Below are positions 1-64,000 of a stretch of DNA of 64,000 bases, piece by piece. How positions within the stretch are numbered: position 1 is the stretch's first letter; each line of letters begins with the position of its first letter. Location of the stretch: assembly GCA_976226885.1 (NCBI GenBank), contig OZ320320.1, forward strand, positions 37,448,001 through 37,512,000. The letters run 5' to 3'. The notes under the pieces are model-generated. The model was given only the letters and a program-made list of their open reading frames with translations, was not told the origin of the DNA and ran no database searches. Source of the DNA: Iphione sp. A-MEVVRFRX5. Taxonomy: Eukaryota. The position numbers and the translations under genes are program-made.

Positions 1-3000
1 CCTGCAGCTGAAGCAATCCCATGCACCACTGTCAAGATATTAACCCAGATGGCAGAACAGCCTCATCCATGGGTCATCCTATCAGCCAGCATTATCAGTT
101 GAAGCGACCTTTTGACCTTATCGCTATCTCAACAGCAGGCCTCTGACTATCAGCAACACATGGTACCAGTGTGACCAGCGGCCAAATGTCACTACTCCCT
201 TCATTTGTCACCCTGAACCGATGGCCCATAGTAAAGTACTTTCTTTAAGTTTTGGTTTTACAATTTTGACAAAATTTGTATAGATACGTTTTAAAGGGCA
301 ATTCTTCGTGTTAGAAAAAAAAACTCATACGGTTGTCATTGTTGAAAGAAATAGCTTTCACATATGTAGTGCGGTATAGATAGGGCCCTCACAATCGCGC
401 TCTTTCAATCCACGTAGCTGCCCAGTCCTCGCGTCATCCCATACAAATCTATCCAAGAACTCCATCGCCCTGCCACGTACCGACCAATACAGCCATGAGA
501 GCGTCAGCGACGCCCGAGCTAAAGTCGTCAGTGCAGCTCATTCCCTTACACGACATCCCAAACGTGACATCTACACACATACTGGCAGCGAACCTCACAT
601 TCTTCCCTTACACATAAACACACACACACATACACATAGAAAACCCGCCTTGACTGACGGCGAGGCAAACAAACAGGCAAACATTCAGACAAGCGGGCGG
701 CGTGCCAACGTATGACGAGCATCTATCTAGCTGCGGGTGGCGCAGGCCGCCGCCGTAGGAGAGAGATTGGCAGCACGGTTGGTCCGGCTAAAGAGCAGCG
801 CGTTCGGATAGAAATGGGCCGTGCCAGCTCGGGCCCTAACCACATGGATCATACACCGACAAGCAGTCGATTGGTGGGTCCGACTCTGCCGACGGGCGAA
901 GATTTGTTCCTCTCCTGGTACCCTGCACCCTCAGCCTATTGATTACAGCCTATCGGGCTACGCACACCCTACATCGATTGGCGAGTTTTTGCGTACAAAT
1001 TTGCTCAAGGATTTCTGCACATTTCTCCAAAAGTTGAAGCACGTTTTCTTCAAAGAATCAGGCATGACTTTTTTTCCTGCTGGATGCCAGTCACAATTAT
1101 CATTACGTGGCTTTGCCATATTCCTCCGAGTCTTCGTTTGTCTTGCCATGCCCGTAGCACAATATGCCACTGTTTTCTTATAACCACAAGCATTACAAAT
1201 ATATCCGGCCGCCTAGGTTTGAATATGTACTTGAGGGCCCGATTTTATTCAATAAGATTGGAATGAAAAAATAGAAACATAACGAATAATGACTATTATG
1301 TAATTAGTCCAGGCAAAAGGAAATGATGGCAACAAAGGGGACAATTGATCATCAAGCACAGTCACCTTTCTAGTGCCGTTTCGTATTACAGTTATCATTC
1401 GCAATCCAACTTACATCGATGGATGAAACCGCATCCAGTCAATCTCCCTTTCCACGTACCTACTTACCTACACACACACTCAGAAACGTCATCCTGACAG
1501 ACCTGGTCGTCTTTTCTGTGATCCATACAGACGCAGCATTCATTTGACAACCGCTAAGTATCAGAATCTCCAGAGAGGTTCACCTGTTTTTATGTTGACT
1601 AGGTCGGGTTCTCGTGATCCCCACCAGTGCCGAGATAAGCATACATTTGTGTAGGACAGTCGCGGTAATTTACTCATAAAAGGGCTGTAGCCGAGCGTCG
1701 TACATATTTGACCGTGGACGTGCTCGTATTACTATTTGTCCGTGGCCTATTATTAAGTCTCCCCTCCTTTATAGAATGAGGCCGTCTGACCTCATCATCG
1801 GACCTCTCTTCTCAATTACAAATCTTCACTTCGTTTCCTCTTGTCTCGATGAAGTGGACCAGTCCAAATAGCGGTGTGTGTGTATGTGTGTGTATGGAGG
1901 GCGGTCAGCACCAGGCTTGAAGTCGAACTATGAATGTAATCGCACCGTGACATGGAGGAGTCACTTAACCTTGATTACCAGATGAAATCAGGCTCAGCCT
2001 TGCCTCCCTCCCCCCTCTCTCTCTTTCCCTCTCTCATCCTCTGACACACACACACACATACACACACAAACTTCACGGTCCAGGGTCGAAGGGGATACAG
2101 CAGGCTGTAAAGGTTGGGTCTTGCCCATCCCTACCCGAGCCTGCTTATCGGCCTGCTCAGCACTCTACACCAGACCGCCTGATCCCAGCAATGACAAGTT
2201 CGTGCCATCGCCCGTTCCGCTTGGCCAGCGTCCGGTCAGCGTCCGGCCAGCGTCTGTCGTCAATATGGCTGGCGCCATCTTATTAGAACTCATTACCGGC
2301 CGCCGGAATCGGACCTGCCATCTAACAGGCCCTCGTCAGATGCCAAAGGCACATGACTTCAACTCAAACTGTCCTTCCTATAGTATTCAGTTGGTATTTA
2401 TTGGTGATCTGGTTTGGTTGATTGAATGGAAGTAATATTGCGTATCATATCTAAAACAATATAAAAGTGGACTGGTCCTATCATTTACCCCCGGAAGAAA
2501 AGGTATATTCTATTATCAGATAAAGCAAGAGTCTGAGAAAGTTTCTATCAACTTTAGAATTTAGCAGAAGTTCCCTCGACGCCATTTGCATGGTCAGATT
2601 GATTCGATGCTTTGTATTCTACGTGTTCATTTCCTCCGCCAGGTGGCCGAAACGAGTCGTTTTGTCTCGCGGGCATGTGCTGCACGGCAGCAAATGGAAA
2701 ATGAATTGGAAATGAGTGCCGGAGATGTAGGAATCCGGCACCGAATCGCAGATGAGAAGTCATTTTTGAAATACAAGAGGTCCCATACTGAACAACGACT
2801 GATAATTTGTGTATGGTGTAAATTCCTGCCTGAATCCGAAATAGTCATTTGCAACAGAAACGACGACAAACGGGTATTTCGAAGTGTAATGAATGAACTT
2901 GGGTGGAGTGTGTAACGGCCTTTAGGTGAGGCATATAATGCAACAGAGAAACATGGACGAATAATACATGTAATTGGGCTGTGGCCAGATGATAGATGGC

Positions 3001-4879
3001 AATGATTGGGCCAATAATGATAACATGTACCTGCAGAAGAGCCGCGGAAAGGACCAATTCGGAATCGGAATTTTGGCAGCTTTAGCAAACCTCTGTTACA
3101 ATCTCACAAAGGTGGCCCACGCCCCACTGCCGGCATGCCGACGTTTGTGCAGGATGAAAGCCCATTACTGCATGTTTAATGCAGCGCGTACTTTGTAACT
3201 GTTCACAAATAAGAGGCAAGTCCATTGAGCTCGCCCCCCACCCCTTGCCTTTTTACGATCACATATTTCATGCTGTTCTGTGCCCTGCCCGTGGCGCTTT
3301 ATGCACTGATGCCAGAGTATCAGCAATAAAACAGGGAGCCTGGAGTCTATCCTTCCCTCCCGAATGTACCCCGTGTTGGGTCGTATCAGCTATTGATATG
3401 AACGATTTTGACCCAAGCTTCCATGCCTCGTAACACAAACACGAACACGCTGACGAGCAACCTACACATTACCCTGCACACACACACACATATATATATA
3501 CACATATGGCACCAGGTGTCAATCCTCATCTTCCCACCTTGATAATAAAGGCACAGCATGGAGCTGTTTTCTCCCAGTATGAACACACATTCGATAGTCT
3601 CTTTGATAAAAAAAGAATAAATAAACATGTAGATTTTTAGTTTTCTCTACCCGCTTTGCATGTATCAAGATATACAAACACAGATACTCGGCAGTAAATG
3701 AAGTACGGTTTTGCCTGAAAATCAAAACTTCCACAGGGTAAGTTAGAAAAAAAAAATTAATCTTCCTTCACCTCGCCCTTCGTGTTCTCATTCCCATTTA
3801 TCAAGGTATATTTTAGGGAATGCATCTTAATTCATTTAACCCGTCGCAATGTCAATGAAAGCACCTGGTATGTGATGGAACGAAGGTAGTCGATAACTCT
3901 GACATGGAGTGTTCACAGTTAAAATGACTTTCTAGCCGCAATACCTTCGTGAAGCACTGGCCAGAACCCTGACCTGCGCAGTGCCCAGTGTTCCATAAAC
4001 CGAGAGACATGCAGCCCATATACCATGCAAAAGAGACTCACAGCATTTGACCATTCTTGGCGTCTGTGGGTGTATGATGCTGCTGGTAAATATATTGCTC
4101 CTATTGTTTAAGCTGGCTGATGCTGACGGTGGTGATATTTTATTACGACAGTGGCCAGTAATGACAAACAAAATGAAATTAGACATTGTTTTCTGCTTAT
4201 ATTACTTCGGTGGCTGACTACAATGGCGTCAGTTATATAATGGTACTCACTTAAATTATAATGAGTAGTTTTAATTATGGTAGACAAGGAGTTTTGCTGA
4301 AGTATTCAACTTTGGCTAGTGGTTCTCCTCGTTGATATTTCTGATACTTTAGTTTTTTGCTTCCTTTAATATGTTCTGGTCGTTGCGTGATTTTCTTTGC
4401 AGTGACACTCTACCGTCAGTAGAGATGGTCTCAATTGTATTGGTGCTGAATGATGAGACTGACAGTTCCACCAACGAAGTGCACTCTCGCCAAATACGTT
4501 TGCAGCAGTGTTATTGACAGGCCAAACATCATCTACTCAAGTGTCAGTAGCATGATAGTCCCATTCACTGTACTAACAAGAAAATCTAACTGGAGAAACT
4601 GAATAGTCTACTTAAAGTCAGCGACTTGAACGAGGATGAAATTATCAACAGCATTCAAGGCAAGGACAAAAGCCAAGGCCTTTAAACCGTGGCTCGCGTA
4701 GTTCTGCAACAGACCGTTAGGCGGATCATCTGACGTAGCCGAGACCTATATACCATATACCAACAGACACTATGACTCTGAATCTCCCATCATACCCATT
4801 TAAAGGTGATACGCATAGCTACGTCGGCCATACAATTGTCTGTATAGTTTAAGAGTATTGCTTATAGGACAGTAACACA

Positions 4880-5600
4880 AGAACAGCGATGGTGCTGACT
4901 GGCATTAGGGAACAGGAGATTGTTGTTTGTTATGATGTTTATGATCATGGTAGCAAAGTTTGTATTTCTAGAGGTTTGGTAGAGCTGCTAAACTAACAGA
5001 AGTAATTTTAGAATTAATTGTAGCTTTGTTTCATTAGTATCGTTGGCCAAGGCTTTATGGAGGGATGTTGATAATGTCTGTAGAGTTCTGCATTGATAAC
5101 TCACGTGTTTCTAATAATTCAGTATGCTTTAAGGCAGTGATGAATAATGCTGATAGTAGTAATTATGAAAGTTATAATGTTCATGCCTTCTCTTGTTAGT
5201 GGGCACACAGTAACTGCATTGTTGTTGCAAGGTGATAAGTATTTTGCCTTGTTGATTACGGTGGTTAGGGCTTGTTATAATTCAGGGATAGTCATGACTG
5301 TACTATTAATGTAATTATATTGGTAATGGCGTAGGTACTACATACTCCTCTTGCAAGCGGTAGCATTTCTGTTGGACCTGGTTTCTGGGTGTCTACAAGT
5401 CCTTGAGGCAGTGATGCTAATGGTATTGGTACGATTACATTAGGTAGTGTAGAACCGGTTATGCTGCTAATAATATAGGTAGTTTTGTTGCCGGTGATGT
5501 TAATTTTAGTCGGCTGCCAATAATAATAACTGCTGCTAACAGTTTGGTGGCGATAGTGATGGCAGTGGTAGTGGCGTTAGATGGTTTCAGTATTAATTTC
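4880..5600. repeat. Cryptic degenerate trinucleotide low-complexity block (GTN/TAG/TGG-rich on +)
   Basis: 3-nt periodic G/T-rich text; ORFs here are Val/Thr-rich artefacts. Confidence 0.7.
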
Positions 5601-5860
5601 ATGCCTCCTGCTCGGGCCCTCGGTGGGCGGGACGAGCGGGGACCGGCGTTCCACCATAAATTAATAGCCCTCCGCAAGGGCGGGCGAGGACCCGCGCATG
5701 CGCAGGAAGTAGGTCACATGATATAAGTCACGTGACGGCTCGGTCGACCGGAAGTCCGACTGGGACGCGGCTCGGAGAATGACGGGAAAAGGTTATTACT
5801 TAGCCACCGCTGCCTTCCACCATTTCTTTCGAGCGGATCGGGGAAGGGGGGAGGGGGCCC
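5600..5860. promoter_or_regulatory. CpG-island-like, housekeeping-promoter-type motif cluster
   Basis: GC boxes, NRF1 palindrome GCGCATGCGC (5694-5703), CAGGAAGT, GTCACATGAT (5713-5722), E-box palindrome GTCACGTGAC (5727-5736) and ETS ACCGGAAGT (5747-5755) within about 130 bp. Confidence 0.55.
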
Positions 5861-8800
5861 TGAGATGAAAAGCTATCCTCCCGACGCCTGGCTTTTAATT
5901 AAGGACAGCCCCTCAGAAGGCAGCTTGTACGGAGCACAAGGGTCGTTCATCAACGCTTTTGGCTTGTCTTGACCCAAATGTCTTGTATCGCTCCAGATTA
6001 AATATCTCAAAGCACATATAGTAAAAACAGAGTGATGATGAGGGTAGGCGGACTGTAAGGAGTCAGTCCGGCTCCATGGTGTCTTCGTTATATTGCTCCT
6101 CTGTAAATAGTACACGAGGCCTGTTTCTGTATTTGTCTCCATCTTTTTATCTATACCCCTTAGGACTATCAATTGCAGGTTGACCCTTGACTACATTGAT
6201 TCCATCCTCATTAATAAAAGGAAAAGACCCAGAAACAAGCCTGGCGAACAGTGCGAACCGGTGCAAGCCTTGAAATCACAGGTTATTTGGCCACTGCAGC
6301 TTTTATCTACGACGTATTTCAATCTATAGAGTCAGATGCTAATATCAAGTTGTGGTCTACCTTCTGCAGCCGCCTTGATAGCATGAAAATTGCACCGAGA
6401 AGCCGTCGATTCCTCTGACCGATATACATATTGGATACGAAAGGGTTATCAATAGACCATCACATCATATTCGGTCACATTAACGGCTATCTGTCTATGA
6501 TTGATAGAATGCCTACAAAGACTGTGTCTTATCTTTTCTTATAAATGCTCATGAATTTCATGTCCTTGGTCTTCGGGAAAAGGTTGACAGGATAGATAGG
6601 AAGTTTTTAGGGGCTGACTGCCCCTGTCCTGACGGCCGGCTGGGTGGTAATTGGGTGGGGTGCCTCGTGAAGGAAGGGTTCTAGGGGACACAAGGCGCAG
6701 ACGACGGGTCACTTAGGGCAGACTTGTTTCCGTGGCAGCTGGAGACGGCAGGCGCCGGTGGCCGGCTTATGTTAAGAAGATGCTTTGTTTATCAGAAGAA
6801 ATTACACAGAAGAGGACGGGGCGGGGTCTGGAGAGCTGCAAGGGCTGAAAGGTACGATTTAAAGGCACACTCTGTCCGACGAGAGAAATTCTTTACTAAA
6901 AATAAGACCCCTTGAAGAGGCATGCACCATGGATCAAAGAGCAACAGAGAGCCAGTCCGACGATTCTTAAGTCTGGTAATCTGGACCTCTGTCTGACCAA
7001 GGTATGTAAATCTGTACTATATTAACACATACATTCCATGTAGGATCGTACGATAAAAAATAGATTGCATACAACACAACCATTCATAGATGGAAGACGG
7101 ATCGTGATAGTTTTCTGTTTGTAAACGCCTACCAACTGGCAGCATTTTCCAAACCAATTAGGCCTGCATTATTGAAAACATCCTCCCACTCGCATTCTAC
7201 CACCCCCGGCAAGGAATGTTGAGTGCTGAGCAAATCCATCGATATAATAGCGACAATTGAGTAAGGGAAACATGAGTACAATGTAGCGCAGTGAGGAGAT
7301 ATTGGGGGCGATGTTGCTATTGGAGCTTGTCGGATCTAAAAAGGCTAGAAGGTGAGGGTTCATCGTGTCCTGTTCGTATTAATGTTTAGTCAATACAAAA
7401 GGGGGAAGGATTGAAGGGAATGGATTTGTGTAATTATTGATGTTTGTCTGGAACAAATGAGGAGGCCTGACTGATTGAACATTGTGTTAGCGCTGAGCGA
7501 TAATCTATAGAAAGAGGAAGGAAACATTGGATAAACTCGGGTTGTGTGTTGGTTGAGCAACTTGTTGTCAGGTATAGAACTTCGACAGGCTTCTTGATCA
7601 CTATAATTCCTCCCCCAAATCCAATCTTCAAGCTTTCCACACTGCTGCTGACGCGATGGAGCCCCACCAACTGCCAATTAGAACTACTCATTTCGAGCAG
7701 GAAAAAATATTTATCTCCTAGCAAAGCGCTACCTCACGGCTAGCAGCGCCAGCCTCCAAATAAATCAACCTTTCATGGCTGACAACCAGAGGTTCTTTTT
7801 TTTCTGCGGGAGCTCGATAGAAACGGGAAATTTGATTGTTTAGCGGACACCCCATTTTAACGAGATCTTGTGCGCAAGGCATGGAATTGGGAGTAGAGGA
7901 AATTATTGAAAAAGACACAATCTTACATACAAAAGCCACAAAAGGCGAATACAAAGTCTCGTTTGTTCATTGAGTAATGCATTTCCGTGTATTTTTGAAA
8001 GTAACAATATGAACATATGAGGTACGGTTTATATCGTCAACGTTTTATGAACGACTGCTTGGGTTTTGCCATCGCACTGGATATTTTGTGTCGCCGCAAA
8101 ATCATCTCTTCGTGTGTAATATCTACGCCATGATTTGGATTGCATCGTGAATAGCCATCATTTCAACGAGAAATGTAAGGCGACGATTCAAGCTACACGG
8201 TACATGGGATTACAGTAGATTTTAGTTTTCCTTTATCCGCTTATATGTCAGAAGTAGATGTTTCAGGATAACTGCGGATCTCACATTACATCGACGCAAC
8301 AACGAGCATGGTATTATAGCTGTGTGCCTTTATGTCCGGCAATATTTGCTTCGGGTATTTCTGACTTTATAGGCAGGTTTGTTACCAATATCTGACTTTC
8401 ACATGATATCCTCGATATGTCTATCAGGCAGACTAGCCCATCCTCCCGATACATGTAATTGAAATTGAAAATATTTTATTACACATAAGGCGAAGATTTG
8501 TACACGGTATATTGCGCCACGATATCATGCAAGTATCCGCATACTTTTTGGACGTGTGAAAGTAATGTTGTGTACAGACTGAGTTTTTGTATCCGTAAAA
8601 CAAATCTCTGTTCGAAGGGATGCATCTTCCAAGGCCTGAAGCGACGACACTGTACGTGGTTTCTCAAGCAGATCTACTTCCGGTTTTCCTAGATGGACTC
8701 GTAAACATATCCGAATGCATAGACATTGGCCTTTGTACAGTAAGCGCATAGTTTGGAGGTTCCTCAGTGTACCTCAATGTTCAGTATCCAAACATGTATG

Positions 8801-9949
8801 TGTTTTCAGGCTTCAGTATCTTGAAGCTAACTATTTTGGATTACCATCCCCCTACCCATCTGCTTTCCCGACGTAAATGGTCAAAACAAGGCATGTGTGT
8901 TAAATTGTTTGCACATAACCAGATGGATGCGAATGTAATGGTACACGAAGCTATAAAATAGCACTGCAGAAAAATAAGTTCATAAAAACACTATTACCTG
9001 GCTAATATGATTAGTTAGTTCTTACAAGTAAGATTATTGCAAGCGAATATCCTATAGGCCTGCGGCAGCGGGGAAAGAAAGAACACTGGAACATTTCTCT
9101 TTGGCAAAAACAGCGCGCTAAATTCTACCTCAATGTACTACAACCTGTGCAGAAAGAATCATCTGAAGCAGGACAGAAGCTAGGAAGATAAACGGGCTAA
9201 ATATATAGATAAGGACTGCAGGGTTCCGTTTTTGTGGTTATGGCTAGTGACAACTGAGTTGGGTCTGCCCGTGTGCAGTAGGACAGGGGAGGTAATGAGA
9301 CACTGGATGCGGGCGATTGGCCCCGAGGACGGGTCGGTAACCACATTCGGTCTCTGCCGTCCTGCCCGCGCCCCCAACCCGTTCCGGCTGCTAATGCGTT
9401 TTACGCTGGCAATTGCCATGCGTCGGGGTGAGTGTTTTGCAGGATGTGAGGGGAGGCGGAGCTCAGTGAGACCAAATGGTCCTTTTTTCCTCCTCGTCCT
9501 ATGGGACCCTCCTTTGTACACATTTTTACTACGTGCGTTCGGTGTGATGCATGGCTCGCAGTATTATTGAATGGCATGTTTCATTTGTGCGCTCCTCTGT
9601 GACCTCTTCCGCTGCCTCCCTCCATCGACCTCGATGTCAGTGACTGTCTTGCCCTTCCGCCAGCTTTGCGCTCATTCGTCCACCCTGCTTCCACTCCGCA
9701 GTCAAAATGGTCCTAGTCTTTCAATACTTTCTTCTTCATCAAATGCTATTCTTATACGTTTTCTTCACGATAAAGTGCCCAGCATGTTATAAAACTATTA
9801 TCCCTGTTGCTTTTGTACATGTTGCTCCATATACGTGCCCTTGTTTTCTATCGTATGGGTGGGACGCGGCTAAATGTATCCCCGCAGAGTGCCCTTGTTT
9901 TCTAGTTACGCTTTTCTCTGTTTCCTAACAATGTTCATTTTTAATTTCA

Positions 9950-10870
9950 CCCTTTCCTTTGGCCCTCTTGAAGGCGACCTTTCCAATGACCCTTTACCTT
10001 CCCTCCTTCCCATCTATCCTCTGTCTTTACAGCTACAGGCCAAAAGTCTCTTTGATCTCCGTTTTCTTTCAACCGCTCGTATCTCCAGGCTATGCTTTCT
10101 ATAGACTTTACTTTCGTGACACATTTCTCTTAATGTTTGAATCCTATTCTCATCAATGCTAGCGACAATATGTACTACTAAAATCTCATGAAGCCCAACC
10201 CTCTATTGCAGCGACACCCCGTCGTACTCCGTATTTCCTTTGGACTTTTCCCCAGGTTCTTCGTGATCTCTCGCAACACATTCCCCTTTTCTATGCTAAT
10301 TTGCATGGCTCACCCTACATCTGCCTCAGCGACCGTACGTCGTCTTTCATCCTTCCATTCAACTCACACGTTCCCATCTTCTTCCATGCCTTCTGTGGCC
10401 TCAGTCGCTCTTCCCCTGCACTAGTCTCTCCTTCTTTCTTCACCATGCGTTTCACTCTCTTCTTCGTCCGGTCATGGCTGAGTCATCCACATAACGAACT
10501 TTATTCCACTCTCTGCCCATCTTTGCCCCATATTCCCTTTCCCTCCGTCTTTGATTCGTTCAAGCCTGAAGTCTTTCTGACCCTTTACTTTATCCAAGTC
10601 TCTCTCGCAACCTTCCTTATACTTTACCTCTCTTTTACTCGTACATTTTCTAGATTTTCTTTTCCACGTTCCCTCGTAGTGATCCTTCCCTTCTACATTC
10701 TATCACGCCTCGATGTCCCTCGCCCCCTTCTCGGATCTGCCTGTCACATCGCCTCATTATACCCTCTACGTCTCCCCATACCTTAATCTTTCCCTTTCCA
10801 CAGCCTCCTTAGATTCCCTCCCTGCCTGCCTCGGTCTCCGGCTCCCTCAAACCTTCTTTTCTCTCCTCGC
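9950..10870. repeat. Long pyrimidine-rich (C/T on +) low-complexity tract
   Basis: About 900 bp of strong strand asymmetry; Phe/Leu/Ser/Pro-rich pseudo-ORFs. Confidence 0.75.
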
Positions 10871-13800
10871 CCCATCCACCCTTCGTCCGCGGGCGGTGGA
10901 GCGGCCGCGGGCGCCGAGACAGGGCGGCGAATGAGCCGTCGTCGCCGGTTATAAATAGAATTAGCGACAGCGGGCTCGCCTCCAGCTTGTCAGTAGCCTG
11001 TACGAGCAATCAATCAGAGGCGCTCCCCGTCCCAGGTCAAAGTAATATTTCCTAGGGTAAACAAGATATAATGACGACGTAATCTTGCGCAAGTCTAGCA
11101 TACGCCCACATGCCCAGATTCTTACAATCTTCAGAGAACGTTTGGGATTATCATCCCCCAACCCATTTCCAATTTTGAGGGATACATGTCTGTCCATATA
11201 CGGGGCCTGTGTATACTTAGTGCCGGTGCGCATGTTCAAGGAATGTTATGGAAGATCGTCAGCAAAAATCAACCTCCACTCTGGAGGGAGATACCCACAT
11301 CCAGGACCTACATACACCCGATCCTTCCGTGTATGGAGGATACGTAACACAAGTATTGGTTTATCCCTTCCCTCACACCATTGACATGTACCCCCGGCCG
11401 CTCCCCGATGTCCACCAGAGGGCATTGCGTGCCGACGTCAAGTTGCGTTAGCGTAGATTCACTTTACGACCACCCACGGCCTCCTCTCTAGACGATAGCC
11501 GCCTACTCCACAGGGCTTGACCGTATATATACACCTCTCGACCAAACCGTCGTATTCCTAGTCGCCCTGTGACGGAAGCGAGACTGCAGTCCACGTGGTC
11601 ATATACAGCAATATCAACATGTTTATGGACACTGTAGACTGCAAGTCAGCAGTCTAGGGGAGAGCTGATACCATATCATGGTACATTTGTTCAGAACAAA
11701 ACAAATAACAGTGCTCCTGAAATACACAGGCCTCAAAGTTATATAACAGCCCTGCTCCAATCAGAGGGTAGCAATAATCAAGCTTCAATAAAACATACCC
11801 ACAGATATTACACCGTGGTGTGAAATGCAGGGCTTCGCCGACCCCTCCCAATCCTGTGGCTGATTTCATTCGGCTCCTATAGTACTCAGAATAAACTCAG
11901 GGCATGAGTCTCAGTTGATGTTACACCATAAATAAGATGCAAACGCGGCAAAGCTTTGTTGTCAAAGAGGTGCAACCGAGTTGATGTTACACCAGATGCA
12001 GTGACCTTAACGTAAATCGTGTGTAGGGAATATGATGAATTGATAATAGCACGTGGAAAACACCAGAAACACCAGTGAGTCAGGCATCGATGCCGTACTG
12101 TTTCAGTAATGATGATGATCTGTGGTAATCAAAACGTAGCTCAGATATAATGCATATGAGGTGCACCACATTTGATTTTGTTTTTCATATTTTGATATGC
12201 CCGTCTTAACAGTGCGTATAACGGGAACTGGTACCGGAAGAACCACATTTTATCTTCGACACCCAAGTATGTCTATCTTAATAATGTTATTAGTGTGACC
12301 TACTTTCTGTTAGCCGAGCAGCTCGTTCAAGAATATTGCAGAGTAGACCTGCCGACAGTCTTCGAGAACCTACATGATAACACTAAATGCATTTCGTTCT
12401 TTCTTTCTGTGTTGGCAATACTTGCTCCTTAAATGCTAGTCTTTCGTTTTTTTCTGCATCCAATTATAAAACGTTGCCTCATTAGCTCGCTGTTTTTATT
12501 ATTTCCTGCGTTTGACGTAATCAATGTGATATCGTATTTCTTGAAATAGTATTGAAACAAAAAGACATACCAAATTCTGTTCCCTGCAATGAAATCTCAG
12601 ATGTGTTCACGTTGGCATTGAACAGAAGAATACAAAGCTTGATATGGCCTTGAGGCAACACATCCATTTAAGTAGATACACACGCCCGCATACATGGACT
12701 TCATTTTTTTTTATAAAATGGCTCCTTTAAATGTACAACTACAATTCTTTTGTCCGCAGCTCAGGCGTACTTTGGCACATTCCTATAGAGTAGAGTTGGC
12801 AGTTTGAGGCCGAAGCTCTTATTTGAGGAGATATGCGGATAGGAAGCTTCATATGTAGTCTTTAAAGTAAGAAATATGTACATGTATGTATATGTGTTTA
12901 TGTGTATACGTAGATATATATCGTGTGTCTGAAACAAATCCATTTTGTACAAGTATCCCTTGAATGAACAATTACACATGACAATTCATTCACCCTCTCT
13001 ACCTTTACGTTTTCTTGTGCCATCTGAGGGCACTTTTTATGCTAATATCCTCATTTGCACATCTGTGGGTTTGAGAATGTAGACGAGTGCTATCTCTTTT
13101 GGTACCGCTGTGGACTAAACGAGTATACGTGTGGACATGGATGCATCTTCTTGATTGGCCTGGGATAGTTCTTTCCCGGCCCAAAAATATTTGGATTGAT
13201 ACAATCATGTAATGATGAACTCCGGTAATTTGAAAGTAGTGGAAGAGTTATATGAGAATATTATTTAGAGAATGTGAAATTGACACAGAGAAGAAAGAAA
13301 GAATGCTAAATGGATTAAATGGTAAAGTGGCCTACATATAAACTTACCTTAGTTTAAAGATTCTAGTGGGAGTGTGAAGTTTGCAACATAGATTGGTTAA
13401 TGACACGTCAGACTTAAATAGCGCAAGTCTTGTTCATATTCTACATGAAGTCATGTGGAATGAGTTTATGGAATTGGAACAAGCTAACAGCAATATCTGT
13501 CCTAAAAAAGGGTGCCTTAAAAACTCTTTGCCGATGATGCTTCACTAGGCTCAGCTCTTTGTTGTCCTTGGCATGGTGGGAGGGGGTGCCTTAGGCAATA
13601 AACAATGAGCACAGCACTTAAATAGCGGCAATGGCCGAGTGACCAGCTCCCGAAGTGCAATTCTTTCGTCCAATTGCCGGGGGACGCCCGTGGGGCAGAG
13701 GGAAAACCGACTCGACAACCAGTAGAACGTGAAGCAATCCTACCAGTAAATGTATAGCAGCAGTCGAGTGTGCAGCAAGGCGGTAGTTCAAATGTCTCTC

Positions 13801-14645
13801 CAGTAGCCGACCCCCCCCCCCCCGCCTTCAGGAAGGCTGGGAGCGATCCTCCCATTATCGGCCTCTATGATCCTACTGTCACTCCCGACCTATAGACTGC
13901 CTTCTTATCGAGGGGAATTCAGAGATGTGGTCCATTCTCAGTAACTCGATAGCCACACTAATCCTTGGTACTGTGGTCGTGAAAGGGCTTTACATAAGGG
14001 ATACAGGCTCATTCAGAGCTTGGGGTTGGGAACACTGGTGTGTCATTCGGACTTCTTCGGGGATTCCTTTCCAAAAGCCAATCCCTATGTGTCTCACTGA
14101 GCAAACAAAGTGTACTTTGCGTTAAAACAGGTACCTCTAACGCCGATTCAATACCAAGGGAAATTATATTTAATCTTGGCAGAGAGAGTCGAATATATTC
14201 ATGAACAAGAGATAAGTAATTCTATTGTTTTCGTAGATTGAGCGCCATGCAGAATATAATGGAATTTTCTAAATACAATGGATCTGATGATCGCCGAAAT
14301 CACTGTACAGAACAGCTCTAGCCTGCTCGTTCACTGATGCTCTACCTTGAAACAGCATACGTTTATTAGGCTCGTTTTGTTCTGCAACAGAACGAATGGG
14401 ACGTCGCTCGGCCCTCTCCGCACCACGGCCGCCAGAGACAGCAGGGCCTGCGCCGATTTCTTTATCATCGTTTATTGATAGCGCTGTGGCTGAATAATAG
14501 AGTCGTCGTAGCGCGCAAACAGAGTAATTTGATAATGTTCGTCAAAAGCACGCACTATGTGACGTACAAAGTGGTGTACGAGAAGAGCGGCGGTGCATCA
14601 GGCGGGGGGGGGGACTTGGAATGTGGTACGTGGGGGTTATGAAGG

Positions 14646-14716
14646 GCGAAAGTGAGAGAGATAGAGAGAGACAAAAAGCAGACAGACAGACGGACAGACA
14701 GACAAACAGACAGACA
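14646..14716. repeat. Compound (GA)n-(GACA)n microsatellite
   Basis: Read directly; lies just outside the LINE poly(A) end. Confidence 0.9.
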
Positions 14717-14731
14717 GAAGCGTCGGTGACG

Positions 14732-14763
14732 TTTTTTTTTTTTTTTTTTTTTATAACTTTATT
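14732..14763 (-). terminator. Polyadenylation signal and poly(A) tail of the LINE
   Basis: Minus strand reads AATAAAGTTAT followed by A21. Confidence 0.85.
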
Positions 14764-15266
14764 TTCACTGGAAATATATTACAGAGCTGTATGTTATTCC
14801 AGTCTAGTACTGGTCTCTAAGCCAAACATATGAGATGAGATCATGATAATAATAATGGAATATTTACAGTGACTAGTATGAAAGCACCATTATGCCTGAC
14901 TCTAGCTTCTACATAGGTTGTTCTATCGCTTGCTCTATACTACACCACCTCAGATGATCTGTAGTCAAATTGTTTTCAATTTGTTTTCAGAGCCTTGTTT
15001 GAGCACTGTTTACAATGTTGCGTTGAGGAGTCGCGGTTGAGGAGTCGCGGCAGAGCCCCAGGCTCCAGTACAGTTCTAAAAGTGGTCTATGATTTCAGAT
15101 TTGGTCATGGCAGATCATATTGAGCAGTTATACTCTGACCGCGGCAGAGCCCCAGGTCCAGACATACAAATAGCAGAGGTTTCAGTGGGTTGGGACAGAG
15201 TCCCAAACCCCTTTATATAGCCATGAATATCAATGAGGAGACAACTTTCTTTGTAAGACTATTAGA

Positions 15267-18056
15267 TTATGGTACTCGATAAGACTGCACATCGGCCCTC
15301 CTCATTTGCTTGAGGTATCTTTTACATGTGGGACGGTTTAACGCGCTCATCCGATCTGCATGTTTTGTCCATAGCTGTCCTGCTCTAAATTCCGTCGATG
15401 TCTTAAACAGTTCAGATCTAGGTCTCGGGATAGTCAATTGTCTCCTCTTCGATTGCCGTGTCTTTCCTGCTTCACCCATTACAGCCTTGTCAAATGCCCA
15501 CTGAAGTAATCTCCTTTCCTGTCTAGTTTCATAGTCTTTTGAGGCCTGATCAAGAGTTACCCGTCGGTAGCCATATCCACAGTTAATAATTGATCTCCTC
15601 ACTCTTATCATCTGTTGGTACGATCTGCTATGTCTGTTTCCATTTATAATTGACATGTAGTCTCCCACTGGCATGATCATCACCCTGACTAAATTTAACG
15701 CTTGCCGTTGGTCAAGGTACCCCCTTACCCGTCTGAGATGAATCAATTTTGCATATAATTTGTTAACAAGGAGTTTATTATTTGCATTCATGCTTAAACG
15801 TTCGTCAATCATCACCCCCAGGTATCTTACGTGTTGTACTATTTCAACTGTGTTTCCTCCAATATCCAGTTGAGCTAACCTCTCAGATTGCCGTCCCCTG
15901 TTTCTAAAATGTATACATTTTGTTTTTGTCATATTTATCATAATTCTATATTCCCTAGTCCATTCCATTACTACCTGCATTTCCGATATCATTTTCCCCT
16001 CTGCTTCTATCAGTGTATCGCCAGTCGTCACGAGGGCAAGGTCATCGGCATACATGTAACATGTAGACTGTTGTAGTCTACTGGGAAGTGAATTCATAAA
16101 TATAATAAAGAATAAGGGGCCCAAGATGGACCCCTGTGGCACCCCACAGTCCAGTACCTCATATTCTGAGAGGTGATCGTTACATTTAACTCGTTGTTCC
16201 CTGTTGCTTAAGTACTCTCGAACCCAGTTATATGTTTCAAAAGATACATTAAGACGTTTAAATTCTCTCAATAAAACTACATGACTTACAGAGTCAAAAG
16301 CTTTACGCAGATCAACAAACATCCCTAGGACCGCCTTGCCTGCATTCAATGCTCGGTGAACAGTGGTCAGGAAGTTCACTACAGCCTGTTCGGTTGATCG
16401 CTTCTGCCTAAACCCATACTGCGAGTCATCTAAGATGTCATTATCCTCCAGATGCATGTATATCTTCGTATGAACTACCCTTTCCTGAATCTTTCCTGTC
16501 ATGTCCAATAGGCTGATCGGTCTGTAATTGTCAATGTCAGTTTTGCAGCCCCCCTTATGTAGTGGTGTGATTTGACTGCGTTTCCATTTCACTGGTATTA
16601 CTGCCTCACTGAAGCTACGGTTGATGATAATTCTAATTTGTTCTATACATTCCTGATATATACTCTTTACCAGTTCAGTAGGGACATCACCAATCATTGA
16701 TGCCTTGGTATTACTGCATTGCTTAATCGCCAGCCTAATATCTTTTTCAGTTGCATAAAACGGAGGTAGTCTCACATCACTCAACAGCTGCCCATCCCCT
16801 GTATAGTTCCCAGCCTCTCCTAACTCTGCACATATATCCCTCCCTATGCTCACAAACTTTCGGTTAAGTACATGGGGTACCTCCTTTGATGGAACTTGAC
16901 TGCCTGCTATGTTCAATGTGATAGGCTGACTATTCTTTGAACCATACCCTAGTGATTCCTTAAGTAGTCTCCAATATCTACCCGGGTTGTTGGTGTTTTC
17001 CTCCGCTTGTCGAAGGATGAATAACCTTTTCGCTTCTCGTACCAGCTGCTGTGCAGCACGTCTTTTGACCTTGAACGCAAGCCAGTCTTCTACACTGCAT
17101 GAGTCCCTAGCTACTCGAAACAGTCGCTGTTTCTCTCGTAGGCATAGCAGAACATCCTCAGTCATCCATGGTCGTCGTGTTTCCCTAACTAATCTCCGTC
17201 TCTTGGGGTTGAGTATATCGTACCAAGATACTATTATGGCATTAATTTTTTCCCAGCAAGCATTCACACTACCATTCCAGACATCCACCTTCCGAATTGC
17301 ACATACTACTCGTTCAATGTATTCAGCTTTATTTAATTTACTGGTTCTCCTGACATATTTAAAAATCTTTAAGTCTGGGATTCTTTCAACCTCAAATTTA
17401 GCATATATCTCATCATGGTCGCTTAAGGAGTTCAAACTGACTCCGCAGGTTACTGCCCGGGTGTTAGTGAATACTAGATCCACTAATGTACTGCTCCGAG
17501 CTGTGACTCTTGTCGGTTCCTGAATACGCTGAGTAAGTCCGAACTCATTCGCTAAATCTGTCAGTGCCCTCACCTCTAGTGACCCCCTTTTCAGGAAGTC
17601 AACGTTAAAATCTCCCAGTAATATAATATTTTTGTTTATAAAGTTGCATCTGACCAGGGTTGTTTCTCTTAGTTGTTTTAATATCTCTTGTAGGTTCCCC
17701 CTTGGTGGTTTATAAACTGCACCCACTCTAAAAGACCCTTGTCTACCCCTGATTCGTAACCATAAGATTTCAAAGTGGTCACACGATATACTGTCTTCTG
17801 TCATAAGTTGGACCTTACTAGAGAGTCCTACTCTTACCAACGCTAATAAACCCCCCCCTTTTTTATATCTTACAGTAACACGATCCTGTCTGATTAACAA
17901 ATAATTTTCAAATTCCACCAGGGAATCAGCGATATTCTTATGCAACCAGGTTTCGGCAAAGAATACGATATCAGGACGCCTTACCATTACCATGTTGCGC
18001 AACAGATCTATTTTGTTAAGTATGCTCTGAACATTAATATAAATGACACAAATCAT
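15267..18056 (-). CDS. LINE ORF2-type protein: apurinic-like endonuclease plus reverse transcriptase (929 aa)
   Basis: EN motifs INVQS, AETWL, GAVYKPP, LLGDFN, SDH. RT motifs NYRPISLL, QYGFR, VDLRKAFDSV, GVPQGSILGPLFF, YADD, YLGV. C-terminal LTIPRPRS..FKTS..FRAGQLW resembles CR1/L2-type tails. No stops or frameshifts. Confidence 0.97.
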   Translation of the reverse strand: MICVIYINVQSILNKIDLLRNMVMVRRPDIVFFAETWLHKNIADSLVEFENYLLIRQDRVTVRYKKGGGLLALVRVGLSSKVQLMTEDSISCDHFEILWLRIRGRQGSFRVGAVYKPPRGNLQEILKQLRETTLVRCNFINKNIILLGDFNVDFLKRGSLEVRALTDLANEFGLTQRIQEPTRVTARSSTLVDLVFTNTRAVTCGVSLNSLSDHDEIYAKFEVERIPDLKIFKYVRRTSKLNKAEYIERVVCAIRKVDVWNGSVNACWEKINAIIVSWYDILNPKRRRLVRETRRPWMTEDVLLCLREKQRLFRVARDSCSVEDWLAFKVKRRAAQQLVREAKRLFILRQAEENTNNPGRYWRLLKESLGYGSKNSQPITLNIAGSQVPSKEVPHVLNRKFVSIGRDICAELGEAGNYTGDGQLLSDVRLPPFYATEKDIRLAIKQCSNTKASMIGDVPTELVKSIYQECIEQIRIIINRSFSEAVIPVKWKRSQITPLHKGGCKTDIDNYRPISLLDMTGKIQERVVHTKIYMHLEDNDILDDSQYGFRQKRSTEQAVVNFLTTVHRALNAGKAVLGMFVDLRKAFDSVSHVVLLREFKRLNVSFETYNWVREYLSNREQRVKCNDHLSEYEVLDCGVPQGSILGPLFFIIFMNSLPSRLQQSTCYMYADDLALVTTGDTLIEAEGKMISEMQVVMEWTREYRIMINMTKTKCIHFRNRGRQSERLAQLDIGGNTVEIVQHVRYLGVMIDERLSMNANNKLLVNKLYAKLIHLRRVRGYLDQRQALNLVRVMIMPVGDYMSIINGNRHSRSYQQMIRVRRSIINCGYGYRRVTLDQASKDYETRQERRLLQWAFDKAVMGEAGKTRQSKRRQLTIPRPRSELFKTSTEFRAGQLWTKHADRMSALNRPTCKRYLKQMRRADVQSYRVP

Positions 18057-18570
18057 TTAGCTTATTAATAAGCATGTACTCATAGGTGCATAGCGATATT
18101 TCATGTCTATGACATATGTGTGCGACGATATATTGTTTGATAACGATAAAGATGATGATGATACCTAGTAGCGTGATGTTAGTTGTCTGCCTGGCGTAAG
18201 CCATCGCAGTCAGATGATAGCAGTAGTAGACAACTGAACAAGTGATAAGAGAGCAACCTTAGAGTTATGCATTATGACTGTAATCATCAACACTGAGCCT
18301 AGCACTTATCATAGTAATAGATAAATCACCTTACCTTAACACCATAATGTTGCACATTGCACCAATTGCGACTTGCAACTTGTTGAGTCTTATAGTAAAC
18401 AACTCACAAACATCTATGTTAGCATCAGGCTTCGATGTTGTCTGAAACCAACTCAAAAAAGAATAGTCACTAACAAAGCCTTCAAATATTAAATAAGTAA
18501 TCTGGGCAGGAAATGGTAGGTACTGTAATTAACAGAGATACATATCAATAACAGCGATACGATTCTATGG

Positions 18571-18862
18571 TCACACGGTGCAGAGCGCCAGTGTATGTTT
18601 GTAGCATTGGCAGATTACTTACAAATACAAGATCCAGTCGATTATCTTACTGTGTTTTAATAGGTAACAACTAGTTAACAAATACCCACACTGCACAGCC
18701 TACTAACGGAGATCAGATGCTTTGATCACACGGTGCAGGGCACCAGTGTGTATTTGTAGCATTAGCATATTACATACGAGCACAGAATCCAGTAATTCTA
18801 ACGTACTGTATTTTAATAACAACAAACTTGTTAGCATGTAAGCACGGTGCAGAGCACCAGTG
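18571..18862. repeat. Tandem 115-155 bp repeat (two full units plus one partial) at the LINE 5' end
   Basis: Units begin (T)CACACGGTGCAG(A/G)GC(G/A)CCAGTG at 18571, 18726 and (partial) 18843. Units 1 and 2 also share TTTGTAGCATT, ATCCAGT and TGT.TTTTAATA blocks. Confidence 0.85.
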
Positions 18863-19019
18863 CAGCTACTTTAATCTCTGTTTGGAGGTTCTGTGTGAGT
18901 GTGCCTTTGTGTGTGTGTGTGTTAAATGTTTATCACATGAAAGGATACACGGCTAATGGCGTTTACTTTGGTCCCTCGTGTTTACCCGCGTCCAACAAGA
19001 CCGCTCTGAGAACCACCAA

Positions 19020-19098
19020 CCGTCATCACCACCATCAACCATCACCACCACCACCGCCACCACCGCCACCACCACCACCACTCCCAACGACTACCACC
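19020..19098. repeat. (CCA)n microsatellite
   Basis: CACCACCACCGCCACCACC run. Confidence 0.9.
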
Positions 19099-20586
19099 AA
19101 CTGCAAGCGCCACCAATGCCAAAGCGGCCGACCGTTCAAGCAGTGTAGTTCAATTATAAACACTGAATGCAACCGGTGCGCCGCAGCTCTGGTTGCTTGC
19201 TGCTAGTGCCCTGCTCAGGTCATCAATCATTTACATGGCCGTCGACTTACTCCCTCCCCCATTCATCTATCCCCCGCCCCTCCCCCTCCCCTCCCCTACT
19301 TCGACTCTGCCAGCCTGGCTAGATTATGCCTACATTCCTGGAATCCGCGGCTTGTTTTCTCATCTATACGTGTGGGAAACTGAACACTGAATACCTGCTT
19401 GCCTTTGTACCTCTGTTTAATTGTGCCTGACAAGCAGAGGCCGCTGGCCTCTTGCGTACATTGTTCTTTTCCTGATGGCACATAGACCTGTCTGTCTCTA
19501 GCTTTCAGCCAGTCGTTTGGTTTCTTCCTACATGTTCATCTATACATGCTTTCCTCTTTTACCCATTCGGTCCTTCTTCCTTCATTTACATTTCTGATCA
19601 TCAAGGGTATTAGCCTCTATTGACACACTGCCGTTTCCCTTTCCTTCAATCTTTTCTGACGTCGTCACATAAAAGAGAGATAACAGCACTCAGAGACAAA
19701 TCCTTTTGATGCAGGGACGACATAAAGGTATACAAGGGTTAAAAGGCAACTGTAGTGACTACTAATGAAGTAGTGGAAGTCACGGGGAATCCTAACGCCA
19801 AATTTCTTTATCCCTTCCAGGTTTATGTAGCTGTTTACTCATTCATGTCCCTCGAGTTTAAGCCTATTTATCTTAAAAGTACGCGTTGGGTCTCTCTCTT
19901 ATGATCCACCTTTGAGTGAATGAAGAGCTATGTTTTTATATAGTTATATCGTTATATGATGCTATAATGCGGTGATACTCATTAGAAGGAAAAGTCAAAC
20001 AATAAAATATGAAAGCACCCAACCCCTTAAGTACTCTTTCGCTTGATTTCAAAGTAAAATCAGAGGGAACGAGTCTATAAGAAGAACGCATAATCGACTC
20101 TAGTTTGCATTGTCATGGCTCTATACCTGCTTATGCTTATGTCAAACTGCTTAAGACAAGCAATATGTCTGTCTTCCAATGAGCTCATTGCTGTCAACGC
20201 TAACGTCAATGACTTCATTTTTGCATCTGTTTTAGTTTTCAAAGAAACATATCCCGTTTCTGTTTTACGTAGGATGTTGACATTATTTTTAACACTGATA
20301 GTGACACTTGTTTTACGTGGACAGGTTTGTTATGTTATCCGTTTGCTCCGATTTCTTCGCATGCAAGGAGACGTAAAAAGAAAAAAAGGTGCATCAATGC
20401 ATGGCTGTAATGTTTAAGTCCCATACAAATGTTGAACTCAACATGCACCTTCAAAAGGCATCCAACTGCTGTTTTAACTGAAAGATCCTTTTAGCATGGA
20501 AACTTTTAGGGGGAGAGAAATACTAACATGAACTCTCTACGTTTCATAAATGACATCGTAATGACAATGCGTTTTCTATTCATTGA

Positions 20587-20716
20587 NNNNNNNNNNNNNN
20601 NNNNNNNNNNNNNNNNNNNNNNNNNNNNNNNNNNNNNNNNNNNNNNNNNNNNNNNNNNNNNNNNNNNNNNNNNNNNNNNNNNNNNNNNNNNNNNNNNNNN
20701 NNNNNNNNNNNNNNNT
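20587..20716. other. Assembly gap (130 N)
   Basis: Run of N characters. Confidence 1.
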
Positions 20717-23576
20717 TAGACTACTTGACAGACACCTGTACCACATCACTGAGGGCCTATAGGGGAGACCCATCAAGGGGGAGCACTCATCAGCTATTCA
20801 GTTCACACCGTTGCCTACATGAAGACGTCCTCAGTCTGTCAGTTCGTTCTGGCTAAGCTCTCCTGTCATGTCGGGTATTGTTGTGGGATCACAGCGGTAA
20901 CGACTGCCAGAAAGCCCTGGATGGCAGCCGGTATGTCGGAGCAGATGACACACTGGCATGGTAGTAGTGAGAACAGCCGTTCAGGAAAGAGGGTTTCCCC
21001 TGCTTGGAACATCCCATTAAAATTCTCCACAAGACAACGTTGAGTTGACTCTGGGCATGCATAGATGAATATTTGGTTGTGCAACTAGTTCTCCCAGCTC
21101 ACATGTATAGTTTTTGTGTAATCTTTGAGGAGTATCCTCTACACACATTTTCCTCCCCCAGCTGTGCCATAATAAAATGAAGTTACTAGTACATCACAAA
21201 AAGATGTATAAATTCATCGTGACAGAAATTCAGAGTCATACAAATTACAGAGATGAACAAATGCGTACGACTCCGACAATGTAGGAGAAAATAGGAAGAA
21301 CAGGGAAGCCAAGTCCATCTACTCCTATCAAGAAAGGGATACGGCATCATGGCTGGATAAAAAGCCATCGATTTTAAGTGCATGCATTCATGTGTGAGCA
21401 AACGTTACTGCCGAAGTTCCCTCTTTGAATAAGTAGGACAACAGTTATTTATGGAATTCTTTCAGAAATGTTGCCTCATTTAACCTTATCCAGTCGAGAA
21501 CAAGCATCATGCTGTCCGCGTATCATAACAGCTCATTGACAAACAAACACGTATTTACACATGACCGTTCTCTGTGAAAGCAGATGGCCGTTTCTAATTG
21601 TAACACTCTCCCGATAAGATGGTTAGGTGGTGGCTGATACCAGCACCCTATGGGTCGATATCTCGCCTCGCCCCCTTGCCAAGACATGCCTGTCCCAAAG
21701 GCCACCTTTCCTGTCGCTCGCTCATCACGATTTGGTTCGATTTAAGCAAGTTCTGTCCGTGCTTTGCTCCCTGTATTTTTTATGCCTCAAACATGAACAC
21801 ACACAGACACAGACTCACACAGACACACGCAAACGCACACACACACATGTTTGGAGGGGAGGTTATGTAGAGGCGGCCTCTTCTGTAGAAGAGCGAGGGA
21901 TCGCTTGCAGGTGGGGGTGAGTGGGGAGGCGGCGCCAAGGGTGTAACAACAGCCGATGAGGAGGTAATATCGCTGTCGAAGCAGGCCGGCGCCGGTTAGA
22001 TTGAGAACACAAATGGGGACCATTACCCATCGGTAGCACCTCCACCAGCCATCCAGGCTTGGCGCGGCCTGCAGCGCCACAGAGCAGAGGCTGGAACTAA
22101 CGGAGGCTCCAGAGGGAGCTGGCTATCTGTACACGAACGCTTGTCACTGTCATCCCCCATTGGTTCAGCCAGCCGAATGGAGGACTGGGGGGGGGGTATA
22201 TGGGATTGGTAGTGATGGATTGGTCGGGGGGTGAGAACGAGGAGTAAGGGCACCCAGGGAAAAATGGCGTAATTAGCTATTCATCCCTGAAGGAAGGCAG
22301 ATTTTCCTCTTCCTTGTGCATCCAAGTACTCACCTGGGAGCGAGCTGCATGGAACATGTGGGGGACATTCTCCACCTCCAAATGGTCATAATTAACGCCG
22401 ACGAAAGAAAAGAAATAGCACCGCTCACCACCACACTGCGGCAACGGCGGCGAACGGCGGGCGCCACCCACTGCCGACCCGTTCTGGAACAGCCACAACA
22501 TACTTACTGACAGCGCGGAGCTTCGCTTCCAGCAACAACAATTCCCTCCGAGCGTTCCGCCGCCTGCTCGCCCCCCACCCCACCCTAAGGTCTACGGCTA
22601 CTGCTGTACAAACAGATGAGCTAAGCCTCAGTGGCTCTTGTATGAGGAGAACTGCCATGCCTCGGGCTGTTGTCATCAGATGTTCCAGCCCCCTATGGTG
22701 AGGAGAGAGTGCTGGTAGTTGTAACAGGGATATATAGGACTTTGACAGCGCCTATAGCAATGCAGATGCAGCAAACGATATACATGTACATGTATAAGTA
22801 CTGCTATTGACACAGAATAGATTATTGAGTACACTACTTATCTTCTACTTCTATTGCCGGTAGGCGAGTGGGTTTTAATGAAAAAGAAATTCTTGAAGTA
22901 ATTAAAGGAACCGTATATGTACCCATCTTCGTACGCGCTCTGGGACACGGGACCTGATCAAGGGGAAATTGGATTACATCATTTACTGTCTCAGTCTTGC
23001 ATCTGGGATTTTACCTTATAGTGTCTGCTTATCATATATACTATAACCTCAGCAGTGCGAGCACCTTGTATTTCAAGCTGAATTGGTCTGAATAGAGAGT
23101 GGTTGCATTACTGATCGGTTTGTTAAACAGATCTTCAGTTCTATTCTGATAAAATTGGCTTGAATAGTGATGTGGTTGGTTTGCTGAGATGGTTGTAGGG
23201 TGAGGGTTCACTGTATATGCATTTAAACCACCTCTGCCACCCTTTTCTATGTTCATATCATCCCCTGAGTCCGTTATACTATTTATTTGTACTCCTATGA
23301 TAGATTGCTTCTCTGTTATGGGAAGGGCTGTGGTGGTTGTGTTCAACTCCCCTGACGAAATGTGTCAGGGCTTGGTGGGGATTAAAAACTGGGTCTGCAG
23401 AATGAGCTGTGGCTCCAAACATAGCCGATGAAGAGTCAGCACTCCGACCTACTGCTCTACCGAGGCCGCACAAAGATTGAACCACATTTCTTTAATTCAG
23501 TGCAGGGTTTAAGATGAAGAACCAGTATGTTAATAGATGTTTCATTTTTCAATGAAATTTACTGTCATAAATTTTT

Positions 23577-23809
23577 GGGGGAGACCCCCCACACCCGCCT
23601 TTTTCTTTCCAATGCTCTTAAGAATTAAATACATCTTTAGCATGACCTCCTTAAATATTTACCACCTTGTCATGAATTCAATGCATCTTTAGCCGAACCT
23701 CCAGTAACATTTGCCACCTTTTCATGAATTAAATGCATCTTTACCATAGCCTTCAGAAATATTCCATTCTTCCTTTCATTAAGGAGGGGGGGAGACCCTC
23801 CACACACCC
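23577..23809. repeat. 52-bp minisatellite (about 3 units) between two GGGGGAGACCC..CACACCC direct repeats
   Basis: Units start GAATT(A/C)AAT(A/G)CATCTTTA at 23622, 23674 and 23726. Flanking repeats at 23577-23596 and 23786-23809. Confidence 0.8.
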
Positions 23810-24699
23810 ATTTCCCTTCTTTTTCAAATTTCTTTCTTTTTTCTATGATTTGAATGGGTTTCTTGCATTATGGATAAGAGGACACTATTCTTTGTTCCTA
23901 CCTATACTGTACTGTACCCACTCAAAACCATCTTGACTGGTAGGGTGTGTGTTTGGTTGGAACGTCCTTCATTGATCCGTCACATTGTTCAGGTGACTGG
24001 GGGGCATGAATGCCACCTCCTCTCCGACTCGGTGGACCTAATCCTCTTGATATAATCGACAAATCGTTCAGTTGTGAATGGGGGTTGGTTCGAATTAGTT
24101 AAAATCCTCAGATCAGCTCACACTCTATAATGTACTCGGTAGCTGTCGCCACCTTGTACATTATATCGTTTAATCGCTGCTCCTTGGACTTAAACTTATA
24201 CGTATGTATGACGTACGAGGGATGTCTCGTATGGATGCCATCTTGAATGCAACAAATAAACACCACCAAGTAAAGCAACGCTGTTGCTGCCAATAGTGTT
24301 AATCTGTGCGATTTTCCGTAATAAAAAAACACGCACATCTTGGGCTTTTGTGAAATTTACCCCCTTTTTAAAAGGCATGGGATAACACGCGCAATGAACT
24401 TTCTTTTTTGGATATAATCACTGTCACTGACAGTCTTTGTGGAAGAAGGAGAAGGCAGCAGCTGCTGCCATGCAGGGTGGGTAGCAGGTGTCTGTGAAAT
24501 ACGGAGTTGACGACGACCGCTCTTTGTGGCGTGTTCGATGCGACATTATGGTGTCCCAAGAGAAGAAGATGCTTTTTAAACTCTTGTTAAAACCTTTGGA
24601 ATTAGAAGACTAACAGGTCCGTACAACAGTGCACTGAATCGATAAGAATCTTATGTCGTTCTTTAAAAAACAACTTGCAGAGGTATCTCTGTCATTGTA

Positions 24700-27600
24700 A
24701 TCCTACTTACAACAGCTCCTATCGATCGTGCTTTCCCACAAGAAATCTTTAAGGTTCACTTCTAATAAATGGTCTTTTCCTATGGAACCTCGAATGCATA
24801 TTACGATGGAAAATCAGTAACAAAATTATTTTCGATAACTTCCGTCCGTTGTTATAGAAAATCTTTCTGGAAATTTTTGAAATAGAACATTCCCAAGGTT
24901 GTCTGTAATGGTTTTCACACCGGTCGATCTTTTTACTGAACTGTTGAACGTTTTGAGTCCAAAACATTAATTAAATTATTTTCATTTATAGCCGGGAAGG
25001 GGGGCTGTGAATGCCTTGTAAAATCACAGTATACTGATCCTTTTGTGTGCACCAAACGTATTTTAATCAACTTATGCGAGTAGTTTTACTATCAACTTGA
25101 GCAAGGAGATTTAAAGTCGCTGTCTAGCAAGTTATGTACGGGGAGGGATGACCATTATTATGGGTTTTCTTATTTTATCTCTACCAGTGTGCTTCACATG
25201 ATTTTCGTACTGCAATTCCACTGCTGGCGGTAAACACGCTAGTCATACATCGCTTCGCGGTATCTGCCAACTGGAAATAACAATCATCCTGGTTCCCATA
25301 CCTTAAGATCACACGAAATTGAGGTAGGGGTACCAGGAGGAGTTCGGAATGTTACGCAGAGTGTTGACGAATCGAAATTTATTGACAAAAACCCTAAAAA
25401 TAATGCTTTATGGAACGAAATTTGGGAAAAAATCCCTTAATATGTCAAAATCAAGATCTAAAATGGTCTAATCTCTCCCAATTTTAATGAGCAAAAATCG
25501 ATTCGACAGGATTCCGCCATTTTGAATTGGCTTTTTCAAGGTGCATTTCCCAGCATACACTGAAGTCAAACCAGATTTCCGGGACGATGCCTTTTTATAT
25601 AAGTAGGTAATGAACACCCAGTTAGAAATCATATTTCAGAGTATCTTATTTGTTTCTGTTTTAAAGAAAGCATTTTCAGAAAGGCTTTGTACTATTCCCT
25701 CACGAAAAAAAAGTTTAAAAACTCTTACACTCTTTGTAATTCTCGACTTACCTCTAAGAAAGTAATACCGTGTGAACCATTGCCAAAGTGCAAGGCGTAC
25801 ATTGACAGTTGTTTTCTCTGGCATGAAAGCTGCATCTGATATCAATTTATTTTAATAGAAGGTGATAAAGAGTTGGCCCTCTCTTGTTTCCTGATGCTAG
25901 ATATAGTTGGCCGGATCCTCATGTGTGATACGCCTTCTATTTATTCCGTAAGTCCAAGCATTCAACCCTTTACACCCAGTGTAAAACAACACCAAATCCT
26001 GTTCAGTTCACCAGGGTGCAGTTAAAACATGAAAAAAAATGATTCAAAGGCCTTACTCCCCGGAGGGGGTGGATAGATGGCAAGCTGCCAAGACTGAAGG
26101 AAACCAACGCCATCGGGTATCGTTCTTCTGAGGCAAATGGTTTTAATTGAGAAACTTTTTGTGCCTGTCCTGGGATTGCTCTTAGAAAGGTGATTAATAT
26201 CATTTCAAAGAACTCTCAGTTGATAAGCTAGAAAAGATATGATTATTTTAAACAAGTTTCATGAAGGCCTAATTTTCCCTTTTCCGCCATCACCACCGAT
26301 GGAAGAAAAGGCTGGTTTCTACTGCCACATTATGTGCGATCCATCTATAATGTCGTGTACGTCTCTTTGAGCGTACGACCTGCTCACTAATCACGGTTGC
26401 AAGTCTCTCTCCCTTTAACGTTGTCCACATCCTCTTTCTGCGCCTCGCAGGCCCCGTTTCTCTCACACTGTATCTATCTGCCAGTCCTCTACCCAATTTT
26501 TCTTAATTATAACGATGCGTCGTGTTTATTAAAGCTCGTAGTTTCTACAAGTGATGTTTGGGTCGCGTTTTATTGATAGAATATAGTGATGAGCCTTCAG
26601 TTCATTTCAATGTTTCATAAAGATATTCCCAGGTAAAAGACAAGTGATGCACCAAGATATCATGGATTATACTTTGAAAGAACTGCATTTGAGTTTTATT
26701 CAAAAGCTTTCGAGACTTCTGCAATTAGATTTTATGGCTGTTTCGTAAAGGTTCCATGTTACTATTTCTCATAAAAGATACGTGTACTTTGGAATAGCAT
26801 CATGCTTAAAACATTTTAACATCAATTTAATAAGGATATTACAAAGTTTATCCATGACAATGGTCGATTAATTCAATATTCAAACAATGGGTCACATGTA
26901 AAAAGCGAATTCTATATTCGAGTGTTCATATGAAGCTTTCATGAAGAAATAAACATCCTCAAGCACGAGGAGGCTAAGTTTTGGGGGGAAAAGTGACCTT
27001 ACTAGAGGAAACTTTTCTTCAAGACATGTCCGGGCAAAAGACAAATGAATACTTGTTCAAGGCGTTATACCGTGTTAAGGACAAGTGATACCTTCAGGCA
27101 TCATGGATCATACTATAGCACTTCAAAGAATTATTACAATTTGATAATCATGTTCATTGTCACGATAACTGTCTGCTACATTATAGTAGCAAGAGTCTTA
27201 TCCAAAGGGGAGAGTGTAGAATGAAACCATTTCCTTGTACACGAGTTATCAGTAACATTTATATTTAAATGGCTCCGTCAAAATAGATCTAGAATTAAAA
27301 TAGATCAAGAATTGGATATTCTTGCTGTAGCAGCCACACTTCTTGATAAAAAAAGTTTTTTGCAATGCCTTTTCTTGTTTATGCAGGCCTATATGTGAAC
27401 CCCGTGCCCAGCCCCAACCAAAGCTACTAGCCTGATTGTGCACTGCGCCAACAACACAAAGTCAATTCCATTTTTCGGGAAAATGAGTTTTGAGTGAGGG
27501 ACGACGATGTGCAGTTAACACGTTCTACGGATGAGAACATACCAGCTGTGCACGGGGAAAAAACCGAGATTCTCAGGGAAGATAGATAAACATAATAAAA

Positions 27601-27800
27601 CCGTACATCTGATGGTTATTTCCCACAAATTGTCTCTGAACGTTTTCCTGAAATCTTTTAGGGAATGCAATACAAAGGAATATAATTGCTCAACGTTTCA
27701 AGAAAATGAATGAAACGACCAAGAATCCTCACTTCAATAAAGTTGTATTCCTTGCAAGAAAGGTAATTTACGCACAACAGATAAACTCCAATATATTCCT
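24700..27800 (+). pseudogene. Probable decayed tetratricopeptide-repeat array (42-aa kinesin-light-chain/nephrocystin-3-like TPR type)
   Basis: Scattered + strand remnants of the consensus ALxYxxKALxI..xLGxxHP: LSHKKSL (24731), CYRKSF (24850), GNEHP...RKALYY (25606), GDKELALSCF.MLDI.GRIL..DTPSI (25861-25941), AFEFYSKAF (26685), KFWGEK*P (26976), NEYLFKAL (27044), LNVFLKSF (27636). Many stops and frameshifts; by-eye alignment only. Confidence 0.42.
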
Positions 27801-28994
27801 TCTAAACGGAACTCGAGGAAATATTTAGGAGATCCCTGATTAAGATCAAATTTGCTTTGGAAATCTTATCACATTTAGCGCAATGGCGTTATTTTCAAAT
27901 CTAAGCTTTATTCGGTGTCTAAATACTGATATAAGTTTAATGCTGACCATGGTCAGCTGTGTGGACAACACGCTTCCAGAGAATGCACCTTAATGGGTAG
28001 ATTAACCCTCGTCTCCAGCCTGGCACCGCGCTTTGAAAAGCCTTGTGTACGTTGACAGTGAGATTGGCACGCAAAACGAAGGCCCCCAAGCCTTTTGTAC
28101 CTGCCGCCTTTCTGAGCTGTTCCGGCGCGGTCCAGCTGAGGCAAGCAGCTCTCCCGTCTAAAGATAGACTGTGAGCAGGTCATAAAGCCAGGAAACCCCA
28201 CCTCTCCGTGACACATGGTCCACCCATTTGCCGGCAGAGCTGCTGTGACCTTCTGTGCACGAGAGCTGCTCGATGATTGATCGTGTTTCTATTGTTGGAG
28301 CGGGCGAACAGCTTTTGAGCGCCTCCTTCAAGCTCGCCCCGGTCGCGCTGGCTACTTAGCACCTACTGGTAATTCACCCTAAACGCGTTATCCTTGGGTA
28401 AGGCATGGTGGAAAGTACACCCGTCCATGGAGTGCTGCGGCCACTCCGCACCTTTGTGCTATTCCTCTCCGGTGTTTTCACAAGGCGGAGGTCTGCTTTG
28501 AACACAGAGAACCACGCCAGCTATGAAGGTGTTAGAGCCATTCTTGGCCAACGAACCAATCACAGACACATTTTACTGTCACTCGCCCTACAGCTACGGC
28601 TAATGAATTTCCTCCGTGTGCGGCCGCTGTTCACTTCCGACATTTTAACGAATGTCTAATTGAAATGGCTCACATTGCATTATTGAAGCACGCCCATTGA
28701 AATGGCTCTAATTCATACTGATGCACAGCTCAGACATTGAAGCTTCTCTAATGCTACATTGATTTTATGTGAGATACACCAAAAGAAGTGTTCTTAGACT
28801 GGTTCGTTGGGTTACATCGGGTTTACTCTAATCCCCAGTAAGAAAATTTCAACCATTTTTCCCTTCCGGCAATGCGCCCAAATGTGGATATTGTCTCCTA
28901 CCACAATGTCTCTATCTAGACTATCTTACATATACATTATTTTATATGTGTTCACCTAATAATCAAAGATTTGCCCCACAACCTTACTTACATA

Positions 28995-29121
28995 TATAAC
29001 TTTATTTTCACTGGACGTATTTTGATTTCGGCTCGACTGAATAGAAGCCACGATTCCGTAAAGCCTAACATCTGCTCTATACTACCCCATAAAGGCAACT
29101 ATCGCATGCCTCTGTAGACAA
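28995..29121 (-). mobile_element. Short relic sharing the 3' terminal sequence of the intact LINE
   Basis: 21/21 match TATAACTTTATTTTCACTGGA (28995-29015 vs 14752-14772), then collinear TGCTCTATACTAC (29073-29085 vs 14931-14943) and TCTGTAG(A/T)CAA (29111-29121 vs 14958-14968). Confidence 0.6.
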
Positions 29122-29479
29122 TATTATTAGACCTACATCCTGCTTACATGCGCAATTTGCCAATATCCTCCTCCCTTGCAGCATTTTCCACGTGCATTAA
29201 TATTAGCTACTTTTTTGGCTTGCCGGCTGGAAAATGAATCTTGAACTAAGAGCGGCTGCTTGACATGGTCCCTCGCTAACAGCCCCAGAAAGCGGGGTTT
29301 CCCTTCCATCATTATCGTCCACCGTAAAACAAGCAAGTCAGAAGCCATTGCAGTTATCAGATGACAACGTATTTCCCCATCCATTAAGGAAAACGCATAT
29401 CCCCAGCGGCGCTGTGCCCCAACTCCTTATGTCCCCTAACTCTTTCCGCCGTCCTCTTCCTCCTTCTCTTCCCGCTCCT

Positions 29480-30290
29480 TCTGCCAGCATTATCCCCACC
29501 ACCATTATTGCCACCACTACCACCATTACCAAGACCCATCATCTATTACAAGAACACCACCACCACTATCACCACCACCGCCACCGACATCAACACCACC
29601 ATCCCGAGCACCACCACCTACACCACTATCGCTACTACCACAACTACAACCACCACTACAATTCCCAATATTAAAACAAGTACTATCACAACACCAAACC
29701 CCAGCTGGTCCCATGACCATCATTATTTAAGCACTAATGCCACTTGAACATTAAGTACAATCACCACAACCACAGCAAGCAAAGATGCCATGCCTGATGT
29801 TGTTAGAGCATCAATACAAACACCAGCCCTAACAAGTAACACCATCTCTGACAGAGACACCATTACTTCCACCAAAGTACATCACCATAATCATTAATTT
29901 GCAACTCTTTCCACTACCCAATTTAATCAGCACTAAAATAGCCATCACGCAGATCACTAAAACAGAACTCCAACTTAACCAGCAGCATTAGCAGAAAGAC
30001 CCTTAGCCTCAACGTTAAGAAGACAGTTACTACCTGCCGAAGCATCACCTTCACTATCACACACACCACATCCACCAATACAAATTTAGACCCTCAACGC
30101 CATAATTACTAAAGCAATAACCGCCACCAGCCATAGCTCGAGCAGCAGGATACCTGAGGACCACCACCAAGTTCGCCATTACAACCACATCCACAACTAC
30201 AAACACTACTACCACGACTGCTGCAACCATTACAGCACAGCCACAACTACCACCGCCGAAAATCAAGGTCCAATCACCGAAAACTAACTC
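29480..30290. repeat. Degenerate (ACC/ACT/AAC)n low-complexity block
   Basis: Near-pure ACC runs at 29500-29700, decaying outward; gives poly-Thr/His pseudo-ORFs. Confidence 0.85.
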
Positions 30291-33200
30291 ATGATTTAAT
30301 ATGCCGAGAAAAGCTCCGCTTTATCGGTTTCGTGTGCCAATTACTAAAGCCATCAGGAGCGCACCCATGCTTACACGATACAAACGGAAACAGATATGGA
30401 GGTGTCATTTAGTTCATAAATTGGGACGACATAACCCGAATAACAGGCACATTCAACGCATGTTCAATACGTGCTATGGCCAGAGCGACCCCGGCTTGAC
30501 CCCGACAGACCGCCACCTTCCATCAGCAATATCCATTGCTCTAGGTAAAATTGTGTGGCTATCCTTCCCCATCGCCCCAGTCTCCAGGAGAATGATGGAC
30601 GGTAAGATGTCCCGTCATGTGTCTCGGTTATCCCATTGACATGGAGGTATCTAGGTCAACTCGGCGGCGCCCTCCTACCTATAAAGCTCATACAACTAGG
30701 AGTACAACGAAAACGGTGTTGTGAGCACGCAAATGGTGATGTATTCCATCGATCCGCAACGTAATCACGACGACGGTGGTGAGGCCATCATTGGTAAAGA
30801 AAGGGTTACGTGTAAGAAAAATAATATGTATGCACAAAGTCTTTCCTCCAGTTGAGCGATCGCACACCAAAAGATATAGTCAAAATGACGGTACTACAGT
30901 GTTCATATTCGAGTATCAACAGTGCGGAACGCTGTGTATAATGCGATTTTACGATCAGTCAATTACAGAGGCGACGTAGCGCTTGTGTATATGACGAAAA
31001 CCGACATTTAAAAAAATTCGTTTTAGAATTCTTACACTAAGATTTGTGCTCGTAATCAAACCTAGGCGAATGGTCATACTTTCATTGTACATGTATATGA
31101 TGTAATATGGGCGCATCAAAAGTATTTTTGGCCTGCTAAACTGGCCGAGGTGAGAAACAAATCTTTTACTTGTTCTTGTAGCTAAAGTGAAACTATTTCA
31201 AGAAATGGACGAAAACAGACGTAAATTCGTAACAGTCCCGATTGTCCAGCTTTATGATTCTTCATATGCAACTTTCTAAATACATGTACCAAAAATACAT
31301 GTCTATTATTTTAGTGGAAGAAAACCTGATCTGTGGAAAAAAAGTCAAAGATATTCATAAAATAACCAATAACCTAAATTCGAACAATTTCGTCAGATCA
31401 TGTTACACGAGTGTTAATTAAAGGACCGATGGGGGTCTTGGCTCAGTCAGGTCTCCGACCCCCGTCTAACACCTACCTCTGTTGCTGCGGTTGCCAGAAA
31501 GACCATTGATTTTGAAAAAGGAACCATTAATACCAAGGAGACTGATGGCTGAAGGACAGGGACAGCCATACAGGACACAAAAGGCTGAATAGGGCAAATT
31601 TTCTCTTTACTCCAAACACATTGCTTTATAAACCTATTAGAAATGATAAGAAACACGCTTTAACCTGTTCAGGGGGGCTTCCTACGGTCAACCCGCCAGT
31701 TTGGCAAACTCTGGTTCATGGCATTCTAGGCGCGGTGGTTGTCAGAGTTATTTTTGGATAAGCAAATGTTTAAGCTCATCGTACGGCATTATAAGCAGCT
31801 AGCATAGACAGGGTTTGCAGATATAAACCCTATACCTCCAGTTTGTATCTCTGCAGAATCATCTTGTATAAGAACGTGTCTGTGCATACATTTTTATAAG
31901 TAACTGATTATGGCACCTATATATAATTGATCAAGAAATGCCTTTTACAGAAAACATGACTGACAAAGTGTATGCTATACTATAAAATGGAGAGACATAC
32001 AACTTAAGTCACTTTTTCTATAGAAAAATCAGTGTGAAGTAAAAAATTGAAAATACTATTATAAAGACATAAAATATATTATAAAGATATAAAGTATATT
32101 ATAAAGTCCTCTTCATATATTGCAATTCAATTCATTCTTTAAAACACGTCAAATCAGTTACATCTGCTCAAATGAACGATGGCTTATGATGTCTTTCTAT
32201 GAGCTTAAAAATTCTATCCATACTGTCAGAATTTGGCAGGTTGTAGAGCCAACATTTAACAATAAGCAGCAGGCACCACTGGGTGAAGGTGTCTGTGTTG
32301 TAACACAACCGGACCTCCGGAACTACTGGACTAATTTCCGTCATTCTCTTGTTACCGAAAGGAATACGGAATGCCCACCAGCCAACAGACATTTCTCCAA
32401 TTTCTCAACAATATTGCGAAAGGTCTCCATTATAGCATTATTTCATAGATTTAACTAAGGATTCCCCAATTAACGCTAAGAATAGGTTTGCTTTGAACTT
32501 CGATGTCCGCATTTCGTTTCGACCTGATGTCAATAGTTGTAGTCATAGCTGTGTCATCTTATAGATTTGGGAAAACAATATATTATAAGCAATATTAGTA
32601 AGGTATCAGTATACGTTCAAAATAACTTGTGAGTGAGTGACATTGTGCTTCCCGTCACGTCCCACTCAATCAAATTCTACTCTGTTTTTCACTGGAGCGA
32701 CGTCTATGACGGAGAGGTGAGGAATGCAAAACAAGATTGTAGTAACAAGATCACGAGTTCCACCCAGAGGGTCAGAGTGGGCGGAGGGCGCAGTGTAGCT
32801 TCTTCCACAGCATCAACATGAGAGGCAGTCCGAGAAGCGACAGCCAGGGCTCAGGGAGATAGCCAGATAAATGGAAGCCGTTGACAAGCGCAGATAGGCG
32901 TGTAGTCAGACTGGAAACAAACGCAACTCAGGGAGCGGTTTGGGCAAAATAAAACCCTGTCCAGCTAAAACTTAGCTTTAGCTACCGCTTCTCCTAACAG
33001 GGGACGCATGAGGGAGACGAGGGAGTGTGTGTGGGGGTGGGGTGGGGGGAGTACTCAGTGGATCAGTGGACGTACTTTTGACAGGTCGCTAAAAGCGAAT
33101 GAAGGATGGATGAGATGGTAGAGGGGTGTCCCGCTAGCAAGGCGAGCTGCTCCAGCGGCTCCGAGTCGCTCAATGATCGATCGCTCAGCGTCGTCGTTTG

Positions 33201-34796
33201 CTCGGCCAGCCGGACGTATTGCTCAGTCCTGCTCCCCCCTAACCTTACTCCTCTTTTCCTCGCGGTTTTTGGACCACAGAAGCAAGGCCGTGCCTGCCCA
33301 ACCATCACATTATGCCATACAATCGCATGGCGGTGCGTTGCGGCTTAGCATAAGGTTGGGCCGGGGGATGGAGGGGGGCTTAGTGGAGGAGACAGGGTGA
33401 GGGGACAGCAACACAACTGGGATACAAAAGGCGAAATAGAGGAATTGGGAGATGTCAGAGGGGCCCAGTTCGCATGGTCACGAAAGGACACGGTGAAATT
33501 GGAATAGACAGGCAAAAAAATATGTATGGAGACGTAGCAAGAAATAACAAAGAGGCTTGAAGGATATGATCGTTGGGTGATCGGTTATGGGTATTCATGT
33601 CATGTTTCTCAGTGAAAGGTTATAGTGTGGATCCAGACAATTGTATTAAAAAAGAATAATAAAAGGAGAGTCAGAAACGTTTCAGGGAATGTAATATTTT
33701 ATTTTGGAGACATAGATTGGTGAAGGTGCTGAGAATGGAAAGGGTACTTTGAGGCACAATGAGAAACTGACAGGATGCACCTGCATAGACAAAAGTGCGA
33801 ATTTCGTTAAAATAATACTCAGTATATTTGCAGCATAAACTAAGGAGTATATCAGCATAACAATGATTTTTTTTCAAGTTTCTCTCATTTCCACTTTACC
33901 CATGTTGCCATCTCAATATCTCGCTTTACTAATACCGACGGCGGTACACACCTGTCCCGTAAGGATCTTATCGGTAATATTCTTCCAGAGTATCCCTCAC
34001 ACGCACGGATTTGAACACAATATTACGGAAAAACAGGCACACATACATACCATACCAACGAACATACATTAACCGACCAACACCCATACACTCATTTGAA
34101 TGCATTCACATTCCAGTAGACACAGAATGACACACACACCCTGTAGGCACTCTTTCACAAACAGACACGCAACACACACACATCACATTCACACACGCAC
34201 ATAGACGCCTATGTGCGCCGACTCGTCGACAGGCAATCACCCGTTGAACCCACCGGCTGAGACGGTGATCCGGATCAGTGCCTGAGGTCGCTGTGAGGAC
34301 GTGTCCTTGGTGACCTGGGTTCATCCCTCTGCCAGCCACCGCCACAGCCTTCGTCTCTCCAGACCCGACAGGACACTGTGTCTAGGGTTAAAACCATCAC
34401 GCGCCACGCCGTACTCTTCAAGGATTTGGGCAGGCAGAACCTTTATATGTGACTCTATGCGTATTCTTCTGCAATGCCTTTTATAATCCCTCTTACTGCG
34501 TCCAAGCATGTTTGCATACTCTTTAGGGCGTTTGTCTATCTACTTCTTCCTCCTGTCTGTTTGTTTCTCCGGCACATAATGCCCTGATATTTTATGTCTT
34601 TGCCTTGCGTAGTTTTCTCTAAATAATTTTGTCTCACTCCTTTTTGTATGTCGCCTGTCCCTAGGATTCCCATTCAGCGCATTACTATTTCCTAAACTAT
34701 TTGTAATTACCCTCCTCTCCTCACACTGTATGATATTGCTCACTCTCTATATGCAAGACCCTCTTTGCACTAATCCTCCCTCATATTTGTCCGCAT

Positions 34797-34819
34797 CTAT
34801 CTGTCTGTCTGTCTGGCTA

Positions 34820-34854
<35 letters not shown>

Positions 34855-34866
34855 TTCTCTCTCTCT
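34797..34866. repeat. Compound (TGTC)n-(TC)n microsatellite
   Basis: Read directly; same compound type as 14646-14716 in reverse orientation. Confidence 0.9.
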
Positions 34867-37800
34867 CGCACAATTTTGTGCACGAAAAATCTCACCTGCG
34901 ATGTCCAAATCACAGAGTAAATCACATATATAGTTACATATAAACGCTTGATCTTGACGCCTGCCTGTGCATCCGCTAAACCAACTATCAATAAAAGCTT
35001 ATATTCACCACTAGCCACACAATACCCTGCACTGCCTCTATGACCTTATCAGGTCGCCCTCCTGCCGACTGAAGTGGGAAAGGCGAGCTTCCAATAGGCC
35101 ATTAATTATTTAAGGTGGTCACCACTGGCCGGACAGTTGAAGGTCGCATGATCGCAGTTGCCCCTCCCTCCCCGAAAATATTAACGCCACTATGGCCGCA
35201 GCTGTCTGGGGAAGGCTGATAGTGAACGGAGTCTGTGGTGGTGTGTGGCTTCGTAGTGTTGTTCTTTCGTGTGTGTTTCCGTGCGTATGTCTGAGTGTGT
35301 GGCTTCGTGAACTAACATGCTTTGGACATGCCTGGGAATACAGTAGTATAGAGATGGCAGATATGCACTGCATTAACCGTATTAATATTATAGGAAGCCT
35401 CATATTTTCTATTTACACTGCGAATTGGATAAGGTTATAAATGTAATTCAATCTTAAAAATACCTAATTCAATCAGAATGACACATTTAGTTCCATTTAA
35501 CAAATCGTGACTGCAATTGGTAGTGAACATTTGTCAAGCTACAGATAGTAAATACGTATACTGTGCATAATCTCCAATTTGTGCTGTATATATAAGTACG
35601 GTCACATATATATTTCTGTCTCTACGTAATTACTTTGTTGTTGAGTCATAGCTCAACTGAAAGCCAGGTAAAGAAACTTGTTAAAATTCCATAAACTGCA
35701 ATAAGTAGCTAGGCCTGTTGGAGTCTGCTGACGTGTTAGTTCGTGAGAATGGATATGACAATACTTGTCACCTGAACCACACGTCTCGAAAATATATTAC
35801 CTGAGGACTACATATGTATGACTGCTCTGGAAAACATGAGTTAAGTAGGGTAATACGTTCCAGCTAGAGCTCACTTCCTGTTATTATTAAGAGTTGCTCG
35901 CCTGAACGGCGGTAATGGAAGCGCCAACAAGACCCGAGGCCACATGAAGAGGTACAAGGTAGACACAAATGCCTTTTCGATTCCTTCCTGATATTCTTGG
36001 TCTGCTCATGGCTAATGGTTTCCTGTCCTCAAAGCAGGTCCCTTTACAGTCGCCATCCACACGTTATTTCTAGGAATATTAAATTCTATTCCGATTATTC
36101 TCATGTCGATGTCCAAAAGTTTATCAAAGTTGAATTCGACTAAACTGTGACAAATAGTTTAATAGTTTGGTTTTGATATGTGTTGATACTGAATAGAAAT
36201 TTTCAGTTTATAATTATGGTTATTACAATTGTGTTAGTTGTTGTAGGTGCATATAGCTATACTCATAGGTATCAAAACCATTCCTCTTTTCTTATAGGCA
36301 ACATTCAACTATTTGAAAAGTGTTAGAAACATATACGCATTAATGCATTAATTTTGTTTCTATAAACAAATTGAAGAGATAAACCTTTATCACATTAATA
36401 TCTGAACACTTGTTTTTAGGATGTAAATAAATCTTTGTTAGTTTTAATAGATGGGTAGGTGGTGTTCTTAGACACATCTTGCTTATTCCAGTCGATTATC
36501 CCGAGTATCAATGGGCAAATCCGTTCTATAATATTATGGAGGGAGGCATATATCTTGAAAGCACGCCTGTAACACGGTGTGAGGACTGATCTTATGTTCA
36601 TATAATTTCTCTGGTAGCTATTCCTTGAACTGGACAAATAATACGACGTTTTAGTTTCAATTTATTAAAAGGCAATAAATAATCAAATCAGATGTTAATA
36701 AATCATCAATACAAAACACCTTCCCGGGATTACTCTTCGGGAAAGGCAAGGAAGGCTGTGAAAATATTGGACAGTGCCTAAATTTCAAGGTGCAGAGCGC
36801 CTCTTATTTTCAATTCGTGCGCGCCCATAAGGCATCTACTAATGCGCCGTATGTGAATGCATGCCTTTCATCAGCCAGGGTTATGGCTTCCCAGTGATGG
36901 ATGCAATGAATCCATGTGAATCCCCCCTTAGCTTAGGGGCCGGCTTATGGGGGGGGAGGGGGGATGGTGGCTTGTCGACTGCTGCCGACGGGCGACAGAG
37001 TTTGGCGGCGGACGGTCAAGGCTAAGGTCAATAAGGGCACGCCAGGCCCCGCTATACGATCGACAGCGACAGCCAAGGGAAGCCCATACGTACCTGTCAC
37101 ATTGGATTCGTGCCGGCAAATGGGACGGTGGCCGCCAGGCTGGACATAGCTGGTAATTACATGCACACCAACGGTCACCTTCAGCATAAACACACACATA
37201 CACGCCCGGCCACAAATGGGTAAATATGTACCCGGACTCGCGGAAGTGGCAATGGTAATTCCACCGTGTGTATGTAAATATATATGTATATTATATATAT
37301 ATATATATATGTGTGCGTCTGTGTGGATAGGTGTTGTTTCACTCATGGACTGAGTGATGGGATACTGGGTTGGGCCGATGACTGGTGCAGTGTCAGCCGC
37401 ACATGCTTGATTATGTGTTGCAACTTGGCATTTCATTTGAGAAAGTCAAGTCTTACTGAAAAAAACCGGCTTTAGCTTCGTAATATCGAGTGTGCCCTAA
37501 TTTTTCTTCTTTCGACTCACACCGCATCCTGTTAATGTTTTACTGAAAGTATTTTGGTGGTTTCCTCTAACGCCACGGTCCACTGTATTATATGCTACTT
37601 ATGGCAAAATATGGTATTGCATAGGTCGGCGTTTTTCGTTTAATCTCATTTGGCTATTTCCTCTCGTAGTTTTATGTATTCCAGCGAAGAGGTTATATCA
37701 AGCGTACTAAGCCAACGTCCGTGACCCGGGCCTCCATCGACCAGGTCAACAGGAGATAAAAATGTGATTTGGGTTGGGTTACTCGTACAAATCACACAAG

Positions 37801-38099
37801 CATAGCCCCCACTTCTAAAGACCCAACGTGACAGAATGGCACCGCCACCCATGCTGTCACCCCGTCCGTTCATACACACACACCGACACAAACACATACA
37901 CACAGAGGCGTGTCTCTGTGGGGCTTCTGGTCTAAGGGACACTTCGCCCCTCCCCCTTCCTGTCTCTCGGGAGCTGACCCACAAACCCTGCAATGTCAAC
38001 ACATGAAAAGAGGGTCTAAACGTTTATCGGGGAACACGCCAGCTATTTGCGGTGGGAGATAGTGCTACGTCCTTGAGGCAAAGGGCCCAAAGGGGACGT

Positions 38100-38160
38100 C
38101 CGTGGAGATGACGCGTCAAATGACGTTGTCATTGGTTGCCATGGTGACGGAAACGCCGGT
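38100..38160. promoter_or_regulatory. Compact RFX X-box / CRE-like / CCAAT module
   Basis: TGACGCGTCA (38109-38118), TGACGT (38121-38126), ATTGG (38131-38135), X-box GTTGCCATGGTGAC (38135-38148). Confidence 0.5.
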
Positions 38161-39792
38161 TTTACTCAAAAGGAAGGAAGGGGCACCATTGAGGCTGATG
38201 TTGGCAGCACATGGAGGAGAAGATACTGAAATATGGAATACATTGAAAACATAATATTCTCATAACATGTCCATACGTTATACATGAGACACTATGAGGA
38301 TATATTTCGTTGAAGAATATTATTATTGATATTAGTATTGATACAGAGTCTAACCTTATTATCCGGAAATGTTCTATTCCCAACAATTTATCCGGATAAG
38401 AAACGCCCATTTAAATTCGACGTAAAACTACAGAGAAATGATCATGTCACCTTTTAGGAACATTCATCCAGGTAAAGGGTAATCTAGATATACATTTAGA
38501 TATGCAGATGGCGATACGAAAGTTTTTGATTAGACTCAAATGCATACTTCGGTGTAATGGTACGTCGAATGCGTGTCTGTATAACTAACATGTATCTAAG
38601 ACTTGCTTTGGACAATTAAACTACTCTCAGTATAGAACACTGCAAGGCCTTATAGAATACTAATAAAACTGGTGGACCTGCGAGCTCTATTGTGCCCCAC
38701 CATCCAGTGAATAGAGTGGAACTTATCAGTGTTGTTTGAGTCTGCAAAAAATGACGAAACTCTATGCCTTGTATCTCCAAACTATGTGTGCATTTACGAT
38801 TGTGTGTGTGACTGTGTGTACAGTCTAAGTAAGGAATAACTATTTGTTGGATATTAAGACCAGCTCAAATGCAACAATATTAATCCATTAAGCCTACTTA
38901 GCATCCAATTTGTAATATAATATTTGAACATGAAGCTTTTGCTACACTGGTTTGGCAGTTAAAAGTCTATTAAGGTTGTGATAGAAGGTTGGACTGTCGG
39001 ATAGCAGTATTCCTGAGGTTCTCAACTCCTCTAGTAGGTGGAGGACAAAAACCTTGGATAAGTAAAGCAAGACCCCTACTGAATACGTCTGGATTGACAT
39101 CTGCTAACACTCATAGGTAGTTATTAAACCAATCCGTATTATAAAACTAACTAGACAATAAGTAATTCGCGGAATGGGATGACGATTCCAAGTAAAAGGC
39201 GTCTTCAGAATATATTTAAGACTTATAGAATAAACCTAATCTCTGTAAAATTTTGATAGACCAAAGACTGAGAAAACGTCGAATCTCATTTTTATCCATG
39301 CTGCTTCATGAAGAAAAATACTTTAAATGATTGCCAAATGCACACGTTACCCTTGTAACTGCTCTGAAAGAGAGATTAATTTCCTGTCGCTTCTCAGTGG
39401 TCCGGCTCTATTATACACCTGAACCGTTTTGTGTGCCTCCACACGTTTTTTTTCGTGATGTGGCGATACGTAAAATATAGATGGGGGTAGAAGGAGAGTC
39501 ACATTCTGTGAGGCTAGAAAGTAACACTGTGGAAAGAAAGCAATCTTGGCGAAGCGGGGGTTTCATTTCAATGAGCTATCGATCATTTAATTTGGCATTT
39601 GTCTGCCGCTGTCCCAGCTGCGGACCGGCCAGTTCGCCTAGCATGGTCAGATTGTCTGCAGGCTTGATTAATCAGGGTCGTCCGCCGGAGAGCTGGCCGC
39701 CGTTGGTTGGTCAGCCGAACGGCCGCTTTATTTATTGATGGACTGTGGCACTGTCCCCTCGGTAGACCGTCTCCCTCTCCTCCTCCCCCAAC

Positions 39793-39795
<3 letters not shown>

Positions 39796-39835
<40 letters not shown>

Positions 39836-39857
39836 CTCTATCTCTATCTCTCTCTCT
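39796..39857. repeat. (CT)n microsatellite
   Basis: Read directly. Confidence 0.95.
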
Positions 39858-42800
39858 GATTCCCTCACTATAACCCAAGTTGCCACATTGGGGGTGGGGA
39901 GCTGTTCATTCGTTGGTTTGATAATGCCTGCCCATTACCTCCACCCTAATCGCCAGGGCCGCTGGCTGAATATTGAGCCGGATTCATGCCTTCAGGCCAT
40001 GAGGCCCTCCTGTCGTTCGGGTCGATTCGCTTAGGCTATGGCTGCCGTTCGACCGTTTCCCTCCAAAGGGAACTGCCATCATCCCAAGTGACAACGGCGT
40101 GTCAGTGTGGTGGAGGCAACGCTCCCTGAGGCCTACTGCAGGCATAACCTAGAAACACCGGTAACAAGCGGGAGAAAGGCCAAGAACATGCTGCCCTGGC
40201 AACGATGACAGCTGGCCTTGTCTCCACAAGACACGCAGCGCCTCTGAATGAGCAAATAGTGGGTAGGGAACGTTGTACCAACAGCCAGACAATACATCTT
40301 GTCTTCACTTCATCACAAAGAGCTGCTGTCAAGGGTCTCGGCTCCTGACGTTAAATAAAAGCGCCAACACAGCCAGGAGTCGAAAACAAACTGACAAGCA
40401 ATTGTCTGGCCCTGTCTCGAATGAAATAGGTTTTAGAAACTCAAGTTCTTGATTAAACAAGTATTTTCCAAAGGGCAACTCGACATTTGCTAATTGCATT
40501 CTTCACCCTGCACGTGCATGTTCTACCTAAGATAATTAAGTGAGTTAATCGATAAATGTACCACGTTTTACGCTTCCGTGATCTTCCCTGAAAAATATAT
40601 AACTGCATCTTGATGAATTTGATACTCCTCAGCTACCAAGAGAAGCTTTGTAAGACACTACACCATCTTTCTGAACCTTTTAGCTTTCTTATATTTTAAT
40701 CTCCCGTTGTGTGCGAAGACCCGATGAAATAATGTACGTGAATAGGTAAGGGATGTGTTACGCTATAAATATATAGTGAAAGACTGACTGAAGACAAGCT
40801 ACCTTTGATCACAATCAGGTTAGGGCACTTAAAATATTGCCAAGAAGTTAATTCTATGTTTGAAACAGACGCGAAAGCAGAAATAACAATTTTTTGTGTT
40901 GCATGTAGTCGTACTTTTACACCATTTGCGATATGAATATATGTAACAGAGTTGATCTAAGCTTCCTATATTGTACATACGTGAGAAAACACAGCCTATA
41001 TAAAGCATTTCTATAGTACAGGTTGTTTTGATCAAAACCACGGATGACCGCAATTGGAGGCGGTATACATATTTCCCTGCTCGGATCGACCAGTGCTAGA
41101 CTAATTTGGAAACAGCCTTTACGGAGCCCATAACTACAGGGCCATAATAATCTCAGCTCCATTGGCAATCTGCACATAAAATACAATTTTCCTCCAAGAA
41201 GCACCGTAAACATAATATGTCCCACGAGGATAGGCTTCCAGGCCGTTATTGGTTTTACACAACAATCTGTGGTGGAGAACCCATCTAGCCGAGACTAACA
41301 GTAGAATCTCCCACGGGGTTAAATATGCCACGCGCCGAAATCATGTTCCCAGGTCTGGCCTGAAGCATACTCTCCCTTGGGCTTCGAAGCAGTGAGGGGG
41401 CCCGGTTCAGGAGGTCGGACCCTGGGGGGTTCGCCGAGTTCCACAATGTGGCTTTGGTATGCGTTCGCCATAGTGCCTGTTCTTGGAAATCGATATACTA
41501 TAGGCTCTTCTACTCAGTGCTGCCTTTTGGATAAAAAAAAATCTGGGTTCATCTCTCTTGCTAACCTTTTTGTCTTATAATTACTTTTTTTGTCGTTGTT
41601 CAACTGATCTGTTCACTATTGTGTCCTGGTTCTCTCTCGGTGTCCCATCTTATCACTGTTTTTTCCCTTTTCTCGCTTGTTTTCCTTACGCCTCCTCTCC
41701 CGTTGGAGCGGAGCCCTTCCGGGCTGCCCCACATGCTACTGTAAACACCTTGACCCGGCCCGAGTTGCTGAAGGACTTCCAAAGAACTGCTCACTTGCTG
41801 GGGCATGCCCCAAACAACTGCTTATGAGGCGCCTGGGTCATAGAGCAGTAAGATGGGAGGTTAACGTCTGGCATTGAGAGTGGATGGGTCACTCTTGGTG
41901 AATATTCTAGGCTTCTGGAAAGACAAGAAAACAACAGTAGTTCACTGCGGGTTTTTACACCTAACCATACGTACTCTTACTAAGAGTAGTGTGTATTTGT
42001 TTTCATAACCATAATATAAAGATCTGCCAAATACATAACACTATCATTAATATTTTGCATTATCGTCAGTGATCAGTAATCATAAAATATATCCTATTTC
42101 TATTTATTGAAGGCTTAAGGGAGAGTACAGGCATTGCACATTCGTTGGGACTGAATGGCAGTATTGGGCAGGATTAATCTGTCTAAAACCCCCCTCGTGA
42201 TCTGTTCTCTTAAATCCCCTCTCATCCCATCCTACTGAAACCTATTCAGGTGGATTCTCGAACAAACGGTGAAACACTGCCAAAGATATCGAAACACAAG
42301 TCATGGCAGGACATTGCCAAAAGCAGTCTAGGTCTTTTTTCTCTCTCTGGCTTCAAAAAGGGGTTGATTCGTCCATTGTTTTCCTGGCTTCACATAATCA
42401 TTCGTGGCGAGTACTGCCTAATTCCATATAAACATGCTGAAAGCTGGTACTCCAAAAAGGATCAGGAGGAATGTGATCCTTCACATTAGGGACACTGTTT
42501 GAAAACGTGCCGCCTTCTGATGATTCCGAACTGTCATTCGTGTGAGGAATTTGATGATGATCCAGAGATCGATGCAAGCAAACAAAGGCGGCCATTTGGG
42601 AGCATGCCGAAAGAGCAGGCCATGTGTATGGATAGGGGTGGGGTGGGTGGAAAGGACAGGACTGGTGGGACGGTGGATTTGGGACGCTGGGAGAAGCCTG
42701 TCTGAGATGGTATTAAGACGCTCGGCTCTGTAGGATGAGCCGGAGCGGTGATTTCGTTTGGCAGGATAGGCGAACGTGAAAACAGGATGGTTGGGGAGGC

Positions 42801-43277
42801 GGGGGGATTGGGAATGAGAGGAACAGTGCTGGTGATGTGAGGTAGAAGGATGACTCTGTTGGGAGATAGGTGATGGAGGATGCCGCCTGCAGACTGACAC
42901 TCGGGCTGGCAGCAGGGAATGTAGGAAGATGACAGGGCTTGCCCGTTCGAAATGAATACGTGCAGGTGATCTGGGAGGAGGACAAGGGCAACTAGGGCGA
43001 GATGTGCTGTAGCGAAGGGTATTATTATTTCTTTTTCGCCACCCAAGTCTCACATTACCTTTCTTTACGTTTGCCCCCGTCAGTCTCCTGTATAGGAAAA
43101 GGGCGTGAGGGGCACCAGAGAATTCCCGGGAGGGGGAGGGGGTGTTCCCAGTTGGTAGGGTGTAACCATGGATCTATGTGACCATCCTGTAAGCTCACAG
43201 ATCCCGACTGATTGGAGGCTAATTCACCAGACGTTTTCCCACGTGAATGCCTGGTGCACACAGACTGTATCCGTCGT

Positions 43278-43320
43278 TGGTCGGTCGGTCGGCTGGTCGG
43301 CTGGTCGGTCGGTCAGTCGG
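43278..43320. repeat. (GGTC)n-type microsatellite
   Basis: TGGTCGGTCGGTCGGCTGGTCGG... read directly. Confidence 0.9.
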
Positions 43321-43515
43321 TTGTGGATCCCACACAACCCACTCCTCATTCGCCACCCCTCCGCACACCACATCCTTACCACCTCCACTCGGCTTTTCAA
43401 TAATCCCACTGATCGCATGTCCCGATACAAGATAAGCCAGGCAGGGGGTGGACAGGAATTCGTTGGGGATTAACCAAATGATGTGCACTTGGGACTGCGT
43501 ATGTTATTTGTTTAT

Positions 43516-43517
<2 letters not shown>

Positions 43518-43546
<29 letters not shown>
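43518..43546. repeat. (TG)n microsatellite
   Basis: Read directly. Confidence 0.95.
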
Positions 43547-43550
<4 letters not shown>

Positions 43551-46500
43551 GCATCTGTTATAGTTCAGTTTCCGCAGTATTCTCTGTGGTCATGTACATG
43601 TACATGTACTTGGAATATGTCCTTTTTGTGGTAACAGATGTGAACGTGTCCTGGTTCGAGGATGCCTGTGCGTGCTTTGTTTTCCACTCCATCATGTATA
43701 ATCAACACGTGTATGGGTTTGCACGTGTGTATGTGTATGATACTGATGATGTCGGTAGTTTGCATCCCGAGATGTTTCCAGACGTGATCAGGATTACAGT
43801 ATCTCATCAGGACTGTCACCAGTCTTTTCGAGCGTGCTTGAGAAAGTATGAGATGTGAAAGAAGCCGGAGTGTGAAAGCGGACGGAGAGAATTCGGTGAC
43901 ATTTGTTTGCGCGTGTCGGTGCAAACTATGTTTCTGAATGTCTTTGAGTATGACACATGTCTGCACTTCCTTTGTGCAGATACTTACCCTTCATACGTCT
44001 TTTTACCTCGGTGAAAGGAAGGTGAGGGCTGTCTTCCTCTACATCTTTCTTGTGGGTGCGTATGTGTATGTGTGCGTGTGCACCCTTCGATCTGCCGGCG
44101 TGCTCAGGCCGATGCTGCCCAGCAGGCCGTTGTAGCGGGTGCGTGCTTGTGCCGTCTCAGGCCACCTTTGATGGCGCCCGCCGAATGAATCGACAATAAT
44201 TGCGCGCTCACACGTCCGCGGCGCTAGGAGAGCTTCACACCATGTGTGTAGGCACGGGGGGGGGGGACTAGGAAGTTGGTAGTAGTATGTTGTAGGGTCA
44301 TATAACCCAGGCGCGTTCTGTGTCGACGGGGCAACCGTCAGTAGAAACAGTAGTATGTAAGTGTTGGGTGTATACCCGATAGGTGGCGCCTTTTATTAGC
44401 TCACTTTACTCACCGTCCTAATGAGTCAATCTACAAGAGATAATTATTGTGTGATTGTCTGGTGGTCCTACATCTCGGCCCTAATTGACGGTTGCTATCT
44501 TGCAAAGAGACTGTCGAACACGCCACTGTAACTTTTCGTCTTTTACTTTCTTCTCTCTTGCGACGCACAGAGATATGTAAAGCCTTGACGTCACGTTAAT
44601 TGCTATTTCCTAATGTCAGAGACGTGAGCCATGGTCTGGAAACCTTCATTTTACTATAATTACTTTTCTTAACTATGGTATAAAGATGTAAAACTAAGTC
44701 TTCGTAGGGCTCATCTGTCCCCGTTACGTGAAATTGCATGTTTGTCTTGATAGTTGAGAACTGGCGTCGAAAATGTACACCAATAATGAAAAAAAGATAT
44801 CGCATTTGTCCAGACAGAGAAATGTCCAGCCAATACGGATCATAAAAGCCTTACTTGAGTGTCGTATCAAAGAGGAAACCGAACCTATTTACTGATCGAA
44901 CGGCTGAGCACTGAAGGACAGGGTGAACACCCACTGAAGGTCTTCCTCGCTTTAAGTGGACGCACCGCGAGTATATCGATCAGTCTCCGCCATTTGGTAA
45001 GAACAGAGCCGCTAAGTGCCATCCAAACTCCAGGAGGGATTTACGGGTCAAAAAGAGCCAGGTCAAGTCAACAAAAGTGGCTATGGTGGCCAGTGGTGAA
45101 CAGCTCTTGCTAACTCTTTCTTACTGCTCTTGAGACAGCAAGCCTAGCATCAGGTTCACCTCTCGGGGATGGACTTGCTAAGGAAAATGGTTTCAGTCTG
45201 AGTGGTTCAGAGCTCCTCGTATCGATTATCCGGAGTCTTGGTAAAGAAAGCCGGAGCTACAGACTCTGGGTCGACTGATCTGGAGGCCCATCTGATCCGT
45301 GTTGACTGCCACGTCAAGTTGCTGGACAGAGAGACAGCAATCCCCGACTGGAGTGATTTATATCACGGTTAAATAGGTCCAACTTTGTTGTTTCCATCTC
45401 ATGTGAGTGTGATGTATCAGAACAATTGTGTAATTAAAAACCGGACACAACGACAGAGTTTCTTTCTCGTGTGATCAGTGACATCAGAAATCCATGCATG
45501 TACATAAAGGCATATGTATTCAAATATACATACACCTATGCATTTACATGTATATATTTACATATATGGGGCAAAGAGGTTGGATAGCAACTCCTAATAT
45601 CCATAGGAATTCAATAAATTCTATTTTTCCGGTGCAGACCTGAAAATTGTCTTCATTTAAGCTCTCCATGAAGAATATTCATAAACTGATAAAACATCAC
45701 AGGATAGCAATACTGAATCGTCAGATCTAGATTTTATCAATGCTAACATGCCACTCATCAATCTTCCTAAATATTTAACAGGCTTATATAAAAAATGAAA
45801 GATCACCCGATGAACGCCAAGCTTGTCATATTCAAGGCGAGGAATTCGCGATTCTGGGAATGTGGTGCTAAGAACTAAATAACATTTCCATTGATCATTT
45901 CCAGATGGGGAATCATAGAGACTTTCTGGTGTTAGTTTTCGAAATAATCACCGAATGCGGACAGGAAACAGGTAAGGTCGCATTTATACAGAATCGAGAC
46001 ATAAATGTAGAGGTAAATCTCCCTCGCGTAATTCTGGAAGGCATTTAACGAAGATCAGCGAGGAATATAGAAATATTTCAAGTGTTAAACAAGCATCTTT
46101 AATGGCCTCTTTATCACCGTCTATTCATTTCCCAGGTCCCCGTTTTTTTCCATACCAACACCGATTCCCTGCAATCGCCTCCAATAGTAAAAGACAGCAA
46201 ATTTCATTCTTCCAATCCAATCGGCTTATTCCGATTGATTTGGACTGAAAGACGCCGAGTGAGGAGTAGGGAAAAAATTATCTATGAGCGGGCGGCGACA
46301 TTATCGGCGGTAAAAGTGGGCACTGCGCGAATTATTTGTAAAATACGTCGTGCTAATTAGAGCAGCCGGCGCGGAGGGAGGGACAAAGAAAGGCTGGTGT
46401 GCCTGCTGTGTTAATGAGAGGGAGCCCCTTGTCCCGTAGCGGCAGCCAGTTAGTAGTAAGCAGTATGTGGAAAGAGCCGTTTGTCTCGGGCTCTTAATTA

Positions 46501-46819
46501 CCGGTGCTGGTTCTTCGGGCGCTATTAGGGCGCCACAATATGCCACGGCACGACCGTAATCTGCCTGCGATATGAATCTGCCCGTGTGTACGTGTGATTT
46601 CTGCGACAGCCAACTGGCCTGTATCCTCCATCACCACCCACCCACCCCTACCTCTCTAGTCCGAGCCGTACTGCCGGTACTGTGCGTCGAGCGGTTCGAA
46701 GGGGAGGGGGAGGGATACAAACAGACGGACAGAAGGGGAAGGAAGCCGAGGATGCGGGGGGGGAGCCCAGTTACAAACACTACAAAGGGTCTAATGGGGC
46801 CCGGACGTCACCATTAATT

Positions 46820-47290
46820 ACTAAAGGCTATGGTAGGTAGATATTTGGTGGACGTGGTGGTAGTTATTATAGGGTTGGCAGTTCTTGCAGGCAGTGGTGG
46901 TTATTGCGAAGTGCTAGTGATGTTGGTGGTAGGGATAGTTACTTTTATAGCAATAGTGATAGTATCAGTGATGGAGTTAGGGAAAATACCTGTGGTGGAG
47001 GTGACTTTGGTAGTGGCTGCAGTGGTGGTGATGATGGTGGTCGTTGGTTTTGTAGTAGCAAGTAGTATTTGTTGCAATAGTAGTCACTGCAGTAGCAGTA
47101 GTGGTGGCAGGAGTGATAGTTACGGTATTGCTATAGAAAGCTACTTCACCAGTTGCAGTAGTGTCAGTTGTTTCTTTTTACAATAGTGGTGATTGTAATG
47201 TTATTTAGTCATCTATCGTTGAAATGTCATTGTGATTTCCGTAGCAGTAGTAGTAGTGGCAGTGGTCATTTGATGATTGCTAATGTGGAT
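46820..47290. repeat. Degenerate (GTA/GTG)n low-complexity block
   Basis: GTAGTG/GTGGTG periodicity; source of the Val-rich 46830-47186 pseudo-ORF. Confidence 0.8.
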
Positions 47291-49449
47291 GAAGAAGGAC
47301 TCATAGCGGTAGAAGAAGGATAGCAAATGGCTTGCAAAGAGATTTGGAGGAAACCATCATTTCTGACCACAACATAATCCAAAAAAGAACAAATTCTCAC
47401 CTATATAGGTAGAATACAGCGAGCGAGCTCTATATAAACAAGTAAAAGTACGCTTTTGTCCTAAGGAAACCTTCTCTATTACCAACTATAATAGACAACA
47501 TTTTTTCCAACGAGAATTCTCTTGCTCCATTCTCTCTCCCACCCTCTTATAGATGATTAATACTATAATCTGCTGCCTTATTAATGAAAAACGAGGCCGC
47601 ACATTTCAGGGACCACAAGCTTCTATGCTGGTCAACATTAGCAGAAAGAAAGCCTTAATTATTTTACCCTTCTAGCAAGCTCTATTGGAAAGGTCCACTC
47701 AAGGGAAGTGAAGGTCAAAGATAAAGGCAGGTCAACAACACTGCTTCAATACACGCGATGAGACTCTAAGGTGTTGAGGAGATAGAAAACGAAAATTGAG
47801 ACTGTACATTTATCAAAAAGGTCTGCAGTTGCTTTCAACACGTGCATGAGTGTAAGCATACTAAAACATAAGCATATAATATATGCCAGTGGCGACGAGG
47901 GGAAGCACAAGGGAGAGGGGTCGGGACTACTTTTGTCGGTTTTGTCGGTACCCAACTAAGGTCATCTGTGGGTACAAATCAGCATTCCTCACACGCTCAA
48001 ACGGCGGTTCCTCTAGGGAACAAAGAAATTAGGACTGGAGGTAGCCCGGAAGGATGGGGGCACTTGCCATGCGACGTCCGTCCAGAGCGCACATGGCTTA
48101 CAGAGAAGGAATATGGCGTACACGCCTCGTTCTTGTCCGTATCAAAGCCTTTTTATTTTGTGATTTTCAGCCTGCGTCGACTGGGAGCCATCCGGCTGCG
48201 CTGGTTTGATGCGGGACTGGCCCGGACACCGGCGGAGCAGTGTGCGAACGCTGATACGGCCAGCCGCCCTCCACCCGCCGCCAATTCGCATGCGCAACGG
48301 GTTTTCCGCCAGACCGCGCCACTGTATCGGCCCCCAGTCCTCATCGGACCTTACCAACTGACTATGTACCGTCTACCGCGCTGCTTTCCTCTTTCTGCTC
48401 TGGGGACCACTGCCCTTGCTATCCATACATTCGCTTGTTCCTGTTGTCGTCAACGTGGCCAATTTCCTAGGTTTGTGTCAGTTTTGCTCTAAATGTGTTT
48501 CAATTCTCTCCATCATTCCCACTTGTGCCGATTATACTGAATTTACACTGACTAGAATGCATACTGGAAGATACAAGGTTTTAGCAATACTTTAAGATTT
48601 ACATAGTCGATCTTAACAAGTTTGTAAAAGAAAGACCTTATTGTCTGCTGTTTTTATATGATCACCTACATGTATTTAGTTACGATTCTTAAACCGTTCA
48701 AATGTCCTGTCATCATTAAACACCAAGGCCTTAATACAGGTTTTATTCATGAGAAGCCGTACCCATAGGGTTAAAGTTGACATTGTCTGATTTTTTGAAG
48801 ATCCAATTTAAAGGACTCCTAGGCACACGATACTACAGTATGTTTCCTAGAGCTTATATTGCTGTCAACAAAGGTTGGCTGATATTGTTCCCGAAAGCAG
48901 ACCATTATCAGGGTTCCTACTGTTTTATTCAATCAAATGACATGTTCAGAATTTTATAATTGCTATATACATGTGGTCTATTTTTTTCTGGAAGGGTTAG
49001 GGTAAGTCTCACATACAAAGATCAATTACAAATATTATACTAACATCATGGAGAACAGAATAAAGTGTCACCATCAGGGGAAGTAAACGTTTGTAAGCAT
49101 AGAATGGGGTGTAGATGTATTAATTGCACTCTGCCAGTAATAAAACTTGATATAGGATACGTGTATGGTTTTGCTGAATTTAATTAACATGAGGTACTGA
49201 ACGATGATTACATGTCGGCTGATATCATTGTAGTTTATAGATCAGCATTACAGATAACGTTTGGGGATGGCATTTCTCCAATTTTCCTTAGACAAATTGT
49301 CACTCGGGAATTTCATCCGTTGACATTTAAACGTCATTTATCTTGAAAAGTATTATACGGAGATAGTACATGTATACATTTTCAGATTAGCTATGTTTTG
49401 ATGGTAGTTATGTTTAATGCTTTGGCCTCAGGCCAACACTGGCCTGGAT

Positions 49450-49870
49450 CTGTGCTTCTAATCTTCTGGACATGATGTTACACAGCACTAATTGTGATAG
49501 AAAATATATCGTAAGGAATAATGCTTTTAAAGTACTGTGAAATGTATAGTGTACAGTTAAAAGTTGTCAAGTAAACTCTTGTATGAAGTACTTTTAAGTG
49601 TGCAAGCAAAATTTTTCATCTAAGGTACTTATGTTCTTGGAATCAGCTTGTAGTGGAAACCTTTCCTGTAGAACAGTGTAATGACATTGTATTTTAGCAT
49701 TAAGTTGCATGTGAACAAGATAGTTCTTATTTTCTCCATCTTTTGAGGTACCCTGGATACTTGGCGTTGTGATGTCATGATGGTAAAATGTGTGACAACT
49801 ATTGTTGACTACTTCAATTTTATGTTCATATCACTGGTGATACTTCCATTAATCGTCTTGCTCGTCTCCC
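49450..49870 (-). mobile_element. Possible decayed LINE RT C-terminal fragment
   Basis: Weak collinear remnants IN..ITSD.NIKL, LKR.EK, MQLNAK (49693-49710), EHKYL (49622-49636). The catalytic YADD is not preserved. Confidence 0.35.
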
Positions 49871-51559
49871 TGGCCTGGCCGTAGCAGTACTTTCATACAG
49901 TCATGTTAATCTTCTCTGCCACTGTTAAACCAGGTGCTGACCTTCGCTTGCTTTTTATGACCACGTGGCTAGTATTTTACCTCATTTTGCGTTGAATGCT
50001 GAAAGGTTAAAACAGAAAACTGCCGCTAATTTGCATTGCTTTTCTCAAATGCTACTTTTTTCCACGTTACTACGTTTTATTTTATAAGTCACCGAGGCTT
50101 TACATGTTGATCATCCCATTACTTGAGTCTATTGCTCTTCTGCTTTCCTCTTCCCCAGCGCTTGCTGTCCTGTTAATGATCGCTATTGACTTCCCAGCTA
50201 ATTACCACTATCGCTATTATAACTATTTTATTTTAATTTCACTTTACCCCTGAGCCCCATTGTGATATTACTTCAACTAATCTCACTGAAGACATTATAA
50301 CGATGTCTTGGAAACCTATTAGGACCTACTTCTGCTTCGCTGTTTCACTGCATTATTAAATGCGTGCTACGTGTGGTAACGGTCTTGTTCTCCCGTCTGT
50401 TCTGACACATCCGACTGCTACCCAATCGTCTGATCCCTGTACTCATCTGGCATGTATTATATCCTTCTACCACCACCATCACCACCACAATTATTAATAC
50501 CCCTGCCGCCCCCTCTGTCTCTACGAGCGCCCTCTACTCTCCAGTAGCCCATCCCAGGTGCTGCGCATGTATGGATAATAATAGCCGCGCATAAGAGACT
50601 ACCGTTTCCATGAAGACACACTTCCGCCGAGGCCAAAGACGCAGTCAATCCTAATGAACAGTAAGAAAAGCTTTCATCTTCACCGTACAACCATTATCCC
50701 TCGCATCACTGTTGCCATCTGAATATAGGGGAGCACATAAACATAAAATGTCGACATTGAAAGCGACTGTCAAGCTTAACTGTTCAGGGAGTACCCTCAC
50801 TCTCCTACTTTGTCTCTCGTGGACATCACTAATTCAGGGCGAGGTCTACCTCACCCGTATGGCTGCCAACAATGCTTGTTCAGCCACCACTGCACCCTGA
50901 TGGCGGGCTTGCTGCCGTCGCCACCTAATCCACTAGTACGTTCTCGCCCCCTCCCCTCCTTTCCCCCCAACGCATCCCTATCCCCCGTCGCAGGTGGCAG
51001 TAGGTTGCATGCTTCAAAGGCCCAGGGCCCGGATCCTTCGTATGGTGTCCAATTTGTTGCCGGACGAAAGGGCGGACGTGAACGGGCAGGAGATGGACGG
51101 TCGAGCGGGCTGGTCGCTGCGATTTGCCTCGCTGGATCTGGCACAGTGCGTAGGTCATGCTGCCCGTGTTATAATTTATGCGCTGTACTTACGGAAGATA
51201 ACAGCAGCCGCGCAGAGCATTGTCACAATCCCTCTGACAGCATGTGTTGTGATATACTACCCAATCGATAATGGACACTTCGAATCATCTAGCTAGTAAT
51301 ACGTGCGTAAGCTATTGTTGAAAAAACATGAAATACCTGCGAAGAAAAAATTTAGAATTGAGGATGTTTGTACCTTCAAGACAATGTCAATAATTGTCAG
51401 TTAGGAAAGCCGAACGTACACTTTCCATGAAATAAATGTATATTAATTCCATAATTAACATTATCATTTGAATATATCCATATTAATACCAGATGTAAAT
51501 GGATTCTATAGGCTAGATCCATGGACGGGGGGGGGTCTCTTTTACCTCCAACATCGACT

Positions 51560-51960
51560 AGAGGACCTTCTTTCCGGATCCTACCACACAGATTGCACTC
51601 CGCCGGTGAGGCTTGGGGTTACAAATGGGTTCCGGAAGTGATATTATCGCACCCGACTGGAGAGACGGCGACTTCCGGCCCGCTTGGATGTACAGCGTCC
51701 GCCAAGCGGAGACACTTTCAATAGTACCCCCCCCCCCTCTGTTAACTGTAGTGTCCCCACCTGGCGGTGATGGCGCGCCGTTCAATAAGGAAAGGGACCC
51801 ACAGTCAGTTGGGGGGGCGCCATCAAACGTTAGGTTGTTTACATCGCAGGATGGCTTTGCCTGTTTACTTTACTTGTCGTTAGGAATCGATCATCACAAA
51901 CATGACCGCTCGTCGGAGTCGGAGTCGTCGATGGGCGGCAGCGCGGCCGGTGCCCGGCTG
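51560..51960. promoter_or_regulatory. GC-rich putative regulatory island
   Basis: Two ETS-type sites (TTCCGGAAGTG, ACTTCCGG), a CTCF-like motif (51754-51767), and forkhead-type TGTTTAC sites (about 51835 and 51862). Confidence 0.35.
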
Positions 51961-52119
51961 GCCGAACACAACCCTGTCATCGCCATTTTCGGGTAGGCTA
52001 GAGGGGGTCAGGGGTCATCACCTGCAAGGGGGATTGGAGGTTTGCCGAAGAACTGTTTGCAGAGGGATGATATTTCTGATCCCCTAGACCTGACACGGAA
52101 CTATCTTTCACCCGTTACA

Positions 52120-52730
52120 GGCATTGATGTGTCTTGAACGCGAGTGGTGCTATCCCCTGTATTTGTCCGTTCCCCGAGTGGGTAACTTCTTGATTGTTTG
52201 TATAAGAGTATGATGTGAATTGGACCGTGGATTGATAATTTTATTTATAGGAATATAATGGCTATTATAAACTAAACTACCCATACCACATCAGTTGTTT
52301 CTTCAAAGGAAGGTACTTCTGCTTTAGATGACCTATGTCTACAAGATGAATTGAATTTGGATTTTTATTATTGCCTTAGTAAATTGTTTTATTCTGTCCT
52401 CCATAAAGACATGCGATTGATATGAATGATCTGTCTGGTATATTACCAGAAAACTGTGTACTATTGTTCGGCTTTTTGGGGATGACTTTGCCACATGATC
52501 TTAGGTATTTTGCAAATATAAACAGGGACTTTATAACGGATCACTCTTCTTTACTTAGATGGACTCAAGATGGTTTTCACGATGTTTATTTTGCTTAGTC
52601 AAATCGTACTGTAGAAGGGAAAAATATATTCAATACCATTAAGCTGAGACTTGTACCAGAACCAGTTCAGATATAACAGATACATTGCTTGGAGTACTTC
52701 GTATCTGAGGCATACTAAAATGACTTACCC
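52120..52730 (+). mobile_element. Heavily decayed LINE reverse transcriptase fragment
   Basis: Collinear RT-like remnants across stops and frameshifts: IDV...LL..L, WIDNFIYR (52228), SVL....LI, MNDL (52422), VRLFGDD (52466-52486), DHSSLLRW, LLGVL. Confidence 0.6.
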
Positions 52731-55700
52731 TAACAACACTGTTATCAGAATCAGTTGCTTCAGCAGCTCACTAAAACGAAAAGTTAGTTTCAAAATGAAA
52801 GTTGTTCCACAATAAGAATCCTTAAGATTAACATGATCCAGTGTTGCCTAGTATGACAAACCACTGGAAGCAGTGCTGTCGGGAGTCCCTATGTTTCTAT
52901 CACACCCAGGAGACCTAGAGCAGAACTAATATGGGGCGATCGTTAAAGGCAGTCTTCCAGTTTACATTTAAGCCCAGTGTCATTTAGCGTTTTCAATATC
53001 ATGCACCCCACCAACTGGTCTATCCCCCCTACCTGGATAGCTGATACTGCAAATCAGCTCTCGTCTCTGCCGGCTTTATTTCCTAAGGGGCTTCCACATA
53101 AGTTCCGGACAATATTTATATGTACAGTGTACTACATATACAGACATAAACACACATGAATATTACTCACAGGAAGAAGCGTGGAAGATGTGCGTACATA
53201 TCTTTCAGGTATGAAATAATGCTGATACACACAGACATACACATTTATATATGACTCGACAACTGGACAACTGGTGTTCCCATCAAAATGATCCAAATTC
53301 CAGAAAAGTCTGTTGTTGAACCGAGTGCACATACATCTCTTAGTGAGGAAACCTGGCATGATATTAAAGTGTGGGTGAGTTATCAAAATGAACATATTTT
53401 TATGCAAAATCGAGCACACATGCATCTCCTGGCGGGGAAGACTGACAAAATAGGACTTTCAGAGCATCTCAATCTCCTCTGTTGGTTGAAACATCATTCC
53501 TTTGTTAACGAGATGCACTAAGTCACTCAGTCAACCCTGGTCCAAAGATGATCTCTTTGATTATGAAACACAGGGACATCCACCACAACAGGGCCGCCTC
53601 TGTTGTCTGAGTGGTTATGAAGTCATGGCAGTCAGGCTCTAATGCCTGGAGTATCAAAGAAGTCTGCCTGTGGTCAGCTTGATGCCTTCTTTGTCACACT
53701 TCACTGAAAAACATTTTTACTTACTTACAAGCGCCTTCAGCACTACCCCCCCCCCCCCTCCCCCTCTCTTTCTGGCTGGTGGTGGTGGGGGAAGGGGTCA
53801 AAGTACACACTAATTTTACAATCCTCGTTTATGCTTGACTGCACTTACAGAGGTGTAGGAATACACAGGAAAGGGGAGGGTAACAAAGGGATATCCTTAC
53901 TCAGCTCTAGAAAAGTAGTGCCACATGTGGCATATAATTTCAATGATCATCTCATTTTACACAGAATATGTTTCAGTGAGCATCATTGTTAATATAATAC
54001 CCTAATATGTACATTAATGAAAAAGTAATGTCTCTCTCTAACATCACACTGCCATGAGACCTCCTCTCCATGGCCGTACTACTTTCAGGCAACGTTTTAT
54101 ATAGGTAGTGTAATAAATTAGCTAATAACACTTTCAAATGCATTCTGGATATGGATAACGATGTCCAGTTCAATAGTATCTTTTATAGTGTAAATGCGTT
54201 GGTCCTCCTGTTCGCATATGGTCAATGTGGTAATCCAGTTGTTCAGTCTCTCCAGTTAGCGTGTCACAACTCTATATATACACATGTAAATATAAACACT
54301 ACATACACGGAAAACAAAAACATACGGTAGACATCATCAATGCTCCTTGCAGCATGTTCCTCTTCAATCTCTATCATTGCCCTCATTCACTTCCCATGCC
54401 CCCTTCAGTTACACACACAAACATCCCTTAGGCGTTGCTAACATACACTGGCGTAGTGCAGAACATGTACAAGACGACCTGCCAGATAAACACACATACA
54501 TCCACACGTAACTGCTCTCTTTAAATTGTCCGCTTGAGTTACATCTCAATCGAGCGAATGGTCTGGTGTGATATCACAGTAGGCGAGCAGTACGCACGAA
54601 ACCCTCATACGGCGCCCGAGGACAAATTAAATTCAGACAGGCGCAATAACGTCAGTCGCCTGGGCAGCGACGAGGAAGACAATGGCGAATGATAAGGTGC
54701 AGCTGGTGCCATGGAGGACGCCTTTAATCAGTCCCTTCTAGGGACCATCCGGGATTACGTGGATGGAGATAACCGTATTGCATACATACATTATGGGAGC
54801 AGAATAAAGGGCATGAGGTGAATTGGGAAAATGTTGTTTGGGTTTGCAGTCATGTGGTCTGACCATCAGATAAAACCAGGTTTTAAAACCAGGGAAGACA
54901 TAATTCCGCTTCTTTCCAATCCACCCATTGCTTCGTAGGAAATGAACCCTTTTTAGCACGACGTTTTTCTATTAATCAAACCTCTGTACGGCAGATGTCG
55001 AGTTTCTCTTTCCTTTGCGAGGTACGTTCTCTTAATAGATATTCCTGAAGTGAATGGACGAATATCCCCTTTGGTAACTGCTGTGACACTTATGGAGCCT
55101 TTGCATGGGTCTGGGGTCCAAAACCACGACTGCTTCATCTCGAGCAGGTCAACGTCCTACTGTATTGAGGCTTGTTCTATAGACTGAAGACCTAAGAGTT
55201 CTGATGCCCCAGGGTCAATGTCCCTCTACTAGACTTTATGGGGGGACGGGTATTGTTTTCATTCGGGCGGTGAATAGTTCCAGGCAAGTCCCAGGCAGCT
55301 CACTAAGACAATCAGGAATGATTAAGATAGCCTGTCCTCTGCTTGATGCATCACCGGTGTGGTGGCAGCCTCTGCGGGTAGACCGACCGGCGCTGTCTCG
55401 GAGGGCACCGCTCACCGCAGTAAAACATGATCTAGCCTGCTCAAGGGCCCCAGCTCCGCCCACACGGCATTGTACTATACGGTATCTGGACGTCTGCAAA
55501 AGGCAAACCATGCAGGCGGGGTGGCGAACATGCCTGATGTAGTCGCCTTCTCTCCTCCAGGTTGTCAGTCAGGCATTATGCTCCTGGCAGGGAGCTTCCT
55601 TGCTCTGACTACCAAACAACAGGGACGCCGCAGTATCCTTAAACCATTTATCCATATAACGAGCGTGGCTCGAGGACATGGTGGCACCGCCCGAGGACGC

Positions 55701-55829
55701 CAGACCTATTTGTTGTACTCACACCTCGCGGCGTTCTTTACCACTGTCTTAAGTCTATCCCTAATCATTATCTTCACTTAAAACTCTTTACTCTGTTTAT
55801 ACTAGGCTCCACTACCTCTGTGTCAGGAA

Positions 55830-56230
55830 GAGACCATGAAATGTTTATATCCAGACCCATCTGTAGTCTTACCAATAAATATTCACGTTGCCAGTCACGG
55901 TGTACTATCAGCAGGCCTAACACACCTAGTAGTTCAAGTACGTGTCATTTGATTCCCATGTCAGTAACATTAGTGGTTAATGGATTGCATCAATGCACAG
56001 GTACAATTAACGAAGTCACCGCTGTATCTTTTGTTATATCTAATACAACAATAGCAGTTGGATTAGTCTGTAACATGAACACCGCTGCATTGCTATATCC
56101 ATTTGCTGCCTGTAATAAGAGTTATAGTGATTCATGACTTGTGTTGTTAAATGCACACGCAACGCACCAGTCAGCATTTTATTACGTTTTTGCTGTAATA
56201 TACAGAAAGATGTCGTTGTACAGAATAGAC
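55830..56230 (-). mobile_element. Heavily decayed LINE reverse transcriptase fragment
   Basis: Collinear remnants on the minus strand: VMNH (56127-56138), CSC..LIQ, IVVLDITK (56029-56046), VPVH, MGIK*HVLELL (55927-55959; compare YGIKGxVLxWI). Confidence 0.5.
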
Positions 56231-59200
56231 CCAACAGTAAAGAGAAACTCATGGGTAATCTGGTCTCTCAAACTTAACTCATGTAGACGGTAGTATGCTG
56301 CCTACGGAAAACATGGAAGAGCGGTTGAGAGCGAGAGCGCGCGCAATGTCAAGTCCCCGGCTGAAGATATAAATACTGAAATGAAAATTAAACATGAGTC
56401 AACATTATTTCCATTTCTTTGCAATAGTAGCAAACCAAAGGTTTAAAACATTCTTTTATCTCAGTATCCATTTCCAGCAGGACACATGATTTCACTTCAG
56501 AAATGATCTCCAAGCCGAAGTGTTGTGAGCGCCATTGTAGTGGGTCTTTTCACTGGAAATACATTTAACTCGAAGGGGGATTGTCGATAACCATTCTCAA
56601 AGAGTATAATCTCTCTGCCAGAACACCCCACATTTTTTCTTTTGAACAACGTTAAATATCCTTCCCCACTGTCATTTGTGTTGCGATCTCTGGTTCAGGG
56701 AGACCTTCGCTGTTCACGTTCTTTTCAGTCCTGAACTTAACTCTCTCCGAGAGCTCAATATTGGCCAGGGGCGGCAACTGTGAATCTTCTGATCAGCTGT
56801 CAGTATAGTAGGTATGGTAGGTATGGTTGATGGACCCCGTTCAGTGCGGATTTGTAAATCACAGCTGCACTGGTAAGGAATTCAAGAAGCACGGTGGTGG
56901 TGGGGGGAGGGGGTGTGAAGCATTTCTCACGGCCAGTGATTTGGTAATCGAGCGACCCTTTTCTAAGGTCTCACCCTCTCCTCTCCAGCTCTGGCCATCC
57001 GAGATATGTTTGCTGTATTACTTTCACAGTTGCCATCCATGTAATGTGATTGGCCTGGTCCATCTTCCCAGTCGGTCTGCATGGTCACCACAGTACAGCC
57101 CGATTTATTCTCATTGAAAAGACCTACGGCAATAAGCCTGGCAACCCGGCGACATTAACGGGATAACTTTTGGAGAAGTTTGCAAATGTCCAGTGATTGA
57201 TGGAGTCCTTGGCAAAGGACAGATGGTGAGGCTTGATGGCATATTTCACAACCTTTAAAGAAAAGGCCAACTGAGAAAGCAGCGCCCCCAACCTTCCCGG
57301 CAGGCGGAGGTATTAAGAAACAAGGCAAAGGGCGCTCTTCTCCTGAAGGGCCGGAGGGGAGGACGGGCGAGTAAAGAAAACGATGGCAAGAACATCTGCC
57401 GGGAAAATGAAATGCTGACCTTGGAATGTTTCTTTTGCTGTCCATTTTTTGAACGTTAAGCGACAGGATAATGTGTTCCTCTTTACCATTGGTGTGTGGC
57501 TGTGCGTGTGTGGAGAAGCAAACGAGAGGAGTCGGGTGCTTGTTTGTTTATGGACATTTATGCACACGTACGTAGAAGTGGCCGCACATGTAATTACTCT
57601 CGGTTTAACCCGAAATGAAGTCTGACCTATGTGACTCACACTACATCCTCATTTCCAGTTTGACCTATTCATGGTCACACCTACGGGCGTCTGCGACCAT
57701 TAGTATGAATTCACCGCGGTCTATGTAGCCCATGTGCGAGTATCACGGTGTACGTGTATGTCTGTATATGTGTTCAGGTTTCTACTCGAGGACGTATGTG
57801 TGTTTGGCTCTACACTAGTCACGCGTCCCACCTAATTTGAAACGACCTGGTATCCCTGGCTCTCCATCATCATGTTGGCCTCACCTGCCAACCCCCACTG
57901 GCACGTATTACAAATTGTTATTTACAGGCACATTTCCTCAACTATACAAGCTCCGCCATAGTAAACTGACATGGCCGTCAAATAGCTCTCTATCAGGCAG
58001 GAGCAGCTTCCACGTTCGTGTGCATATTTAAACACCACAATAAGCCTTGCTGATAGACATGAACGTTTCATATAGTGTGTGCTCGCTTTGAAACTATTCA
58101 GAATCTATGAATGTATTCTATTTCTAAGGATGTATAAAACAAGCATGCATGTCATAATTAATACATAGTCAAACAGTCTTAGGTAACGGGTGCTTTCTTT
58201 TTCTATATTTATAGGCGAGGTAATCATGCCTGTTCCTTAAACTACTCAAAGCCGGCTCTGTAAAACAAGAATGGCTCTAATTTAATTACTCTTATTTTGA
58301 GCATTTAGAAAATATTACCAGACAAATACATATTCACTTGAACATCATTATATTTTCAAGCTTACATTTGAATCACATTGAACAATTTTCATAGTCACTG
58401 AATAACACACTGCACCTTGTCATTGACAGGCAGCATTAGTCCCCAAATGGAATAATTCAAGACCGTCGGCCATTTTCCATGCACAGGGTTTTCGTAATGG
58501 ACAGCTTCCATGTGGACATGTAATAACATTGCATTGTTCAGAGTCGACGTTTTCTTTTAATTCTCTTTATTTTTGTAATTTGATAAAGAGTGACTAAACA
58601 AAAGCTTGGAGTCAGGGGATTATTCTAATCGCGATACAAATTCAGGTTTTAGCGGCGCCAATACGCGTGCAACATGCAATGGGGACAGCATGTTCATGTC
58701 TGGACCAGAGTCAAACCAGTGACTTTTAGACTAGAAAGGAAGCCCAGATTTTGGCGGAATTCAAACAGTGACAGTCATTCGAATATCGCATAGGTTATCT
58801 CTATCTCATGTTTAGCCGTCATGACTCTACCTGTAGGTATCCAAGCAAAACTTAAAATATTTACATTCTGTGGCATGCACTGGGAAAGTATCAATCACTC
58901 ATACAGACTTCAAAGTTTGATTATTCGCAAAACGGTCAACAATCTGCCTTAAGTGAGAGAACGCCCCTGAAATACATTAGTACACAGTAGGACTTTATTA
59001 GACCCTTAAAATATCATCGATTCTTATACGATTATATTCTTTGTATTTTATCAGGAAAGGTCACTTACACAGCTGAACAACGGAATACCATCTTCAAGCT
59101 AAAACACACTAAAAGACCGAGCTGTTGAGAGTCCGCTGAAATCAGCCCCTTTCTTCACATCGTTCCGTGACATCCCTCGGTACCTTGAAACTGCCTCGCT

Positions 59201-62200
59201 TCGTTCTTCAGTCTTGGAGAAGGACACCCCCTAAAGAGTCATTTTCTCACACCCTCGAGCGGTGTTTAGCAGGAGAAGTCTCCGGGGTCCAATACTGACC
59301 TTCAAGAAGCACTATGCCCCCGGCCTTAGTGTTCTGTTATTCGAACTTCTTCACGCAGAGGGAGGGCACCACTAAAGCTTTCCAAATACTAAGTTCGCAG
59401 TTATAAATCAAAGTACTTATGATATACAGTCATGAAAAGAGGGTGGTGAACAAAAGCCCCCTTACCCACTCCAGGACCACATGCCTTTACGTAGCGTCGA
59501 CGGCCCGTCACTAATTTAATGAATATTCAATGAGGTATTCCAGGGAGGGTCTTTGTCACAACATGCTTATCCTAGCTCTTTCCATCCCCCTCTCGCCCAG
59601 CACCCTAACGCCTCCCCCCCTGCCTCGGTATCTGTTGACGACGAGTTGCTCGTTAAGGGATACATATTGTTCCCTGAGTTAGCAGTTGGGGGAATAAAAA
59701 TCTCATTGAAAGCGGCGAAAGGCATTATGTACTTGACCTGAGAGAAGCCCAGGGTAATCTGCTGTCTGATAGAATGTGTGGTTTAGTTTGTATATGGCCA
59801 GGGGCTCTTATCGGAATAGGCTGAAATAACGCCGACTGCCGCCCCTCTAATGTAGCTAGTGGCAAGGCAGGAAGCTGGCCCGTCTTTTTGTAAGGTGTAC
59901 GCCGAGCTAAATGCTACCGTTGTTATCCCATGTCTTTAATCATGATATCCCCAGTCGTTGGACAAAAAAGAAATCCATATTGTATCGGTGGATACCATTA
60001 GGGAGAGGGACGAATTCTTTCTCACTTGCCTTTCGATTTACGGTATGCAACAATGGAAACAATGACACAGGCGTGTAAAAGAAGCGCATTTTATGGCCGA
60101 TTTGAGTTAGTATGTTCGATTCAATTATAATGAGAGTGGACCTGCAGTGTCTCACCTCCACCATAATATGGCTGAATTCACACAGAGTGCATGAGTGTTC
60201 GTGATCAGAACACATTGAAATTCGATAATTTCGTACTTGAATTACTTTAAATGAAGCTGTAGTAAGTCAGTAACAAGTACCTACATAAGAGGATATTATA
60301 TAAAATCAGCTCATTACATAAACAATGTTTTATTAAAAGGATCACCAGATTATGTCGAAGGGTGAGATAGTCAGACAGCAGGGGTCCGAAGATTCCCCCT
60401 TTAGCAGGTAGGAGACAATAATTTTAAAATGCTGACAGACGAAGGGATTTGAAAAATTTGTTCAGGTCGGTTCGGGTTTTTGTGTATACTTCTTCCTTAT
60501 TCACTTCTCATTGGCGCACTGTGTTCTCTGTGGAGAGAGCTATTGCTCTAACCTGTTGTGTAGAACTGCGCGATTATAATATCATCCGGTTGATTTGCAT
60601 ATTGTATGATAAAAATGAATAACTGGGAAGCAAATGCTTACATATTGCCTCGACAGAACGCGCTGCTGGCACTGGCGCATTTACATCTAATTCATCTATA
60701 ATGAGTAAAACACTGGCCATTCTCCCCTCAATTTAGATATTCTAATATACTTCTTCATTAAATAGAGAAAAAGCACATATGGAGCCTAGCAGGGAGGTTT
60801 TACATTCCCTATCCAAAGTTATGGTACGTAAAATGGAATAAATGAAGAACAGACCAAAGTTATTCAGGATTGTGATTTTACTGGAAAGTGGAACACAAAC
60901 ACTTTTATCCAGGAAATAGCATACATTCGAGGCATGAAGACATAATATAGCCAGTGAGAGGAAAGGTAAACAGATTGCTCTTATATAGGCTATAAGCAAC
61001 ATGAAATTCCGGTAGACTTGAATTCCAATAGCTTAGAAGACTAACTCCGGTAATAGTCATTCACAACTGAAGTACACCTCTACTACCTCACAGCACTGCC
61101 ACGTGAATAGGATACTACAAAGGGCCAATCAGCCAGTATAGATTTACACAGTGACACTCAGATGTCAGCCGCGGCGGAACAAGTAGACCCATCCAATACA
61201 TCAGGTGCAGCTGATATGTTTGCTGAGGCAGTTAATCTCGGACAGATTAAACAGGCGCACACCATTTACCAATGTGTTGCGCCGGATCGTCAGGGCAGAT
61301 TAGGTGGCCATAATTGAGGGTGGGCGAAGTTCTGATTGGCTACCTCAGTGTGTGATTGGATGATGTATCCAAGTGGTACGCACACAACTACAAACTACTA
61401 AGGTTGTCTCTCTGCATGCGGTGTCGTGCGAGGTAAATAGACTTCACACGTGAATCAACACCTAAATGTCACAAATTTCATTGCATAAACAAGAAACCAA
61501 TTTTGCTTCACACATGAGCTTGGATATACATGTTTGTGATTTACAGTTCACAACGTATAATTCGTGGAAGAAAACATTAAGTTTATTTCACCTAAAGTTT
61601 ACGCTTGAATATACACGTGGATGATCAGCAGCTTTCCCTCATGCACCAAGCATAAAAAATGTCATGTTTTAACAGTGTGAGTTCATGCTAATGTGCCTAT
61701 GGTTTATCACTGAAATATACAGGATTCATGTTTAGCACTTTTGCTTATCTGACTTACCTAACTGGACCGCCAGTTCTGCAGAGATTCCAAGTGATATGGC
61801 AGCAGACAAGGCAGCTTAAATTTACAAAAGGAACCATGTAGTTGACATCAATATTCCATGCGCCACAGACTGACAAAATTCTGTATCCGAAAGGAAGTTG
61901 TTGAATCATAGACTGATCAGGCACTACAAACAGTGCTTCTACCAGACGGAACTCACAGCTACCCAAAGGAAAGCTTACAAAAAGCAACACCCCACAGACA
62001 GACGAGATGTCAATACCATGCTTAGAACAGTGTGCAGATCCTATGCGGCAATCAGAGGACACAACATCTGCCAATGATGTGCCTAATGGTTTACCCACTA
62101 CCTAAAAGGAAGAAAAGACAGAGGCTCCTCAAACACCTGGAAGTGCACTTGCGTGTAACCAGCATATACCAGCTGGTACCCCAAATCCTGGAAGCCTAGG

Positions 62201-62876
62201 TGGTTAGAGGATACAAGGAACTCACCCCAATCCTGCAGAAACACCCTCTGTGAACGAGTAAATGCCACAGAAGAACTCCACGTGCAACACTTCCAGAGAA
62301 AAAAGTACCTATAGGCCACGATTCGGGGGACCTACAAACCACGAACCAACCGACAAACCACCCAAACTTTCCTAGCCCTTGCCATAGATACAAGTAATCG
62401 GACCATCCGAGATGAATTACCAGGGAAAGGTTACAGTTTGATGAATGGCAAAGGAACGACCGGAAAGTAATGAAACTGTTATGAAATAGTGCGTGAAAGG
62501 CAACTTGCTGAATTTTGTGTATTGGTTAGCTATGGCGTGGAAGCGTAAATCAAAGCTATGATTGGTCATTCCATTCTCAGGGTTACAGTGCATAATATCT
62601 ACAGATGAGCCATCAAATGAGAACCAGTAAAAATAACTATATGATAACTATAGACTGAATGTGTACTTCCTTGTCGTTGCTACCCACGCATGTGTATAGC
62701 CTGCCACAGTGCAATTCGTTATATAAGTGATATATATTATATATATGAATATATGTCATAATCAGCACGATTGTGGTTATATTATGTACCATGGTAACCA
62801 GTTGCGTCATTGTATTCCATAACGACACTCCACTTGTTGATTTTGACGTGTTAAGACGTATCTGTTACAAGCTCCA

Positions 62877-63701
62877 ATGGAGAAGTACTGCAAGAAGTGT
62901 GACATGAAACATGTCTCTCCAGTTGGAAAGAACTGTAGGAGAGTGATCTCTGCTGATGATCCTGTAGTAGAGAATCCTATTCCTGTGGAGAAATCGTCAT
63001 CGGATCAAGTGGAAAAAAGGTTTCAAAGAATTGAGACGATGTTGGAAGCCTTGGCAGCGACAAGACCTAAGCCGGCCCAAGCAGAGAAGGTGGTGGATTC
63101 AAGTAGTTCATCGAGTGACTCTGAGGGCTCTTCAGACTCAGACGAGTCGAATAAGAAGAAGAAGAAGAGAGGTAAGAGGTCCAAGAAGTTGTCAATTTCG
63201 AAGTTTGTCAAGGGAGAGAAAGTGGAGACGTACGAGGATCTGGTGGTGGGCTCCATTGGTCTCCTTAAGAAGCTAATCTCAGAGGGAGATGATATACAGG
63301 GGTACATCGACCATGTGGCTTTTATTGCGGATAGGGCATCCACAAAAATTTACACTAATGCTTCACTGATTGAATATGACTATCAGATGAGGAAGAAAGC
63401 TAGAGAAGAAGGGCTCCATAGTTTTTGTTATGGAGACACCGTGTTGGTACATAGGTGTTTGAGCCTAGACGCGAGAGTGGACGTGGCAAAAGCTAAGGAG
63501 GCCAAGAAAAAATTGAAGAAAGGAAAGGGTGTTTGCTACAGATATAACAATGCAGGATGTGAAGATACCAACTGTAGGTTCAGGCATGTTTGCGAGACAT
63601 GCCTCAAGGCGGGACACAAGACAGCGGAGTGTTATGCGAGCAAAACGACAGGTGGGGACTCCAGCAGCGGTAAAGCGCGATCGGTGTCGAAGAAGGATTG
63701 A
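62877..63701 (+). CDS. Gag-like ORF1 of a DIRS/Ngaro-type tyrosine-recombinase retrotransposon (274 aa)
   Basis: N-terminal CxxCxxxHxxPxGxxC. Ser/acidic then Lys-rich linker. YIDHVAFI...LIEYDYQMRKK core. C-terminal CCCH finger (CYRYNNAGCEDTNCRFRH) followed directly by a CX2CX4HX4C knuckle (CETCLKAGHKTAEC). This arrangement is typical of DIRS-group gag proteins. Confidence 0.85.
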   Translation: MEKYCKKCDMKHVSPVGKNCRRVISADDPVVENPIPVEKSSSDQVEKRFQRIETMLEALAATRPKPAQAEKVVDSSSSSSDSEGSSDSDESNKKKKKRGKRSKKLSISKFVKGEKVETYEDLVVGSIGLLKKLISEGDDIQGYIDHVAFIADRASTKIYTNASLIEYDYQMRKKAREEGLHSFCYGDTVLVHRCLSLDARVDVAKAKEAKKKLKKGKGVCYRYNNAGCEDTNCRFRHVCETCLKAGHKTAECYASKTTGGDSSSGKARSVSKKD

Positions 63702-64000
63702 CTAGACAAGGACGTTACAAGTTCCTCTCTAGGAATAATGGAATGTGAGTGTGACATCATTGAATTTGTTCCTAGGATGATTTATTGGTCTTTTGAGGAG
63801 AAAGATGAAATGTGTGATTCAGTTGATGGTAACCAGGAGGTTACCAAGCGTGAGGTCATGAATGACGTTGAGGATGACGTAAATCATGACGTTGTTGATG
63901 TGCGTAGTACAGATGCACCGAGTCATCGGACACATGAGGCCTTGAAGGATTACATAATTCGAGGTGATCAGCATGGAAGTGGTGACATTACTGTGAGTAG
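63702..64000 (+). CDS. Open in-frame continuation after the gag stop; probable N-terminus of the element's next ORF (truncated by window edge)
   Basis: 99 sense codons (LDKDVTSSSLGIMECECDIIEFVPRMIYWSFEEKDEMCD...GDITVS) in the gag frame with no stop. First ATG at 63738. The other two + frames are closed by several stops. No catalytic motif is reached inside the window. Confidence 0.65.

Follow-up and report, generated by a model that had tools for sequence, protein, structure and literature searches.

A gag-like open reading frame in the 64,000-nt stretch of DNA analysed here (the window) ends AAG AAG GAT TGA CTAG (63690-63705), and the locus raises the question of whether this TGA (63699-63701), which closes a 284-codon stop-to-stop frame with an ATG at 62877, is a copy-specific nonsense mutation, an ordinary terminator followed by re-initiation, or a programmed leaky stop through which some ribosomes would continue into the next protein. 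An earlier reading of the letters alone (the sequence-only reading) had noted that CTAG directly follows the gag TGA and that the same frame then stays open for 99 codons to the window edge while the other plus-strand frames close quickly; all of this holds in the window, where the two remaining frames stay open for 0 and 14 codons. Followed beyond the window, the open frame proves to run for 684 codons in all, through reverse transcriptase (RT) as well as RNase H. TGACTAG by itself occurs 6 times within the window. A pattern describing the junction finds 143 matches genome-wide as against 14 for its reversed control; because of this excess, and because the arrangement is kept across diverged relatives, the junction is not a chance occurrence.

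Table 1. Features of the reference element. Positions are those of the window unless marked L031, the DNA adjoining and covering the junction, in which position equals window position minus 62000; a slash marks the exon-intron boundary of a donor-like site.
Feature	Position	Strand	Remarks
A1 terminal repeat	62721..62847	+	127 nt; 98% identical to A2 (L031 721-847 vs 4681-4807)
gag-like ORF	62877..63701	+	274 aa; C-terminal Cys/His knuckle (zf-CCHC_3 weak, E 0.03); ends in leaky-type TGA
D0, predicted 5′ splice donor GAG/GTAAGA	63169..63177	+	gag codon 99; first intron base 63172, phase 1
D1, CAG/GTGG	63649..63657	+	gag codon 259; nucleotide-constrained, GGT in 54/55 Gly codons
Probable readthrough signal GAY-TGA-CTA-G (stop 63699-63701)	63696..63705	+	conservation across relatives
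pol frame start	63702..64000	+	acidic, hypervariable linker of ~100 codons; continues past window; no conserved AUG before conserved core
D2, predicted 5′ splice donor T/GTGAGT	63744..63750	+	43 nt past gag stop; first intron base 63745, phase 1
A2, partner of A1, between B1 and B2	L031 4681-4807 (~2.7 kb past window end)
B1	L031 4636-4685		same as B2
B2	L031 4823-4872		same as B1

By layout and domains, the trees holding elements of genome G000 alone, we assign the element, which is intact, to the Ngaro-like tyrosine-recombinase (YR) retrotransposons and not to the DIRS1-like ones. The reference copy, on contig C17 of the 1.18-Gb genome G000, has the split direct repeats A1-ORFs-B1 A2 B2 that passages of PMC8547959 and PMC9210276 give as the Ngaro repeat layout, and the Ngaro-like domain order gag, RT/RNase H, YR. 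Its pol frame matches the Pfam models for RT (RVT_1, E 1e-22) strongly and for RNase H at E 8e-4. The YR frame, which overlaps the end of pol in the +1 frame relative to it, gives a weak Phage_integrase match (E 0.03), and in 33 YR frames the residues R149, H258xxR261, W284, and Y292, which we take to be the tyrosine recombinase catalytic motif, are near-invariant. The frame open at the window edge, which the sequence-only reading thought might reach RT/RNase H or a tyrosine recombinase, thus reaches the former but not the latter, and is pol; the DIRS-like label of that reading can be refined to Ngaro-like, as the repeats are direct, in place of the inverted terminal repeats with internal complementary region of DIRS1-like elements, and no family of the methyltransferase (MT) domain, which DIRS1-like and PAT elements carry, matches at E<=0.1 in the element, where pol stops shortly past RNase H. 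Ahead of RT, pol residues 113-180, which lie just past the window, form an invariant Cys-rich segment (C113, C118, C120, C134, C168, C174); no Pfam model matches it, and it may be an N-terminal, metal-binding domain of Ngaro Pol.

A DNA search with a query that included the junction gave 40 matches, and the 30 examined comprise 28 with TGA-CTAG, 1 with TGA-CTAA, and 1 frameshifted just before TGACTAG. An RT-only search, which avoids junction bias, gave 150 scored matches, and 90 loci were examined (the top 30 unselected, plus 60 picked mostly for long open frames); these relatives, clade A, have a median RT nucleotide identity of 65%, and 78 are left after clustering at 85%. Ahead of RT, the first in-frame stop is reached at 190-210 codons in 82 of the 90, and in all 82 it is TGA, followed by CTA in 81 and by CTG in 1, although the elements are related by descent and such counts are not independent events. 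The +7 base is G in 68 (giving CTAG), T in 7, A in 4, and C in 3; conservation falls from ~2 bits at +6 to 1.05 at +7 and about 0.2 at +8. The 8 other loci comprise 5 whose TGACTAG has lost the frame through an indel, 2 gag-pol fusions, and 1 without a gag junction upstream; among the unselected top 30, TGACTA stands at the expected distance in every one, in frame in 25 and shifted by a downstream indel in 5.

Other stops of the same elements show no such uniformity: pol ends in TGA, TAG, and TAA in 29, 25, and 17 of 71 elements, and YR in 17, 16, and 5 of 38. Nor is CTA a favoured codon, accounting for 11.7% of Leu codons, and when 82 conserved degenerate pol columns are compared, the CTA column has a top-codon frequency of 0.99 as against 0.66 for the next best and a median of 0.38. 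The junction thus offers one frame, one stop, and nucleotide-level conservation of exactly the readthrough motif. Of the TGA-CTAG for which the sequence-only reading had wanted conservation in other copies, TGA-CTA is near-invariant while the +7 G is preferred but not required; the copy-specific nonsense mutation that it had kept as an alternative fails, TGA being retained in every in-frame clade-A relative. The two fused copies, L063 (G000:C17:13585500-13591000) and L064 (G000:C1:83118500-83124000), have gag-pol frames of 965 and 1000 codons, the former through an in-frame deletion, the latter with CGA-CTA-G in place of the stop; both are singletons, but because most family members are too, we do not count them as dead ends.

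Querying with RT from a distant metagenome relative, we took 40 further loci in rank order, skipping places already examined and five unexamined places on the clade-A RT list. A stop stands at junction distance in 34 of them and is TGA in 33; after removal of two decayed junctions (L139, L145) and two members of clade A (L141, L160), 30 remain as a sister clade, clade B, with ~42% Pol identity and TGA in all 30. The following codon is here CGG in 9, CGT in 8, CTA in 5, another C-starting triplet in 3, and a non-C triplet in 5, for a +4 C in 25 of 30; four of the five elements without it have an intact YR frame. CUAG is found in two separate subclades of clade B (FastTree, direction of change not set). 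Overall, 115 of 116 in-frame junctions have UGA, and 97 of 116 have UGA-CUA or UGA-CGG, which passages of PMC3159437 describe as the type II readthrough motifs of alphaviruses, tobraviruses, and furoviruses.

Further afield, two loci were found on metagenome contigs and the junction in only one, L123, with 41% identity and gag-TGA-CTG-pol in frame; 8 junction-pattern matches in viral contigs include no relative. Protein relatives (255 matches, the top ones at 39-45% identity) come without DNA context; one protein cluster holds a 1,100-aa Gag-Pol fusion, P0141, with Trp after the Gag end, which a stop-to-Trp change or an indel would fit alike, and a search among 3,991 candidates for Gag homologues made longer by fusion found none, which is weak evidence.

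The codons right after the stop, before any Met, are under protein-level constraint. In 71 intact clade-A pol frames the first Met lies anywhere from codon 3 to 182, after the invariant Cys113/118/120 in 11 and not until Met189, itself invariant in 71/71, in 5; pN/pS (uncorrected) in the preceding region (reference codons 101-172) is 0.43, compared with 0.26 for RT and 0.87 for the linker, which has no in-frame stop (by selection in these 71) compared with means of 5.2 and 16.9 in the other frames. All 30 clade-B elements have a peptide motif at codons 16-28 past the stop, which stands before the first Met in 29 of them and varies synonymously (pN 0.20 vs pS 0.82).

These observations bear on the possibility that ribosomes start Pol at a downstream AUG (ATG 63738 or Met189), by re-initiation or internally, whether on the full RNA or from a junction promoter like that of Candida Tca2. 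ATG 63738 is in frame in the reference copy, Met189 is invariant, and PMC2194720 supplies the Tca2 precedent, but we consider downstream initiation very improbable: it fails on account of conserved Pol residues found ahead of the first Met, whose position varies widely and can lie past the invariant cysteines even though the region before it is constrained, and which nearly always follows the clade-B motif; it also leaves the invariable in-frame TGA and the open linker unexplained. ATG 63738 in particular, the start considered in the sequence-only reading, is not conserved. A different escape from the stop would be recoding of UGA by A-to-I editing to UGG or by selenocysteine insertion, either of which would likewise need an in-frame UGA rather than UAA; since the stop is not flanked by a conserved duplex, L031 600-5000 matches no Rfam family at E<=1, SECIS among them, and neither route accounts for the CUA/CGG constraint at +4 to +6, this is the least probable of the alternatives. 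It could also be that CTAG serves as a 3′ splice acceptor whose branch point is CTGAC, so that a short intron from D1 or D0 would remove the stop and fuse gag to pol in frame. The phases do match (both are phase 1), D1 is constrained at the nucleotide level, and splice signals are clearly present in the family, yet the acceptor AG is missing in 14 of 71 intact-pol elements scattered over many branches (as against 71/71 for the YR acceptor discussed below), the bases upstream are purine-rich with a pyrimidine fraction of 0.18 vs 0.82, the putative branch A is a mere 5 nt from the AG, and 25 of 30 clade-B junctions have no CTAG; we regard such an intron as highly unlikely.

We conclude that the conserved UGA-CUA(G) is very probably a programmed leaky stop at the gag-pol junction, yielding some Gag-Pol. 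The Gag-fusion polyprotein of the sequence-only reading is accordingly supported as an inference, with a frame that reaches RT/RNase H, a near-invariant TGA-CTA, and the failure of both alternatives named there. Weighing against readthrough are the lack of a conserved 3′ stem, the five non-C contexts in clade B, the two fused copies, the caution that Tca2 imposes, and the kinship of the elements.

As to the stem, the 3′ stimulatory stem-loop that is frequent, though not universal, in type II readthrough was not found: 60-nt windows starting at +3 to +60 have mean z of -0.02 to -0.26 in 78 elements, CUAN is paired in 18 of the 78, and no conserved structure is supported by RNAalifold (36 clade-A and 26 clade-B sequences) or by a covariation scan (57 elements). 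Excess stability downstream of the stop amounts to ~-2 kcal/mol relative to synonymous shuffles, and the hairpin drawn earlier at 63702-63732 folds at -6.7 kcal/mol with a z of just -1.4 and is not conserved. Upstream, the last 240 nt of gag (63460-63700) exceed synonymous shuffles in stability by 5-7 kcal/mol per 120 nt in clade A (36 elements), and the clade-B gag end has an excess of 2-4 kcal/mol per 90 nt with no shared structure found; the stable gag 3′ end is possibly a packaging element or a 5′ readthrough element.

The third protein, YR, brings in a set of splice signals. A YAG preceded by a pyrimidine tract (fraction 0.82) stands at the end of pol in 71 of 71 elements (L031 3690, past the window). 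From this acceptor the YR frame extends for 309-311 codons in all 33 elements in which it could be followed unbroken to its stop, the first Met falling between codons 2 and 119; in 18 of 71 elements a stop closes it 4-5 codons upstream of the acceptor. At D0, clade A has GGT in 53 of 54 Gly codons at codon 99, in an AG/GTAAG-like context, and clade B has G/GTAAG in 20 of 20 alignable gags (of 21), compared with 36 of 342 Gly-Lys pairs in pol. D0 and the YR acceptor are in phase with a sense junction, and would give an in-frame Gag(1-98)-YR fusion. D1 could be a weak donor or another cis-element; CpG avoidance accounts for part only of its constraint.

D2, at codon 15 past the stop, is present in 64 of 71 elements, and its junction with the YR acceptor would read TGA, TAG, or TAA in 63 of these 64, the exception having a C before GT; in the 7 donor-degenerate elements the junction would be a sense codon (stop in 0/7). 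The type of junction stop switches repeatedly on the tree and the donor has been lost in at least three places (a quick IQ-TREE run, not a full search). Clade B is without D2, and a junction stop would form in 5 of 23. TGT at D2 was discounted as evidence on its own, for where a G follows, TGT is favoured by CpG depletion (o/e 0.55); such depletion does not explain the GAG of D2 or the following T. An exon junction within 50-55 nt of a stop escapes junction-dependent nonsense-mediated decay (NMD), and the D2 junction is inside this zone. A further phase-1 donor-like site, G/GTAAC at pol codon 43 (63828-63834), is kept in the L033 subclade, including 5 of the 7 elements without D2, and would give a readthrough-dependent Gag-linker-YR fusion. 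The fused copy L063 retains D2 and a stop-forming junction, and could still obtain Gag by splicing, as in Copia; L064 has no D2 and a non-stop junction.

From these signals, alternative splicing probably joins different donors in the element RNA to a single acceptor, at the start of YR. The competing account is that D2 GTGAGT is an RNA element pairing with ACUGAC at the stop, or a U1 site that is never spliced, and that ribosomes enter YR from pol through a +1 frameshift. RNAalifold does draw 5 pairs between GTGAGT and ACUGAC, U1 binding has a non-splicing role in EVD (PMC5580714), and YR does overlap pol in the +1 frame; against this, the pairing is worth -0.42 kcal/mol and shows no compensatory change, the canonical acceptor is left unexplained, as is a junction stop found only where D2 is intact, and the YR frame is in some elements closed just upstream of the acceptor. 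We judge this account unlikely, though less so than the alternatives to readthrough, and retain alternative splicing as the probable source of YR.

Expression of the three proteins might then proceed as follows: i) the unspliced RNA would be the genome, translated to Gag and, by a minority of ribosomes on which a near-cognate tRNA decodes UGA, presumably at a level of a few percent, to Gag-Pol (RT-RNase H); ii) Gag-Pol would stay uncleaved, its halves joined by the acidic linker, because YR elements lack a protease according to passages of PMC3783388; iii) splicing from D0 would produce the Gag(1-98)-YR fusion, which would explain a YR without a conserved AUG; and iv) splicing from D2 would produce a Gag mRNA lacking pol, in which the stop formed at the junction would serve as a back-up and bar ribosomes that read through from entering YR. 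We lean towards the view that Ngaro-type elements carry such a complete expression code on one RNA, consisting of type II readthrough for Gag-Pol, a splice joining the basic N-terminal part of Gag to YR, and an NMD-safe (50-nt) back-up-stop splice, with UGA readthrough perhaps general for the pol of YR elements across eukaryotes.

The nearest parallels are the type II viruses and the human UGA-CUAG genes, which have the same stop and the same +4 to +7 motifs, both viral variants occurring here in sister clades; the viruses have a conserved 3′ stem where none was detected here, and the present case concerns a transposon instead of a host gene or RNA virus. Passages of PMC3159437 put readthrough at alphavirus motifs without the 3′ stem at just 0.2-2%; those of PMC9841425 give human UGA-CUAG genes from 1.5% to more than tenfold higher, and report that changing the mammalian UGA-CUAG motif from CUAG to CUAC cuts readthrough by more than half, which fits a +7 G that is preferred and not required in clade A. 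Murine leukemia virus (MuLV, a gammaretrovirus of type III; passages of PMC3159437) and Candida Tca2 (PMC2194720) likewise have an in-frame gag/pol stop setting the Gag:Pol ratio; both are DDE-integrase LTR elements with a protease, and MuLV uses UAG-G and a pseudoknot. The in-frame gag-UGA-pol junction of Tca2 failed to bring about readthrough in reporters assayed in yeast and contained a minor promoter (PMC2194720). In the Ty1/Copia element EVD a Gag-only RNA arises by alternative splicing near the gag end, but there gag-pol is one continuous ORF and splicing is coupled to premature termination (PMC5580714), whereas here the predicted intron takes out nearly all of pol, has the start of YR as its end point, and occurs along with a leaky stop. 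The Ngaro superfamily (order DIRS) shares the A1-gag-RT/RH-YR-B1A2B2 layout, the lack of an MT match, and a YR overlapping the pol end, but in passages of PMC8547959, PMC9210276, and PMC3783388 it is described with separate or overlapping ORFs, without an in-frame gag/pol readthrough stop or YR splicing.

The readthrough mechanism itself is already known; what appears new is its use in Ngaro-like elements, the interchange of CUA and CGG, and the predicted splice architecture. Neither readthrough nor YR splicing is described for DIRS-order elements in the literature searched, including passages of PMC3266345, PMC3783388, PMC6681497, PMC7192593, PMC9210276, PMC8547959, PMC9341512, and PMC12440569; the founding Ngaro papers and Repbase records may mention an in-frame stop. 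Nor do the passages searched explain how pol and YR come to be expressed in DIRS-order elements, where their frames overlap and often have no AUG; to this question the family offers a specific, testable answer covering all three proteins. The family is also a natural mutagenesis library, in which >100 diverged junctions within one genome delimit the signal to UGA-CUA(G), show its interchange with UGA-CGG, and lend support from an independent system to the motifs known in viruses and mammals. Annotation splits such elements into separate ORFs, for which start codons are invented, and could mistake the in-frame stop for decay.

Some features of the family deserve mention for their own sake. G000 holds well over 100 of its elements, mostly singleton, mostly intact, and with 60-80% mutual identity, an unusual composition that suggests many lineages persisting at low copy number. 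L152 (G000:C19:40128950-40133750) has a 3′-extended pol of 917 codons and a YR acceptor one base off relative to its close relative L164. Four RT matches with identical scores and ~5.4 kb spacing at G000:C22:24584035-24600690 look like a tandem array of one clade-B-like element.
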